Shown piece after piece: positions 1-64,000 of a DNA stretch of 64,000 nucleotides. Below the pieces are notes generated by a model that was not told the DNA's origin, made no database searches, and was given only the letters and a program-made list of their open reading frames with translations. How positions within the stretch are numbered: the stretch's first letter is position 1; every line of letters begins with the position of its first letter. A program made the position numbers and the translations under genes. This DNA is from a bacterium (lineage in GTDB: Bacteria; DRYD01), in the NCBI GenBank assembly GCA_039630415.1, contig JBCNVB010000011.1:987-64986 (forward strand). Reading direction: 5' to 3'.

Positions 1-2
1 CA

Positions 3-719
3 AGTATATTGGAGAGTTTTTCTAATGCTGTTAATGGACTGTTTGAAGCTTTTTATCAGGAGAGAAATTTAAGGATACATTTGATAATAGCTTTATTTGT
101 TTTTTTTGTATGTATGTTTCTAAGTTTAGCGTTGTGGGAAATTGTGATAATTATTTGTGTTGTTTTTCTTGTTTTTATTACGGAGTTATTTAATACAGCG
201 ATAGAAATATTGGCTGATAAGGTTGAAAAAAACAAGGATGAACAGATAAAATTGGTAAAAGATATAGCTGCTTCTGCAGTTATGCTTTCTTCGATATTAG
301 CCGTTATTGTTGGGATGATTATTTTCTCTAGGAAATTATTTGCTACTACTCCTGCAGTTATTCAAAAATTGTCTTCTTTACCTGAGTACGTTTATATATT
401 TGTTTTTATGATTGTTTTAATTAGTTCTATGGGTGTAAAGGTATGGTATATGCGGATTAAGGGTAAGAGTACGAATGTTCAGGGTGGGATTATCAGCGTT
501 CATTCTGCTTTGGCTTTTTCAACTTTTACCTTTATAGTTATTCATAACTGGGAAGATTATGTATCATGGTTTATGGCTTTTATTTTAGCATTGTTGGTTG
601 TTCAAAGTAGGTTGGAAGCCAAGATTCATACTCTTTCTGAGTTAATAAATGGGGCACTGTTTGGAATTATTGCAACTCTTGTTTTAATTAATACTATAAA
701 CTTTTTGGCAAAATTCTGA
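3..719 (+). CDS. DgkA-family lipid kinase fused to a PAP2-like phosphatase domain; the 5' end probably lies outside the window
   Basis: The N-terminal half (SFSNAVNGLFEAFYQERNLRIH...ELFNTAIEILADKV...DIAASAVM) looks like DgkA/undecaprenol kinase. The C-terminal half has PAP2-like motifs: ISVHSA resembles PSGHS, and SRLEAKIHTLSELINGALFG resembles SRxxxxxHxxxD..G. The track ORF starts on TTG at 9, but the frame stays open back to base 3. The stop overlaps the next start (TGATG). Confidence 0.7.
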   Translation, partial: SILESFSNAVNGLFEAFYQERNLRIHLIIALFVFFVCMFLSLALWEIVIIICVVFLVFITELFNTAIEILADKVEKNKDEQIKLVKDIAASAVMLSSILAVIVGMIIFSRKLFATTPAVIQKLSSLPEYVYIFVFMIVLISSMGVKVWYMRIKGKSTNVQGGIISVHSALAFSTFTFIVIHNWEDYVSWFMAFILALLVVQSRLEAKIHTLSELINGALFGIIATLVLINTINFLAKF

Positions 720-2014
720 TGGATGATTTTATAAAGAACTTATTTTTTACATTTATTTTAATATTTTTGAATGGTTTTTTTGTATTAGCGGAGTTTGCCT
801 TAGTTTCCTCAAACCCTATAAAGTTAAAGAAACTTAAGTTTAGTTTACCTTACAAGCAGTACAATCGGATGGAACACTATTTGGCAACTTGTCAGGTAGG
901 TATTACTATTGCAAGTTTGGTTCTCGGATGGTTATCTGAACCTACCTTTGCGATAATCTTTGAAAGTATACTCAAGAAGGTTTTCAATATACAAGAAATT
1001 ATTTTTATATCTTCTCACACCTTAGCTATTGTTGTTGCTTTTAGTTTAGTAACTTTTTTACATTTGGTTTTAGGGGAACAAGTACCCAAATTAGTAGGAG
1101 TATATAATCCTGAGAGAGTTATAGTTATATGTTCTGTGTTTCTTGAATTATTCAGCTTTATCTTTTATCCTATGACATTCATAGTTAGAATTTTTCAGAA
1201 TAAGGTGGCTTCCTATTTGGGAGTTAATCCTTATCAACATAAGGAGTTGAAATTCACTGTAGAAGAGTTAAGAGATATAATTAAAAATGTTAAAGATGCT
1301 GGACAAATGAGTGAAACACTGTTTAACATGGTTAACTCTATTTTAGAACTCAACCGTTATAAAGTCAAGGATATTATGGTTCATCGTACCGATGTAGTTT
1401 ATATTAACCATACAGATAGAATAGAGAATGTTATTGATACTGTAGTTAATACATTGCACAGTAGATATCCAGTATACAAGGATAATATGGACAATATTAT
1501 TGGTATTCTTCATATTAAGGATATATTTTTAGCCATAAGAAAGAAAGTATTTAATGTGGGAGACGTGGTTAGATTGATAGATAGAAAGGTTTTGTATATA
1601 CCTGATAGTACGGATTTATTTACTGCTCTTAATCAAATGAAGAAAGAACAAGCTTTGATGGCTATAGTTGTTGATGAATATGGTGGAAATAAGGGAATAG
1701 TTACGTTTGATGATATACTTAGTAAAATCTTAGGGACTATATTAGATGAATTTGATCTTGGTAAGATTAAGGTTTGGGAAGTTAAAGATGGATATATTGT
1801 CTCTGCTGATACTTATATCTATGAGTTGCCAGATAAAATTAGAGAAAAATTTAACAATCCCAACATTATGGTATCAACTCTTGTATATGACCTGATGCGA
1901 GGAAGAAAGCCTTCCAAAGGTGAAATATTACAGTGTGGAAGATGCAAAATAAAAATACTGGAGGTTAAGGGAAATTCAATCAAGTACGTAAAGATCTATA
2001 CGGTAGATGGGTGA
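719..2014 (+). CDS. Hemolysin-family / CNNM-type membrane protein (DUF21 + CBS pair + CorC_HlyC)
   Basis: It has a four-helix hydrophobic N-terminus, a CBS pair (VKDIMVHRTDVVYI, HSRYPVYKDNMDNIIGILHIKD, MAIVVDEYGGNKGIVTFDDIL) and a CorC/HlyC-like C-terminus. Confidence 0.85.
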   Translation: MDDFIKNLFFTFILIFLNGFFVLAEFALVSSNPIKLKKLKFSLPYKQYNRMEHYLATCQVGITIASLVLGWLSEPTFAIIFESILKKVFNIQEIIFISSHTLAIVVAFSLVTFLHLVLGEQVPKLVGVYNPERVIVICSVFLELFSFIFYPMTFIVRIFQNKVASYLGVNPYQHKELKFTVEELRDIIKNVKDAGQMSETLFNMVNSILELNRYKVKDIMVHRTDVVYINHTDRIENVIDTVVNTLHSRYPVYKDNMDNIIGILHIKDIFLAIRKKVFNVGDVVRLIDRKVLYIPDSTDLFTALNQMKKEQALMAIVVDEYGGNKGIVTFDDILSKILGTILDEFDLGKIKVWEVKDGYIVSADTYIYELPDKIREKFNNPNIMVSTLVYDLMRGRKPSKGEILQCGRCKIKILEVKGNSIKYVKIYTVDG

Positions 2015-3245
2015 AATTGAAAATCAGAAATTATTTACTCTTATACTACCAGCAATACTTCTAATAATATTTACAATCAGAACAGTATATTACTTGCTAG
2101 TTTTTTGCTCACCATATATAGTAAAAAGTTACTCTCATTTACTAAAAAACTTAGAAATACCTGAGTATCTGTCAAGAAGGGAAAAATATATTTACTCTCT
2201 TTTGATATTATTCTACATTTTTAGTGTTGTTTACTTCGTACTTGCATTATTTTTTGATAGTAAATTAATTTATACCTGGATAACTTTATATTTTGTTGTG
2301 GTAATGTTCTTGGAATTGTTTGTGAAGGATGGAATATTCGTGACTATAAATAGACATCTAAAGTTGCTTCCTAGGGTTTTAGGTATTCTGAGATTTTTGA
2401 GATTTTTAGAACCTATAGTTAACATTGTCTCGTTCTTAAATTCAGCTCTTATCAAGATATTTAACCAGGATATTAACATAAGTAAAAAATACTTTTCTGA
2501 AATCGTGGTTTACTTGGATGATTTTGATTGGGATGATTATAGAGTGGAAATATTGGAGAAATTCCTAGCTATGAATGATACATTGGTTAGAGAAATTATG
2601 GTTCCTAGAATGGATATTGTGGCTTTTGAAGCTAATAAAAATATAAGTGAGGTTACAGCTACTATAATGAAATATGGATACTCAAAGTATCCAGTTTATG
2701 AAGAGAATATAGACAATATTATAGGTGTTGTTTTTCTTAAAGATATGCTCAAATATACTTTGACTAATCAGGGATTTATAAAGCTTAAGGATATAGCTCG
2801 TATCCCTCTTATAGTCCCTGAGTCCAAAAATTTATACGAACTACTAAGCATAATGAAACAGAATAGATCTTCAATAGCTATAGTAGTTGATGAGTACGGT
2901 GGTACTAGCGGTATTGTTACCATAACTGATCTAATTCAAGAATTACTTGGTAGAATAAGGGATGAACATGATAAGGAAACCGATGAAGAAAATATTAATA
3001 AACTATCTGCTAATGAATATGTTGTAAATCCAAAAATAGATATCTACACTCTAGAAGAATATCTGGGAGTTGATTTCCCTGACAAAGAAGAAAGAGAATA
3101 CACAACCCTTTCGGGATTAATATACACAAAGCTCGGTAGAATACCAAAAGAAGGAGAGGTAATCAATATGGACAATGTTATTCTTAAAATTTTGGAAATT
3201 AAAAAGAATAGAATAAGTAAGGTTCTAGTAAAGATAGGAACATGA
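2007..3245 (+). CDS. Second CBS-pair / CorC_HlyC membrane protein (paralog of the previous gene)
   Basis: Motifs VREIMVPRMDIVAF, GYSKYPVYEENIDNIIGVVFLKD and IAIVVDEYGGTSGIVTITDLIQELLG, plus a C-terminal CorC_HlyC-like segment. It overlaps the upstream gene by 8 nt. Confidence 0.8.
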   Translation: MGEIENQKLFTLILPAILLIIFTIRTVYYLLVFCSPYIVKSYSHLLKNLEIPEYLSRREKYIYSLLILFYIFSVVYFVLALFFDSKLIYTWITLYFVVVMFLELFVKDGIFVTINRHLKLLPRVLGILRFLRFLEPIVNIVSFLNSALIKIFNQDINISKKYFSEIVVYLDDFDWDDYRVEILEKFLAMNDTLVREIMVPRMDIVAFEANKNISEVTATIMKYGYSKYPVYEENIDNIIGVVFLKDMLKYTLTNQGFIKLKDIARIPLIVPESKNLYELLSIMKQNRSSIAIVVDEYGGTSGIVTITDLIQELLGRIRDEHDKETDEENINKLSANEYVVNPKIDIYTLEEYLGVDFPDKEEREYTTLSGLIYTKLGRIPKEGEVINMDNVILKILEIKKNRISKVLVKIGT

Positions 3246-4849
3246 TAGAGGAGATATTGCTATTAGTTCAAGTTTTACCACCATTTATATCATCTAAAAT
3301 AGAAAAACACCCTAGAATAAATGACATTATTGAAATAGTAATGGATGTTGGTAGAACACCAGAAATAAGATTTCCAGATGATTTCGAAATAATATCCTCT
3401 AGAGAAATAATGTATGACGATATTGAATATGTTGTAAAAAGAATAGGTGAATTTGGTAGAGATAATAGAGCTGGTATACCCAGAACTCTTCATAGAATAT
3501 CTGCTATAAGAAATAGGAATGGTTTAATCGTTGGTTTAACTTGTAGGGTTGGTAGGGCAGTTTATGGTGCCGCTGACATAATCATCGATTATATTAAAAC
3601 TGGTAAAAGTATACTACTACTCGGTAAACCTGGAGTAGGTAAAACAACAATCCTTAGAGAAACTGCTAGAATAATAAATGATAATCTAAAGAAGAGAGTT
3701 GTTATTGTTGATACATCGAATGAAATAGGTGGTGATGGAGATATACCTCATCCTGCAATAGGCAGAGCAAGAAGGATGCAAGTTCCAATGCCAGAACTAC
3801 AGCACAAAGTTATGATCGAAGCTGTAGAAAATCATATGCCTGAAGTAATAATCATAGATGAGATGGGTACTCAAGAGGAAGCGTACGCAGCCAGAACCAT
3901 CGCTGAAAGAGGAGTACAACTAATAGCTACAGCACATGGGAACAATCTAGAAAATCTTATCCTTAACCCAACACTTTCTGATCTAGTGGGGGGAATTCAA
4001 GCTGTTATACTTAGTGATGAAGAAGCTAAGCGAAGAGGTACTCAAAAAACTGTTCTCGAAAGAAAAAACCCACCTACTTTTGACATATTAGTTGAAATAA
4101 TTGATAGGCAAACTTTTTCAATTTATTCAAATGTTGCACTTGCTGTCGATATGATCCTCAAAGGTTTACCCGTAAAACCAGAAATAAGAATTAGAGATAA
4201 TGACAGCTTTAAAATTATCCAAAAAGAATACTACTACGATTATACACCGAAAAAAAATACAAGTACTTTTTTCTTTAAAGAAACTACTTCATTTAAAGAA
4301 AATGCTTTGAAACAAATCTCTCTACAGGAAAGCATAAGTGAAGGTTTACAAGGAAATAAGCAAGCAAAGTATGAGGAAAGAAGATATAAAATATATCCTT
4401 TTGCTGTAAGTATAGATAGACTACAAAGAGCAATAGATGATTTATCTTTGCCAATTGATATTGTTTTGGATATTAATCAAGCTGACTTTGTTATAACACT
4501 CAAATCTAAAAAACAAGAGGTAGAAAAAAGAATACAAAAAAATCCTTCCCTGCACTTTTTACAAAAAAATATAATGTTTGTTAGAAGTAATACTTTTACT
4601 CAGATATCAAAAATACTGGATCAACACTTTGAATCCAATAATCCTCAGGCAATAAATGATTTGGTAAAAGAGATAGAGGAAAAAGTAAAAAAGATGTATG
4701 AAATGGGTTTAGATAAGATAGAGTTGGATCCTCAACCATCTGATATAAGAAAAATACAACATGAGTTGATTCAAAAGTATGGTTTATACTCTAGAAGTGA
4801 AGGTGAAGAACCTTATAGAAGGGTCGTTATATACAAAAAGGGGTTCTAG
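3242..4849 (+). CDS. Ycf45 / SpoIIIAA-like AAA ATPase with C-terminal R3H domain
   Basis: Walker A LLGKPGVGKTT, Walker B VIIIDEMG, TAHG. The C-terminus (IRKIQHELIQKYGLYSRSEGEEPYRRVVIY) has the R-x3-H pattern. ATGA start/stop overlap with the upstream gene. Confidence 0.75.
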   Translation: MIEEILLLVQVLPPFISSKIEKHPRINDIIEIVMDVGRTPEIRFPDDFEIISSREIMYDDIEYVVKRIGEFGRDNRAGIPRTLHRISAIRNRNGLIVGLTCRVGRAVYGAADIIIDYIKTGKSILLLGKPGVGKTTILRETARIINDNLKKRVVIVDTSNEIGGDGDIPHPAIGRARRMQVPMPELQHKVMIEAVENHMPEVIIIDEMGTQEEAYAARTIAERGVQLIATAHGNNLENLILNPTLSDLVGGIQAVILSDEEAKRRGTQKTVLERKNPPTFDILVEIIDRQTFSIYSNVALAVDMILKGLPVKPEIRIRDNDSFKIIQKEYYYDYTPKKNTSTFFFKETTSFKENALKQISLQESISEGLQGNKQAKYEERRYKIYPFAVSIDRLQRAIDDLSLPIDIVLDINQADFVITLKSKKQEVEKRIQKNPSLHFLQKNIMFVRSNTFTQISKILDQHFESNNPQAINDLVKEIEEKVKKMYEMGLDKIELDPQPSDIRKIQHELIQKYGLYSRSEGEEPYRRVVIYKKGF

Positions 4850-5598
4850 GTAATAATTACAAAGTTTTGTTTTAGTTTCTTTTCGTATTCCATTGTATAC
4901 ATTAGCTTTTGGATCAAATTGTTTAGTTCTTCCATAATTTGGTTTGAATCTTGTAACGAGGGTTGAATTATGGTCGATACAACTGAAATTGTCAAAATAA
5001 ATGGAAAATCTCTTTTACAGTATTCTAAGACTGATTTTTGTAGTCTATTCAAAATTTTGTGTGTTTTCCCCATGTCTACTTCTGACAAAAATAGTAGAAA
5101 ACATTTTATGTTAAATCTACTAAGTATATCGATATTTTGTCTAATTTTGCTTTTTAGTATTTCTGATATTTTAAAGAAGATAGACACTGCTTGATGGTAA
5201 GAGAATCTATTAACTAGGTTTTCAAATTCATCTATTTCTATTAAAGCCAAAGCAAATTCTTTTTTCTTTCTTTTCAGAATAGAGTATAAGGTTTCATACT
5301 TTATGAAAAATCCTCTGAAATTTAGTAGTTCTGTTTCATTGTCTATAAACGATTCATTTATTGGTTCTAGAATTATTGCTTGTTTTTCTTTTTCTAGATT
5401 GATTTGTTTTAGTTGGTACAGTTGGCTATTAAGGATAACATTTGTTTTTTTTAGTTCTTGAAAATCTATTTTAGTCGTTTGCATTATTTCAAGCGCTTTG
5501 TTGTTCATCCATTCATATTCTTTTGTTTTTTGATTAATTATCACAATAGGTATGTTTAAATTGTTAATTATTTTTTCAAGGTATTCATGTATTTGCAT
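4846..5598 (-). CDS. Degenerate GGDEF-domain protein with PAS-like N-terminus
   Basis: DNETELLNFRGFFIKYE...FALALIEIDEFENLVNRFSYHQAVSIFFKISEILK...LSRFNIKCFLLFL follows the GGDEF-domain layout, but the GG(D/E)EF signature is replaced by NIKCF. Confidence 0.5.
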   Translation of the reverse strand: MQIHEYLEKIINNLNIPIVIINQKTKEYEWMNNKALEIMQTTKIDFQELKKTNVILNSQLYQLKQINLEKEKQAIILEPINESFIDNETELLNFRGFFIKYETLYSILKRKKKEFALALIEIDEFENLVNRFSYHQAVSIFFKISEILKSKIRQNIDILSRFNIKCFLLFLSEVDMGKTHKILNRLQKSVLEYCKRDFPFILTISVVSTIIQPSLQDSNQIMEELNNLIQKLMYTMEYEKKLKQNFVIIT

Positions 5599-5603
5599 GT
5601 TTT

Positions 5604-6146
5604 TTATATTGAGTTATATCCGTTCAATATAGCTCTTATTCTTTCTTCTGTTGAGGGGTGTGTTCTAAAATATGGGTGGGTATAGTCTGCGTATACGTTG
5701 TATCTTTTGAGCAGATCTATGAAGGGTTCGAGGGGTAGGTTATACATTTTAAGTGCTCTACCTGCGTAGTAATCAGCTTCTAGTTCCTTTTGTTGGCTAA
5801 ATATATTTGTGGATATGTTCTGTCCACTCATCCATTGGTGAAGGAAAATCTGTGGGACATGGTTTAAAACTTCGTGTGCCCATTCGTGTGCTAGTACTCC
5901 AAATATTGCTTCATAACTTTCATTTTCTACCATCGTTGGATCTATATACACTATTCTTTGCCCAGTGGCCATTGCTCCTAACTGTGTTGGATATACCTGG
6001 ACTATGATAGTTGTTCCATATATGTAGTTTAGCTTTGATGATATGTCTATTAGTTGTTCATTAGTTACTCTTGAGAAACAAGTACTTATCGTTATCAATA
6101 TTGCTAATAATAGTGTTATCACTTTCCTCAATACTTTATACCCCAT
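5604..6146 (-). CDS. Secreted/lipoprotein zinc metalloprotease, M48-like (HExxH)
   Basis: Signal peptide with a possible lipobox (TISTC). HEWAHEVLNH metal-binding motif with a downstream ELEADYYA. Small size is typical of YfgC/HtpX-like peptidase modules. Confidence 0.6.
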   Translation of the reverse strand: MGYKVLRKVITLLLAILITISTCFSRVTNEQLIDISSKLNYIYGTTIIVQVYPTQLGAMATGQRIVYIDPTMVENESYEAIFGVLAHEWAHEVLNHVPQIFLHQWMSGQNISTNIFSQQKELEADYYAGRALKMYNLPLEPFIDLLKRYNVYADYTHPYFRTHPSTEERIRAILNGYNSI

Positions 6147-6193
6147 TCTTTATCTTAATTGGATAATTTTGTATGTTTTCCCTACGGTATAAT

Positions 6194-7366
6194 TCATTGA
6201 GCTTCTAGTTTAACCTGTTTTGTTATGCGTTTATTCAATCTTAATAGATGGATTTTAACTATTTCTGAGGGTTTATATTTTTCAAGGGTTTTGTTATAGT
6301 CTATAGTGTTTGTGATTATGTGGTTATCGATAGCTGTAATTATATCACCTTTTTTAATATCTACTTTGTAAGCTGGGCTATCGACTATTACTTCGTTTAC
6401 TATTACTCCATAGGTATTGGATAGTCCTAGGAATCTCATAATTTCTGGTGTTAGGTCGGATACTATGACTCCTAGGTAAGGTCTTATTACTTTTCCGAAT
6501 TTTTCTAGATCGGATATGACTTTTTTAACTTTATTAGAAGCTATTGCAAACCCCAGACCTTGTGCCGTAACTACAACTGCTGTATTTACTCCAACAACTT
6601 TACCTTCTAGATTTATGAGTGGACCTCCTGAATTACCTGGATTTATTGGAGCGTCAGTTTGAATGAGATCCTCTAGATATAAACCTTGCACTTCTAGACT
6701 TCTATTTTTAGCAGATATAACTCCTACAGTAGCACTGTAATCGAATCCATAAGGGTTCCCCACTGCTATTACCCATTCACCTATTTTTAGATCATCTGAG
6801 TTAGCAAATTCTAGAGGTTCAAAATTTTGGGTTGTATTTATTTTTAGTAATGCTAGATCAGTATATTTGTCGGATCCGACAATTGAAGCGGTGTATTTTT
6901 CATTTCTTCCCGGAAAAGTTACATATATTTCTTGAGCTTTTTCTACTACGTGATTATTGGTGATTAGAAACTTTTTTTGATTGTCTATAATGAATCCAGA
7001 ACCTAATCCCTGGTTTTTGAACATTTTTTCCCATTCTTTACCAAAGAAGTATTTGAATAGTTCATCCCATTCTTTAGACCATGGAGTTCCTGAGTTTACT
7101 ACTATATCTATTCTGGCTACACTTTTTGTAACTTTTTCTATGACCTTAACAAATGTTTTATCATCCGCATCCTTTATCACTACATTCTGTTGATAGATTA
7201 CTTTTTGGGTTTGTAACTGTGTTTGTTGCTGCTGTAAGTTCTGTGTTTGAGTATTTGGGGATAAAAAGTTATATGTTATTAGTGATCCTGTTATTCCACC
7301 TAATGTAGCACCAATAAAAATCGATATTATCATTACCAAAAATAGGTTCTTATTCATATTAATCAA
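6194..7366 (-). CDS. htrA: HtrA/DegP-family serine protease with one PDZ domain
   Basis: TNNHVV (His), TDLALLK (Asp), GNSGGPL (Ser) and a C-terminal PDZ-like segment (GVIVNEVIVDSPAYKVDIKKGDIITAIDN). Confidence 0.9.
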   Translation of the reverse strand: MINMNKNLFLVMIISIFIGATLGGITGSLITYNFLSPNTQTQNLQQQQTQLQTQKVIYQQNVVIKDADDKTFVKVIEKVTKSVARIDIVVNSGTPWSKEWDELFKYFFGKEWEKMFKNQGLGSGFIIDNQKKFLITNNHVVEKAQEIYVTFPGRNEKYTASIVGSDKYTDLALLKINTTQNFEPLEFANSDDLKIGEWVIAVGNPYGFDYSATVGVISAKNRSLEVQGLYLEDLIQTDAPINPGNSGGPLINLEGKVVGVNTAVVVTAQGLGFAIASNKVKKVISDLEKFGKVIRPYLGVIVSDLTPEIMRFLGLSNTYGVIVNEVIVDSPAYKVDIKKGDIITAIDNHIITNTIDYNKTLEKYKPSEIVKIHLLRLNKRITKQVKLEAQ

Positions 7367-7444
7367 CCTCCTTACTCATATTAAGTATTTCTATATTCAA
7401 AAGGATTCTCTTTTTGCCTTACAAAAAATATCATTGAAGCAGGT

Positions 7445-9610
7445 ATGGTCAAAAGTAGAGAAATATTGTTCAGTTTGGTAATTATTTTAGGTTCTCTTTT
7501 AATAGTTATTGGCTTGCTTAATGATTCTGTATTAGCTGAAAGAGATGTTAGGCTTTATGAATTGAAGAAATTTTTGTTTAATTTGTTGGGATGGAAGTTT
7601 TTTGTTTTACCCTTACTTTTGCTATTGGGAGCCATGTATCTGATTGGAGATAGAAGTAAAAATTTTGGATTATACTTGATAAATATTCTGCTTCTTTTTT
7701 TGGGTATAGTTTTACTTTTCCCCGATCCTTTATCAGTTGTAGGCAAATTTGGGCTGTTGTTAAATTCTTTTCTTGGATCTATTCTTTCTTTTTTCATTGG
7801 GCTTTCTTTAATAGTCACATCAATTATTTATTTCTTTGATATACCTTTGGTGGATCTGTTGGAAAACAAAATTCCTTCTTTGATTAATTTTATTTTTAAA
7901 TTTAGCTTTGAATTTACAAAAAAAGTTATTGTTTTTGTTTTGGACTTGCTTGATTTTTTAGGTGGTAAGTTAGTTAGGTATATAATTGGATCAAAAAATA
8001 GTAAGATAAATGAGAAAAACACTAGGATTAGTAGAATTGAACAAAATCCTCAAAATGCAAAGAAAACAATCAATCAAGTTAATTCTTCTGAAGTAAAAAA
8101 TGAGCAAACACAAGTAAAGAAAAGGATATCTTTTGATTTTGAGCTTTCACAAGATGATTTACAAAAAAACAGTATAGCACAGGTTGATGGATATTATATA
8201 CCTTCTCCCTTTTTTCTTCAATCTTTTGTATCTAAAATATATCCGCGTTTGAAGGGGAATACTACCAAGGATTATAGTGAAATTTTGGAGGAAACTCTTA
8301 AGAATTTTGGGATTGCTTCCAAAGTGATTGATGTTCAGATAGGTCCTTCAATTACAAGATATGAGCTTCAGATAGAAAAAGGCGTTAAAGTATCCCAAAT
8401 ATTGAGACTAAAAAATGACATAGCATTAGCATTAGCTGCTATAGCTGTTAGAATAGAGGCACCTATACCCGGTAAATCCGCAATAGGAATAGAAGTACCT
8501 AATGACAAGCCTGTTCCTGTTTACCTTTCAGACATATTAACTGGAGAGGAATTTATAAATTCTACTTATGAGATTCCACTTGCTATTGGAAAGGATACTT
8601 CTGGAAATGTGGTCCTATGTGATCTAACTAAAACTCCTCATCTTTTGATAGCTGGTTCCACTGGTTCTGGTAAAACGGTATGTATAAATTCAATCATTTG
8701 TAGTATGTTATTTAAGTTTCCTCCTACAAAGCTACAATTATTACTAATAGATCCCAAGATGGTTGAATTAATATTGTATGAAGGAATTCCACATGTTATT
8801 GATATAGTTACCGATGTTAAAAAAGCTCCAAATGCACTGCTTAGTATGGTAAAAACAATGGAGGATAGGTATAAACTCTTCAGCACAAAAAAGGTGAGAA
8901 ACATACAAGAATATAATTCTTTGCAAGATGTGGATAAGTTACCGTATATAGTTATAGTGATAGATGAGTTAGCGGATCTTATGATGACTTCATCAAATGC
9001 TGTTGAGTCACATATAGCGCGTTTAACACAGCTTGCGAGGGCTGCGGGTATTCATTTGATTATAGCTACTCAAAGACCTTCCGCAAATGTTATAACAGGA
9101 GTAATAAAAGCAAACATTCCTTCTAGGATAGCTTTTGCTGTAGCTAGTCAAGTTGACTCTCGAGTAATTCTTGACATTGCAGGAGCAGAGAATTTAATAG
9201 GAAGAGGGGATATGCTTTATATGCCAATAGGTTCCACTAGACCTATAAGAGCACAAGGATGCTTCGTAGGATTAAAGGAAATAGAGTTAATTGTCAAATA
9301 TTGGCAGTTGCAACCCAAACCAGATAATCTTACTCCTATAAATCTTGAGGTAACAACTGACATAAGTTTTGAAAGTACTGAAGAGGATCCAGAGTTGCTA
9401 AAACAAGCAGCCAAGATTATACTTGAAGATAAAAAAGCTTCTACAACTCTACTTCAACGTAAACTTAGAGTAGGTTTTGCCAAAGCAGGCAGAATTATGG
9501 ATATTCTAGAAAAAATGAACATAGTTGGTCCTCAAGAAGGTAGTAAACCTAGAAAGATACTTATTCAAAATTTCGAAGAAATTGAAAAGATCTTCAGGAA
9601 ACAGTCTTAG
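7445..9610 (+). CDS. ftsK: DNA translocase FtsK/SpoIIIE
   Basis: Polytopic N-terminus, Walker A GSTGSGKT, VIVIDELADLMM, ATQRPS, and a gamma-domain winged helix (TTLLQRKLRVGFAKAGRIMDILE). Confidence 0.9.
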   Translation: MVKSREILFSLVIILGSLLIVIGLLNDSVLAERDVRLYELKKFLFNLLGWKFFVLPLLLLLGAMYLIGDRSKNFGLYLINILLLFLGIVLLFPDPLSVVGKFGLLLNSFLGSILSFFIGLSLIVTSIIYFFDIPLVDLLENKIPSLINFIFKFSFEFTKKVIVFVLDLLDFLGGKLVRYIIGSKNSKINEKNTRISRIEQNPQNAKKTINQVNSSEVKNEQTQVKKRISFDFELSQDDLQKNSIAQVDGYYIPSPFFLQSFVSKIYPRLKGNTTKDYSEILEETLKNFGIASKVIDVQIGPSITRYELQIEKGVKVSQILRLKNDIALALAAIAVRIEAPIPGKSAIGIEVPNDKPVPVYLSDILTGEEFINSTYEIPLAIGKDTSGNVVLCDLTKTPHLLIAGSTGSGKTVCINSIICSMLFKFPPTKLQLLLIDPKMVELILYEGIPHVIDIVTDVKKAPNALLSMVKTMEDRYKLFSTKKVRNIQEYNSLQDVDKLPYIVIVIDELADLMMTSSNAVESHIARLTQLARAAGIHLIIATQRPSANVITGVIKANIPSRIAFAVASQVDSRVILDIAGAENLIGRGDMLYMPIGSTRPIRAQGCFVGLKEIELIVKYWQLQPKPDNLTPINLEVTTDISFESTEEDPELLKQAAKIILEDKKASTTLLQRKLRVGFAKAGRIMDILEKMNIVGPQEGSKPRKILIQNFEEIEKIFRKQS

Positions 9611-9660
9611 TAAAAGGATAGTTTAAGAAGGTAGATAATTCTATCAGGGGGGTAAGAAAA

Positions 9661-10089
9661 ATGCATGCTAAGATACTAGTAGCGCACGACGGTTCCGAAA
9701 ATTCACAAAGGGCATTCAATAAAGCCATTGAACTTATTAATAATTTCGCTGAAAAAAATAAAGTAGAAATCCTTGTAGTTAGTGTTATTCAAATTTCTGA
9801 TCTACCAGAAATAGCTGAAAATCAAGCAATTATAGATTACTTTAGAAAATATTACAAAGAGGTTCATTCCAATCTAGCAGAAATAGCTCAGAAGAATGAT
9901 ATAAAGCTGAACTCTTATATTCTAGTGGGAAATCCTTCAATTGAAATTATAAATTTTGCTAAAGAAAATAGGGTAGACTTAATAGTAGTAGGAAAAACTG
10001 GAAAATCAAAAATAGAGCAGTGGCTTTTGGGAAGCGTATCAAAGAAAATTATAGATCACGCACCCTGTAGTGTGCTAATGGTAAATTAA
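9661..10089 (+). CDS. Universal stress protein (UspA family)
   Basis: ILVAHDGSENSQRA...DLIVVGKTGKSKIEQWLLGSVSKKIIDHAPCSVLMV is a canonical Usp ATP-binding layout. Confidence 0.85.
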   Translation: MHAKILVAHDGSENSQRAFNKAIELINNFAEKNKVEILVVSVIQISDLPEIAENQAIIDYFRKYYKEVHSNLAEIAQKNDIKLNSYILVGNPSIEIINFAKENRVDLIVVGKTGKSKIEQWLLGSVSKKIIDHAPCSVLMVN

Positions 10090-10096
10090 CATTAAG

Positions 10097-12508
10097 TTGA
10101 ACTACTCTTTACTACTTAATGTTCTAAAAAAAGAGTGTCAAAATAACTACTCCAATACATCGGTATTCGGTGGGGTATCTAATTTCGTAAAAAATATATT
10201 AAAAAATCAAAACTTACCTCCAGTAGTTGTAGAATTACTAAACTACGATAAGCTTGATAAACAAATAAGGAAAAAAGTTGTGGAGAAGGTGATATATGAG
10301 TTAGAAAAGAATTCAACTCTAAGCTTACCTGATCAGTCTTTATCTAATCAATCAGCAAACTCTATCGACTCTAAATATCTTGAAAAACTGATTCTGGATA
10401 AGGACATTCTTAACAAGGTAGTTGAACAAACTAATTTTAATAACTCTGATTTTTTAAATACTCCTCTATCAAGTTTGGTGAAAGATTTGGGCATAAATAA
10501 GAGAATATTGAATACTTTAAAGAAGCAAGATATAACAACTTTAAAAGATTTAATTTGGTTTTTGCCAAGATCATACAGTGATAGAACAATTCCCTTGCAA
10601 ATAAATCAGGCGTTAAATTATGAGAAAGCTTATTTACTTGTTCAAGTTATTTCTGAGCCTGAGAGAATTGATAGCACAAAGAAGAATTTGAGTATTATCA
10701 AATATATAGTTACCGATAAAGCTGGCAATAAAGCTGAAATCTTATTTTTCAATCAGGATTATATTCTTCATCTTATCAAAAAGAACAATAGAATCAAGGT
10801 TTACGGAAGGGTTTACAAAAATAAGTTTTACCAGATAGTTCCGGAAGAATGGGATTATGAACATAATCATAGTCTGGATTTCGATCGTATTGTTCCACAT
10901 TACTCAACTTCTATCAAACCTAAAAAGATTAGACAAATAATTTATAGAGCTTTAAAAATCAGTTACAAACATATTGTTGATCCTTTGTTTGATATTCTTA
11001 AGAATGTTGATAGTGGTTTTAATTTTGTTCAATTGTCTAAAGCAATAGTTAATATTCATTTTCCAAGTAGTTTTGAAGTTTTAGAGTATTCAAGAAATAG
11101 GCTGGCTTTAGAGGAAATAATATATACTCAGATTTTATTAGCTGGAATGTCTAGAAAAAATAGTGCAATGTATGTCATAGACAAGCAAAAAGCGTGCAAA
11201 GCTATTCAAGAAATTGATTTACCTTTTAGGTTAACTGAGGCTCAGCAAAGGACTATAGAGCAGATTATTGATGATATGAGCAGTGGTAATGTGTGTAGAA
11301 GACTAGTGCAGGGGGATGTTGGAGCTGGTAAAACTATTGTTTGTATTTTATGTTGTTATGCTGTAGTAGCTCATAGTTATCAGGCTTGTGTCATGGCTCC
11401 AACTGAAATATTAGCCTATCAACATTACCTTAATTTTTCAAAAATTTTACCTAAAGCAAGAATTGAAATGTTGACTTCCAAAGTTAGGGGTAAAAAAAGA
11501 GAGAAAATTTTACAGGATCTAAAGCAGGGCAATATAGACATTTTGATAGGTACTCACGCTTTGATTGAAGATAGGGTAGAGTTTAAGAATTTGGCATTTG
11601 TAGTTATTGATGAGCAACATAAATTTGGTGTATTGCAGAGATTGAAGCTTTATTCAAAGTCTGAGGTTCCTCATTTGATTGTAATGAGCGCTACTCCTAT
11701 TCCTCGCACACTTGCTTTTACCGTATATGGTGATTTGGATATATCGGTTATAGATCAATTACCAGAAGGGAGAAAAAGGGCGATAACCGAAATTTTTAGT
11801 TACAAGGAAATTGGTAGGGTGTATAGTATAGTCGAGGAGCAGTTAAAACAAGGTCGACAAGCCTATTTTGTATGTCCATCTATCTTTGATAATCCTAAAC
11901 TAGAGCTAAAGAATGTACTAGAAGTTTTTGAAGAGGTTAAAAAAAGATTTTCTTTGTATAACGTAACTTATCTTCACGGAAAAATGAGCTCTAAACAAAA
12001 GGAAGAAACTATGAATCAATTCAGAGAAGGTAAGTATCATATTTTAGTTTCTACTACTGTTATTGAGGTTGGGGTAGACGTACCTAATGCCAATGTTATA
12101 GTTATTTTGGATTCTGAAAGATTCGGTTTATCACAACTACATCAACTAAGAGGTAGGGTTAAAAGAAGTCATTTTGAACCCTATTGTTTATTAGTTACAT
12201 CTAAAAATATATCTTATGTTGAGTTTAGTAAATCTTTACAACGGATGAGTGTTTTAAAGTTTTATGATGATGGTTTTAAGATAGCGGAGAAGGACTTAGA
12301 GTTAAGGGGGCCTGGTGAAGTATTCGGGTATAAACAACACGGATTTACAGAGTTTAAAGCTCTCAATCCCATTAAAGATATCAACCTAATAAAATTTTCT
12401 AATGATCTAGCAAAAGCTATCTATCCTTATGTTTTTGAATTGGATTTCATTAAGGCAAAAATTAAACAGATAAATCATATGGTGGAAAATTTAAGTCAGA
12501 CAATATAA
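10097..12508 (+). CDS. recG: ATP-dependent DNA helicase RecG with a long N-terminal extension
   Basis: GDVGAGKT, VIDEQHKFG, SATPIPRT and QLRGRVKR, with a wedge/OB region before the helicase core. The track start is TTG, so the true start is uncertain. Confidence 0.9.
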   Translation: MNYSLLLNVLKKECQNNYSNTSVFGGVSNFVKNILKNQNLPPVVVELLNYDKLDKQIRKKVVEKVIYELEKNSTLSLPDQSLSNQSANSIDSKYLEKLILDKDILNKVVEQTNFNNSDFLNTPLSSLVKDLGINKRILNTLKKQDITTLKDLIWFLPRSYSDRTIPLQINQALNYEKAYLLVQVISEPERIDSTKKNLSIIKYIVTDKAGNKAEILFFNQDYILHLIKKNNRIKVYGRVYKNKFYQIVPEEWDYEHNHSLDFDRIVPHYSTSIKPKKIRQIIYRALKISYKHIVDPLFDILKNVDSGFNFVQLSKAIVNIHFPSSFEVLEYSRNRLALEEIIYTQILLAGMSRKNSAMYVIDKQKACKAIQEIDLPFRLTEAQQRTIEQIIDDMSSGNVCRRLVQGDVGAGKTIVCILCCYAVVAHSYQACVMAPTEILAYQHYLNFSKILPKARIEMLTSKVRGKKREKILQDLKQGNIDILIGTHALIEDRVEFKNLAFVVIDEQHKFGVLQRLKLYSKSEVPHLIVMSATPIPRTLAFTVYGDLDISVIDQLPEGRKRAITEIFSYKEIGRVYSIVEEQLKQGRQAYFVCPSIFDNPKLELKNVLEVFEEVKKRFSLYNVTYLHGKMSSKQKEETMNQFREGKYHILVSTTVIEVGVDVPNANVIVILDSERFGLSQLHQLRGRVKRSHFEPYCLLVTSKNISYVEFSKSLQRMSVLKFYDDGFKIAEKDLELRGPGEVFGYKQHGFTEFKALNPIKDINLIKFSNDLAKAIYPYVFELDFIKAKIKQINHMVENLSQTI

Positions 12509-12541
12509 GATAAGTAAATGCACTAATTAGGAGGTGTTATT

Positions 12542-13603
12542 ATGATCACTAAGGACAAAGTTATCATGTCTTTAAGAGGTTTAAAGGAACCTTCTTCACA
12601 AAAGGATTTTACACAATTAAACCTCGTTGATGTTGAAATTAAACAAAATGATATATTTGTCAAGATTTATCTAAAGAAAAACTTAGCGGATCAAGAAAAA
12701 GATATAACTGACAAGGTGATAAGAAAGTTAAAAATTGCTTTTGGGGAAGATATAAATGTAAGTGTTAATTACGAATATGTCAATGATTATTCTGAGGTTA
12801 AAAGAAGAATAAGATTAGAAGTTTTAGATTCGATGAAAGCTCGTTTAGGAAGAGTTATAGCTGTTACTAGTGGTAAAGGTGGAGTTGGTAAGTCGACTAT
12901 ATCTATTGGTTTGGCTTATTTTTTGAAGGAGTTGGGGTATAGAGTGGGGTTGTTGGATGCTGATGTTTATGGACCTTCTATTCCTACGGCATTTGGACTG
13001 GAAGGACATATTTTGCATATCAAGGATGAGAAGATACAGCCTATCAATAAGTTTGGTCTTAGCTTGGTCTCGATTGGATTTATGATTCCTGAAATTGACA
13101 CCCCTCTTATATGGAGGGGACCAATGCTACATAAGGCTATAAATGAGATGGTTAATCAAGTTGAGTGGAATGATTTAGATTATTTGGTTGCTGACTTGCC
13201 TCCTGGTACTGGTGATGCTATTTTGAGTTTAAATAGTTCGGTTAAGATAGATGGTGCGGTGGTGGTTAGTACTGCTCAAAGGGTTGCGGCTGCGGATGTT
13301 ATGAAAAATATTAACATGCTAAAAACTCTTTCCATACCCATAATAGGAATTGTTGAGAATATGTCATATGTTGAGTGTCCTGAAGGGCATAGAGTATATT
13401 TATGGGGTAAAAATGGAGTTAAGGAAATAGCCCAAAAGTATGATATAGAATATCTTGGCCAGATTCCATTTCTACCTGATTTAGTTGAAGCTATGGAAGT
13501 TGGTAATATAACAAATTTGTCTGAAAAGACTAAAGAAATATTTATTGACTTTTGTAGAACTGTCATTAATAGATTAAATCTGATAGCTGTTCAGGGGGGA
13601 TAG
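12542..13603 (+). CDS. Mrp/ApbC/NBP35-family Fe-S cluster carrier ATPase
   Basis: DUF59-like N-terminus, deviant Walker A SGKGGVGKST, DLPPGTGD and a CPEGH segment. Confidence 0.9.
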   Translation: MITKDKVIMSLRGLKEPSSQKDFTQLNLVDVEIKQNDIFVKIYLKKNLADQEKDITDKVIRKLKIAFGEDINVSVNYEYVNDYSEVKRRIRLEVLDSMKARLGRVIAVTSGKGGVGKSTISIGLAYFLKELGYRVGLLDADVYGPSIPTAFGLEGHILHIKDEKIQPINKFGLSLVSIGFMIPEIDTPLIWRGPMLHKAINEMVNQVEWNDLDYLVADLPPGTGDAILSLNSSVKIDGAVVVSTAQRVAAADVMKNINMLKTLSIPIIGIVENMSYVECPEGHRVYLWGKNGVKEIAQKYDIEYLGQIPFLPDLVEAMEVGNITNLSEKTKEIFIDFCRTVINRLNLIAVQGG

Positions 13604-13606
13604 GAA

Positions 13607-16600
13607 GTGAGGAATTTCTTATTCGTTTTAGTAGGTATACTTTTGTTCATTTATAGTGTTAGCGTAAGTTCTTTTGGATTTGAGTATTCTATTATTGGGC
13701 CTTCTAAAGTTTCTAACTTGAAGAACATTCGATATAGGGTCTTAATATTTTCAAATGATGATAAAAAGTTAATTCCGATAAAGATTTATTACAAAGATAA
13801 GTTGATTTATCAAAAAATGACTGCTGAAGGGGTTAATGTAAATCTTGACTTATCTAGATTTCATGAGTCAGGTAATGAGATTGAATTAAACTTTAGAATT
13901 GATAGAACTGATAATAGGGTTAAGGTTTTATATGATAGACCTATGAAGGCTTTTGTATTAACTGATAAACCTTTATACCAACCTGGCCAAACTGTATATA
14001 TTAAATCTGTTGTTTTTGAGGATAATAAACCTAGTAACTCTGAAGTAGAGTTAGTTATTCAGGATCCTAAATCGAATACGATATTTCATAAGTTTATTAA
14101 ATTGAAGGGTGGAGCTTTTTTTGAACGATTTAATCTTTCTACACTGGTTATTCATGGGAAATATAGCCTGGTTCTTAGGAAAGGTAGTACAGTTTTGGCA
14201 TCTACTAGTTTTGAAGTAAAAAAGTATACTCTTCCTAAGTTTAAGATAGACTTTGGTTTTATCAAGGAACCCAAAATTTTACTTGTAGGAGATAGTTATG
14301 CTTGTAGAATTGATTGTTCTTATTTTTTTGGGAAGAAGGTAAATGGTGCAAAAGTTACGGTTGATTTTTATTCCTTTGATGCTGGCTTTAACAAGATTTA
14401 TTCAATTGAAGGTGTTACAAATGATCAAGGTATTTTTAATTTCAATTTGAAAATACCTGATTACTTAACTGGTATTCAAGCAAATAAAGCCATTGTTAAG
14501 ATTGATATAAGGGTACAGGATAAGGCTAAGCAAATAGAACATTTATCCAAAATTTTTGAAGTTTATAAAGAGCCAATTAGTGCTTACGTTGTTCCTTCGA
14601 ATAATCCTATAGTTGGATTGGAAAATAAGTTTTATTTGGTTGTAAGTTATGCTAATGGTAAGGTAGGTAAGTTCAGGGTTAAATTTGATAAGCCTTTTAA
14701 AAAAGAGTTTAACCTAGATAGTGGATTTGCAGAGTTTTCGTATAAACCAACTTCGAATTATGAAGAATTTTCGTTTGAAGTTACTGATTTGTATGGTACC
14801 AAGAAAAATTTCGCAAGTGTGGTTTATCCTTCTCAAGAAGATGGAGTTTTGATTTTTAGGGATAAAGCAAGTTATCTGGTTGGAGAAAAGTTAGTTTTTG
14901 ATTTGTATTCTAGTGATTCGCGTTGGGTTTATCTAGATTTCTATGTAAGAAATGAAGGTAGTTATAGAACTGTTTGGAGTGATTCAGTTTTCTTGCAAAA
15001 GGGTAAAAAGGTGCCATATAGTTTGACTTTACAACCGGATTTCAAAGGTGTTTTAGCGTTAAATGTTTATTTTCTAAATCAGCGGGGTAACATAGTTTGG
15101 AATTCAAAAACTTTTATTGTTCAGGATCCTTCTGAAGTTAATATCAAGGTTAGTAAGAATAAGGATGTTTACCGTGTTAGAGATAGGTTGGAAATGGATA
15201 TAGTTGTTGACAGTAAATCAAAGGTTTTTGTAGATATAGTTGATGAAGCTGTTTTGTATTTGTCTCGTACTGAGCCAGAGCTATTAAAGTTGTATTTAGC
15301 CTTAGAAAAAGAATTATTAGAGCCGAAATATGAGATTCACTCTATTGAAGGGATTATTCTTGAAAAAAGGGATGATCTGCTAAAGGTTTTATTGGATAAA
15401 TCTGATCTTGAGAATTTGAATTACCAGTATGGGCATCCTATAGGTTTGAACGTTATAAATACTATGGAGATAAAAACCAAGAAGACTTACAAAATACTTG
15501 AGGATCTTTACCGTAAGTGTTATAACTTTTATGTTTCTAATCTTAGATATCCAGAAAGTTTTAGGGAGTTGGGATTAGTTCCGAGTCAATATGAGGATCC
15601 CTGGGGAACATATATAAAGATTGTTTTGAAGCGTAAAGATTACATAGAACTGCGCAGTGCAGGAATGGACAGAAAATTTGGTACTTCTGATGATATTTTT
15701 TATCCTGGTTATGTGTTTACGGATGGTTGGTTTGTTAGGGGTGGGGTAGTTTTTGGTGAATTCCAGCAAAGGTTTGCTGTAGCTAAACAATCTGATGAAT
15801 CTGGGCGTATTCGATCAGATGCTAGTAAACCTGAGGCTTATATTGTTAGAGAGTATTTTCCTGAAACGTTTTACAGTGATCTTATTGAGGTTGATAAGTC
15901 ATATAGGCTGTCTTTGACTTTACCTGATAGTATTACAAACTGGAAAGCTATTTTCTGGGCTTTTTCGGAGTCGGGTAAGATTGGATATAAGAATGTTGAT
16001 ATTACAGTATTTCAGAAATTTTTTGTAGATGTAAATAACCCCTTGTATTTGACGAAAGGTGATGAAATTTCTTTGCCAATAGTGGTTTATAATTACACTG
16101 ATAAGCAATTAAATGTAAAGATAGAATTGGAATTAAGGGATTGGTTTGAATTATTGGATGATAGGGTTAAGAGTGTGACTTTACAAGCTAATAGTAATAG
16201 TTCCGTTTATTTTAGAATAAAAGCTAAAAAGATAGGGGTTCATGATTTAATTGTTTATGCTTCTTCAGGGGAGTTGAAGGATGCCATAAAGAAAGCCATG
16301 GAAGTTATTCCTGATGGGTTTATGGTTCAAGACAATAGGTCGTTGTATGTAAGTTCGCAGTATGAAGGTAGTTTTGACATTCCTGCTAGTAGTATAGATG
16401 GTTCGTCTAGAGCTTATATATGTGTATATCCTAGTTTTTCTTCTCAACTTCTTAATGGGTTAGATAAGTTGTTAGCTATGCCTTTTGGGTGTTTTGAGCA
16501 AACTTCATCCATTAATTATCCAAATGTTTTGATTTTGAAGTATTTAAGAGCTAAGGGTGTGGTAAATCCTTCTATAGAGGCAAGAGCTCAGTACTATATA

Positions 16601-17941
16601 GGTATTGGTTATCAGAGATTATTGACTTTTGAGGTTGAAGGTGGTGGATTTTCTTGGTTTGGAGATAAACCTGCAAATAAGGTTTTAACCGCTTTTGGAC
16701 TTATGCAGTTTAAAGATATGAAGCAAGTTCATTTTGTTGATCCAAATCTTATACAAAGAACTGTTAAGTTTTTATTTGATAATCAGAATTCTGATGGATC
16801 TTGGGAACCGGACAAAAACTATATTCATCAAGAAACGTGGCAAAATATTCAAAGTAAAAAGTTAACTGTGACGTGTTATATTCTTATGTCTCTTCTTGAG
16901 AACGATCCTAACATATGGAAAGTTTATGAATCTAGGATTGACAAGTCATTAGATTTCATTTATCAGGGTGCTAGAGGAAAGTATAAGGAGTTAGATAACT
17001 ATACGTTAGGATTAATTTTGAATATTCTAAGTTATTCAAAAGATAGATCCAAGGATTATTTAGATTTTGGACAAGATTTGATTGAATATTTGGTTAGTAA
17101 GGCGGTAAGACAGGGGGGAATGTGCTATTGGAAAGGTAGTGTAGAGACGTTATTCTTTGGGTATGACAAAGCTAGTGATGTAGAGACAACGTCGATAATA
17201 GCTATGGGTATGATTAGATGGAATAAACTTGATATTGCTTTTGAAGCTGTAAAGTATTTAATAAGTTCTAAAGATTCGAGGGGTATATGGTACTCTACTC
17301 AGCCAACTATAATGGCGCTAAAAGCTATAACTAATTTTGATACTGTATCTAAAAATTTAAACCAACCAAATAAGGTAGAAATTATGGTAAATGAACAGGT
17401 ACTAAGTGTTAATTTTTCCGAAGATGATTTAGCTTATAAGATTATTGATATAACCTCTTTATTAGTGAAAGGCAAAAATTTTCTCAAAGTTAAGTCTAAG
17501 AATCCTGTTATTTTTGATGTGAATTATAGTTACTATTTACCTTTCCAGTTTTATACTCCAGTATACGATTTGTTGGATATAGTCGTTGAGTACGATAGGA
17601 AAGAACTAAAGGTTAATGATAAAATAGTAGTAAAAGTAAGGATAATGAATAGAAGTAATAAGGTTTTAAATATGGTAGTAGTTGATTTAGGTATTCCGCC
17701 TGGTTTTTCGGTTGATTTATCAAAATTAAGATCTAACGAAAAAGTTAAAAATGTTGAGAATACAGATAGACAGGTTGTAGTATATTTTGATAGGATAGAT
17801 TCTGGAGAGAAGATAAATTTAGAATATGATATTGTATCTCTTTATCCTTTGAGGGTCAAGATACCTCAGAGTAAGATTTATGAGTATTATAATCCAGAGT
17901 TGACTGTTTTAAAGGATGGAGATGTTATAAATGTTAGATAA
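13607..17941 (+). CDS. Alpha-2-macroglobulin family protein (secreted, thioester-type) with an embedded T2SS-G-like domain
   Basis: Signal peptide. VREYFPETF...LPDSITNWKA...FQKFFVDVNNPLYLTKGDEISLPIVVYNY aligns by eye with the post-bait segment of A2M/C3 proteins. Thioester-type motif PFGCFEQ at nt 16490-16501. Alpha-helical TED-like region and a C-terminal receptor-binding-like domain. GTG start. Confidence 0.85.
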   Translation: MRNFLFVLVGILLFIYSVSVSSFGFEYSIIGPSKVSNLKNIRYRVLIFSNDDKKLIPIKIYYKDKLIYQKMTAEGVNVNLDLSRFHESGNEIELNFRIDRTDNRVKVLYDRPMKAFVLTDKPLYQPGQTVYIKSVVFEDNKPSNSEVELVIQDPKSNTIFHKFIKLKGGAFFERFNLSTLVIHGKYSLVLRKGSTVLASTSFEVKKYTLPKFKIDFGFIKEPKILLVGDSYACRIDCSYFFGKKVNGAKVTVDFYSFDAGFNKIYSIEGVTNDQGIFNFNLKIPDYLTGIQANKAIVKIDIRVQDKAKQIEHLSKIFEVYKEPISAYVVPSNNPIVGLENKFYLVVSYANGKVGKFRVKFDKPFKKEFNLDSGFAEFSYKPTSNYEEFSFEVTDLYGTKKNFASVVYPSQEDGVLIFRDKASYLVGEKLVFDLYSSDSRWVYLDFYVRNEGSYRTVWSDSVFLQKGKKVPYSLTLQPDFKGVLALNVYFLNQRGNIVWNSKTFIVQDPSEVNIKVSKNKDVYRVRDRLEMDIVVDSKSKVFVDIVDEAVLYLSRTEPELLKLYLALEKELLEPKYEIHSIEGIILEKRDDLLKVLLDKSDLENLNYQYGHPIGLNVINTMEIKTKKTYKILEDLYRKCYNFYVSNLRYPESFRELGLVPSQYEDPWGTYIKIVLKRKDYIELRSAGMDRKFGTSDDIFYPGYVFTDGWFVRGGVVFGEFQQRFAVAKQSDESGRIRSDASKPEAYIVREYFPETFYSDLIEVDKSYRLSLTLPDSITNWKAIFWAFSESGKIGYKNVDITVFQKFFVDVNNPLYLTKGDEISLPIVVYNYTDKQLNVKIELELRDWFELLDDRVKSVTLQANSNSSVYFRIKAKKIGVHDLIVYASSGELKDAIKKAMEVIPDGFMVQDNRSLYVSSQYEGSFDIPASSIDGSSRAYICVYPSFSSQLLNGLDKLLAMPFGCFEQTSSINYPNVLILKYLRAKGVVNPSIEARAQYYIGIGYQRLLTFEVEGGGFSWFGDKPANKVLTAFGLMQFKDMKQVHFVDPNLIQRTVKFLFDNQNSDGSWEPDKNYIHQETWQNIQSKKLTVTCYILMSLLENDPNIWKVYESRIDKSLDFIYQGARGKYKELDNYTLGLILNILSYSKDRSKDYLDFGQDLIEYLVSKAVRQGGMCYWKGSVETLFFGYDKASDVETTSIIAMGMIRWNKLDIAFEAVKYLISSKDSRGIWYSTQPTIMALKAITNFDTVSKNLNQPNKVEIMVNEQVLSVNFSEDDLAYKIIDITSLLVKGKNFLKVKSKNPVIFDVNYSYYLPFQFYTPVYDLLDIVVEYDRKELKVNDKIVVKVRIMNRSNKVLNMVVVDLGIPPGFSVDLSKLRSNEKVKNVENTDRQVVVYFDRIDSGEKINLEYDIVSLYPLRVKIPQSKIYEYYNPELTVLKDGDVINVR
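15473..15709 (+). other. GspG/PulG-type pseudopilin soluble-domain module inside the A2M ORF
   Basis: KTKKTYKILEDLYRKCYNFYVSNLRYPESFRELGLVPSQYEDPWGTYIKIVLKRKDYIELRSAGMDRKFGTSDDIFYPG follows the GspG pattern: helix..YP.., then DPWG.xY, then S.G.D..GT.DDI. Confidence 0.6.
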
Positions 17942-17995
17942 GGATTTATTTTAGTTATGAGTGAAATATAAAAGTGTAAAAGGAGAGGGTGATAT

Positions 17996-18619
17996 ATGAG
18001 AAAGGCTTTTTCTTTTGTTGAGATTCTAGTAGTAATAGCTATAGTAGCTATTGTTACTGCTGCAATATTCTTAAATTTCAATAGCAAAAATAATGCTATT
18101 TTGAGATCTGATGCTGAGAAGATATTTAATTTTCTAAAAAATATGCAAGTTGCAGCTACTAAATTGTCTCCTATGATAACCTTAGTTCAGAATATTAGTA
18201 ATCCAACACTAATGATAGGTGGTTTACCCAATAACCCTAATAGATTTGAAATGAGATTTTTATCACTAAGAATTGTAAATCAAACTTTTGTGAATGTCAA
18301 TACTCATCTATTTAATTATGCTACTTTTCAGGAATTAAATCCTAAAGTGAATGTTACTGCTAATGTTATCCCTCAACAAAGATTTAACTTATATGCAAAT
18401 TTAAATAACGAGTACCCAATATCTTTGGTAGGGATTATTTTTACTACTGATCGAAGGAGAGTTTTAATAGGTTTTAGGACTGATGGTAGTATTGCTTTGC
18501 CAACTAATATCCAGGGAGGAAATATGGATATAAATATATCAATGAATGGAGTAAATCGTAGGTATATGATAAGATTACAGGATAGACAACTTAATTTTCA
18601 GCTTCAGGTTACTAGGTAG
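17996..18619 (+). CDS. Prepilin-type N-terminal cleavage/methylation domain protein (GspH/FimT-like minor pseudopilin)
   Basis: MRKAFSFVEILVVIAIVAIVTAAIFL is a class III signal with the conserved E at +5; Ala replaces the usual Gly before Phe. It is followed by a FimT/GspH-like helix (LRSDAEKIFNFLKNMQVAA). The SD is GGAGAGGGTG. Confidence 0.6.
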   Translation: MRKAFSFVEILVVIAIVAIVTAAIFLNFNSKNNAILRSDAEKIFNFLKNMQVAATKLSPMITLVQNISNPTLMIGGLPNNPNRFEMRFLSLRIVNQTFVNVNTHLFNYATFQELNPKVNVTANVIPQQRFNLYANLNNEYPISLVGIIFTTDRRRVLIGFRTDGSIALPTNIQGGNMDINISMNGVNRRYMIRLQDRQLNFQLQVTR

Positions 18620-18626
18620 ATTATGT

Positions 18627-19985
18627 ATGGATATAGTTGTTAGCATAGTAGGTAGACCTAATGTAGGTAAGTCTTCATTGTTTAATCTTTTAATTGATAA
18701 GGGGATAGCTGTTGTATCTGAGTATGCTGGTACAACTAGAGATCTGATTGTTAAGAAAAACAATAAGTATGGTATGGTTTTTATTGATACTGGTGGGGTT
18801 AGCAACTCAAATAGTGTGATAGATAGTCAGGTTTTATCTAGAGTTGAGCAAGTTATTAACCAAAGTGATGTAATTTTGTTTGTTGTAGATAATCAAGAAG
18901 GTTTAGCTTATTATGATCAAGAAATTGCCGACATAATAAGAAAGAGTGGTTTGAAAAGTAGAACAATTCTAGTTCTGAATAAATCGGAGTCGAGTAAAAC
19001 CAAGGAAGAGGAGTTTGAAATCTTGGGTTTTAGGGATGCTATCCAGATATCTTGTAAAACTGGAATGAATATAAAGGAATTGATCTATATGATTAAAGAT
19101 GTTGTGAATCGGGAAGGTTATGTTGAGAGTGAGTATAGGTTTTATTCAGAAGAAGGTAAGAAGATAGGGTTTGTTGGTAGACCTAATGTAGGTAAGTCTT
19201 CATTGATTAACGTTTTGTTGAATACTGAACGCTTGATAGTAAGCGAAATCGCTGGAACTACTAGGGATAGCATAGATATACCTTTTGAGTACGAAGGAAA
19301 AAAATTTGTTTTGATAGATACTCCAGGGGTTAGAAGAAAGAGTAATGTTAGTTCAAAATTAGAGGTTTATTCGATTACTAGGGCTTTGGGGACGATCAAA
19401 TACGCAGATATAGTTTGTTTAGTAGTTGATATTTCAGAGGGTATCACGAGGCAAGACAAAAGATTAGTTTATCAGATTTATAAACATAATAAACCTTGTT
19501 TGATAGTAGCCAATAAGTTTGATATTCTTATGAATGAGTATAGAAAAAGTTTGTCGGATAGAGTATCAAACAATTTTTGGGAAAATCTAAAATATGAGCT
19601 TTCTGAGGAGATAAAGAATCAGCTCTATCTTATTCCGTATGCTCCTGTGGTTTTTGTTAGTGCAAAGGAAAGATATCAAATTGATTCTATATTGTACACT
19701 ATTAGTTCTATATCGGATCAGTTATCTAGTGATTTTTCTACCCTTAATTTGAAGGAGATAGTGCAAAATGTGATGTTATCTTTTCCTTTTGTGCAGATTG
19801 ATGGTAAGAAAGTAAAACTAAAAATAAGGGATGTAAAGTTTTATAAAGAGGAAGTACCGACATTTAAGATTTATTCGAATGTTTCACAGCTACCTGAAAA
19901 CTTGAAATCATATTTGAGGAATACACTTGGTAGGGTTCTTAACATACCAAATGTTCCTGTCAAAATATTGATTACTGATAGGTAG
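18627..19985 (+). CDS. der: Ribosome-associated GTPase Der/EngA
   Basis: Two G domains (GRPNVGKSS twice, DTGG/DTPG, NKSE/NKFD) plus a KH-like C-terminus. Confidence 0.9.
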   Translation: MDIVVSIVGRPNVGKSSLFNLLIDKGIAVVSEYAGTTRDLIVKKNNKYGMVFIDTGGVSNSNSVIDSQVLSRVEQVINQSDVILFVVDNQEGLAYYDQEIADIIRKSGLKSRTILVLNKSESSKTKEEEFEILGFRDAIQISCKTGMNIKELIYMIKDVVNREGYVESEYRFYSEEGKKIGFVGRPNVGKSSLINVLLNTERLIVSEIAGTTRDSIDIPFEYEGKKFVLIDTPGVRRKSNVSSKLEVYSITRALGTIKYADIVCLVVDISEGITRQDKRLVYQIYKHNKPCLIVANKFDILMNEYRKSLSDRVSNNFWENLKYELSEEIKNQLYLIPYAPVVFVSAKERYQIDSILYTISSISDQLSSDFSTLNLKEIVQNVMLSFPFVQIDGKKVKLKIRDVKFYKEEVPTFKIYSNVSQLPENLKSYLRNTLGRVLNIPNVPVKILITDR

Positions 19986-20085
19986 TCTTTGGGAAAAAAT
20001 GTAAAAAGGTTTAAAAAAAATTAAGAAAAAGTTTACAATTTTTTAAAGAAGGTAGAAACAAAGATAAAGGTAGGGGGTGGAAAAG

Positions 20086-29902: not shown

Positions 29903-31108
29903 ATGCTTTGGTTGATTTTGTTCTCACTAATACTTTTCATCCTTTTACTACCAGCTATTGGTGCTATATTCTTGTATTTTTTCAGGAAAAACTCTCTTTT
30001 GGTTGTGGAGTTGTCCAATGTATATCCAGTAGCAAACAAGGCTTTACTTTTGGAATTTGAAGTAAAAAACCTGGGATCTTTTCATTCAATAATTCTGAAC
30101 ATAGATCTGAATCTATTACCTCCAATATCTTTCAAACATAAGAAAATATTGGAATCTAACTCTAACTACTTCGATACGGTAATTCTAAAATCAAACAAAG
30201 CTAAAGTTTTTAGATTTTTGTACGAATTTGATGGGTCAATTCCTGTTGATCAAATCATATCCAATTCAAACTTAAGTGTAGGTATTATCTTAACTTACTA
30301 CGATCTTAAACCAATTAGATTTATGTACAGAGAATTCAATTTGGCAAGATATCTTAGGAATAAAATTGATAGTCTTTCAGAAAATGAATTTACCTTTAAT
30401 GACAGTTTAGCAAATAAAAGCATAGATATAATAGCTAAACAGGATGTTTTTTGTTTAAAAACTCCCATAATAACTCACTTCCATACTATACAAGATTTGG
30501 TTAACTTAATTTTACAAGGTATAACCAGGGTTGAAAAAAGTAACTTAAAGAAACTAATAGTTTGCATATCAGAAAGTGTTATAGCTATAATCCAAAAAAG
30601 AACTAGATGTGTATATGATATAGAGCCCTCTGAAATAGCTCAACTTTTTAACCATTATTTTGATCAAGATAGTTCATTGTCTAGCCCTTATGGATTAGAA
30701 ATGGTTCTAAGAGATATTGGTTTTGCTAGATTTTATTTTTCTTTGTATCCGGGAATTATTGGTAAATTGCTGGGTATTTCGGGAATGTTTTATGTTTTTG
30801 CTGGAAGGAAAGCGGCTGCAGTTGATGATGCAGGTGGAACTATTAGACCTTATGATAAGTATGTTGTTCTTGCACCAGAAAATACCAATCAAACGGCAAA
30901 ACAAATAAAACAAAAATTAATAGAAAGTTTGAATAGTGACATAGATTTAGAGGTTTGTATTGTGGATGCTAATGACCTTGGAAAAGTAGATATACTTGGT
31001 ACTACTTCTTTTGATACTAATCAAATCGTTATAAACAAAATAAAAACTAACCCCCAAGGAAACGATGATCAACAAACTCCTGTCGTATTTATCCCAATAT
31101 ATCAATAG
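29903..31108 (+). CDS. Membrane-anchored protein with C-terminal CofE / F420-0:gamma-glutamyl ligase-like domain
   Basis: N-terminal TM helix plus about 190 aa of unknown domain. Then VCISESVIAIIQKRTRCVYDIEPSEIAQ and AAVDDAGGTIRPYDKYVVLAPEN...VCIVDANDLGKVDILG parallel the CofE-family pattern (VSSKVVSKAEGR..EPSE..; NAGIDASN..; ITDTNGR). Confidence 0.45.
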   Translation: MLWLILFSLILFILLLPAIGAIFLYFFRKNSLLVVELSNVYPVANKALLLEFEVKNLGSFHSIILNIDLNLLPPISFKHKKILESNSNYFDTVILKSNKAKVFRFLYEFDGSIPVDQIISNSNLSVGIILTYYDLKPIRFMYREFNLARYLRNKIDSLSENEFTFNDSLANKSIDIIAKQDVFCLKTPIITHFHTIQDLVNLILQGITRVEKSNLKKLIVCISESVIAIIQKRTRCVYDIEPSEIAQLFNHYFDQDSSLSSPYGLEMVLRDIGFARFYFSLYPGIIGKLLGISGMFYVFAGRKAAAVDDAGGTIRPYDKYVVLAPENTNQTAKQIKQKLIESLNSDIDLEVCIVDANDLGKVDILGTTSFDTNQIVINKIKTNPQGNDDQQTPVVFIPIYQ

Positions 31109-31592
31109 TATTCTGCTAGGTTTCTTTTTCATATTAATTGTCTATTTGTTAATTTTTCACGATTTTGAAAATTTTTATCGAGAGGAATTAATGTCTAAAA
31201 AAGATAGAAGAATGATAAAGGTATATGTATGTGGAGAAGTAGAAAATCCTGGTGTTTATGAATTACCTGAAGGTTCGAGAGTGGAAGATGTACTGTTCAT
31301 GGCTAAGGTGAAACCAACAGCTGATCTACAGTCAATAAATTTAGCCAAAAGATTGAGAGATGAAGATATGATAAGAGTTCATTCTTCTAAAGAAGTTAGT
31401 ATAAAGGTAAACATAAATACTGCTAGTGAAAGAGAACTTTCTAAACTTCCTGGTATATCACCCAAAACAGCAAGAAAAATAGTACAATATAGAGAGAAGT
31501 ATGGGAATTTTACAAACATTAACGAACTACTGAGAATAGATGGAATAACCGTAGAAGATTTAGAGGAAATATCAAAGTATATTCATTTTTGA
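31065..31592 (+). CDS. comEA: ComEA-family DNA-binding competence protein (SLBB + helix-hairpin-helix)
   Basis: TM anchor, SLBB-like IKVYVCGEVENPGVYELPEGSRVEDV, and HhH INTASERELSKLPGISPKTARKIVQYREKYGNF. The start is uncertain: the ATG at 31065 overlaps the upstream gene by 44 nt. Confidence 0.8.
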   Translation: MINKLLSYLSQYINSILLGFFFILIVYLLIFHDFENFYREELMSKKDRRMIKVYVCGEVENPGVYELPEGSRVEDVLFMAKVKPTADLQSINLAKRLRDEDMIRVHSSKEVSIKVNINTASERELSKLPGISPKTARKIVQYREKYGNFTNINELLRIDGITVEDLEEISKYIHF

Positions 31593-31603
31593 TGTTTTAC
31601 TTT

Positions 31604-32911
31604 TCAGGATTGGATTAGGTTAAGAAAGGCTTGTTTTAAAGAGGGTTTATGATCGAGAAATAAAGCTTTATCCCCGTATTTGTTGATATATTCTTTTAAA
31701 AATTCCTTGGCTATTTTTTGATCTATAATAGCAAAGTGTGCGTAGTCTTTTACGGGTTCTCTGTACCATTCTTCGGGTACTTGATCATTGATTATCATCA
31801 AAAACTTTTCAGCTATTTTTTCTTCTGACCAGTTAGAAAGGATGAACTCTTGTGCTTTTTGGCCTAATTCTTCTCTATATTCTTTGTTGTTGATCATAAA
31901 CTCTATAGCTTGTTCTATTTCATCTGGATGGCATAAGTGGGATGGGGGAATAATTGAGGGTGGATGTATTTGTTTATATTTTTCCCATATATATCCACCC
32001 ATTATACTTGGTTTTCCGAGAATAGCTCCTTCGGTTGCTAACCCAGTTAAAGCTACATCACTGTATAATTGATCAACTATAAAATCACATTGTTTTATAT
32101 GATTTATCACTTCTTGATAAGGTTTGCCGTGTATTTCTATATATTGAATATCTTTGTATTTTTGGCTAAGTTTTTGAATTACTTGTCTTATTTTATCTGT
32201 ACCTTTACTTTCAGGTTTGGAAGGAGCATGAAGAATTTTTATTTTATCTGTTATAGTATTATCGGAATTATCTACTTTTATATTCGGGGGCATAAGACCT
32301 ATGTGATGATAATCTACGTATTTTCTTGTCAGTAATTGGGATATGAAATAGTTAGATACTATGTAATCAGAATATTTTTCAATCATTTTAATTTTGTAGC
32401 TCTTTATTTTCATCATTTGGTAAGCTTTTTCCAAAGTTTTTTCTTTTTGTGATAAATCTAGTCCATATAAGTCAATGTACGTAGGTCTTGCTTCACTACC
32501 ATGGAAGATACTAAAAATTATTTTCTTCTTGAAAAACTTTAGAATTGGTAAATCAAGGTTAAATGGTAAAATTGACTCTCCAAAAGTGAATATAAATACT
32601 TGATATTTCCAAATTGAGTAAAGTAGTATTATCAACTCGAGAATTACTATTAGTATGTTAAAACAAAACCATGTAAATCTTTTTATACTTATTATACCAA
32701 GTATTCTTCTTTTTGATCTAGTTAAAAGGTATTTGTATTTTGTTAATAGGTAAAGTAATTTTGCTAGAATGTTTGGGTAGTCATTAATTGATGAGTATTC
32801 AAATGGGTGATATTTGCAGTAATAATTAGCTTTCACATTAATTTTTTGTAAAGCCTTGCAGAGTCTAATATAATGTCCTGCTATTTCTGCTGTACCTATA
32901 AAAATTTCCAT
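31604..32911 (-). CDS. Putative glycosyltransferase / glycan-assembly protein (GT-B-like)
   Basis: 435 aa at the edge of the sugar locus. It has an internal hydrophobic segment, and the C-terminal half (ILHAPSKPESKGTDKI...CDFIVDQLYSDVALTGLATEGAILGKP) resembles the GT-B nucleotide-sugar binding half. Confidence 0.4.
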   Translation of the reverse strand: MEIFIGTAEIAGHYIRLCKALQKINVKANYYCKYHPFEYSSINDYPNILAKLLYLLTKYKYLLTRSKRRILGIISIKRFTWFCFNILIVILELIILLYSIWKYQVFIFTFGESILPFNLDLPILKFFKKKIIFSIFHGSEARPTYIDLYGLDLSQKEKTLEKAYQMMKIKSYKIKMIEKYSDYIVSNYFISQLLTRKYVDYHHIGLMPPNIKVDNSDNTITDKIKILHAPSKPESKGTDKIRQVIQKLSQKYKDIQYIEIHGKPYQEVINHIKQCDFIVDQLYSDVALTGLATEGAILGKPSIMGGYIWEKYKQIHPPSIIPPSHLCHPDEIEQAIEFMINNKEYREELGQKAQEFILSNWSEEKIAEKFLMIINDQVPEEWYREPVKDYAHFAIIDQKIAKEFLKEYINKYGDKALFLDHKPSLKQAFLNLIQS

Positions 32912-33004
32912 ATGTATACTAATTCCTTTGCTGTGTATAGACTCCTACTTAAATCCTGTTATTTTTAGAGGTAGAGATATTCCTTAGGTAGAAAAGATTT
33001 TTAT

Positions 33005-33583
33005 ATGAGTATTTTTAAAAAGATCTTTGATGAGCTTGATGAATACGATATAAAAGCTAGAAAGACAGATATTAAAAAATTCCTCAAAGTTTTTTTAGAT
33101 ACCCTACATGTTCTATTCAAAATGAAAAAGAGAAAATACAATAGGGTTCTTCCTTTAGGGGATTATTTTGTAGATAGATGGGAGAAGGCAAAATTTTTAG
33201 GTTTTGGTGAAAACACAAGCGTCTATGACAATGTTATAATTATAGGTGATGTCAAGGTAGGAAGTAATACTTGGATAGGACCAAATGTTATTCTGGACGG
33301 TAGTGGGGGATTAGAAATAGGTTCTAACTGTTCTATTTCTGCTGGGGTACAAATATACACTCATGATAGTGTTAAGTGGGCTATTAGTGGCGGAAAAGAA
33401 AAATATGAATATTCTAAAACTATAATAGAAGATAACTGCTATATAGGACCATATGTAGTCATTACTAAGGGAGTAAGAATCGGTAAAGGATCAGTAATAG
33501 GTGCTTTTAGCTTGGTAAACAAGGATATACCTCCTAATTCCAAAGCTTTTGGAATACCAGCAAAGGTGGTTGAGAAAATATGA
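33005..33583 (+). CDS. Hexapeptide-repeat (LbH) acetyltransferase
   Basis: Repeated [LIV]-G-x4 turns: [43 protein letters not shown]...[27 protein letters not shown]. Confidence 0.8.
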
Positions 33584-34183
33584 ACGATATATTTAGTATT
33601 CTCAACAACTTTACCAAACTTCAGGATAATTTATTTATTCATATAAATGATCATGAACGATATAGTGCTTTACATAACATATCTGACAGATTTTATTCCA
33701 AGTGGAACCAACATATTCGAGATCTCAATATTGAAAGTATTATTGATCAAACAAGAAAAAGGTTTTTGAACTTGTATGGTTTTAAAGATGAAACTGATTT
33801 AACTAGTTTTTTATCAGATAAAAGTTTAATTTTTGATGCTGGTTGTGGCTAGGGATTTAAAACTTCATGGGTAGCTAAGCTGAGTCCTACGTCTATTGTC
33901 ATAGGAAAGGATATAAACAATCTTTTTTTTTGTTAAAGGTGATATTTCACAAACAAAATTCCCAGATAATTGTTTTGATTTGATAATTTGTGATCAGGTT
34001 CTTGCTGAAACAATTGATCCTAATCAAACTCTTAGAGAATTGACTAGGATCACAAAAATTAACGGATATATACTTACATTGGCGTATTGTAAAAAATCTA
34101 TACCAAGAGAAATGATGGATGAATATTGCAAAAAAAAATCCCTGTATCTATCTGATCAAGAAATTATGGATTTTTGTATGTAA
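33580..34183 (+). pseudogene. Disrupted class I SAM-dependent methyltransferase
   Basis: Motif I reads FDAGCG-TAG-GF, with an in-frame TAG at 33850-33852. The frame then switches at a T9 run (33923-33931) to give FVKGDISQTKFPDNCFDLIICDQVLAE...LKINGYIL. The segment between motifs I and post-II is too short. Confidence 0.65.
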
Positions 34184-34365
34184 TTAACTCGTTTAGGGCA
34201 CATACTGAGTGACTTAAACATAACGTTAGATTTTCCTGATATACCTCTACTTGGTATAATTGGATCAAAATAAATATACTGAAGAAGAATTTAAGGAAAT
34301 GATGTGTAAGGTTAAAGAAAAAAGCTAGCATTTTATTGATTCTACTAGTTCTATAAAAAAATTTC

Positions 34366-34419
34366 TTATGCCATATTTAGGTATATGTGTATTGGATGGA
34401 AATTGAAAACTTTCAAGCC
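34366..34419 (-). pseudogene. Short minus-strand gene remnant within the non-coding stretch 34184-34825
   Basis: It translates to GLKVFNFHPIHIYLNMA-stop, and upstream frames are broken by stops. The FNFHPIH segment reminds me of a sugar-locus deacetylase-like family, but I have not verified this. Confidence 0.3.
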
Positions 34420-34825
34420 AGTATAGTTTAAGTAGTCATCAATCTTGTATTTCTTCGAGGTTAGCAAGTATATATCATCTTTCCAAAAATACGGGACTTT
34501 TATAATGTTGGGTATAAAGTATTTGAAAGGTTTAAGCATTATGTCTGAGGAAAATGGAATATATGTATTTTGAATTTTGAATGATTAAGTGTGACCTAAC
34601 ACTTACAGCTTTTGGAACTATCAATAAGTAGTGATCAACTACTTCTTTGAAATTCTTACCATACTTGTAATTCCCTTCTAGGGGGTATTAAAAAACATCT
34701 ATTTTATGAGTTTTCAATTTTTTGTTAGCTTCAAATCTTTTATTTTATATCGTGTTTGTATTTGTTCATTCAAAATATCGGCTTATGAAGGTTATTATTT
34801 GAGGATTATTTAATTAATTTATTGT

Positions 34826-35803
34826 ATGGATCGAATAGATGGTAGTAGAATTTTAGTAATAGGTGGAGCAGGGTTTATAGGTAGCTTTGTAGTTGAATAC
34901 TTACTAAAGGAAAAAGTCAAGGAAGTTATTATATATGATAACTTTACACGGGGTAAGCTGGAAAATATTAGTGAATATTTGAAAGATCCTCGATGTTATG
35001 TTTTACCCTATGGGGGAGATATCAGGGATGTGGATGTTTTAGATAAGGCATTTGAAGGAGTAGATTATGTTTTTCATTTGGCAGCTATGTGGTTACTACA
35101 TTGTATTGATTTTCCAAGAACTGCTTTTGAAGTAAATGTGCAGGGAACTTTCAATGTTTTGGAAATGTGTGTAAAACATAAGGTGAAAAAGCTAATTTTT
35201 AGTTCTTCTGCTTCTGTTTATGGTGATGCTATTGAAGTACCTATGACTGAAAATCATCCTTTTAATAACAAAAACTTTTATGGTGCTACTAAAATAGCTG
35301 GAGAAGCAATGATAACTGCATTCCACTATAGATACGGCTTAAACGCTATAGGTTTAAGATATATGAACATATATGGACCAAGGCAAGATGAAAAAGGTGC
35401 TTATACAGGTCTAATACCTACGGTACTAAAAAAGATAGATAAAAAAGAACCAATAATCATAAATGGAGATGGTTCGCAAGCTTATGATTTTGTTTATGTC
35501 AAGGATGCAGCTAGAGCTAACATATGTGCTCTAAAATCTGATGTAAAATTTGGATTCTATAACGTAGCAACTGGTATACAAACTACAGTAAAACAACTGG
35601 TAGATATTATCCTTAATCTTACTAAATCAGATTCACAGATAATATACAGGCCTTATGATGAATCGGATCAAAGACAATTTGTAAAAAACAGAATAGGTTC
35701 TCCTGATAAAGCAAAGAAAGAAATAGGATTTGTGGCTGAGTATACATTAGAACAGGGAATAAAAGAATATCTGGAATGGAGGAAAAATCAATCACATGGT
35801 TAA
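34826..35803 (+). CDS. NAD-dependent sugar-nucleotide epimerase/dehydratase (extended SDR)
   Basis: GGAGFIGS Rossmann motif, SSSASVYG, and catalytic YGATKIAGE (YxxxK). Confidence 0.85.
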   Translation: MDRIDGSRILVIGGAGFIGSFVVEYLLKEKVKEVIIYDNFTRGKLENISEYLKDPRCYVLPYGGDIRDVDVLDKAFEGVDYVFHLAAMWLLHCIDFPRTAFEVNVQGTFNVLEMCVKHKVKKLIFSSSASVYGDAIEVPMTENHPFNNKNFYGATKIAGEAMITAFHYRYGLNAIGLRYMNIYGPRQDEKGAYTGLIPTVLKKIDKKEPIIINGDGSQAYDFVYVKDAARANICALKSDVKFGFYNVATGIQTTVKQLVDIILNLTKSDSQIIYRPYDESDQRQFVKNRIGSPDKAKKEIGFVAEYTLEQGIKEYLEWRKNQSHG

Positions 35804-37037
35804 GATGAATATACCAATATGTTTACCTTATCTTGATCAAGAGGAAGTGGAAGCTGTAAAACAGGTTATAACAAGTGGATGGTTAGTTCAAGGTCCTAAA
35901 ACTAAAGAATTTGAAGAACTCTTTAAAAAGTATACTAATTCTAAATATGCTATTGCTGTTAGTAGCTGTACAACTGCTCTTCACTTAAGTTTAGAAGCCC
36001 TAGAAGTTATAAATTCTAAAGTTATAGTTCCATCTTTCACTTTTATAGCTACTGCTAACTCAGTTGAGTACACCAATAGTGAAGTTGTTTTCTGTGATAT
36101 TAACCTGTATACGTTTAACATTGAAGAAAAAGAAATTGTAAAAATATTAGAAATCCAAAAAGGTATAAAAGCGGTAATACCTGTTAACTTGTTTGGTTTA
36201 TGTGCTAATTTACCAGAAATAGTTAAAATAGCGAATAGTTATGGAATTAAGGTTGTTGAAGATTGTGCTTGTAGTTTTGGAGGATATATCAATGGTATTC
36301 ATTCTGGTAATTTTGGTGATACTGGTTGTTTTTCTTTCCATCCAAGAAAGGCTATAACCACCGGTGAAGGAGGAATGATTATAACCAACAATGAGGAAGT
36401 ATATCAAAAAATAATAAGATTAAGAAATCATGGAGCTGAAATTTCTGATTATCAAAGACATGTTAATCAATATTCTTTCCTTTTACCGGAGTATAACTTA
36501 AGAGGATATAACTATAGAATGACAGATATTCAAGCTTCAATAGGTATTTGTCAGCTCAAGAAAGCTTCCTATATTCTTGAAAGAAGGGAACAAATAGCAA
36601 ACAAGTACATACAATTTCTTAGGAATAACTCCTACAAAGGCAAAAGTTTAGAAAAATACTTTAGATTACCTACTATTCCTGAAGGATACACGCATGGATA
36701 TCAGAGTTTTGTTTGTATCTTTTGCCCAGAAGAAGTAATATTTGACCCAAAGACGAGTATTTCAGACAAAATGAATATAACAACTGAATGGAATGTTAAA
36801 AGAAATCAACTAATGTATGAGCTTGAGAAAATGGGTATTTCTACAAGGCAGGGAACGCATGCAGTTCACACTCTTGGATATTACAAGAGGAAATATGATC
36901 TAAAACCAGAAGATTATATCAATTCCTACATTGCTGATAGACTTTCTATAGCTTTACCTCTTTATCCCCAACTAAATGACGATCAAATTGAATATATTTG
37001 CAACTGCTTACTTAGATGCATGGATAAGGTAATATAG
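35796..37037 (+). CDS. DegT/DnrJ/EryC1/StrS-family sugar aminotransferase (PLP-dependent)
   Basis: GWLVQGPKTKEFEE..., and SFHPRKAITTGEGGMI carrying the PLP lysine. Overlaps the upstream gene by 8 nt. Confidence 0.85.
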   Translation: MVKMNIPICLPYLDQEEVEAVKQVITSGWLVQGPKTKEFEELFKKYTNSKYAIAVSSCTTALHLSLEALEVINSKVIVPSFTFIATANSVEYTNSEVVFCDINLYTFNIEEKEIVKILEIQKGIKAVIPVNLFGLCANLPEIVKIANSYGIKVVEDCACSFGGYINGIHSGNFGDTGCFSFHPRKAITTGEGGMIITNNEEVYQKIIRLRNHGAEISDYQRHVNQYSFLLPEYNLRGYNYRMTDIQASIGICQLKKASYILERREQIANKYIQFLRNNSYKGKSLEKYFRLPTIPEGYTHGYQSFVCIFCPEEVIFDPKTSISDKMNITTEWNVKRNQLMYELEKMGISTRQGTHAVHTLGYYKRKYDLKPEDYINSYIADRLSIALPLYPQLNDDQIEYICNCLLRCMDKVI

Positions 37038-39047
37038 ATGTGTGGAATTTGTGGAGTAGTTTCCCTTGAAAATAAGTCGGTAAATGTAGACATTGTTAAA
37101 GGAATGGTAGATATTTTGGAACACAGGGGACCTGATGATAGTGGATATTTGTTTTTTCATACTGGAGCAAGACATAATCCTCAAATATGTTTCTATCTAA
37201 ATCTTACTGACCAAAAGTTCAGGGACTATAATCAAACCCTAAGTACCATTCAGTCAAATGAAGTGCAAAAAGAATTACATGAACATGACTATGATTTATT
37301 TTTGGGGTTTAGGAGATTGGCTATACTTGACTTATCATCAGCAGGACACCAACCTTTTTCTGACTTATCTAGAAATATTTGGCTCGTGTTTAATGGTGAA
37401 ATATACAATTACCAACAGATCAGAGATGAATTAAAAACTTTGCGTCATAGATTTAAAAGTAATTGTGATACAGAAGTGATCGTGTATTCATATGTTGAGT
37501 GGGGAATAGATTGCGTATCTAAGTTTAATGGTATGTTTGCTTTTGCAATATATAACAATTTCAAGAAAAAATTATATCTTGTAAGGGATAGGTGTGGAAT
37601 CAAACCTTTATATTGGACTTATAAAAATGGTAACATTATATTTGCTAGTGAAATTAAATCAATACTGGTTTATCTGAATTGGGCATTTGATATTGATTAT
37701 CAGTCTTTGATGGAATACTTTACCTTCCAGAATTTTTTACATAACAAAACCTTGTACAAGGATATACATATTTTGGAACCTGGAACTTATTTGGAAGTAG
37801 ATCTGATTACTAAAAAGTTTCATTCGTATAAGTACTGGGACTTTAACTTTTTTTCATACATAGATTTTTCTTTGAAAAAACAGAAAGTTATTGATTATTT
37901 ATACGATGTTTTACAAGAAACTATAAAAAGGCAACTTATTTCTGATGTTGAGGTTGGAAGTTACTTAAGTGGTGGTATAGATACTGGTTTAGTGGTTTAC
38001 TTTGCTTCTAAGCTCTATAAACCTGGACCATTAAAAACTTTTACGATAGGATTTGATACAACTACTGCCAGTGGATTAGAGCTGAATTTTGATGAAAGGA
38101 AAATAGCTGAATACATGTCTTATCTGTTCCGTACAGAACATTATGAGATGGTTCTTAAAGCAAGGGATATGGAGAGATGTATTGAGAAATTGGTTTATCA
38201 TCTTGAAGAACCTAGGGTAGGACAGAGTTATCCAAATTTTTATGCTTCCAAATTAGCTTCTAAGTTTGTCAAGGTAGTTCTTAGTGGTGTAGGTGGTGAT
38301 GAACTATTTGGAGGATACACTTGGAGGTATCTTAGTTTCCAAAACTCTAAATCTATTCAACAATTCATAAATAACTATTACTCTTATTGGCAAAGAGTTT
38401 TAACTAATCAGGATTTGCTAAAGATCTTTGATTCAATTGCTGATGAATCTACTTTGAGCTATATCTATGAATCTTTCTTATCTGTTTTTGGGGACATGCT
38501 CGAGCTTAAAGGTAAAAAGATAGATTATCAAACTATGTTACTTTTGTCTTTCTATTTTGAGTGTAAAACTTTTTTGCATGGTTTATTGGTTGTAGAGGAT
38601 AAGATATCTATGGCTCATAGTATAGAAGAAAGGGTACCATTACTTGATAATGAGGTTATTGATCTTGCTGTTAAAATATCTCCCTATCTCAAGGTAGAAC
38701 AATTTTCTGATGAATTAGTGGATGAGAATCTACTTGTACATTCACCAAAAAAACTAAAAGGTAAATATATTTTAAGGCTACTTGCTGATAAACTTATAGG
38801 TTCAAAAGTTTCTAGATTAAGAAAACAAGGTTTTTCTGCACCTGATGGAAGCTGGTTTAAAGGAGATAGCATTAATTTTATTAGGAGAGTGCTTTTGAAT
38901 AAAAATGCCAGGATATATAACTTTGCTAATAAAAAGTGTGTAGAACAACTCATAGAGGAACATATAACTGGTAAAAAAAATAGAAGACTTCTAATATGGA
39001 GTTTACTATACTTTGAATACTGGCTAAAAATATACTGTAAGCTATAG
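37038..39047 (+). CDS. asnB: Asparagine synthase (glutamine-hydrolysing)-family amidotransferase
   Basis: The N-terminal nucleophile MCGICG and the PP-loop SYLSGGIDTG. 669 aa, located within the sugar locus. Confidence 0.85.
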   Translation: MCGICGVVSLENKSVNVDIVKGMVDILEHRGPDDSGYLFFHTGARHNPQICFYLNLTDQKFRDYNQTLSTIQSNEVQKELHEHDYDLFLGFRRLAILDLSSAGHQPFSDLSRNIWLVFNGEIYNYQQIRDELKTLRHRFKSNCDTEVIVYSYVEWGIDCVSKFNGMFAFAIYNNFKKKLYLVRDRCGIKPLYWTYKNGNIIFASEIKSILVYLNWAFDIDYQSLMEYFTFQNFLHNKTLYKDIHILEPGTYLEVDLITKKFHSYKYWDFNFFSYIDFSLKKQKVIDYLYDVLQETIKRQLISDVEVGSYLSGGIDTGLVVYFASKLYKPGPLKTFTIGFDTTTASGLELNFDERKIAEYMSYLFRTEHYEMVLKARDMERCIEKLVYHLEEPRVGQSYPNFYASKLASKFVKVVLSGVGGDELFGGYTWRYLSFQNSKSIQQFINNYYSYWQRVLTNQDLLKIFDSIADESTLSYIYESFLSVFGDMLELKGKKIDYQTMLLLSFYFECKTFLHGLLVVEDKISMAHSIEERVPLLDNEVIDLAVKISPYLKVEQFSDELVDENLLVHSPKKLKGKYILRLLADKLIGSKVSRLRKQGFSAPDGSWFKGDSINFIRRVLLNKNARIYNFANKKCVEQLIEEHITGKKNRRLLIWSLLYFEYWLKIYCKL

Positions 39048-39057
39048 GTGTACAAAA

Positions 39058-39825
39058 GTGGTACTACTGATTTGCCCTGTATTCAATGAGGAAAATAAGA
39101 TTCTAGCATTTTTTAAATCTGTTATCAATTATGTTTATGATAAAGTTAATTTGCTTGTATTGGAAGATTTTTCTCAAGATTCAACTAGGCAAATATGTTT
39201 ACATTTGTACAATAATTTATCATCGTATTTTCGAAAAAGAATTTTCTTTATTTTCAATGAAAGGAATATGGGATATGGAGATAATCTTTTAAATGGATTT
39301 AGATATGCTCTTGAAAAAGGTTATGATAAAATTATAACAATAGACTGTGATTTTCAACATCTTCCTTCTTACATACCTGTCTTTATTTCTCTTTCTAGAA
39401 AGTATCATTTTGTTACGGGTACAAGATATTCTATGAATAGTTTAAGTGTTAGTAAAGTAAATTTTTTCAGGTATATGATAAACCTGAAGATGATTGAATT
39501 ATTAAAGTTTTTCTATGGTGTAAAAGTTTCTGATTTTTTTTGTGGCTTTAGAGTTTATTCTTATAAACTTTTAGAATATATTTATCTTAGTGTTATGAGT
39601 TATAAAAAACAAGCGAACGTTATTTTTTCCTATGATTTTCCAGTGTACTTATGGGTGGATATTTTGAATTTTACGCTAAATATATTCGAACTTCCTATTC
39701 CATTTATATTCTTTGAAGAAAGGAACTTCAAAGGTAAACATGCTTCACTTTTTTGGGATCATTACCAAAGAGTTCAAATATACGTTGAAAAATTCATGGA
39801 GTACTATAATTTGAAGAAAAAGTAA
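39058..39825 (+). CDS. Family 2 glycosyltransferase
   Basis: LICPVFNEENKI at the N-terminus and a DCD (DxD) motif in IITIDCDFQH. GTG start. Confidence 0.7.
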   Translation: MVLLICPVFNEENKILAFFKSVINYVYDKVNLLVLEDFSQDSTRQICLHLYNNLSSYFRKRIFFIFNERNMGYGDNLLNGFRYALEKGYDKIITIDCDFQHLPSYIPVFISLSRKYHFVTGTRYSMNSLSVSKVNFFRYMINLKMIELLKFFYGVKVSDFFCGFRVYSYKLLEYIYLSVMSYKKQANVIFSYDFPVYLWVDILNFTLNIFELPIPFIFFEERNFKGKHASLFWDHYQRVQIYVEKFMEYYNLKKK

Positions 39826-39902
39826 TTAGTTATTTTTTTCATGCTAATTTAAAAAGGTTATTCCAAGATAAACGTTGAAAATATTCAAATTGGGATCAAA
39901 AT

Positions 39903-41111
39903 ATGTATAAAGTAGTATTATGGTTAGTATTATGTTTTTATTTGCTGACTTTTATTTTCTATTCTTCTTGTTCTACTAAGAACCAAAAGGAAGGAATAAT
40001 CTTTTGGTCTTGTTCGTTGAAACCTTACTTTACCAATTATATTGAGAATATCATTACGAACTTTGAAAAAATATATGGTATTGATGTTGAGTGGCAAGAC
40101 TATCCACTAGATTCAATATACCAGAAAATACTTTCTAGTTATGGTACTAATTTGTCTCCTGATGTAATAAATGTTAATCCGCAACTTGCATCGGGGTTAT
40201 ACAAGCAAAATATAGTTGTGGATATCTCTATCTATGACGGGGATATTCAAAGTAATTTTTACTCCAATCTGGTTGAAGGTTGTAGGATTAACCAAAAGTT
40301 GATAACTATACCCTGGTACTCTTCTACCAAGATGCTAGTGTATAATAAGAAGATATTCGATTTTTCTAGAATTCGAATGAAGGATTACAGAGATTTTTTA
40401 GAAGTAGTCAAGAGAATTAAAAAAGAAAAGGGTGTTTATGGATTTTATCCTTTCCTTAAATTTGAACAGGATATGTTAGGATTAGGATTGATAAATGATC
40501 CTAGATATCCGTTTAATGATCAGGTAGTCGAATTTTTTGAGCAACTTAGGAAAAATAAGGAGTATCTCCCTTCAGGGTTTTGGGTTTCTTCGGTTGAGTT
40601 TGCATACTCAATGTATAAAGAAGGCAAGGTAGCATCTATTCTGATAGGTCCGCAATTTTTATATAGAATTAAAAAAGAAGATCCTGAGTTGTATAAAAAC
40701 ACATCAGTAATGCTTTTCCCTTTTAAAGAATATCCAGTGACAGTTATGAGTTTGAGTATTGTAAATAACAAAAATCTAGAAAGAATAAAAAAGTCAATAA
40801 TTTTTATCAAATACCTTACTAATTTTTATAATCAAAATGAATTTTTCAAAATAGTTCCCATAGTACCGAGTGTAATTGGAAATTATACTGTCGAAGATTC
40901 AGATCCTTTAATAAAGCAGGTAAAACAGGAAATGCTAAAAATTTTTGATAAATCCAAAGTTTTTGACTTATACTTTTACAGTTATATTCCAGATCCATTA
41001 GTAAGGACTAACATAATAAAGAACTTTTTAAATGAAGTTTTCAGTACCAACAAGAGTATAGCAGACATTCAAATGAGGTATCAAAAGCTATGGAATAATA
41101 GTACAAGATAG
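39903..41111 (+). CDS. ABC-transporter extracellular solute-binding lipoprotein (family 1, sugar type); no permease or ATPase adjacent
   Basis: Signal peptide with lipobox FYSSC. IIFWSCSLKPYF...DVEWQDYPLDSIYQKILS...ITIPWYSSTKMLVYNKKIF is typical of the SBP_bac_1 layout. Confidence 0.7.
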   Translation: MYKVVLWLVLCFYLLTFIFYSSCSTKNQKEGIIFWSCSLKPYFTNYIENIITNFEKIYGIDVEWQDYPLDSIYQKILSSYGTNLSPDVINVNPQLASGLYKQNIVVDISIYDGDIQSNFYSNLVEGCRINQKLITIPWYSSTKMLVYNKKIFDFSRIRMKDYRDFLEVVKRIKKEKGVYGFYPFLKFEQDMLGLGLINDPRYPFNDQVVEFFEQLRKNKEYLPSGFWVSSVEFAYSMYKEGKVASILIGPQFLYRIKKEDPELYKNTSVMLFPFKEYPVTVMSLSIVNNKNLERIKKSIIFIKYLTNFYNQNEFFKIVPIVPSVIGNYTVEDSDPLIKQVKQEMLKIFDKSKVFDLYFYSYIPDPLVRTNIIKNFLNEVFSTNKSIADIQMRYQKLWNNSTR

Positions 41112-41175
41112 GATTTTGGGACCTTTGTGGTGAATATTCTTAATATGAGACAAAAATTTAGGGGGTGCAAAATTT

Positions 41176-41490
41176 ATGACAAAACTCCCAAGAATAAGAA
41201 TAAAGATGGTAAGCTGGGATTATGAATTACTTGACAAATCTATCAATAAAATAGTCGATATAGCTCTCGGAACCGGAGCAACTATATCAGGACCAGTATA
41301 CCTACCCGTAAAAAGAAAAGTATTCTGTATAACTAGATCCCCTCACGTAGATAAAAGATCAGGTGAACACTTTGAAATCAGAATACACAAAAGACTAGTA
41401 GACTTGGTAAACTATACCCCAAAAACGATAGAAGAAATAAAGAAAATGGATATACCAGCAGGAGTTGAAGTATTCATCAAAACCCTGTAA
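41176..41490 (+). CDS. rpsJ: 30S ribosomal protein S10
   Basis: RIRIKMVSWDYELLDKS...ISGPVYLPVKRKVFCITRSPHVDKRSGEHFEIRIHKRLVD, with SD GGGGGTG. Confidence 0.95.
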   Translation: MTKLPRIRIKMVSWDYELLDKSINKIVDIALGTGATISGPVYLPVKRKVFCITRSPHVDKRSGEHFEIRIHKRLVDLVNYTPKTIEEIKKMDIPAGVEVFIKTL

Positions 41491-41514
41491 ATCTATTCAT
41501 AAGGAGTGATAAAT

Positions 41515-42135
41515 ATGAAGCAAGCAAAAATAGGAATACTCGGAATAAAAGTAGGGATGACAGAAGTATACACTGACAAAGAACTGGTTCCAGTAACCGT
41601 AGTACAGGCTGGACCATGTAGAATCATCGATATAAAAAACCAAGATAAAGATGGTTACTGTGCTCTTAAAGTCGGTTTCATTAAAACAAAAAAAGTCAAC
41701 AAACCCATGACCGGAGTTTTTAAAAAAATTAATGAAAACTACAAAGTAGTAGCGGAAATAAGAATCAAAGAAGATGTAGTGTCGAACTACAAAGTAGGAG
41801 ACTTAATAGATGTATCAGTTTTAAGTAAAGGGGACATAGTTGATGTAACGGGGTATACAAAAGGAAGAGGTTTTAGTGGAATGATTAGAAGATGGAATGC
41901 TTCGAGAGGACCCATGTCTCACGGAAGCAAACATCACAGAAAACCAGGTAGCAATGCTACATCAAGGATAGGACCAACTAGACCAGGAAAAAGAAGACCC
42001 GGTAGATATGGAAATGAAAAAGTAACTATTAAAAATCTAAAAGTAATTGATGTTATACCTGAAAAAAATCTAATCCTAATAAAAGGTGGAATACCAGGTC
42101 CTAAAAATTCTTTAGTCAAAATTCTAAAAAATTAG
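41515..42135 (+). CDS. rplC: 50S ribosomal protein L3
   Basis: GILGIKVGMTEVY...GYTKGRGFSGMIRRWN. The ATG at 41515 follows the SD AAGGAG, so it is preferred over the GTG at 41506. Confidence 0.95.
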   Translation: MKQAKIGILGIKVGMTEVYTDKELVPVTVVQAGPCRIIDIKNQDKDGYCALKVGFIKTKKVNKPMTGVFKKINENYKVVAEIRIKEDVVSNYKVGDLIDVSVLSKGDIVDVTGYTKGRGFSGMIRRWNASRGPMSHGSKHHRKPGSNATSRIGPTRPGKRRPGRYGNEKVTIKNLKVIDVIPEKNLILIKGGIPGPKNSLVKILKN

Positions 42136-42166
42136 AATTCTAAAAAACTAGAAGAGGTGAAAAATA

Positions 42167-42856
42167 ATGATTAAAAAACTAGTAAAAGTTTACGAGGTAG
42201 ATACAAGTAATAACCTAAAAGAAGTAGAGCAAGTAGAAATAGATTTTTTAAGGGAACCTTCTTACCACCATCTTCATAGCCACTTGGTACTTCAATGGAG
42301 CAATAGAAGATTAGGTACTGCATCTACCAAAAGAAGAGGAGAGGTTAGAGGTGGGGGTAGAAAACCTTGGGCTCAAAAACATACAGGACGTGCCAGACAT
42401 GGAAGTATACGATCACCCCTATGGAGAAAAGGTGGAGTTGTTTTCGGACCTAAACCACGCTCCTGGAAAATTAAAATGAATAAAAAAGAAAGAAAACTCG
42501 CTCTATACTCTCTCGTTCTATCCAAAATAGATGATTTTGTGGTCCTTAAAAATTACACTATCGATCAACCAAAGACTAAAAAAATAGATCAGCTAATGCA
42601 AAGCATACAAAATCTTACCGGAAACATAAAAAAGGTAACTATAATGTACTCTGAAAAAGATCAAAATGTTCTAAATCTTATCAAGAGCTCTAGAAATCAT
42701 GAAAAAGTTAGGAAAATACTAAAAGCAAACAATCTCAACGTGGAAGACATACTCAGTGTAGATAAAGTAATAATGGATAAATCTTCCTTGCTAAAGATCA
42801 AAGAGCTTTTCATTGATTTTGTAAACAAGGGGGTAAACGAAAATGTTAAAACTTGA
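42167..42856 (+). CDS. rplD: 50S ribosomal protein L4
   Basis: [40 protein letters not shown]. Confidence 0.95.
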
Positions 42857-43154
42857 TCCTTACCAAATAATTATCTCTCCTATACTTACAGAAAAAGCTG
42901 TAAGACTTATCAAGCAGGGTAGATATGTATTCAAAGTTCATCCTAAAGCTTCTAAAACAGATATAAAACAAGCTATCGAAAAAATATTCGAAGTTAAGGT
43001 AGAAAAAGTTAATACAATAAACATACCAAGTAAAACAAAAAGCTACAGGTTTAGATACAAATATAACAGACCTTCCTACAAAAAAGCCATAGTAACTTTG
43101 AAACAAGGATTCAGAATAAATCAAATAGATTCTTCAATTGAAAAAGAAAGATAG
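42843..43154 (+). CDS. rplW: 50S ribosomal protein L23
   Basis: [48 protein letters not shown]. Overlaps rplD by 14 nt. Confidence 0.95.
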
Positions 43155-43168
43155 GAGAGTGAATAGAA

Positions 43169-43999
43169 ATGATAAAGAAAACTAACCCAACATCGCCAGG
43201 AAGGAGATTTACAACTTATCACGATTTTAAACAAATCCTAACAACAACTGAACCATATAAACCTTTAACTGTAATAAGAAAACCAAAGGCAGGTAGAAAT
43301 AATCAGGGTAAAGTAACTGTCAGGTTTAGATGTGGAGGACATAAAAGAAGAATAAGAATTATAGATTTTAAAAGAGACAAGGATAACATACCAGCTGTCG
43401 TGAAAACAATAGAGTATGATCCAAACAGAACTGCATGGATATCTCTTGTTGAATATGCAGATGGGGAAAAAAGGTACATTTTAGCACCTGAAGGGATTAA
43501 GGTAGGAGACACTATAATATCTGGTGAAGATGTGGAAATAAAAATCGGTAATTGTTTACCTTTAAGAAGTATTCCTGTGGGTACGTTCATCCATAACATA
43601 GAGTTGTATCCCGGAAGAGGGGGACAATTGGTTCGCTCCGCAGGTAGTGTAGCACAGTTAATAGGGAAAGAAGGAGATTATGCTATTGTTAGATTACCTT
43701 CAGGTGAAGTAAGAAAAATAAACCTAAAATGCAAAGCCACTATAGGTAGAGTATCTAATGCGGATCATTCTAACATAGTCATAGGAAAGGCTGGAAGAAA
43801 TATTCATAAAGGTTGGAGACCACATGTTAGAGGTAGTTGTATGAATGTAGTTGACCATCCACACGGCGGTGGAGAGGGTAGGACTCACCCGGGTAGACCC
43901 AGTGTGACTCCATGGGGTAAACCCACAGTCGGATACAAAACAAGATCTAAAAAGAAAACTTCTAATAAGTTCATTATATCAAGAAGGACAAAGAAATAG
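43169..43999 (+). CDS. rplB: 50S ribosomal protein L2
   Basis: [19 protein letters not shown]...[13 protein letters not shown]. Confidence 0.97.
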
Positions 44000-44014
44000 A
44001 AGAGGTGTTGAGGT

Positions 44015-44296
44015 ATGGGTAGAAGTTCTAAGAAAGGACCCTATGTAGACCCAAAACTATACAAAAAAGTTCTTAAGGCAAAAGAAAAAGGAGAAAAAAC
44101 GATCAAAACCTGGTCTAGAAGAAGTACAATAATACCTGAAATGGTTGGACTAACTTTTCTGGTTCATAATGGCAAAGGACATGTACCAGTATATGTTACC
44201 GAACAGATGGTAAATCACAAGCTAGGGGAATTTGCTCCTACTAGAACGTTTAAAGGGCATCCGGATAAAAAGGCGGCTAAAGCAGCTAAAAAATAA
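44015..44296 (+). CDS. rpsS: 30S ribosomal protein S19
   Basis: [11 protein letters not shown]...[51 protein letters not shown]. Confidence 0.97.
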
Positions 44297-44322
44297 CACT
44301 AAATTTTGCGAGGAGGGGCAAT

Positions 44323-44871
44323 ATGTATCAATATGCTTTTAAAATACAATACAAAAAAACAGATCAAGATAAAGACTATCTTTCAGAAATAATAATGGCA
44401 AAGAGTTTGGATCAGGCCAAACAAATTGCTCATGAAAAATTTTGGAAAAATAAATGGAAAGAATTTAAAGTCGATTTTTTAAGATTTAATGCTTTTGCAA
44501 GATATTTAAGAACTTCCTACAAAAAATTAATGCCTATACTTAATTTGCTGAGAGGAAAAAATCTTGATGAAGCTATAGGTATAGTTGCTTTTATACCTCA
44601 GAAAGCTGCAAGAATGGTAGAAAAATTACTCCTATCTGTCAAGGCTAACATAGAGTACTTATCTGACAGATACCCTAATCTTAACATAAATAACTTTTTT
44701 ATTTTGGAACTGTTTGTAACAAAGGGACCTTTTATCAAAAGATGGGATGCCAAATTTAGAGGAATGGCTACAAGAATACTTAAACCAACTTCACACTTAA
44801 CAGTCAGAGTAGGTTACAGAGAAAAAATAAAAAAAGACAAAAAGGAAAAGAAAGAAGTAGCTAGGAGGTAA
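44323..44871 (+). CDS. rplV: 50S ribosomal protein L22 with a ~55-aa N-terminal extension and a Lys-rich tail
   Basis: The L22 core starts near ARYLRTSYKKLMPILNLLRGKNLDEAIGIVAFIPQKAA...TRILKPTSHLTVRV. A strong SD GAGGAGGGG precedes the ATG at 44323. Confidence 0.9.
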   Translation: MYQYAFKIQYKKTDQDKDYLSEIIMAKSLDQAKQIAHEKFWKNKWKEFKVDFLRFNAFARYLRTSYKKLMPILNLLRGKNLDEAIGIVAFIPQKAARMVEKLLLSVKANIEYLSDRYPNLNINNFFILELFVTKGPFIKRWDAKFRGMATRILKPTSHLTVRVGYREKIKKDKKEKKEVARR

Positions 44872-44875
44872 AATT

Positions 44876-45649
44876 ATGGGTCAAAAGGTACATCCAAAAT
44901 CCCTAAGACTCGGGATTAACAAATATTGGGATAGTGTATGGTTTTTCCCAAGAAAAAGAGACTATCAAGAAGCTCTTATTGAAGATCATAGAATCAGAAA
45001 GTTTATATTTAAAGAGGTAAGAAAAAGTATTATACAAAGGATGGGTATAAAAGTGAAGGAGGGGAGTGCTAAGTTCAAAGATCCAAATCCTGCTTCCATA
45101 GAAAAAATAGTCATTAAACGACAAGCTAATAGTATTCATATTATCATTCATACTGCAAAACCCGCAGTTGTTATAGGTAAAAAAGGAGCTGAAATTGAAA
45201 ATCTAAAATCAAAACTACAAAAAGAATTTGGAAAACAAGATATTAATGTTGAAGTAAAAGAAGTAGAGTACCCAGATATGAGTGCAAAACTAGTGGCTCA
45301 TTCTATAGCTAGACAGCTGGAGCAAAGAGTTAGTTTTAGAAGAGCAATGAGAGCTGCAGCTATAAGAGTCATGAGAGTTGGTGCTCAAGGAGTAAGAATT
45401 GAAGTTTCTGGTAGGCTTGATGGAGCAGAACTTGCTAGAACTGAAAGAATTATTCTCGGTAAAGTACCACTACAAACCCTTATGGCTGACATAGATTATG
45501 CTCTTGATGAAGCACTAACCAAATGGGGAGTAATTGGTGTTAAAGTATGGATATATAAGGGACTTACTTTCAAAGACGAGGAAACTAAAAAGCAATTTGA
45601 AGTTCTAGAAAAATTAAAACTTGCAACAATGCCAAAGGAATTGGTATGA
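44876..45649 (+). CDS. rpsC: 30S ribosomal protein S3
   Basis: MGQKVHPKSLRLGI...KH domain...RRAMRAAAIRVMRVGAQGVRIEVSGRLDGAELARTE. Confidence 0.97.
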   Translation: MGQKVHPKSLRLGINKYWDSVWFFPRKRDYQEALIEDHRIRKFIFKEVRKSIIQRMGIKVKEGSAKFKDPNPASIEKIVIKRQANSIHIIIHTAKPAVVIGKKGAEIENLKSKLQKEFGKQDINVEVKEVEYPDMSAKLVAHSIARQLEQRVSFRRAMRAAAIRVMRVGAQGVRIEVSGRLDGAELARTERIILGKVPLQTLMADIDYALDEALTKWGVIGVKVWIYKGLTFKDEETKKQFEVLEKLKLATMPKELV

Positions 45650-45674
45650 TCTTTTATTAGAGAGGTGAATAAAA

Positions 45675-46085
45675 ATGTTAGCACCTAAAAAAACTAAGTA
45701 CAGAAAGACACAAAGAGGAAGAATGAAAAGAAAGGCTACCAAATGTAATAGAGTACTATTTGGAGATTTTGGATTACAAGCTTTGGAACCAGGATGGATA
45801 ACTGCTAATCAAATAGAAGCTGCAAGAGTAGTTATATCAAGAAATCTTAAAAAAGGGGGAAAGATTTGGATAAGGATTTTTCCTCACAAAAGTGTTACAA
45901 AAAAACCAGCGGAAACCAGAATGGGAGGAGGAAAAGGAGACGTAGATAAATACGTAGCTGTAGTAAAGCCAGGAACAGTAATGTTTGAAGTAACAGGACT
46001 AAAAGAAGACCAAGCACACGAAATACTAAAGCAAGCATCCTACAAATTACCTATCAAAGCCAGAGTCATATCCAAAAACGTATAA
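45675..46085 (+). CDS. rplP: 50S ribosomal protein L16
   Basis: [17 protein letters not shown]...[22 protein letters not shown]. Confidence 0.97.
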
Positions 46086-46107
46086 AATACCCAGGGGGGA
46101 TAAAGCT

Positions 46108-46326
46108 ATGAAGTCTAGAAAAGAACTAGAGATGCTCAGAACTATGAGTTACAGCGACTTACTAAAAGAACTCAAAAACACCAAAAAACAACTATTCGAA
46201 AATAAAACTAAAACAATTCTAACCGGAGAAATAAAACCTCATCTAATGTCTAACTTAAGAAAAAAAATAGCTCGAATAAAATACCTTATGTCTACTAAAA
46301 GGAGTGAGAATAATGAGAAAAAATAG
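46108..46326 (+). CDS. rpmC: 50S ribosomal protein L29
   Basis: The position between L16 and S17, and [22 protein letters not shown]...[12 protein letters not shown]. Confidence 0.9.
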
Positions 46327-46570
46327 AAAAAAACTAGTCGGAGTTGTCGTCAGTGATAGAATGGATAAAACTGTAGTAGTAAAAGTTGAAACAAAGAAGA
46401 TTCATCCAAAATATAAAAAAATAATAAAGACTTTCAAAAAGTACTATGCTCACAATGAGGATAATCAAGCGCAAGAGGGAGATAAGGTAATGATAATGGA
46501 ATCAAGACCTTTAAGTAAACTTAAAAGATGGGTGGTAATAAAGATTTTAGAAAAAGCTCAGAAAGCATAA
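46313..46570 (+). CDS. rpsQ: 30S ribosomal protein S17
   Basis: [42 protein letters not shown]...[14 protein letters not shown]. The ATG at 46313 lies 8 nt after the SD AAAGGAG, so it is preferred over the GTG at 46304. Overlaps rpmC. Confidence 0.93.
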
Positions 46571-46585
46571 AGGAGATGAGAAATT

Positions 46586-46954
46586 ATGCTTCCTCGAATG
46601 GCTAAATTAACAGTAGCTGATAACTCAGGAGCTAAAAAGGTTCAGCTAATAGGTAACTATCAAGCTTCTCAAAAGAGATATTGCTACATTGGAGATGTAG
46701 TAAAAGTAACAGTTAAGGAAGCTATACCTAATTCCAACATAGAAAAAGGTGATGTGGTTAAAGCTGTTATAGTAAGAACCACAAGAAAGTACAGGAGGCC
46801 AGACGGTAGCTACGTAAAGTTTGATAATAATGCTGTGGTAATAATCGATGATCAAGGAAATCCAAAAGGAACCAGAATATTTGGACCTATTCCTAGAGAA
46901 TTAAAAGATAAAGGATTCGCTAAAATACTATCTTTGGCAACTGAAGTAGTATAA
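46586..46954 (+). CDS. rplN: 50S ribosomal protein L14
   Basis: LTVADNSGAKKVQLI...RIFGPIPRELKDKGFAKILSLATEVV. Confidence 0.97.
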   Translation: MLPRMAKLTVADNSGAKKVQLIGNYQASQKRYCYIGDVVKVTVKEAIPNSNIEKGDVVKAVIVRTTRKYRRPDGSYVKFDNNAVVIIDDQGNPKGTRIFGPIPRELKDKGFAKILSLATEVV

Positions 46955-46974
46955 ACAACCACGAGGTGATTGTA

Positions 46975-47295
46975 ATGAAAATAAAAAAAGGTGATAAAGT
47001 AATAGTTATGAGTGGAAAATATAAAGGTGAGATTGGAAAGGTAATCAAGGTTATTAAAGACAAAGCAGTAGTTCAGGGAATAAATAGAGTTAAAAAACAC
47101 GTGAAATCTCCAAATCAAGAACAAAAAAAACCAGTAATAGTGCAAATAGAAAAACCAATTCATATATCAAACCTAATGCTTATAGATGCAACAGATAACA
47201 AGCCTACCAAAGTGGGATTTAAATATATTCAAAAGGAAGGTAAAAAGATAAAAATAAGAATTTCAAAAAGAACAAAGCAAGAGATAAAACAATAG
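46975..47295 (+). CDS. rplX: 50S ribosomal protein L24
   Basis: MKIKKGDKVIVMSGKYKGEIGKVIKV (KOW motif). The ATG at 46975 follows the SD GAGGTG, so it is preferred over the GTG at 46966. Confidence 0.93.
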   Translation: MKIKKGDKVIVMSGKYKGEIGKVIKVIKDKAVVQGINRVKKHVKSPNQEQKKPVIVQIEKPIHISNLMLIDATDNKPTKVGFKYIQKEGKKIKIRISKRTKQEIKQ

Positions 47296-47297
47296 AT

Positions 47298-47335
47298 TTC
47301 CGCTTGCCGAGAATGCGGAATATAAATCTCGGCAA
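47298..47335 (+). promoter_or_regulatory. GC-rich structured element (two interleaved stems) in the rplX-rplE spacer
   Basis: Stem A: TTCCGC (47298-47303) pairs with GCGGAA (47315-47320). Stem B: TTGCCGAGA (47304-47312) pairs with TCTCGGCAA (47327-47335). The arms interleave. The element ends 10 nt before the rplE ATG, which has no SD. Confidence 0.5.
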
Positions 47336-47345
47336 ATAAAAAACT

Positions 47346-47906
47346 ATGCTAAAAGTAAGTGAACTAAGGCTATATCAAAAATATAAACAAACAGTTATAC
47401 CAGAATTAATAAAAATTTTTGGATACAAAAATATAATGCAGGTACCTAAAATAGAGAAAATAGTTGTAAATATGGGAGTAGGTGATGCAACTCAAAACCA
47501 GGATATAATCAAAAAAGTATACAGACAACTATCTATTATTACAGGTCAAGCACCCGTAGTTATCAAAGCTAAAAAATCTATCTCAAATTTCAAACTTAGG
47601 AAAGGTATGAATATTGGGTTAAAAGTTACTCTCAGGAAGCAAAAAATGTGGGCTTTCCTCGATAAACTAATATCAATCGTCCTACCTAGAATAAGGGACT
47701 TCAAGGGTGTAAGTAATACCTCTTTTGATGGAAGAGGTAACTATAACTTGGGTATAAAGGAACAAATAATATTTCCTGAACTATCTTATGACGATATAGA
47801 CAAAATAAGAGGTTTGGATATTAACATAACAACAACAGCTAAAACAGATAAAGAAGCCTATGAGCTTCTTAGATTACTTGGAATGCCATTTAGAAAAGGA
47901 GGATAA
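47346..47906 (+). CDS. rplE: 50S ribosomal protein L5
   Basis: [40 protein letters not shown]...[19 protein letters not shown]. Confidence 0.97.
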
Positions 47907-47909
47907 CGT

Positions 47910-48095
47910 ATGCCAAGAAAAGCCCAAATAGAAAAATGGAAAAGAACTCCTAAATATCAAGTAAGATTTAGAAATAGGTGCAAGGTATGTGGTAGACCAA
48001 GAGGATATTTTAGAATGTTCGGAATTTGTAGAATGTGTTTAAGAAAAATGGCTTATGAAGGACTTATACCAGGTCTAAGAAAAGCAAGCTGGTAA
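47910..48095 (+). CDS. rpsN: 30S ribosomal protein S14, type Z (zinc-binding)
   Basis: 61 aa, with [20 protein letters not shown] (CxxC...CxxC). Confidence 0.95.
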
Positions 48096-48114
48096 GTTAA
48101 GTGAGGTGAAATCC

Positions 48115-48510
48115 ATGCTAACAGACCCAATCGCTGATATGTTTGCAAGAATAAAAAACGCTATCAATAGAAAACATGAAACCGTCAAAATACCAGGATC
48201 TAAATTCAAAAAATCTATACTCGAACTACTCAAAAAAGAAGGATATATAGCCGACTTTCAAATAGAACCAGTTAACAACTATTCATATAACTTCATCGTA
48301 AAACTCAAATACGTAAAAGGTAATCCAGTGATAAATGACATAATAAAAGTAAGCAAGCCTGGAAGAAGAATATATAGATCTTATGATCAAATACCCAAGG
48401 TACTATCTGGAATGGGATTAACTATACTTTCTACTTCTAAAGGAGTTATTTCTCATCGAGAAGCAATTAAGAACAAAATAGGAGGAGAAATAATAGCTTT
48501 TGTTTACTAA
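48115..48510 (+). CDS. rpsH: 30S ribosomal protein S8
   Basis: MLTDPIADMFARIKNA...GLTILSTSKGVISHREA. The ATG at 48115 follows the SD GAGGTG. Confidence 0.95.
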   Translation: MLTDPIADMFARIKNAINRKHETVKIPGSKFKKSILELLKKEGYIADFQIEPVNNYSYNFIVKLKYVKGNPVINDIIKVSKPGRRIYRSYDQIPKVLSGMGLTILSTSKGVISHREAIKNKIGGEIIAFVY

Positions 48511-48524
48511 GGAGGAGAAATACT

Positions 48525-49088
48525 ATGTCTAAATTGATAAAAAAACCAATAATCATACCAAAAAATACCAAAGTAGAAATAAGCCAAGGAATGGTAACTG
48601 TTTCAGGACCTAGGGGAAACATATCAAAAAAATTTGATACAGAACTGATTGACATAAAAGTACAAAATGATCAGGTATGGATAATACCAAAAATGCAAAA
48701 ATCTAAGCGAATAAATAGATTTATAAAAAAACTTGCTGGAACCTATTGGAGCATAATTAACTCCATGTTCAAAGGAGTAAACGATGGATTTACCAAAACT
48801 TTACAAATTGTGGGATTAGGATGGAAGGCTAATCAAAAAGGTGATGGAGTAGAACTACTTGTTGGTTACTCCCATCCAGTTGTGTTCTATCCGCCAAAAG
48901 GTATAACTATTAAAGTAGAAGATCCTCAAAAAATAGTGGTATCAGGAATAGATAAAGAGTTAGTTGGACAAGTTGCGGCTAATATAAGAAAAATTAGAAA
49001 ACCAGATAGCTATAAAGGAAAGGGTATAAGATATGCAGATGAAAAACTGACTCTCAAAGAAAGTAAGAAAGGAACAAAGGGTAGGTAG
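48525..49088 (+). CDS. rplF: 50S ribosomal protein L6
   Basis: SKLIKKPIIIPKNTKVEISQGMVTVSGPRGNISKKF...VGYSHPVVFYPPKGI...PDSYKGKGIRY. Confidence 0.95.
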   Translation: MSKLIKKPIIIPKNTKVEISQGMVTVSGPRGNISKKFDTELIDIKVQNDQVWIIPKMQKSKRINRFIKKLAGTYWSIINSMFKGVNDGFTKTLQIVGLGWKANQKGDGVELLVGYSHPVVFYPPKGITIKVEDPQKIVVSGIDKELVGQVAANIRKIRKPDSYKGKGIRYADEKLTLKESKKGTKGR

Positions 49089-49094
49089 GTTAGC

Positions 49095-49211
49095 ATGAAA
49101 GTAAGAGCATCAGTTAAAAAAATATGTGCTTACTGCAAAGTAATTAAAAGAAAAGGAAAAGTTAGAGTAGTTTGTTCTAAATACAAAAAACACAAACAAG
49201 TACAGGGATAA
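49095..49211 (+). CDS. rpmJ: 50S ribosomal protein L36 (not in the ORF track)
   Basis: Translating 49095-49211 gives [38 protein letters not shown], a canonical 38-aa L36 with a CxxC...C...H zinc ribbon. Confidence 0.9.
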
Positions 49212-49227
49212 AAGAAGGTGAAATGAT

Positions 49228-49599
49228 ATGCCCAGAATAGCAGGAGTTAACATACCCGAAAATAAACAATTGTGGATATCACTGCGCTACATATACGGTA
49301 TAGGTCCTACAAGAGCAATGGAAATCCTAAAAAATACAAATATAAATCCTTATAAAAAAGCAAAAGACCTTACACCCGAGGAAATATCTAAAATACAAAA
49401 ATACATAGAAGATAATTATATCGTTGAGGGAGATTTAAGAAGACAAATAAATCAAAATATCAGAGAGCTAATAGAAATAAGATGCTATAGAGGAATAAGG
49501 CATCAAAAAGGTCTTCCTGTTAGAGGACAAAGAACAAGAACTAATGCCAGAACTAGAAAAGGACCTAGACAAAACAGAATAGGAACAAGGAAAAAATAA
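49228..49599 (+). CDS. rpsM: 30S ribosomal protein S13
   Basis: [30 protein letters not shown]...[28 protein letters not shown]. Confidence 0.97.
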
Positions 49600-49617
49600 T
49601 CCCAATCAATATCTTCT

Positions 49618-50039
49618 ATGAATATCCTTGGTATAGATTGGGGTAAAAAAAAATAGGGCTAGCCCTCGCTAATACGCAACTAAAAATAATCTCACCCCTT
49701 AAAACAATCCAAAATAACAAAAATACAATACAAGAAATAATTAAGATTATAAAAAACTACTCAATACAAAAAGTTATTATTGGTTTACCCCTGTATCCAG
49801 TCTCTAAACAATACAATCAACTATATAAACATATAAAATCTTTTTCTAAGCAACTAGAATTTGAATGCTTAAAAAACCTACAAAGACAGATACAAATAGA
49901 ATTTATAGAGGAGGAATATACCACTGAAATAGCAAAAATGTACTGCTCAAAAGCAAAAAAAGATAAGTTAGATATGTATGCAGCTACTATAATACTAAAA
50001 ACATACTTAGGAGGAGCGTATGGAGATATTAACTCATGA
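49618..50039 (+). pseudogene. ruvX: YqgF/RuvX (putative pre-16S rRNA nuclease) interrupted by a frameshift at an A9 run
   Basis: ATG at 49618 gives MNILGIDWGKKK, then TAG at 49654-49656. Shifting -1 within A9 (49645-49653) continues as IGLALANTQLKIISPLKTI...KVIIGLPLYPV...AATIILKTYLGGA to the TGA at 50037-50039, which matches the RuvX layout. Confidence 0.7.
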
Positions 50040-51141
50040 AATAGGATCTTTAGCTAAACCTTCTTGGAGAGTTAAACCTTTCAGAAATATACCCTTATCT
50101 GAGCAAGATTTACAAGAGGCAGTCAATTGGGCTAAAAAATTACAAATAACTCATGAAGTAGAGGAATTAATCGAAATACTTAAGAAAAACTTAAATAAGA
50201 TAGTTTCCAGTCAAGAAGAAAAACACAAAATAATCTACTATTCCTCACTATACGCTACCAGACTACTCGAAAACGTAGGATTGGACCTTGTGTATGACGG
50301 TGAGCAACATAGAAGCGAAATGTATGAATATCCAATAAAAAACATACAGGGGTTCGAGTTTAAAGGACATGTTCGTAGTTTTGACAATAAATACTACAAA
50401 AAAGCATCAATTATCTCTAAACCTAAGCTTATTAAACCGTATCACACCCAGGAAACAAGAGTAATTAAATCGTTCGCTAGAAAAAAATTGAAAATACCTA
50501 TAACTGGCCCGTATACTCTTGTTGATTGGTCTTTTGATGAATACTACTATAAATTTAACTTGTTGGAACTACAAGAGAAAAAATATAGAGAACAATTCCT
50601 TAAAGATATGTCTGGTATAATAAGGATGAATATAGAGGAAATAATACAAAATGGAGCTGATTTTATCCAAATAGATGAACCAGCAGCTACTACAAAAAAG
50701 GATGAAGTAGAACTATTTGTAAACACCATTGTTGATACGGTAAAGGGTCTTGAAAGTAAAGCTAATTTCTCTATCCACATATGTTTCTCTAATTATGAAC
50801 TACTTTTTCCAACAATATCCAAATTAGATGGGATAGTAAAAGAAATACATTTTGAGTATGCAAATAGAGATAGCTGGAAACTGGGTAAAAAAAATAGAAA
50901 AGGATATAAAATCTTAAATTACTTTAAGAATACTAATTTTATTGTAGGATTGGGTGTTATAGATGTTCACACTGATAGAATAGAAAGTATAGACTTAATT
51001 AGAGAAAGGGTTCTATATGCTCTAGATGTTGTTGGTCCTAGAGTGTATGTATCTCCTGATTGTGGACTTAGAACACGCTCTTGGGAAATCGCTTATCAAA
51101 AACTACATAATATGGTACAAGCTGTTAAAAGTATATTTTGA
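50020..51141 (+). CDS. Cobalamin-independent methionine synthase catalytic-domain (MetE C-terminal-like) protein
   Basis: HEIGSLAKPSW..., GPYTLVDWS, FIQIDEPA, HICFSNY, VSPDCGLRTR. Confidence 0.7.
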   Translation: MEILTHEIGSLAKPSWRVKPFRNIPLSEQDLQEAVNWAKKLQITHEVEELIEILKKNLNKIVSSQEEKHKIIYYSSLYATRLLENVGLDLVYDGEQHRSEMYEYPIKNIQGFEFKGHVRSFDNKYYKKASIISKPKLIKPYHTQETRVIKSFARKKLKIPITGPYTLVDWSFDEYYYKFNLLELQEKKYREQFLKDMSGIIRMNIEEIIQNGADFIQIDEPAATTKKDEVELFVNTIVDTVKGLESKANFSIHICFSNYELLFPTISKLDGIVKEIHFEYANRDSWKLGKKNRKGYKILNYFKNTNFIVGLGVIDVHTDRIESIDLIRERVLYALDVVGPRVYVSPDCGLRTRSWEIAYQKLHNMVQAVKSIF

Positions 51142-51142
51142 T

Positions 51143-51913
51143 ATGCCTTACCAATTATATGTTCTCAAATCCTGTATTTCAACTCAAGATGAGGTTAAAA
51201 AAAGAATAGAAATTTCTCAAAACGACTTAATTGCTGTACTTTCCGAAACTCAAACAAAAGGTAGAGGAACATATTCAAGACAATGGTTGTCTGATGTAGG
51301 AGGACTTTATCTATCTCTAAGTCATCCTATTATAGATCACTTTTTACCTCCATCTACTATATTCTCACTTATTGTTATAAAAACTTTGTATGAATCCACA
51401 TCAAATTCCTATCTTGCCAGATTACCTGTTGGTATTATATATCCCAATGATATTGTACTTGTGTATAAACAAAATTACTACAAACTAGGTGGTATATTAG
51501 TTGAAAATTACAAAAACATCTTGATAGTAGGTATAGGGTTGAATATAAATAACCGTGTCAAGGAATATAATTTCGAGCATAAAGCTATTAGCATAAAAGA
51601 ATATTATGAGATAACTGAAAATATTAGCCCTGATATTGAAGTAGAGGAACTTTCAAATAGGATACTTACAAATGTAGAAATCTTCTATCAGAATAAACCC
51701 ACTAGTTATGATCATTTACTTGAACTAATAAAATATGTAGATTTCACACCCAACCTTAAAAACATAAGTGTTATATATCAGTCAGATGAAAGGGAAACAG
51801 TTGAAAATTTTCAAACAATTGAAGTTAACTTTTTTTCAAGGCAAATAAAACTTAACAAAAACAATTCAACACTTTTGATTCAGTTTGAAAGGGTAAGGAG
51901 AATAATGTACTAG
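51143..51913 (+). CDS. birA: Biotin--protein ligase (BirA catalytic type, no N-terminal HTH)
   Basis: TQTKGRGTYSRQWLSDVGGLYLSL matches the GRGRxGRxW biotin ligase motif. The ATG at 51143 sits just after the metE-like stop. The upstream part of track ORF 51026 overlaps that gene and is rejected. Confidence 0.8.
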   Translation: MPYQLYVLKSCISTQDEVKKRIEISQNDLIAVLSETQTKGRGTYSRQWLSDVGGLYLSLSHPIIDHFLPPSTIFSLIVIKTLYESTSNSYLARLPVGIIYPNDIVLVYKQNYYKLGGILVENYKNILIVGIGLNINNRVKEYNFEHKAISIKEYYEITENISPDIEVEELSNRILTNVEIFYQNKPTSYDHLLELIKYVDFTPNLKNISVIYQSDERETVENFQTIEVNFFSRQIKLNKNNSTLLIQFERVRRIMY

Positions 51914-52632
51914 ATTTTGATAATTTCCCTTAACTTTTTCAGCGCTTTTGACTGTATACGGGATACATTAACTTGAATTGTATTTAGCTTTTTAGCTATT
52001 TCTTCTTGAGTTAGACCTTCAAAAAACTTGAGAGTTATAACGGTTTTTTCTAGTGGATCGAGCTTTGCTATAGCCTCTTGTAAAGAAAGCCTCCTATCTA
52101 TGTGCTCAGTTATGTTCTTTCCATCCCATATGATTTCATTTATAGGCTTATTATTCTCAACAACACTACTATCTATAGAAAGGATTTTATGCTTTGAGAA
52201 TTCCAAGTATTCTATTAGCTTTTCTCGGTCTAGATTTGTATATTCTTCAAGTTCTTTAAGAGTAGGTTTTCTATTAAGTTTTTGGGATAACTCTGCTATT
52301 TTTTGGTTGATAAGGTTGTAGTATTCGTATGTTTCTCTCGGTGGTCTTATTACACTATGTTGATCTCTGTAGTATCTCTTTATTTCTCCAACAATATATA
52401 ACGAAGCATAGTTAATAAAGTTATCTGATTTATTGAAATCGAAATTTTCAATAGCTTTTATTAGTCCTATTATGCCTATTTGAACAGAGTCTTCTTTATC
52501 ATAACTATTTGAGTTTTTGTATGCAAGATATTTAACATAAGGTATCATTAATTCAACTATTTTATTTCTATAGTATTTATCCTTAGTTACTTGGTATTTT
52601 TTCAGCAAAAGATATACTTCTTCTTTATTCAT
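51910..52632 (-). CDS. Sigma-70 family RNA polymerase sigma factor, group 3 (FliA/SigF-like)
   Basis: Region 2 (EDSVQIGIIGLIKAIENFD...YASLYIVGEIKRYYRD) and the region 4 HTH (LTQEEIAKKLNTIQVNVSRIQSKALKKLRE). Confidence 0.85.
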   Translation of the reverse strand: MNKEEVYLLLKKYQVTKDKYYRNKIVELMIPYVKYLAYKNSNSYDKEDSVQIGIIGLIKAIENFDFNKSDNFINYASLYIVGEIKRYYRDQHSVIRPPRETYEYYNLINQKIAELSQKLNRKPTLKELEEYTNLDREKLIEYLEFSKHKILSIDSSVVENNKPINEIIWDGKNITEHIDRRLSLQEAIAKLDPLEKTVITLKFFEGLTQEEIAKKLNTIQVNVSRIQSKALKKLREIIKI

Positions 52633-52654
52633 TAACTGGGATTGTACAGATTAA

Positions 52655-53962
52655 TTAAGGTTTATAACGATAGAGCATGCGTGGGAAGGGAATGGTTTCT
52701 CTTACATGATCTGTTTTACAAATCCACGAGACGAATCTTTCTATTCCAAGACCAAAGCCGCTATGGGGTGCACTACCGTATTTTCTTAGATCTAAATACC
52801 ATTGATATTCTTCCAAAGGTATTTTTTCTTCCTTTATTCGTTGTAAAAGGATATCGTAATTATCTTCTCTTTGACTACCTCCTACTATTTCTCCATATCC
52901 TTCTGGTGCTATTATATCCATGTTTAGGACAAAATCTGGGTTTTCGGGATCTAATTTCATATAGAAAGGTTTTATTGATTTAGGGTAGTGAGTTATTATA
53001 ACTGGTTTATCGAAATTTTCGGATATTGCTGTTTCTTCGGGAGCTCCAAAGTCTTCCCCAAATTTGAAATCTATACCTTTTTTCTTCAAGATTTCTACTG
53101 CTTGAGTATAGGTTATCCTATAGAAAGGAGGTGTAGCTTTTTCTAAAATAGATGTATCCCTTTCTAAAATTTGCAATTCATATTTATTATTTTGTAGTAT
53201 TTGAGATATGGTATAGTGGATCATGTTTTCTGCTAGTGTTATTATATCTTCGAGTGTGGCAAATGCTACTTCTGGTTCAACCATCCAAAATTCTATTAGA
53301 TGCCTTCTGGTTTTGCTTCTTTCTGCTCTAAAGGTTGGACCAAAACAATATACTTTGTTAAAGGCTAATGCTCCTGCTTCCTGGTATAACTGCCCACTTT
53401 GAGACAAGTACATTTTGTCTCCAAAGTAATCAACTTCAAATAGGGTGGTTGTTCCTTCGCAAGCTGATGGAGTTAAAATAGGACTGTCAAACTCTATAAA
53501 GCCTTCTCTATCTAAGAACTCTCTTATATATTTCTTTACACTGTTCCTTATTCTTAGAATAGCAAATTGTTTTCGACTTCTAACCCATAAGTGTCTGTGA
53601 TCTAGCAAAAAATCTATACCATGTTCCTTAGGAGTAATAGGATAATCCTGTGTTTGATGAATTATTTCCAAATTTTTCACATGAATCTCATAACCTATTT
53701 GTGATCTAGGGTCTTTCTTTAAAATACCGATAACTTTACATGTACTTTCTTGGGTGCATTTATCAAAGACTTCAAAAAGTTCAGGATTATCTACTACGCA
53801 TTGTATGAATCCTTTACCATCTCTAACTATTAAAAATCTTATTTTACCACTACTTCTCTTGTTCCATACCCATCCGTTTATGCTTACTAATTTATCTTCT
53901 AATTCGTGCCCTTTTATTCTTATTTGCTCCGTATTAGTACTTACTATTTGAGTTATGCTCAT
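52655..53962 (-). CDS. asnS: Asparaginyl-tRNA synthetase
   Basis: OB-fold N-terminus (VSINGWVWNKRSSGKIRFLIVRDG), class II motif 2 (FGPTFRAE) and motif 3 (SGFGLGIERF). Confidence 0.9.
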   Translation of the reverse strand: MSITQIVSTNTEQIRIKGHELEDKLVSINGWVWNKRSSGKIRFLIVRDGKGFIQCVVDNPELFEVFDKCTQESTCKVIGILKKDPRSQIGYEIHVKNLEIIHQTQDYPITPKEHGIDFLLDHRHLWVRSRKQFAILRIRNSVKKYIREFLDREGFIEFDSPILTPSACEGTTTLFEVDYFGDKMYLSQSGQLYQEAGALAFNKVYCFGPTFRAERSKTRRHLIEFWMVEPEVAFATLEDIITLAENMIHYTISQILQNNKYELQILERDTSILEKATPPFYRITYTQAVEILKKKGIDFKFGEDFGAPEETAISENFDKPVIITHYPKSIKPFYMKLDPENPDFVLNMDIIAPEGYGEIVGGSQREDNYDILLQRIKEEKIPLEEYQWYLDLRKYGSAPHSGFGLGIERFVSWICKTDHVRETIPFPRMLYRYKP

Positions 53963-53993
53963 AATTCCCTCTCCTTTTTGGATTGATTATCTG

Positions 53994-54476
53994 CTATTTA
54001 TTTTCTTTTTTCAGGAGTTCTAAAAGGTAAGAGTTTGACTGATAGATAATTTTATATGAATAGGAGCTAGCAATGTATTCTTGAAAGTTATTTTTTGAGG
54101 GGAAAAGGCTTATGATGAAAAATATACTCCACCAGAAAATGTATACTTTTATTAACGCTACTATACCTCCTAAAAGTTTATTTGTCATACTTAAAATTTC
54201 GCTTCCTTTCGAGTATAGTTCTATTCCATATCCTATTGCCATTGTAATAAAGCCTGTAATAAGGAACAATACTATACCTGTGATCACTTTTAAAAAATTC
54301 TTGTTCTGTATATTTATTATTGTTCCTAGGAATGAAGAAAAACTATCTGTAAACGTGTATGCTACTATTAGTGCTATTACTATTGCAACTATGTCTGTTA
54401 TCTCTGCTATTACACCTCTTTCATATCCTATCTTGAAAAGGGCTATAAAAGATAGAAGAACTATTAAATCTATCAT
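53994..54476 (-). CDS. cvpA: CvpA-family membrane protein
   Basis: 160 aa with four predicted TM helices. The N-terminus (DLIVLLSFIALFKIGYERGVIAEI) is typical of CvpA. Confidence 0.5.
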   Translation of the reverse strand: MIDLIVLLSFIALFKIGYERGVIAEITDIVAIVIALIVAYTFTDSFSSFLGTIINIQNKNFLKVITGIVLFLITGFITMAIGYGIELYSKGSEILSMTNKLLGGIVALIKVYIFWWSIFFIISLFPSKNNFQEYIASSYSYKIIYQSNSYLLELLKKENK

Positions 54477-54505
54477 TCTATACGATTTTCAATCCTAATC
54501 TAATG

Positions 54506-55864
54506 TTACTTAACTTTTAAAGCTTTATTTATCAGCGAGGATATTAAAACAGGATTAGATTTTTTCGAACATTTGCAAAGTACTATTTTGCTATTTTCAT
54601 AATTAGATAGTAGATAGAAAGAATTCTGCGTTTCTATGATAATGTTATTAGGTTTTTCTGTAAAGAAGTTTGAAAACATTTCAAGGTCTCTATATAGGGC
54701 TACTATTGCAGTGATACTAAATTCATCCAGATGTTTGTTTTGACTATACTCTAATTCTTCAGTTTCTAAATTTATAATATAAGTTTCTTCGATTGGTGGT
54801 ATATTTGAAAGCCTATTCATTATTTCCTGTACTGGCATTAATATGTTAACCTCCTTCTCTACTCCTTGATGTTTTCCCTGCATTTGTTCAATTTCTTGTA
54901 ATTGTTTTTGTATACTTTCCTGGTATTGTATATCTTCTGATGCTTGTATGACTTCATGTTGTTGTATGTTTTCTGATGGTGTAGTTTCTTCTGTTTGGGT
55001 AGTTTCTTCTATTTGAATAGTTTCATCTGTATGAATGGTTTCTTCTGTATGAATGGTTTCTTCTGTTTGAGTAGTTTCTTCTGTTTGAATGGTTTCTTCT
55101 GCTTGGGTAGTTTCTTCTATTTGAATAGTTTCTTCTGCTTGAGTAGTTTCTTCTGTTTGAATAGTTTCTTCTGTTTGGGTAACTTGTTCTAATTCTGTAA
55201 TTTGTTGTGATTGTATGATTTGTTCTAGTTCCTTTGTTTGTATATTTTCTTGTGTTTGTGTATCTTGGCTTTGTTGATATTCTTGGTCTATTTCTGTGAT
55301 TAATTCTTCTATTTCTTGTATTTGTTTTTCTATATCTTGTTGGGTATCTTGTATTTGTTGGTTATTTGTTTGATCAGAATCATCTATTTTTTTTTCCTCT
55401 TGTGATTGATTTTTCTCCAATTCTAGTTCCAATTTTACATCTTCGGGTCTATACTTTATGATTGATTCAAGTGTATCTAACAGATTATCTTCTTCTAGTT
55501 TTTTTCTTAGAAACATTGGTAGGTAGCTTAACAAATCTTCTTCTGTAAGTTGTATTAAATAGATTACTGCTTCAAGTTCTTTATACTCATCGAATAATGC
55601 TTCGACGATTATTCCGTTTTTGACTACTATTTTACCTGTATGACTTCCATGACTAAGTAGTAGTTCTATTTGATTAGCTTTAGGTTTGAGTTTTTCTATA
55701 GTTTTTATAAGGCTTTCTCTTTCCAAGTCAACAAAAGTACTGATGTTTTCTTGCTTTTTTGCTGTTTGAGTAAGTTTTTGCTTATCAGATACGGGTGGTT
55801 TAACATATTCTGGCTTTATGTAGAATTTTTCTCCTTTTGGATTTTTTTGTTCAAATCCTTCCAT
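54506..55864 (-). CDS. DUF4388(PATAN)-like N-domain + acidic Q/E/T repeat linker + Roadblock/LC7-like C-domain protein
   Basis: N-terminus HTGKIVVKNGIIVEALFDEYKELEAVIYLIQL (DUF4388-like). Central TEETIQ/TEETTQ hexapeptide array. The C-terminus (IINLETEELEYSQNKHLDEFSITAIVALYRDLEMF...) resembles Roadblock/MglB. Confidence 0.45.
   Translation of the reverse strand: MEGFEQKNPKGEKFYIKPEYVKPPVSDKQKLTQTAKKQENISTFVDLERESLIKTIEKLKPKANQIELLLSHGSHTGKIVVKNGIIVEALFDEYKELEAVIYLIQLTEEDLLSYLPMFLRKKLEEDNLLDTLESIIKYRPEDVKLELELEKNQSQEEKKIDDSDQTNNQQIQDTQQDIEKQIQEIEELITEIDQEYQQSQDTQTQENIQTKELEQIIQSQQITELEQVTQTEETIQTEETTQAEETIQIEETTQAEETIQTEETTQTEETIHTEETIHTDETIQIEETTQTEETTPSENIQQHEVIQASEDIQYQESIQKQLQEIEQMQGKHQGVEKEVNILMPVQEIMNRLSNIPPIEETYIINLETEELEYSQNKHLDEFSITAIVALYRDLEMFSNFFTEKPNNIIIETQNSFYLLSNYENSKIVLCKCSKKSNPVLISSLINKALKVK
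54980..55177 (-). repeat. 11 tandem copies of an 18-bp unit (plus-strand consensus GTAGTTTCTTCTGTTTGA), in frame inside the 54506-55864 gene
   Basis: I counted units at 54980, 54998, 55016 ... 55160, each differing by 0-4 nt. They encode (T/A/I)(E/D)ET(I/T)(Q/H/P). Degenerate copies flank both sides. Confidence 0.9.
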
Positions 55865-55904
55865 TGGTGTACTTTAGAATACCTCCTGGATTAGTGTTAG
55901 TGTT

Positions 55905-56288
55905 CTATTTTATTTCTACTTTTGCTCCTACTTCTTCTAATTTTTTCTTAATTTGTTGTGCTTCTTCTTTAGAAACACCTTCTTTTATTGGTTTTGGAAG
56001 ACTTTCTACGAAGTCTTTAGCTTCTTTAAGCTGCATGTTGGTTATTTCTCTTACGACTTTAAGAACGTTTAGTTTAGCGTTATCTGGGTAGCTTACGACT
56101 ATAACATCAAAGGTGGTTTTCTCTTCTTTTTCTTCTTGTTGAGCTGGTGCTGCAGTAGGTATTGCAGCAACTGCCATTGGAGCACTGGCTTGTACTCCAA
56201 ACTTATCTTCTATAGCTTTAATAAGTTCTACTAACTCTAGAACACTCATTTGGCTTATTGCTTCTACTATTTGTTCTTTTGTAACCAT
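55905..56288 (-). CDS. rplL: 50S ribosomal protein L7/L12
   Basis: [26 protein letters not shown]...[24 protein letters not shown]...[11 protein letters not shown]. Confidence 0.97.
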
Positions 56289-56304
56289 TTATTTTCTCCC
56301 TTTC

Positions 56305-56354
56305 CAAGCGTATTGCTTGTTCAGGGTACTTATATACCGCGCCCTAAACGCGGT
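56305..56354 (-). other. Two small hairpins in the rplJ-rplL spacer
   Basis: ACCGCG (56336-56341) pairs with CGCGGT (56349-56354) across a 7-nt loop, 5 nt after the rplJ stop. CAAGC (56305-56309) pairs with GCTTG (56315-56319). No U-tract follows. Confidence 0.4.
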
Positions 56355-56358
56355 TATG

Positions 56359-56973
56359 TTATGATTTTTTATCTTTAACAGCTTGTAAAGCCCACAAAAG
56401 CTTTAGTATAATTGTATTTAGAGTACTTGCAAGCTTTGTTATAGGAGCTTTAAGTGTACCAGCTAATTGTGAGAGTAAAATCTCTCTGGAAGGAATTTTC
56501 GATAATTGCTTTATGTCGTTAGCTGTTACTACTTTGCCATCTAATATACCAAAAAGTATTTCTGGTATATCTTCTTTTGTATTCTTTTCTTTTTTTATAC
56601 TCGTTATGAATTCTTCTAGTTTTTTTGCTAGCACTATAGGATCGCTTGATGTGTAGTTTATAGCTATGGCTCCTCTTACTTTAGGTACTAGTTGGTTGTA
56701 TCCTTTTGTCTCTAGAGCTATCTTTAAAAGAGAGTTTTTAGCAACTTTTACATCTGCACCAACTTCTTCTAAACTTAAATTGTATTTTACAAATTCCCAT
56801 GCCTTAAGGCTTAAATTCGGTTTTTGATAGAGGACAAAGACAACTAAAGAAGATTTATCAAGAATATCAGTGATAGTTTTTAGTTTTTGTCTCTTTTGTT
56901 CATTTATTTTGGGTGTATAATTTGGTAGTACTTTGCGAGGTTTATCTACAAGTCCTGTAGAAGAATTGAACAT
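56359..56973 (-). CDS. rplJ: 50S ribosomal protein L10
   Basis: SSLVVFVLYQKPNLSLKAWEFVKYNL...VKVAKNSLLKIALE..., located directly upstream of rplL. At 204 aa it is somewhat longer than usual at the N-terminus. Confidence 0.85.
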   Translation of the reverse strand: MFNSSTGLVDKPRKVLPNYTPKINEQKRQKLKTITDILDKSSLVVFVLYQKPNLSLKAWEFVKYNLSLEEVGADVKVAKNSLLKIALETKGYNQLVPKVRGAIAINYTSSDPIVLAKKLEEFITSIKKEKNTKEDIPEILFGILDGKVVTANDIKQLSKIPSREILLSQLAGTLKAPITKLASTLNTIILKLLWALQAVKDKKS

Positions 56974-57094
56974 TACTTTACCACCCCTATCTTTTTAGTT
57001 ACCTAATTAAATATTTTTGACAATAAATATCTTTTACCTCCTTACTTCTAATTACAAAGGGAAAATATCAAAGAGAGAAAAATATATATCAGAA

Positions 57095-57424
57095 ATGGAT
57101 GACCAAACTTTTAAAATAAAACTAAAAGAGATAATAGAAGCATTTTCATCAGAAGATTTTGAATTAGCAATAAAAAAGGCGGAGGACTTTCAAAAAGAAT
57201 TACAAAACCAGGACGAAAAAATATTTGTAAAAAACATTATTAAAATAATCACTGCAGCAAATCTTGTCAACCAACAAAAGCTAGAGGAATCACTCCAAAT
57301 ACTCGAGTCATGCTACCTAGAACTAAAAAATTATAGCCCTACTTACAAAGGTCTAAAAGTAGAAAATTTACTTCAAAGTGTAAACCAATCCATAGCTGAT
57401 ATAAAAGCAATAATAAAGAAGTAA
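57095..57424 (+). CDS. Small helical hypothetical protein
   Basis: ORF in the same operon frame as cca (stop/start TAATG). The track start at 57017 is TTG, and the first ATG is at 57095. I recognise no motif. Confidence 0.35.
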   Translation: MDDQTFKIKLKEIIEAFSSEDFELAIKKAEDFQKELQNQDEKIFVKNIIKIITAANLVNQQKLEESLQILESCYLELKNYSPTYKGLKVENLLQSVNQSIADIKAIIKK

Positions 57425-58656
57425 TGAAAGATTTAGAAGAAATCCAAAAAAAAATTTTAAATTTCGTAGCTAAATACAAAATATCTGAACTCATAAACCT
57501 ACCCTATCTAGTAAACAAAGGGATTACCCCATACATAGTGGGAGGAGTTATTAGGGATACTTGCCTGAATCCTAAACAACAAGACAAAAAAAAATTAGAC
57601 ATAGATATAGTCCTATTAACTTTTGATCCACAAAAATACAAGGAATATATACTGAATTTACAAACAGAAAAGAAATATAAAATAGTCGAATTAGACAAAA
57701 AAAATCTGGTATACAGAGTCATTCCAACCTTACAAAATACAGCCTACGCTACCTATATAGATCTAACGTATACAACTAACCTACAAAAAGATTACTACCG
57801 TAGAGACTATACCATAAACTCTATTTACTATGACATAATTAATCAAAAAATTATCGATTTCGAAAAATGCTTAAAACATATATCCCGAAGAATATTAAAA
57901 TCTGTAAGGAATGGAAATATAATAGCTGATCCTATAAGAATCATAAGAGGAATAAGAATAAAAAATGAACTTAACTTAAAGTTTGATACCAAAACATATC
58001 AATATTTGAAAAAAAATTTTTTTCAAGTAACTAACACTAACCCAGTAAGGCTAAAGCAAGAAATCATAAAAACTTTCAACATACCTAAATCGTATAAAGC
58101 AGTTAAGGATCTTTTAGATCTTGGTTTCCTTGAAGTTTACAACATAAACCTAAGTACAAAAAAACAATTGGTAGAAATGATAAAGATTCTAGACATATGC
58201 TATGAAATATTCAAAGAAATTTTACAAAGAGAATATGAGTTCATTGTGAAGGATAAGAACTACTATGTATTACTACTTTTTTGTAGTTATCTTCTAAAAA
58301 ACTCTCAAGAATTTTATTCATCTCCCCTTAACATAATCATAGGAGAAAACATCGTTAGAAAAGCTACAAAGATTCTGAATGATTGGAATAAACGTCAAGA
58401 TCCAAAGTTTATTATAAATAACTTTAAGCACAAAAATAGTAGTCAACTCTTTGAAATGATCCTTATTAACCTTATTCTCAACTATAACAAACTTGATAAA
58501 CAAGAATTTATCTCAACTCTTGATGTTCTATTTAAAGTATGTAGATACGTATGTGAACTTAAAGAAACAGTAATATCATTTGAAAAATATGTTAATTTAT
58601 TTGGAGAAAAGGATTACGAAAAATATATAGACTATGTTATTTCTACCCTAGCTTAA
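57424..58656 (+). CDS. cca: tRNA nucleotidyltransferase / poly(A) polymerase family (CCA-adding enzyme)
   Basis: YIVGGVIRD, DIDIVL and RRDYTINSIYYD motifs of the class II nucleotidyltransferase head. Confidence 0.8.
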   Translation: MKDLEEIQKKILNFVAKYKISELINLPYLVNKGITPYIVGGVIRDTCLNPKQQDKKKLDIDIVLLTFDPQKYKEYILNLQTEKKYKIVELDKKNLVYRVIPTLQNTAYATYIDLTYTTNLQKDYYRRDYTINSIYYDIINQKIIDFEKCLKHISRRILKSVRNGNIIADPIRIIRGIRIKNELNLKFDTKTYQYLKKNFFQVTNTNPVRLKQEIIKTFNIPKSYKAVKDLLDLGFLEVYNINLSTKKQLVEMIKILDICYEIFKEILQREYEFIVKDKNYYVLLLFCSYLLKNSQEFYSSPLNIIIGENIVRKATKILNDWNKRQDPKFIINNFKHKNSSQLFEMILINLILNYNKLDKQEFISTLDVLFKVCRYVCELKETVISFEKYVNLFGEKDYEKYIDYVISTLA

Positions 58657-58663
58657 TCAAAAA

Positions 58664-60055
58664 CTATGGGAAAATACCTAATTGGTTGTATGCAATAATT
58701 ATTTTTTCGAGAGCAAGAACAAAAGCTGCTGTCTTCAAATCTAAGTTCTTCTCTTCCGATTTATTGTAAATACTATTAAAAGCACTTATCATACTCTCAT
58801 ATAAACCCGACTTGACTATATCTTCCTCTGTAAAACTGTTAACTAAATTACGATGATCTATCTTTCTACCTGTTATTTTTTCTATCTCCTGAATTAATTT
58901 CAAATTGTTTTCTTCTCTTAGTCTCTTTTCTAACCTTCCAAACCTTACATGTGATAAGTTTTTGAGATATTCAAAGTAGGATACGGTTACCCCACCTGAA
59001 TTAAAAAGTATATCTGGTATCACTAACTTATTGGCTTCAACAAGTTTATAGTGAGCTCTATAAGTAGTAGGTCCATTTGCTCCTTCAGCTATTATCTTTG
59101 CTTTTATCTTGGAATAGTTTTTTTCATTTATAACATTTTCAAGAGCTGCCGGAACCAGCACATCAGCATCAACTTCTAAACAATCCTGAGGATTTGACGA
59201 AGAAACTGCATCAGGAAAACCATAAACTCCTCCCTTAACCTTAACATACTCATACAGATTATCTACGTTTATTCCCTTAGGATTGTATATCGTACCAGTC
59301 ACATCTGCTATTGATACTATCTTAACATTATTATCGTATAGGAACTTGCATAAAAAGTATCCTACATTTCCAAATCCTTGAACAGAAAAAGTAGCGTCCT
59401 GGAAATTATTTGAGACATTATATTTTTTCAAAATATCTGTTCTTTGGTTAAAAAGATACTCCAGTATGTAGTAACCCCCTAAACCGGTAGCGTATTTTCT
59501 TCCTCTGATACCTCCTTGTTCTATGGGTTTACCTGTTACACAAGCCAAGTAATCAACTTCCTTGGAAGACAAAGTAGCATATGTATCAAGTATCCAAGCC
59601 ATTTCTCTTTCACCGGAACCCATATCGGGTCCGGGAACATCTATCGAAGGACCTATAAAATTCTTCCTGTACAACTCAAATGTATATCTTCTTACAATTC
59701 GTTCCATTTCACTTTCAGAATAGTTTTTAGGGTTAACTTTTATTCCTCCCTTAGCTCCTCCGAAGGGTATGTCTGTTATAGCACATTTATAACTCATTAG
59801 GGCTGCTAATGCCATTACCTCATCTAAGGCTACATCAGGACTGATTCTTATTCCACCCTTAGTGGGCATCTTATGAAAACTATGATGTGCTCTCCAACCA
59901 TATATCGTCTCTATTTGACCATTATTTCTTTTTATAGGGAAGGATACACTTATAACTGATCTACATTGCTTAATAAGTTCCAGTAAGTTAGGATCAGCTT
60001 TAACGTACTTTGTTGCTCTATCTACGAATAAATTAACTTCCCTAAAGAAACTCAT
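58664..60055 (-). CDS. gdh: Glu/Leu/Phe/Val dehydrogenase family (glutamate dehydrogenase-like)
   Basis: KCAITDIPFGGAKGGIKVNP (catalytic Lys region) and the dinucleotide fold VQGFGNVG. Confidence 0.85.
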   Translation of the reverse strand: MSFFREVNLFVDRATKYVKADPNLLELIKQCRSVISVSFPIKRNNGQIETIYGWRAHHSFHKMPTKGGIRISPDVALDEVMALAALMSYKCAITDIPFGGAKGGIKVNPKNYSESEMERIVRRYTFELYRKNFIGPSIDVPGPDMGSGEREMAWILDTYATLSSKEVDYLACVTGKPIEQGGIRGRKYATGLGGYYILEYLFNQRTDILKKYNVSNNFQDATFSVQGFGNVGYFLCKFLYDNNVKIVSIADVTGTIYNPKGINVDNLYEYVKVKGGVYGFPDAVSSSNPQDCLEVDADVLVPAALENVINEKNYSKIKAKIIAEGANGPTTYRAHYKLVEANKLVIPDILFNSGGVTVSYFEYLKNLSHVRFGRLEKRLREENNLKLIQEIEKITGRKIDHRNLVNSFTEEDIVKSGLYESMISAFNSIYNKSEEKNLDLKTAAFVLALEKIIIAYNQLGIFP

Positions 60056-60080
60056 ATTTACCTCCTAGTGTTGTTACTTA

Positions 60081-60896
60081 TTAAGTTAGGAATTCTCCGC
60101 CATCTACGTATATCGTGTTGCCTGTAATCCAATATGAACTTGGATGAGAAAGTAGCATTATCGCATTTGCTACATCGACAGGAGTTGTTAATCTTTTACT
60201 TGGATTATACTTTTGAGCTTTTTCGATCATATCTTCGTGACCTGGTATTTTCATCAAAGCTGGTGTTTGTGTAACACCTGCACATATAGAATTAGCTGTT
60301 ATACCGTATGGAGCTAGTTCTAAAGCTAGTTGCCTTATATGTGATTCTAATAAGGCTTTGGAAGCTGATACTGGACCATACGATTTCCAATTTCTGCTAG
60401 AACCTATACTTGTCATAGCAAATATTCTGGCATTTTCTGTAAACATATCATTTATAAAGAGCTTTTGAACCCAATATACTAAACAATTTGCCATTACATC
60501 TAATGTCATTTCTAATTGGTCTTTTGAAACACAATCTGGGCCTATATAGGGTCTTAGTGATCCAAAAGCTATTGAATGAAGAAAAACTCTTATTGATTTG
60601 GTCCCTAGTTGATTTTTAAGTTCAGATATTATTTCATCGATTTTAGAAATGTCTGCAGCGTTGGTATTATAAAAGATAGCTTTTCTATTCATGTTGAGAA
60701 TAGTATTTTTTACATCTATAGCGTTTTGTATGGTAGATTTTCTGTCTAGGTGTATGCCTACTATATCCATGCCGGCTTTTGCTAAGGCTATAGCTGTTGC
60801 TGCTCCAAAACCTGAAGATGCTCCAAGTATTATCGCCCAGTCCTTTAAAGTAATAGGGTTTTTTACCGATTCTACTATACTTTCTACTTTAAGCAT
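60081..60896 (-). CDS. SDR-family enoyl-ACP reductase-like protein (FabI/FabL type, Y-x6-K)
   Basis: ILGASSGFGAATA cofactor loop, and SYGPVSASKALLES giving Tyr-x6-Lys spacing as in FabI/FabL. Confidence 0.6.
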   Translation of the reverse strand: MLKVESIVESVKNPITLKDWAIILGASSGFGAATAIALAKAGMDIVGIHLDRKSTIQNAIDVKNTILNMNRKAIFYNTNAADISKIDEIISELKNQLGTKSIRVFLHSIAFGSLRPYIGPDCVSKDQLEMTLDVMANCLVYWVQKLFINDMFTENARIFAMTSIGSSRNWKSYGPVSASKALLESHIRQLALELAPYGITANSICAGVTQTPALMKIPGHEDMIEKAQKYNPSKRLTTPVDVANAIMLLSHPSSYWITGNTIYVDGGEFLT

Positions 60897-60946
60897 ATCT
60901 TTTATCTTTTGTCCGTATATTTTTATACCGCCTAGCGGACAGGCAG

Positions 60947-62647
60947 TTATTCTATTTTCTCAAATTCGACTATAATTTGCTCTATTTGTTTAAAGCTTTC
61001 TTGCCAAAAACTACTATCTCTAATATCTAGTCCTACTGATTTTAGAACCTCTTCTGGTTTTCCTTTACCACTATTCTTCAAAATTTCTACATACTGGTTA
61101 TTTGATATCTGTCCTATAGTATATAGGTTATAAATAGCCAACCCTATTAATAAGCCTAAAAGATATGGGTAGTTATAGTAGTTGGATGAGTAATAATGAG
61201 GTTTTGTAATCCACATGTATGGATGGAATGAATTTAGACTATCGAGATAGATTTCTTGCTGGGAGTCTAACATAAGATTGCATATTTCTTGTGAAGTCAG
61301 GATTCTTTCTTTCCTTATATTTATTAGTTTGTCTTCAAACAAAAAGCGAGACAATATATCAACGACTACTACACTTATGGTATGTAAATAGCTATCCAGG
61401 ATCTGTTTTTTCAGATTGGGGAATATTTTGAGTGTATTATTTCTAGTGATTGTTTCTGCTAATATGCTGGCTGTTTCTGCCATGATTAAAGGACATGATC
61501 TGTATAGGAAAGTATTTTGTGACATTAGCCAATTATGATAAGCATGTCCTAGTTCATGAGCAAGAACTAGTAGAGAATTAACAGAATCATCGTAGTTTAC
61601 TAGTATTCTTGATTGTTTATCATGGATGTAAATACAAAAGCCTCCACTTACTTTCCCTATCCTTGGTTTATAATCTATCCAGTTTTTTTCAAAAGCATTT
61701 AGAGCCATGTTGTACATATCTTGTGAAAATTCAGCAAAATTCCCAAGTATAAATTCCTTGGCTTTATCAAAATCAAACTCCACTTTTTCATGATCTTCTG
61801 TTGGTGCGGATAGATCATACCATTCTAATTTTTCTAGGTCTAAAAGTTGAGCTTTCTTATAAAAATATCTCCTAACTATCGATAAATTCTCAAAGGCAAC
61901 TGAAAGTACTATATCTAATATCTCTTTGTCGATTTGATTATGGAACAAGGATTGTTCTAGTACTGATTTAAACTTCCTTTTTTGACTTACGATAATTGAA
62001 TCCCATTTAACTGAGTTGAGAATTCTGGAGAAGATATACTCATATTCTTTAAATAATTCTATCTCTGTTTCGTATGTTTTTTCCCTTATATTTCTGTTGC
62101 TACTGTTATAATTTTTTCTTAGCTCGCTTATGGAGATTTTATTTCCTTCAAACTCTACTTTCAAGTTTGATATTAGCTCATTATAAAGAGATTTCCATTC
62201 GGAATTGGAAGTTATAGATAGCTTGCTGTATAAAATTTCTTCTTCTTTTGTCATCCGATGTTCGTAATTTTCTTTACATTTGAGAATAAAAAACCGGTAT
62301 TCTTCAATTGAGGGATTGTATTTAGCTATTATTTCTTCTAGCTTTATGGTTAGATAGTGAATGCTGGAATTAATTTCATACAGAATCCCCTTAATTTTTT
62401 GTGCTTCTTGGTTAAGACTATCTATTGATAGAATGCAAGTTATATAGGATTGAGCTTTCCTTATCTTTTCTAATAATTTTTCATACTCTTTAATAAGATC
62501 CGGAATTTGATGTTCTTCAATAGATTCTTCAACCTTTTGTTCTAGTTGTAAGATTAGATTTTTTATGTTTGTAAGGTCGAGATATACATCCTTTATATTA
62601 GGGTAGATTTGTTCTAATCCCCAGGTACTATCTATCTTGCTCTTCAT
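60947..62647 (-). CDS. pepF: Oligoendopeptidase F (M3B)
   Basis: HELGHAYH zinc motif with a downstream ETASILAE. 566 aa. Confidence 0.85.
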   Translation of the reverse strand: MKSKIDSTWGLEQIYPNIKDVYLDLTNIKNLILQLEQKVEESIEEHQIPDLIKEYEKLLEKIRKAQSYITCILSIDSLNQEAQKIKGILYEINSSIHYLTIKLEEIIAKYNPSIEEYRFFILKCKENYEHRMTKEEEILYSKLSITSNSEWKSLYNELISNLKVEFEGNKISISELRKNYNSSNRNIREKTYETEIELFKEYEYIFSRILNSVKWDSIIVSQKRKFKSVLEQSLFHNQIDKEILDIVLSVAFENLSIVRRYFYKKAQLLDLEKLEWYDLSAPTEDHEKVEFDFDKAKEFILGNFAEFSQDMYNMALNAFEKNWIDYKPRIGKVSGGFCIYIHDKQSRILVNYDDSVNSLLVLAHELGHAYHNWLMSQNTFLYRSCPLIMAETASILAETITRNNTLKIFPNLKKQILDSYLHTISVVVVDILSRFLFEDKLINIRKERILTSQEICNLMLDSQQEIYLDSLNSFHPYMWITKPHYYSSNYYNYPYLLGLLIGLAIYNLYTIGQISNNQYVEILKNSGKGKPEEVLKSVGLDIRDSSFWQESFKQIEQIIVEFEKIE

Positions 62648-63476
62648 GGTTTGAATAGGGTTTTGAGTATAGGTACAGGATTATTTTACCCCAAGTAGCT
62701 AGAGCTATAAATACGATATTGGAAAGTTTTCTTAGTTTTGCTTGTTGTTCATAAGTTTTAGCTAAGCCCCAGGTTATTGCGGACGTCCATATCCCATTTG
62801 AAAGATGATAAGAAATAGAGTATATAAATGATATGTACATTAGATATCCTATAGGTGCTAATGGTCCTGAAAACCAAACATTTACTTTCTGATAAGTATA
62901 ATCCCTTTTAGAGGGAATGTTGAATTTTTTTCTGAACCAATCGGGTAGGTACTCATTAAACCTTATTGTTACAAGATGAAAAATAAGTGTTTTTAGTATA
63001 ATGTAAGCAGATATTCGCTGTAGAATATACCTATAGTTTGTTTCTGTTTTTATTCTTGTATCTATTTTACCTCTACTTAGAAGTATAAGTCCTATGACTA
63101 TGTGAGATACTAAGGGTAAATAAATTCCAAAAATTTCTATTATTGGGAAGAGTGGATTTTTATGAATTGATTTAGAAAGGTTGTTAAGTTCTTTTGGATT
63201 GTAGGCTAGGGAATTATTGATAAAATGTGCTACAACAAAACCCCCAATGAATATCATACCTGTCAGCGAATGTATTCTTTTGTATAGAGAATATGGAACA
63301 CTATCTAGTGTATTTTTTATGTATAATAGTGGTTTTATACGCAGTATGGTATTTGAGTTATTGGTATATATTGGTGCTAATTTGTTTGTGGAATTATTTT
63401 TGATCGCGTTATTTTTGATAATTTGTCTACCTATAAATACTCCGCTTAGTAAGCCTATTCCAATTAAGAGAAGCAT
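62628..63476 (-). CDS. Succinate dehydrogenase/fumarate reductase cytochrome b558-type subunit homolog (orphan)
   Basis: It aligns by eye with Bacillus-type SdhC: YKRIHSLTGMIFIGGFVVAHF, IEIFGIYLPLVSHIVIG, LQRISAYIILKTLIFHL and ISYHLSNGIWTSAITWGL, with the haem-ligand His positions retained. It has an extra ~55-aa N-terminus with a TM helix. Confidence 0.7.
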   Translation of the reverse strand: MLLLIGIGLLSGVFIGRQIIKNNAIKNNSTNKLAPIYTNNSNTILRIKPLLYIKNTLDSVPYSLYKRIHSLTGMIFIGGFVVAHFINNSLAYNPKELNNLSKSIHKNPLFPIIEIFGIYLPLVSHIVIGLILLSRGKIDTRIKTETNYRYILQRISAYIILKTLIFHLVTIRFNEYLPDWFRKKFNIPSKRDYTYQKVNVWFSGPLAPIGYLMYISFIYSISYHLSNGIWTSAITWGLAKTYEQQAKLRKLSNIVFIALATWGKIILYLYSKPYSNHEEQDR

Positions 63477-63490
63477 TTGTATTCTCTCCT

Positions 63491-64000
63491 TTACCCGAGT
63501 AGTGTTTTAAGTTCATTTTGTTTGGTTGATTCTATTGATACTTCTTCCTTTCTAGTAGCCCATACGGGATAAGGAAAGGTTATTATGAAAGGTACGGGAC
63601 AATCTGGCTGTGATATTATCATATTTCCTGGTTTTAGGATTACAACTCTTTTTTTGATATCCTCCCTTAAGAAATGGTATAATCCTTTTGAAAGTTCAAA
63701 AGAATCTGATCTACCTATTACTCTAATTGCGCAGTTAGATATGACTCTAGAATCTATTTGGCTTGCTGTTTGTTGTGCTCCTATTAGGATTATTCCTAAG
63801 CTTCTTCCTCTCTCTGCTATGTCGATTAATACTTCTTTTATGGGTGTTTCTCCTTCTTCAGGGCAATACTTATTTAATTCATCTACGACGAAAAAGTACT
63901 TATACATGTCATTCTCTTCTTCCTTTTTCAAGTAGATTAAATACAAAATTGAAGAAACTACGAAAAGTTTAGACTTTTCATTCAGATTATGTACATCAAT
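63491..64000 (-). CDS. HerA/DUF87-type ATPase, C-terminal part (the gene continues beyond the window end)
   Basis: FFVVDELNKY (Walker B-like) and RGRSLGIILIGAQQTASQIDSRVISNCAIRVIGR match the HerA/FtsK-like ATPase C-terminal pattern. The frame stays open from 63946 to base 64000, so the track start (TTG) is an artefact. Confidence 0.65.
   Translation of the reverse strand: MDVHNLNEKSKLFVVSSILYLIYLKKEEENDMYKYFFVVDELNKYCPEEGETPIKEVLIDIAERGRSLGIILIGAQQTASQIDSRVISNCAIRVIGRSDSFELSKGLYHFLREDIKKRVVILKPGNMIISQPDCPVPFIITFPYPVWATRKEEVSIESTKQNELKTLLG

Follow-up and report, generated by a model that had tools for sequence, protein, structure and literature searches.

The alpha-2-macroglobulin (A2M) family is a textbook conformational mousetrap, and the only folded domain that we know of in its trigger slot is the anaphylatoxin domain (ANA) of complement. 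A 1444-aa open reading frame in the 64,000-nucleotide stretch of bacterial DNA analysed here (the window) raises the question of whether a different fold occupies that slot, whether it takes the place of the protease-sensing bait, and what it contributes. The initial annotation had read a GspG-type pseudopilin domain at the bait-region position of this A2M. Its translation of 15473-15871 (+) is exactly as quoted, with residue 623 at nt 15473, and the motifs that it named (YP, DPWG, S.G.D..GT.DDI, VREYFPETF and LPDSITNWKA) are all present.

The A2M-family reading frame (13607..17941, with a GTG start; this and all features below lie on the + strand) was established from the ORF list, Pfam and the homolog search, and its product is 100% identical to the MAG protein that NCBI names 'alpha-2-macroglobulin family protein'. 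A putative Sec-type signal peptide was read from the sequence at 13607..13678 (hydrophobic core LFVLVGILLFIYSVSVSSF; Kyte-Doolittle 19-residue maximum 2.34), and no lipobox Cys is found at the A2M N-terminus. Pfam assigned MG2 (2e-14), MG3 (2e-5), A2M_BRD (7e-11; MG5 and the N-terminal half of MG6, residues 418-552, 14858..15262), A2M (5e-22; the MG7 region, residues 762-841, 15890..16129), TED_complement (5e-44; the thioester domain, residues 949-1243, 16451..17335) and A2M_recep (1e-13; the receptor-binding or MG8-type C-terminal domain, residues 1355-1432, 17669..17902), all above the curated cut-offs, and left residues 553-761 without any Pfam assignment. The thioester motif GCFEQ (residues 961-965, C962...Q965, 16487..16501), identified from the sequence and the clade alignment, is kept across homologs P0001-P0050. 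The features of the A2M superfamily are present, namely a chain of MG domains with TED and MG8/RBD, a CxEQ motif, and a bait with its plug. As read from its sequence, the product is a thioester-type, metazoan-like protease trap of the A2M/CD109/TEP kind with putative Sec export, and protease-triggered conformational change and covalent trapping would be expected of it by analogy with this type.

Comparison with solved structures placed the window protein closest to CD109 (1.2e-61), A2M (8e-61), A2ML1 (5e-60) and TEP1 (~1e-38). The metazoan proteins share with it the same Pfam set (MG2, MG3, A2M_BRD, A2M, TED_complement, A2M_recep), the CxEQ thioester, the R..FPET plug and, directly before the plug, a bait that is variable and flexible. 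They differ in that human A2M, A2ML1 and CD109 and insect TEP1 have no folded domain in the bait insert and no match to the module described below, and in that their thioester reads GCGEQ against GCFEQ in the window protein, which is bacterial and putatively Sec-secreted. The described bacterial A2Ms, comprising the thioester lipoproteins of type I (ECAM/YfhM and Salmonella A2M) and the type II proteins without a thioester (YfaS/MagD), belong to the same superfamily, and type I shares the thioester and the bait with the window protein (PMC4498604, PMC5764988). Type I proteins are nevertheless distant from it (4U48 E=7e-9, YfhM E=1e-7, over ~240-250 residues), no bacterial-MG Pfam family exceeds its cut-off in the window A2M (only bMG10 is listed, at 16.7 vs 26.2 bits), and, unlike type I/II bacterial A2Ms, the window A2M has no lipobox and does not stand beside pbpC or a mag-type operon. 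Assignment to bacterial type I (ECAM/YfhM) was rejected on the lipobox, the bacterial-MG set and the pbpC linkage. No pilin-fold insert is reported for ECAM/YfhM- or YfaS/MagD-type A2Ms in the papers found. The window protein and its relatives are relevant to the long-standing debate over the relationship between bacterial and animal A2Ms.

The stretch without Pfam assignment contains, at residues 615-702 (15449..15712), a GspG-fold (T2SSG-like) soluble module, as judged by profile, AF2 and Foldseek. Taken alone, the window segment scored 14.0 bits (E=0.056) against Pfam T2SSG (PF08334), below the gathering cut-off of 21 bits, and a single-sequence search of the PDB gave only a sub-threshold GspG match (E=1.4); NCBIfam gave no match on an excerpt with the insert (residues 592-784). 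The 164-aa insert alone also retrieved nothing from an index of 5.8 billion proteins, the sensitivity of the word index being too low for this divergent, AT-rich lineage, and the homologs that it missed were found with a full-length A2M query and an exhaustive profile search, the latter with 5,679 representative hits. A profile made from an alignment of 17 orthologous inserts and searched against the PDB then gave significant matches to GspG structures (3G20 4.1e-6, 29JD 2.8e-4, 1T92 1.2e-3, 5WDA 4.2e-3); the best 8 matches were all GspG/PulG/EpsG/XcpT, and the match to 3G20 spans GspG 21-113. The same profile matched the T2SSG segments of A2Ms of ~2000 aa, in which Pfam itself reaches 28-42 bits, and the T2SSG scores of homologous modules were 28-42 bits in P0073, P0077, P0071 and P0057 and 139 bits in P0129. 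The AF2 model of the module (pLDDT 91.8) combines one long and two short helices with a three-stranded sheet, and its 13 best Foldseek matches were all of the GspG family (GspG, EpsG, PulG), with TM 0.79 to 3G20 and probability 1.00. The DPWG motif common to major pseudopilins was located by alignment at 15596..15607, with D664 and W666 invariant among the 17 sequences, and conservation of the module extends to sequences of ~30% overall identity, D, W, S, G, D and D being retained in all.

On this combination of profile and predicted model, residues ~615-702 form a real GspG-fold domain, as the initial annotation had proposed from the letters. The sub-threshold single-sequence values would also fit a chance resemblance, in which a helical/beta elaboration of the bait insert carries a Ca-loop-like motif and is unrelated to pseudopilins; G-x-D-x(6)-D-D indeed occurs in unrelated proteins (PMC3396595), and in the representative search long repeat proteins align with the profile over the loop alone, at positions 63-88. 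The profile alignment of the module, however, covers ~70 positions including the helix and DPWG, the TM value holds for the whole domain, Foldseek retrieves only pseudopilins and then type IV pilins, and homologous copies pass the T2SSG gathering score. Chance resemblance is very improbable on this evidence and effectively refuted. A match resting only on the short G-x-D-x6-D-D motif was likewise rejected, profile and fold alignments both covering the whole domain.

The module shares with GspG/PulG/EpsG/XcpT the soluble fold, the profile homology (4e-6), DPWG and the ligands of the Ca loop. GspG, in contrast, has a prepilin leader, an N-methylation site and the hydrophobic helix alpha1N, and the window module has none of these. 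Pfam found no N_methyl match anywhere in the A2M, no G|F-T-L-x-E motif lies upstream of the module, and the leader motif occurs in 0/149 of the nearest representatives of the module. The missing hydrophobic helix, already remarked on in the initial annotation, is borne out by a Kyte-Doolittle (19-residue) maximum of 0.35 in residues 554-658 vs 2.34 in the signal peptide. Because both the prepilin leader and alpha1N are absent, the module counts as a pilin-fold domain rather than a pseudopilin, which makes the suggested role as a polymerisation handle very unlikely. It also differs from GspG/PulG in being embedded in a 1444-aa protein and in being ~20 residues shorter than GspG in the alpha-beta region, including the alpha3-beta1 loop that determines secretion specificity in PulG/OutG (PMC13081927). 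In the module alignment no Cys pair conserved in the manner of type IV pilins was seen. For annotation, a PF08334 match alone does not indicate either a pseudopilin or a T2SS.

A putative Ca2+-binding loop, SAGMDRKFGTSDDI (residues 684-697, 15656..15697), was located by alignment to GspG/PulG. D688, T693 and D696 (with D695) align with D117, T/S122 and D125 (with D124), the Ca2+ ligands of GspG/PulG (PMC3396595, PMC13081927), and all 17 aligned sequences have S684, G686, D695 and D696. The window module has R in place of the fourth-position G of the PERCAL motif, and in some relatives the first Asp of the loop is replaced by N or S. By this alignment the side-chain ligand set of GspG is conserved, and the module may well bind Ca2+.

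The position of the module was then compared with the canonical insert of the family. In Pfam order it sits between A2M_BRD and the A2M domain, after LNK-like helices and before a 45-residue linker. In a model of the fragment 405-870, made for the module in context, the A2M_BRD region is a beta-sandwich (pLDDT 85-92). The LNK-like helical region that follows (residues 553-614, 15263..15448), delimited by alignment and the context model, is conserved over its first ~25 residues (EPELLKLYLxLEKELLEPKYEIH) and variable, gappy and of low pLDDT over its last ~15. Beyond the module, residues 703-747 (15713..15847) form a hypervariable, predicted-disordered linker, with a column entropy of 2.7-2.8 bits vs ~0.7 in the flanks, a pLDDT of 26-37 and no secondary structure, whereas that model gives the module 86-89; variable, low-confidence segments thus lie on both flanks of the module (~600-618 and 703-747). 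The plug REYFPETFY (residues 748-756, 15848..15874), identified by alignment as the BR-C/alpha'NT equivalent, comes next, and within REYFPET the residues R748, F751, P, E and T are invariant. From the DDI of the module to the plug, relatives have 44-74 aa. Against all solved structures of the A2M family the alignment is interrupted at the slot and picks up again at ~737-745, and the VDE-to-plug distance is 203 aa in the window protein vs 84-145 aa in the retrieved vertebrate proteins.

[quoted passage not shown] Judged by its variability and place, the linker 703-747 is probably the bait proper. Because this 45-aa disordered linker still separates the module from the conserved plug at R748, the module comes ahead of the bait instead of taking its place; the initial annotation had allowed for either, and only the first stands.

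ANA is a disulfide-rich helical bundle, a fold unrelated to the alpha/beta pilin fold and Ca site of the window module, and it sits at the mouth of the MG2-MG3-LNK channel and is freed because furin cuts also between LNK and ANA; processing of this kind is not indicated in the window A2M. What the two have in common is an autonomously folding domain of ~80 aa placed in MG6 between LNK and the alpha'NT plug (PMC9156758), with the activating cleavage expected just C-terminal to it in both C3/C4/C5 and the window A2M. By topological comparison, the module lies in the slot where C3/C4/C5 carry the ANA domain, and the likeness is best described as a positional analogy (convergence), not homology. 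Pfam detected no extra C-terminal domain beyond A2M_recep that would correspond to complement C345C.

The survey of homologs showed that the module is widespread, with one to three copies in 87/120 retrieved A2Ms, always in one internal slot and never at a terminus. Because the remaining 33/120 homologs have no detectable module and yet keep long slots, the module is not obligatory for this type of A2M. The A2Ms of ~2000 aa, from Acidobacteria, Limnocylindrales and other groups, carry three tandem T2SSG modules and CarboxypepD_reg, and in them the folded domains are followed by the most variable block and this by the plug. They share with the window A2M the slot, a homologous module, the order of linker and plug, and the thioester; they differ in a slot of ~540 aa, in the motif GC[GA]EQ, and in having only 25-28% identity to the window protein, along roughly half of the latter. 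Pfam flags PF08334 above its cut-off in these three-copy forms and not in the single-copy clade of the window protein. The names of the retrieved homologs make no mention of a pilin-fold module, and a literature search for A2M with pseudopilin, GspG, T2SSG or PF08334 found nothing relevant. The architecture, which had been put forward as unfamiliar, is thus common in environmental bacteria, not rare, and in part already flagged by Pfam, although no describing paper was found. The initial annotation had named an insertion of that sort, common and already annotated, as grounds for refutation, and these results go part of the way there. A large, mostly uncultured set of metazoan-like bacterial A2Ms holds a different folded domain in the trigger slot, in 1-3 copies, and offers a natural experiment on what a folded domain at this slot contributes to the plug-in-channel trigger.

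The module is not confined to A2Ms. It also occurs, leaderless and in tandem, in Sec-secreted proteins composed of little else, and Kelch-repeat proteins carry 4 copies. The nearest relatives of the module are these leaderless tandem modules and not genuine pseudopilins, indicating that the soluble domain of GspG exists also as a mobile, non-polymerising extracytoplasmic module.

From the identity and order of the domains, the pattern of conservation, the disorder predicted for the linker, and the occurrence of both plug and thioester motifs, we infer with moderate confidence that the gene encodes an A2M trap whose MG6 insert contains a Ca2+-stabilised stopper or spacer that holds out the bait. 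The insert runs from the LNK-like helices (553-614) through the GspG-fold domain (615-702) and the linker (703-747) to the plug (748-756). The module would serve as a structural element, rigid, probably stabilised by Ca2+ and resistant to proteases. It would tether the bait at its N-terminal end and keep it extended into the solvent, which is the topological role of ANA in C3/C4/C5; an attacking protease would then cut the exposed linker. The generic structural use of the module in leaderless tandem Sec-secreted proteins and 4-copy Kelch proteins supports this model. Counting against it, the Ca loop departs from the PERCAL motif as described above, 33/120 homologs do without a detectable module, and a purely structural role accounts neither for the recruitment of a pilin fold in particular nor for the three copies of some lineages.

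The homology of the module to a major pseudopilin would also suit a docking or targeting handle that binds a T2SS or type IV filament machine (pseudopilus, secretin or assembly platform), by which the A2M could be exported, or stationed beside the filament against proteases. In the window, where recG, an mrp-like gene and der are among the neighbours of the A2M, the A2M is followed after 55 nt by a prepilin-like gene (17996-18619) with an N_methyl motif and a GspH-like N-terminus, and this adjacency is repeated in a Ca. Calescibacterium relative (53% identity). It is absent, however, beside three homologs that retain the module (P0007, P0012 and P0017, at 31-42% identity); the window ORFs scanned include no secretin, ATPase or platform gene of a T2SS or T4P, and the prepilin-like neighbour has no detectable relation to the module (hhalign probability 0.07%). 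A conserved A2M-pilin system was rejected, the adjacency being found only in the closest relative and the neighbour being unrelated to the module. The module, moreover, lacks alpha1N, the helix of pilin-pilin packing, is shortened in the region of the secretion-specificity loop (PMC13081927), and recurs without a leader in unrelated Sec-secreted proteins. The docking handle proposed in the initial annotation is left with no conserved genomic support, and we consider it unlikely; docking to a pseudopilus, like polymerisation, is poorly supported. The tandem copies in Sec-secreted and Kelch-repeat proteins and the copy number of 1 to 3 among A2Ms, both of which are usual in repeats for binding or adhesion, could instead point to a generic extracytoplasmic unit that binds a glycan, an envelope polymer or a protein and so tethers the trap or recruits its targets. 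We know of no ligand for any member of the module family, and the module always occupies one internal slot and not the terminus where binding modules usually sit, making this reading rather unlikely.

The module could itself be the sensed substrate, either as a lure for pilin proteases or as a Ca2+-gated bait that becomes cleavable at low Ca2+. Bait regions are typically hypervariable, whereas the module is conserved with its invariant residues to ~30% overall identity, and the classic hypervariable, disordered stretch adjoins it at the canonical bait position before the plug. The retained Ca ligand set and the variable, low-confidence segments flanking the module are consistent with a conditional bait, as is the behaviour of PulG, which without Ca2+ is disordered and degraded in vivo (PMC13081927); the three tandem copies with CarboxypepD_reg in other lineages, on the other hand, resemble a scaffold and not a bait. 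A decoy substrate, as had been suggested, is not what a conserved, folded domain with an intact Ca site would lead one to expect, and we regard a bait role of the module as quite improbable. A longer shot still is that these bacteria independently invented a folded, active domain in the bait slot in the style of complement. Such a domain might be a switch gated by Ca2+, which loses its fold and is opened to cleavage at low Ca2+ and thereby sets the sensitivity of the trap, or might be excised by proteolysis as an ANA-like fragment with a signalling or binding activity of its own. If either were true, environmental A2Ms would be sensors, not passive traps.

The window protein, encoded by a GTG-initiated ORF of 1444 aa (13607..17941, + strand), was 100% identical to P0001, a protein of a public MAG named 'alpha-2-macroglobulin family protein', and its nearest named relatives were found in Candidatus Calescibacterium (53% identity). 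It begins with a Sec-type signal peptide that lacks a lipobox cysteine. A Pfam scan of the full protein assigned MG2 (residues 114-204), MG3 (206-283), A2M_BRD (418-552), A2M (762-841), TED_complement (949-1243) and A2M_recep (1355-1432), each above its curated cut-off, and no family to residues 553-761. The thioester motif GCFEQ (961-965) was kept throughout the clade. Published bacterial alpha-2-macroglobulins (A2Ms) comprise type I ECAM/YfhM lipoproteins and type II thioester-less MagD/YfaS proteins (PMC4498604, PMC5764988). The window protein matched YfhM and Salmonella A2M at only about 1e-7 to 1e-9, far more weakly than the solved structures of metazoan CD109, A2M and A2ML1 (about 1e-60).

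The initial annotation had placed a GspG-type domain in the bait slot of this A2M, with exact coordinates and sequence: window:15473-15871 (+) translates as KTKKTYKILEDLYRK...VREYFPETF. On the single sequence, the likeness was no more than suggestive: T2SSG (PF08334), the family of the major T2SS pseudopilin, topped the Pfam list below its cut-off (E=0.056; 14 vs 21 bits), and a GspG chain topped the PDB list (E=1.4). The module was retained in 18/18 of the closest A2Ms, as low as about 30% overall identity, with D664, W666, S684, G686, D695 and D696 invariant in the alignment of related inserts. We searched a profile of 17 inserts from the closest A2Ms against all PDB sequences, and the best eight matches were major T2SS pseudopilins; E values were 4.1e-6 for EHEC GspG 3G20, 2.8e-4 for 29JD, 1.2e-3 for PulG 1T92 and 4.2e-3 for 5WDA. 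The alignment spanned GspG residues 21-113, nearly the entire soluble domain, beyond the Ca loop. The AlphaFold2 model of the module, built from the same 17-insert alignment (pLDDT 91.8, pTM 0.82), consisted of one long and two short helices with a sheet of three strands, and its 13 best Foldseek matches in the PDB were GspG, EpsG, PulG and XcpT chains, followed by type IV pilins (3G20: TM 0.79, probability 1.00). Slot segments of distant A2Ms of ~2000 aa exceeded the T2SSG gathering score (28-42 bits), and the profile from the window's clade alone matched the identical segments, adding a third, independent line of support. With these homologs, we regard the GspG likeness as settled; the domain identity and its position in the A2M are held with high confidence, and a chance resemblance is effectively refuted.

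In A2Ms, the LNK and bait region form a single continuous insert within MG6, and in C3/C4/C5 the anaphylatoxin (ANA) domain stands in place of the bait (PMC9156758, PMC9352918). BR-C / alpha'NT, the segment C-terminal of the cut site, carries a conserved Arg and Phe and passes through an MG2-MG3-LNK channel; the conformational change is set off when it retracts after cleavage (PMC9156758, PMC9352918). In the window protein, conserved LNK-like helices span 553-614 and the GspG fold 615-702; a linker of 45 residues (703-747) then leads to the invariant plug R748-E-Y-F751-P-E-T, which is followed by the remainder of MG6 and by MG7. The VDE-to-plug distance was 203 aa, vs 84-145 aa among the retrieved A2M/PZP/A2ML1-like proteins of vertebrates, and alignments with every solved A2M-family structure stopped at the slot and restarted at about 737-745. 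The linker was the most variable part of the region (column entropy 2.7-2.8 bits vs about 0.7 in the flanks), and in relatives the module's DDI and the plug are 44-74 aa apart. In the AlphaFold2 model of residues 405-870, the linker had no secondary structure (pLDDT 26-37), against a pLDDT of 86-89 for the module and 74-92 for the MG domains. The module therefore precedes the bait; of the two options first proposed, that it precedes or that it replaces the bait, the second does not hold. The module thus occupies the same topological position as the ANA domain of C3/C4/C5.

The Ca2+-binding loop of GspG 3G20 is P114-G-P-D117-G-V119-P-N-T122-E-D124-D125 (PMC3396595); PulG/OutG coordinate Ca2+ through D117, S/T122, D125, possibly D124, and the backbone of 114 and 119, and PulG unfolds and is then degraded without Ca2+ (PMC13081927). 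The side-chain ligands in the aligned window loop, A685-G-M-D688-R-K690-F-G-T693-S-D695-D696, are identical, so the module likely binds Ca2+. Very long repeat proteins, such as P0121 (4137 aa, 26 stretches), P0122, P0124 and P0135 among the retrieved proteins, matched the profile only at positions ~63-88, where the G-x-D-G...D-D Ca-loop lies, consistent with a PERCAL-type Ca motif that would be a widespread short repeat separate from the pilin fold.

The module is not itself a pseudopilin. The Pfam scan detected no prepilin leader or N-methylation motif in the A2M, and the hydrophobic alpha1N ahead of the module was missing, as initially noted (maximum 19-residue hydropathy 0.35 vs 2.34 in the signal peptide). 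The module also lacks about 20 residues relative to GspG, in a region including the alpha3-beta1 loop, which determines secretion specificity in PulG/OutG (PMC13081927). Searched exhaustively with the profile, 1.84 billion representatives yielded 5,679 proteins at E<=0.001, and 0/149 of the best non-window matches carried a prepilin leader. Besides A2Ms, the matches included Sec-secreted proteins built from 2-4 modules in tandem and a four-copy Kelch-repeat protein; the module therefore belongs to a leaderless, non-polymerising T2SSG-fold branch acting as a mobile extracytoplasmic domain. A PF08334 match by itself, therefore, does not point to a pseudopilin or a T2SS. Leaderless T2SSG-like soluble domains stood in tandem in the non-pilin proteins P0129 (1977 aa), P0123, P0125, P0128 and P0133; several of these representative-search matches are small and have T2SSG as the sole Pfam family above cut-off, and P0125 and P0128 start with Sec signal peptides. 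The Kelch-repeat protein with its four copies, also one of this set, scored 139 bits.

By three rounds of profile iteration over the 120 homologs retrieved, 44 had three tandem modules, 1 had two, 42 had one and 33 had none, the latter including all vertebrate proteins retrieved. This design is thus widespread among environmental bacteria, although no relevant paper combining A2M with pseudopilin, GspG, T2SSG or PF08334 was found in full-text searches, and no source protein name of the retrieved homologs refers to the domain, which Pfam's precomputed domain lists flag in part of them. Specialists would be surprised to see a pilin fold occupy the ANA slot of bacterial A2Ms, whereas the family itself and the way it generally works are well known. 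The three-copy A2Ms of ~2000 aa also carry a CarboxypepD_reg domain, and their most variable block again lies immediately ahead of the plug. Seven GCFEQ-type bacterial A2Ms of 1650-1770 aa (P0019, P0020, P0023, P0028, P0029, P0037 and P0049) have long VDE-to-plug slots (about 350-400 aa) in which no GspG-like module was detected even by profile iteration; these slots are filled by something else.

Functionally, we lean towards a stopper or spacer role in a secreted thioester protease trap. As an analogue of ANA, the module would form a rigid, probably Ca2+-stabilised element at the bait's N-terminal end, and the adjoining disordered linker would serve as bait; a cut there would let the R..FPET plug retract and expose the C962-Q965 thioester. 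A role in docking to a type IV-filament machine is unlikely. A gene for a 207-aa prepilin-like protein (17996-18619, +), in which only the N_methyl motif and the GspH-like N-terminus were recognisable and the globular part matched no family, does lie 55 nt downstream and also adjoins the A2M in the Ca. Calescibacterium relative (L001 10398-11051). It does not occur, however, next to three more distant A2Ms that carry the module, hhalign found it unrelated to the module (probability 0.07%), and no secretin, ATPase or platform genes occurred among the window ORFs scanned; we therefore take this adjacency to be lineage-specific synteny rather than a functional system. A generic ligand-binding unit and a conditional, Ca2+-gated bait or decoy are about equally improbable. 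The initial observation is confirmed and its central reading supported, but the docking, polymerisation and decoy roles first suggested are mostly unsupported.

The A2M gene is placed among housekeeping genes, in the order ftsK, usp, recG, mrp-like gene, A2M, prepilin-like gene, der and flagellar rod (FlgEFG-family) gene. Two further ORFs had no Pfam match at E<=1e-4: a large orphan of 1466 aa between a methyltransferase gene and rpsB (24707-29107, +) and one of 452 aa (54506-55864, -). The minus strand carries, some 6-8 kb upstream of the A2M gene, an HtrA/DegP-like protease with Trypsin_2 and PDZ domains (6194-7366) and a fragment-like ORF of the M48 peptidase type (5604-6146).
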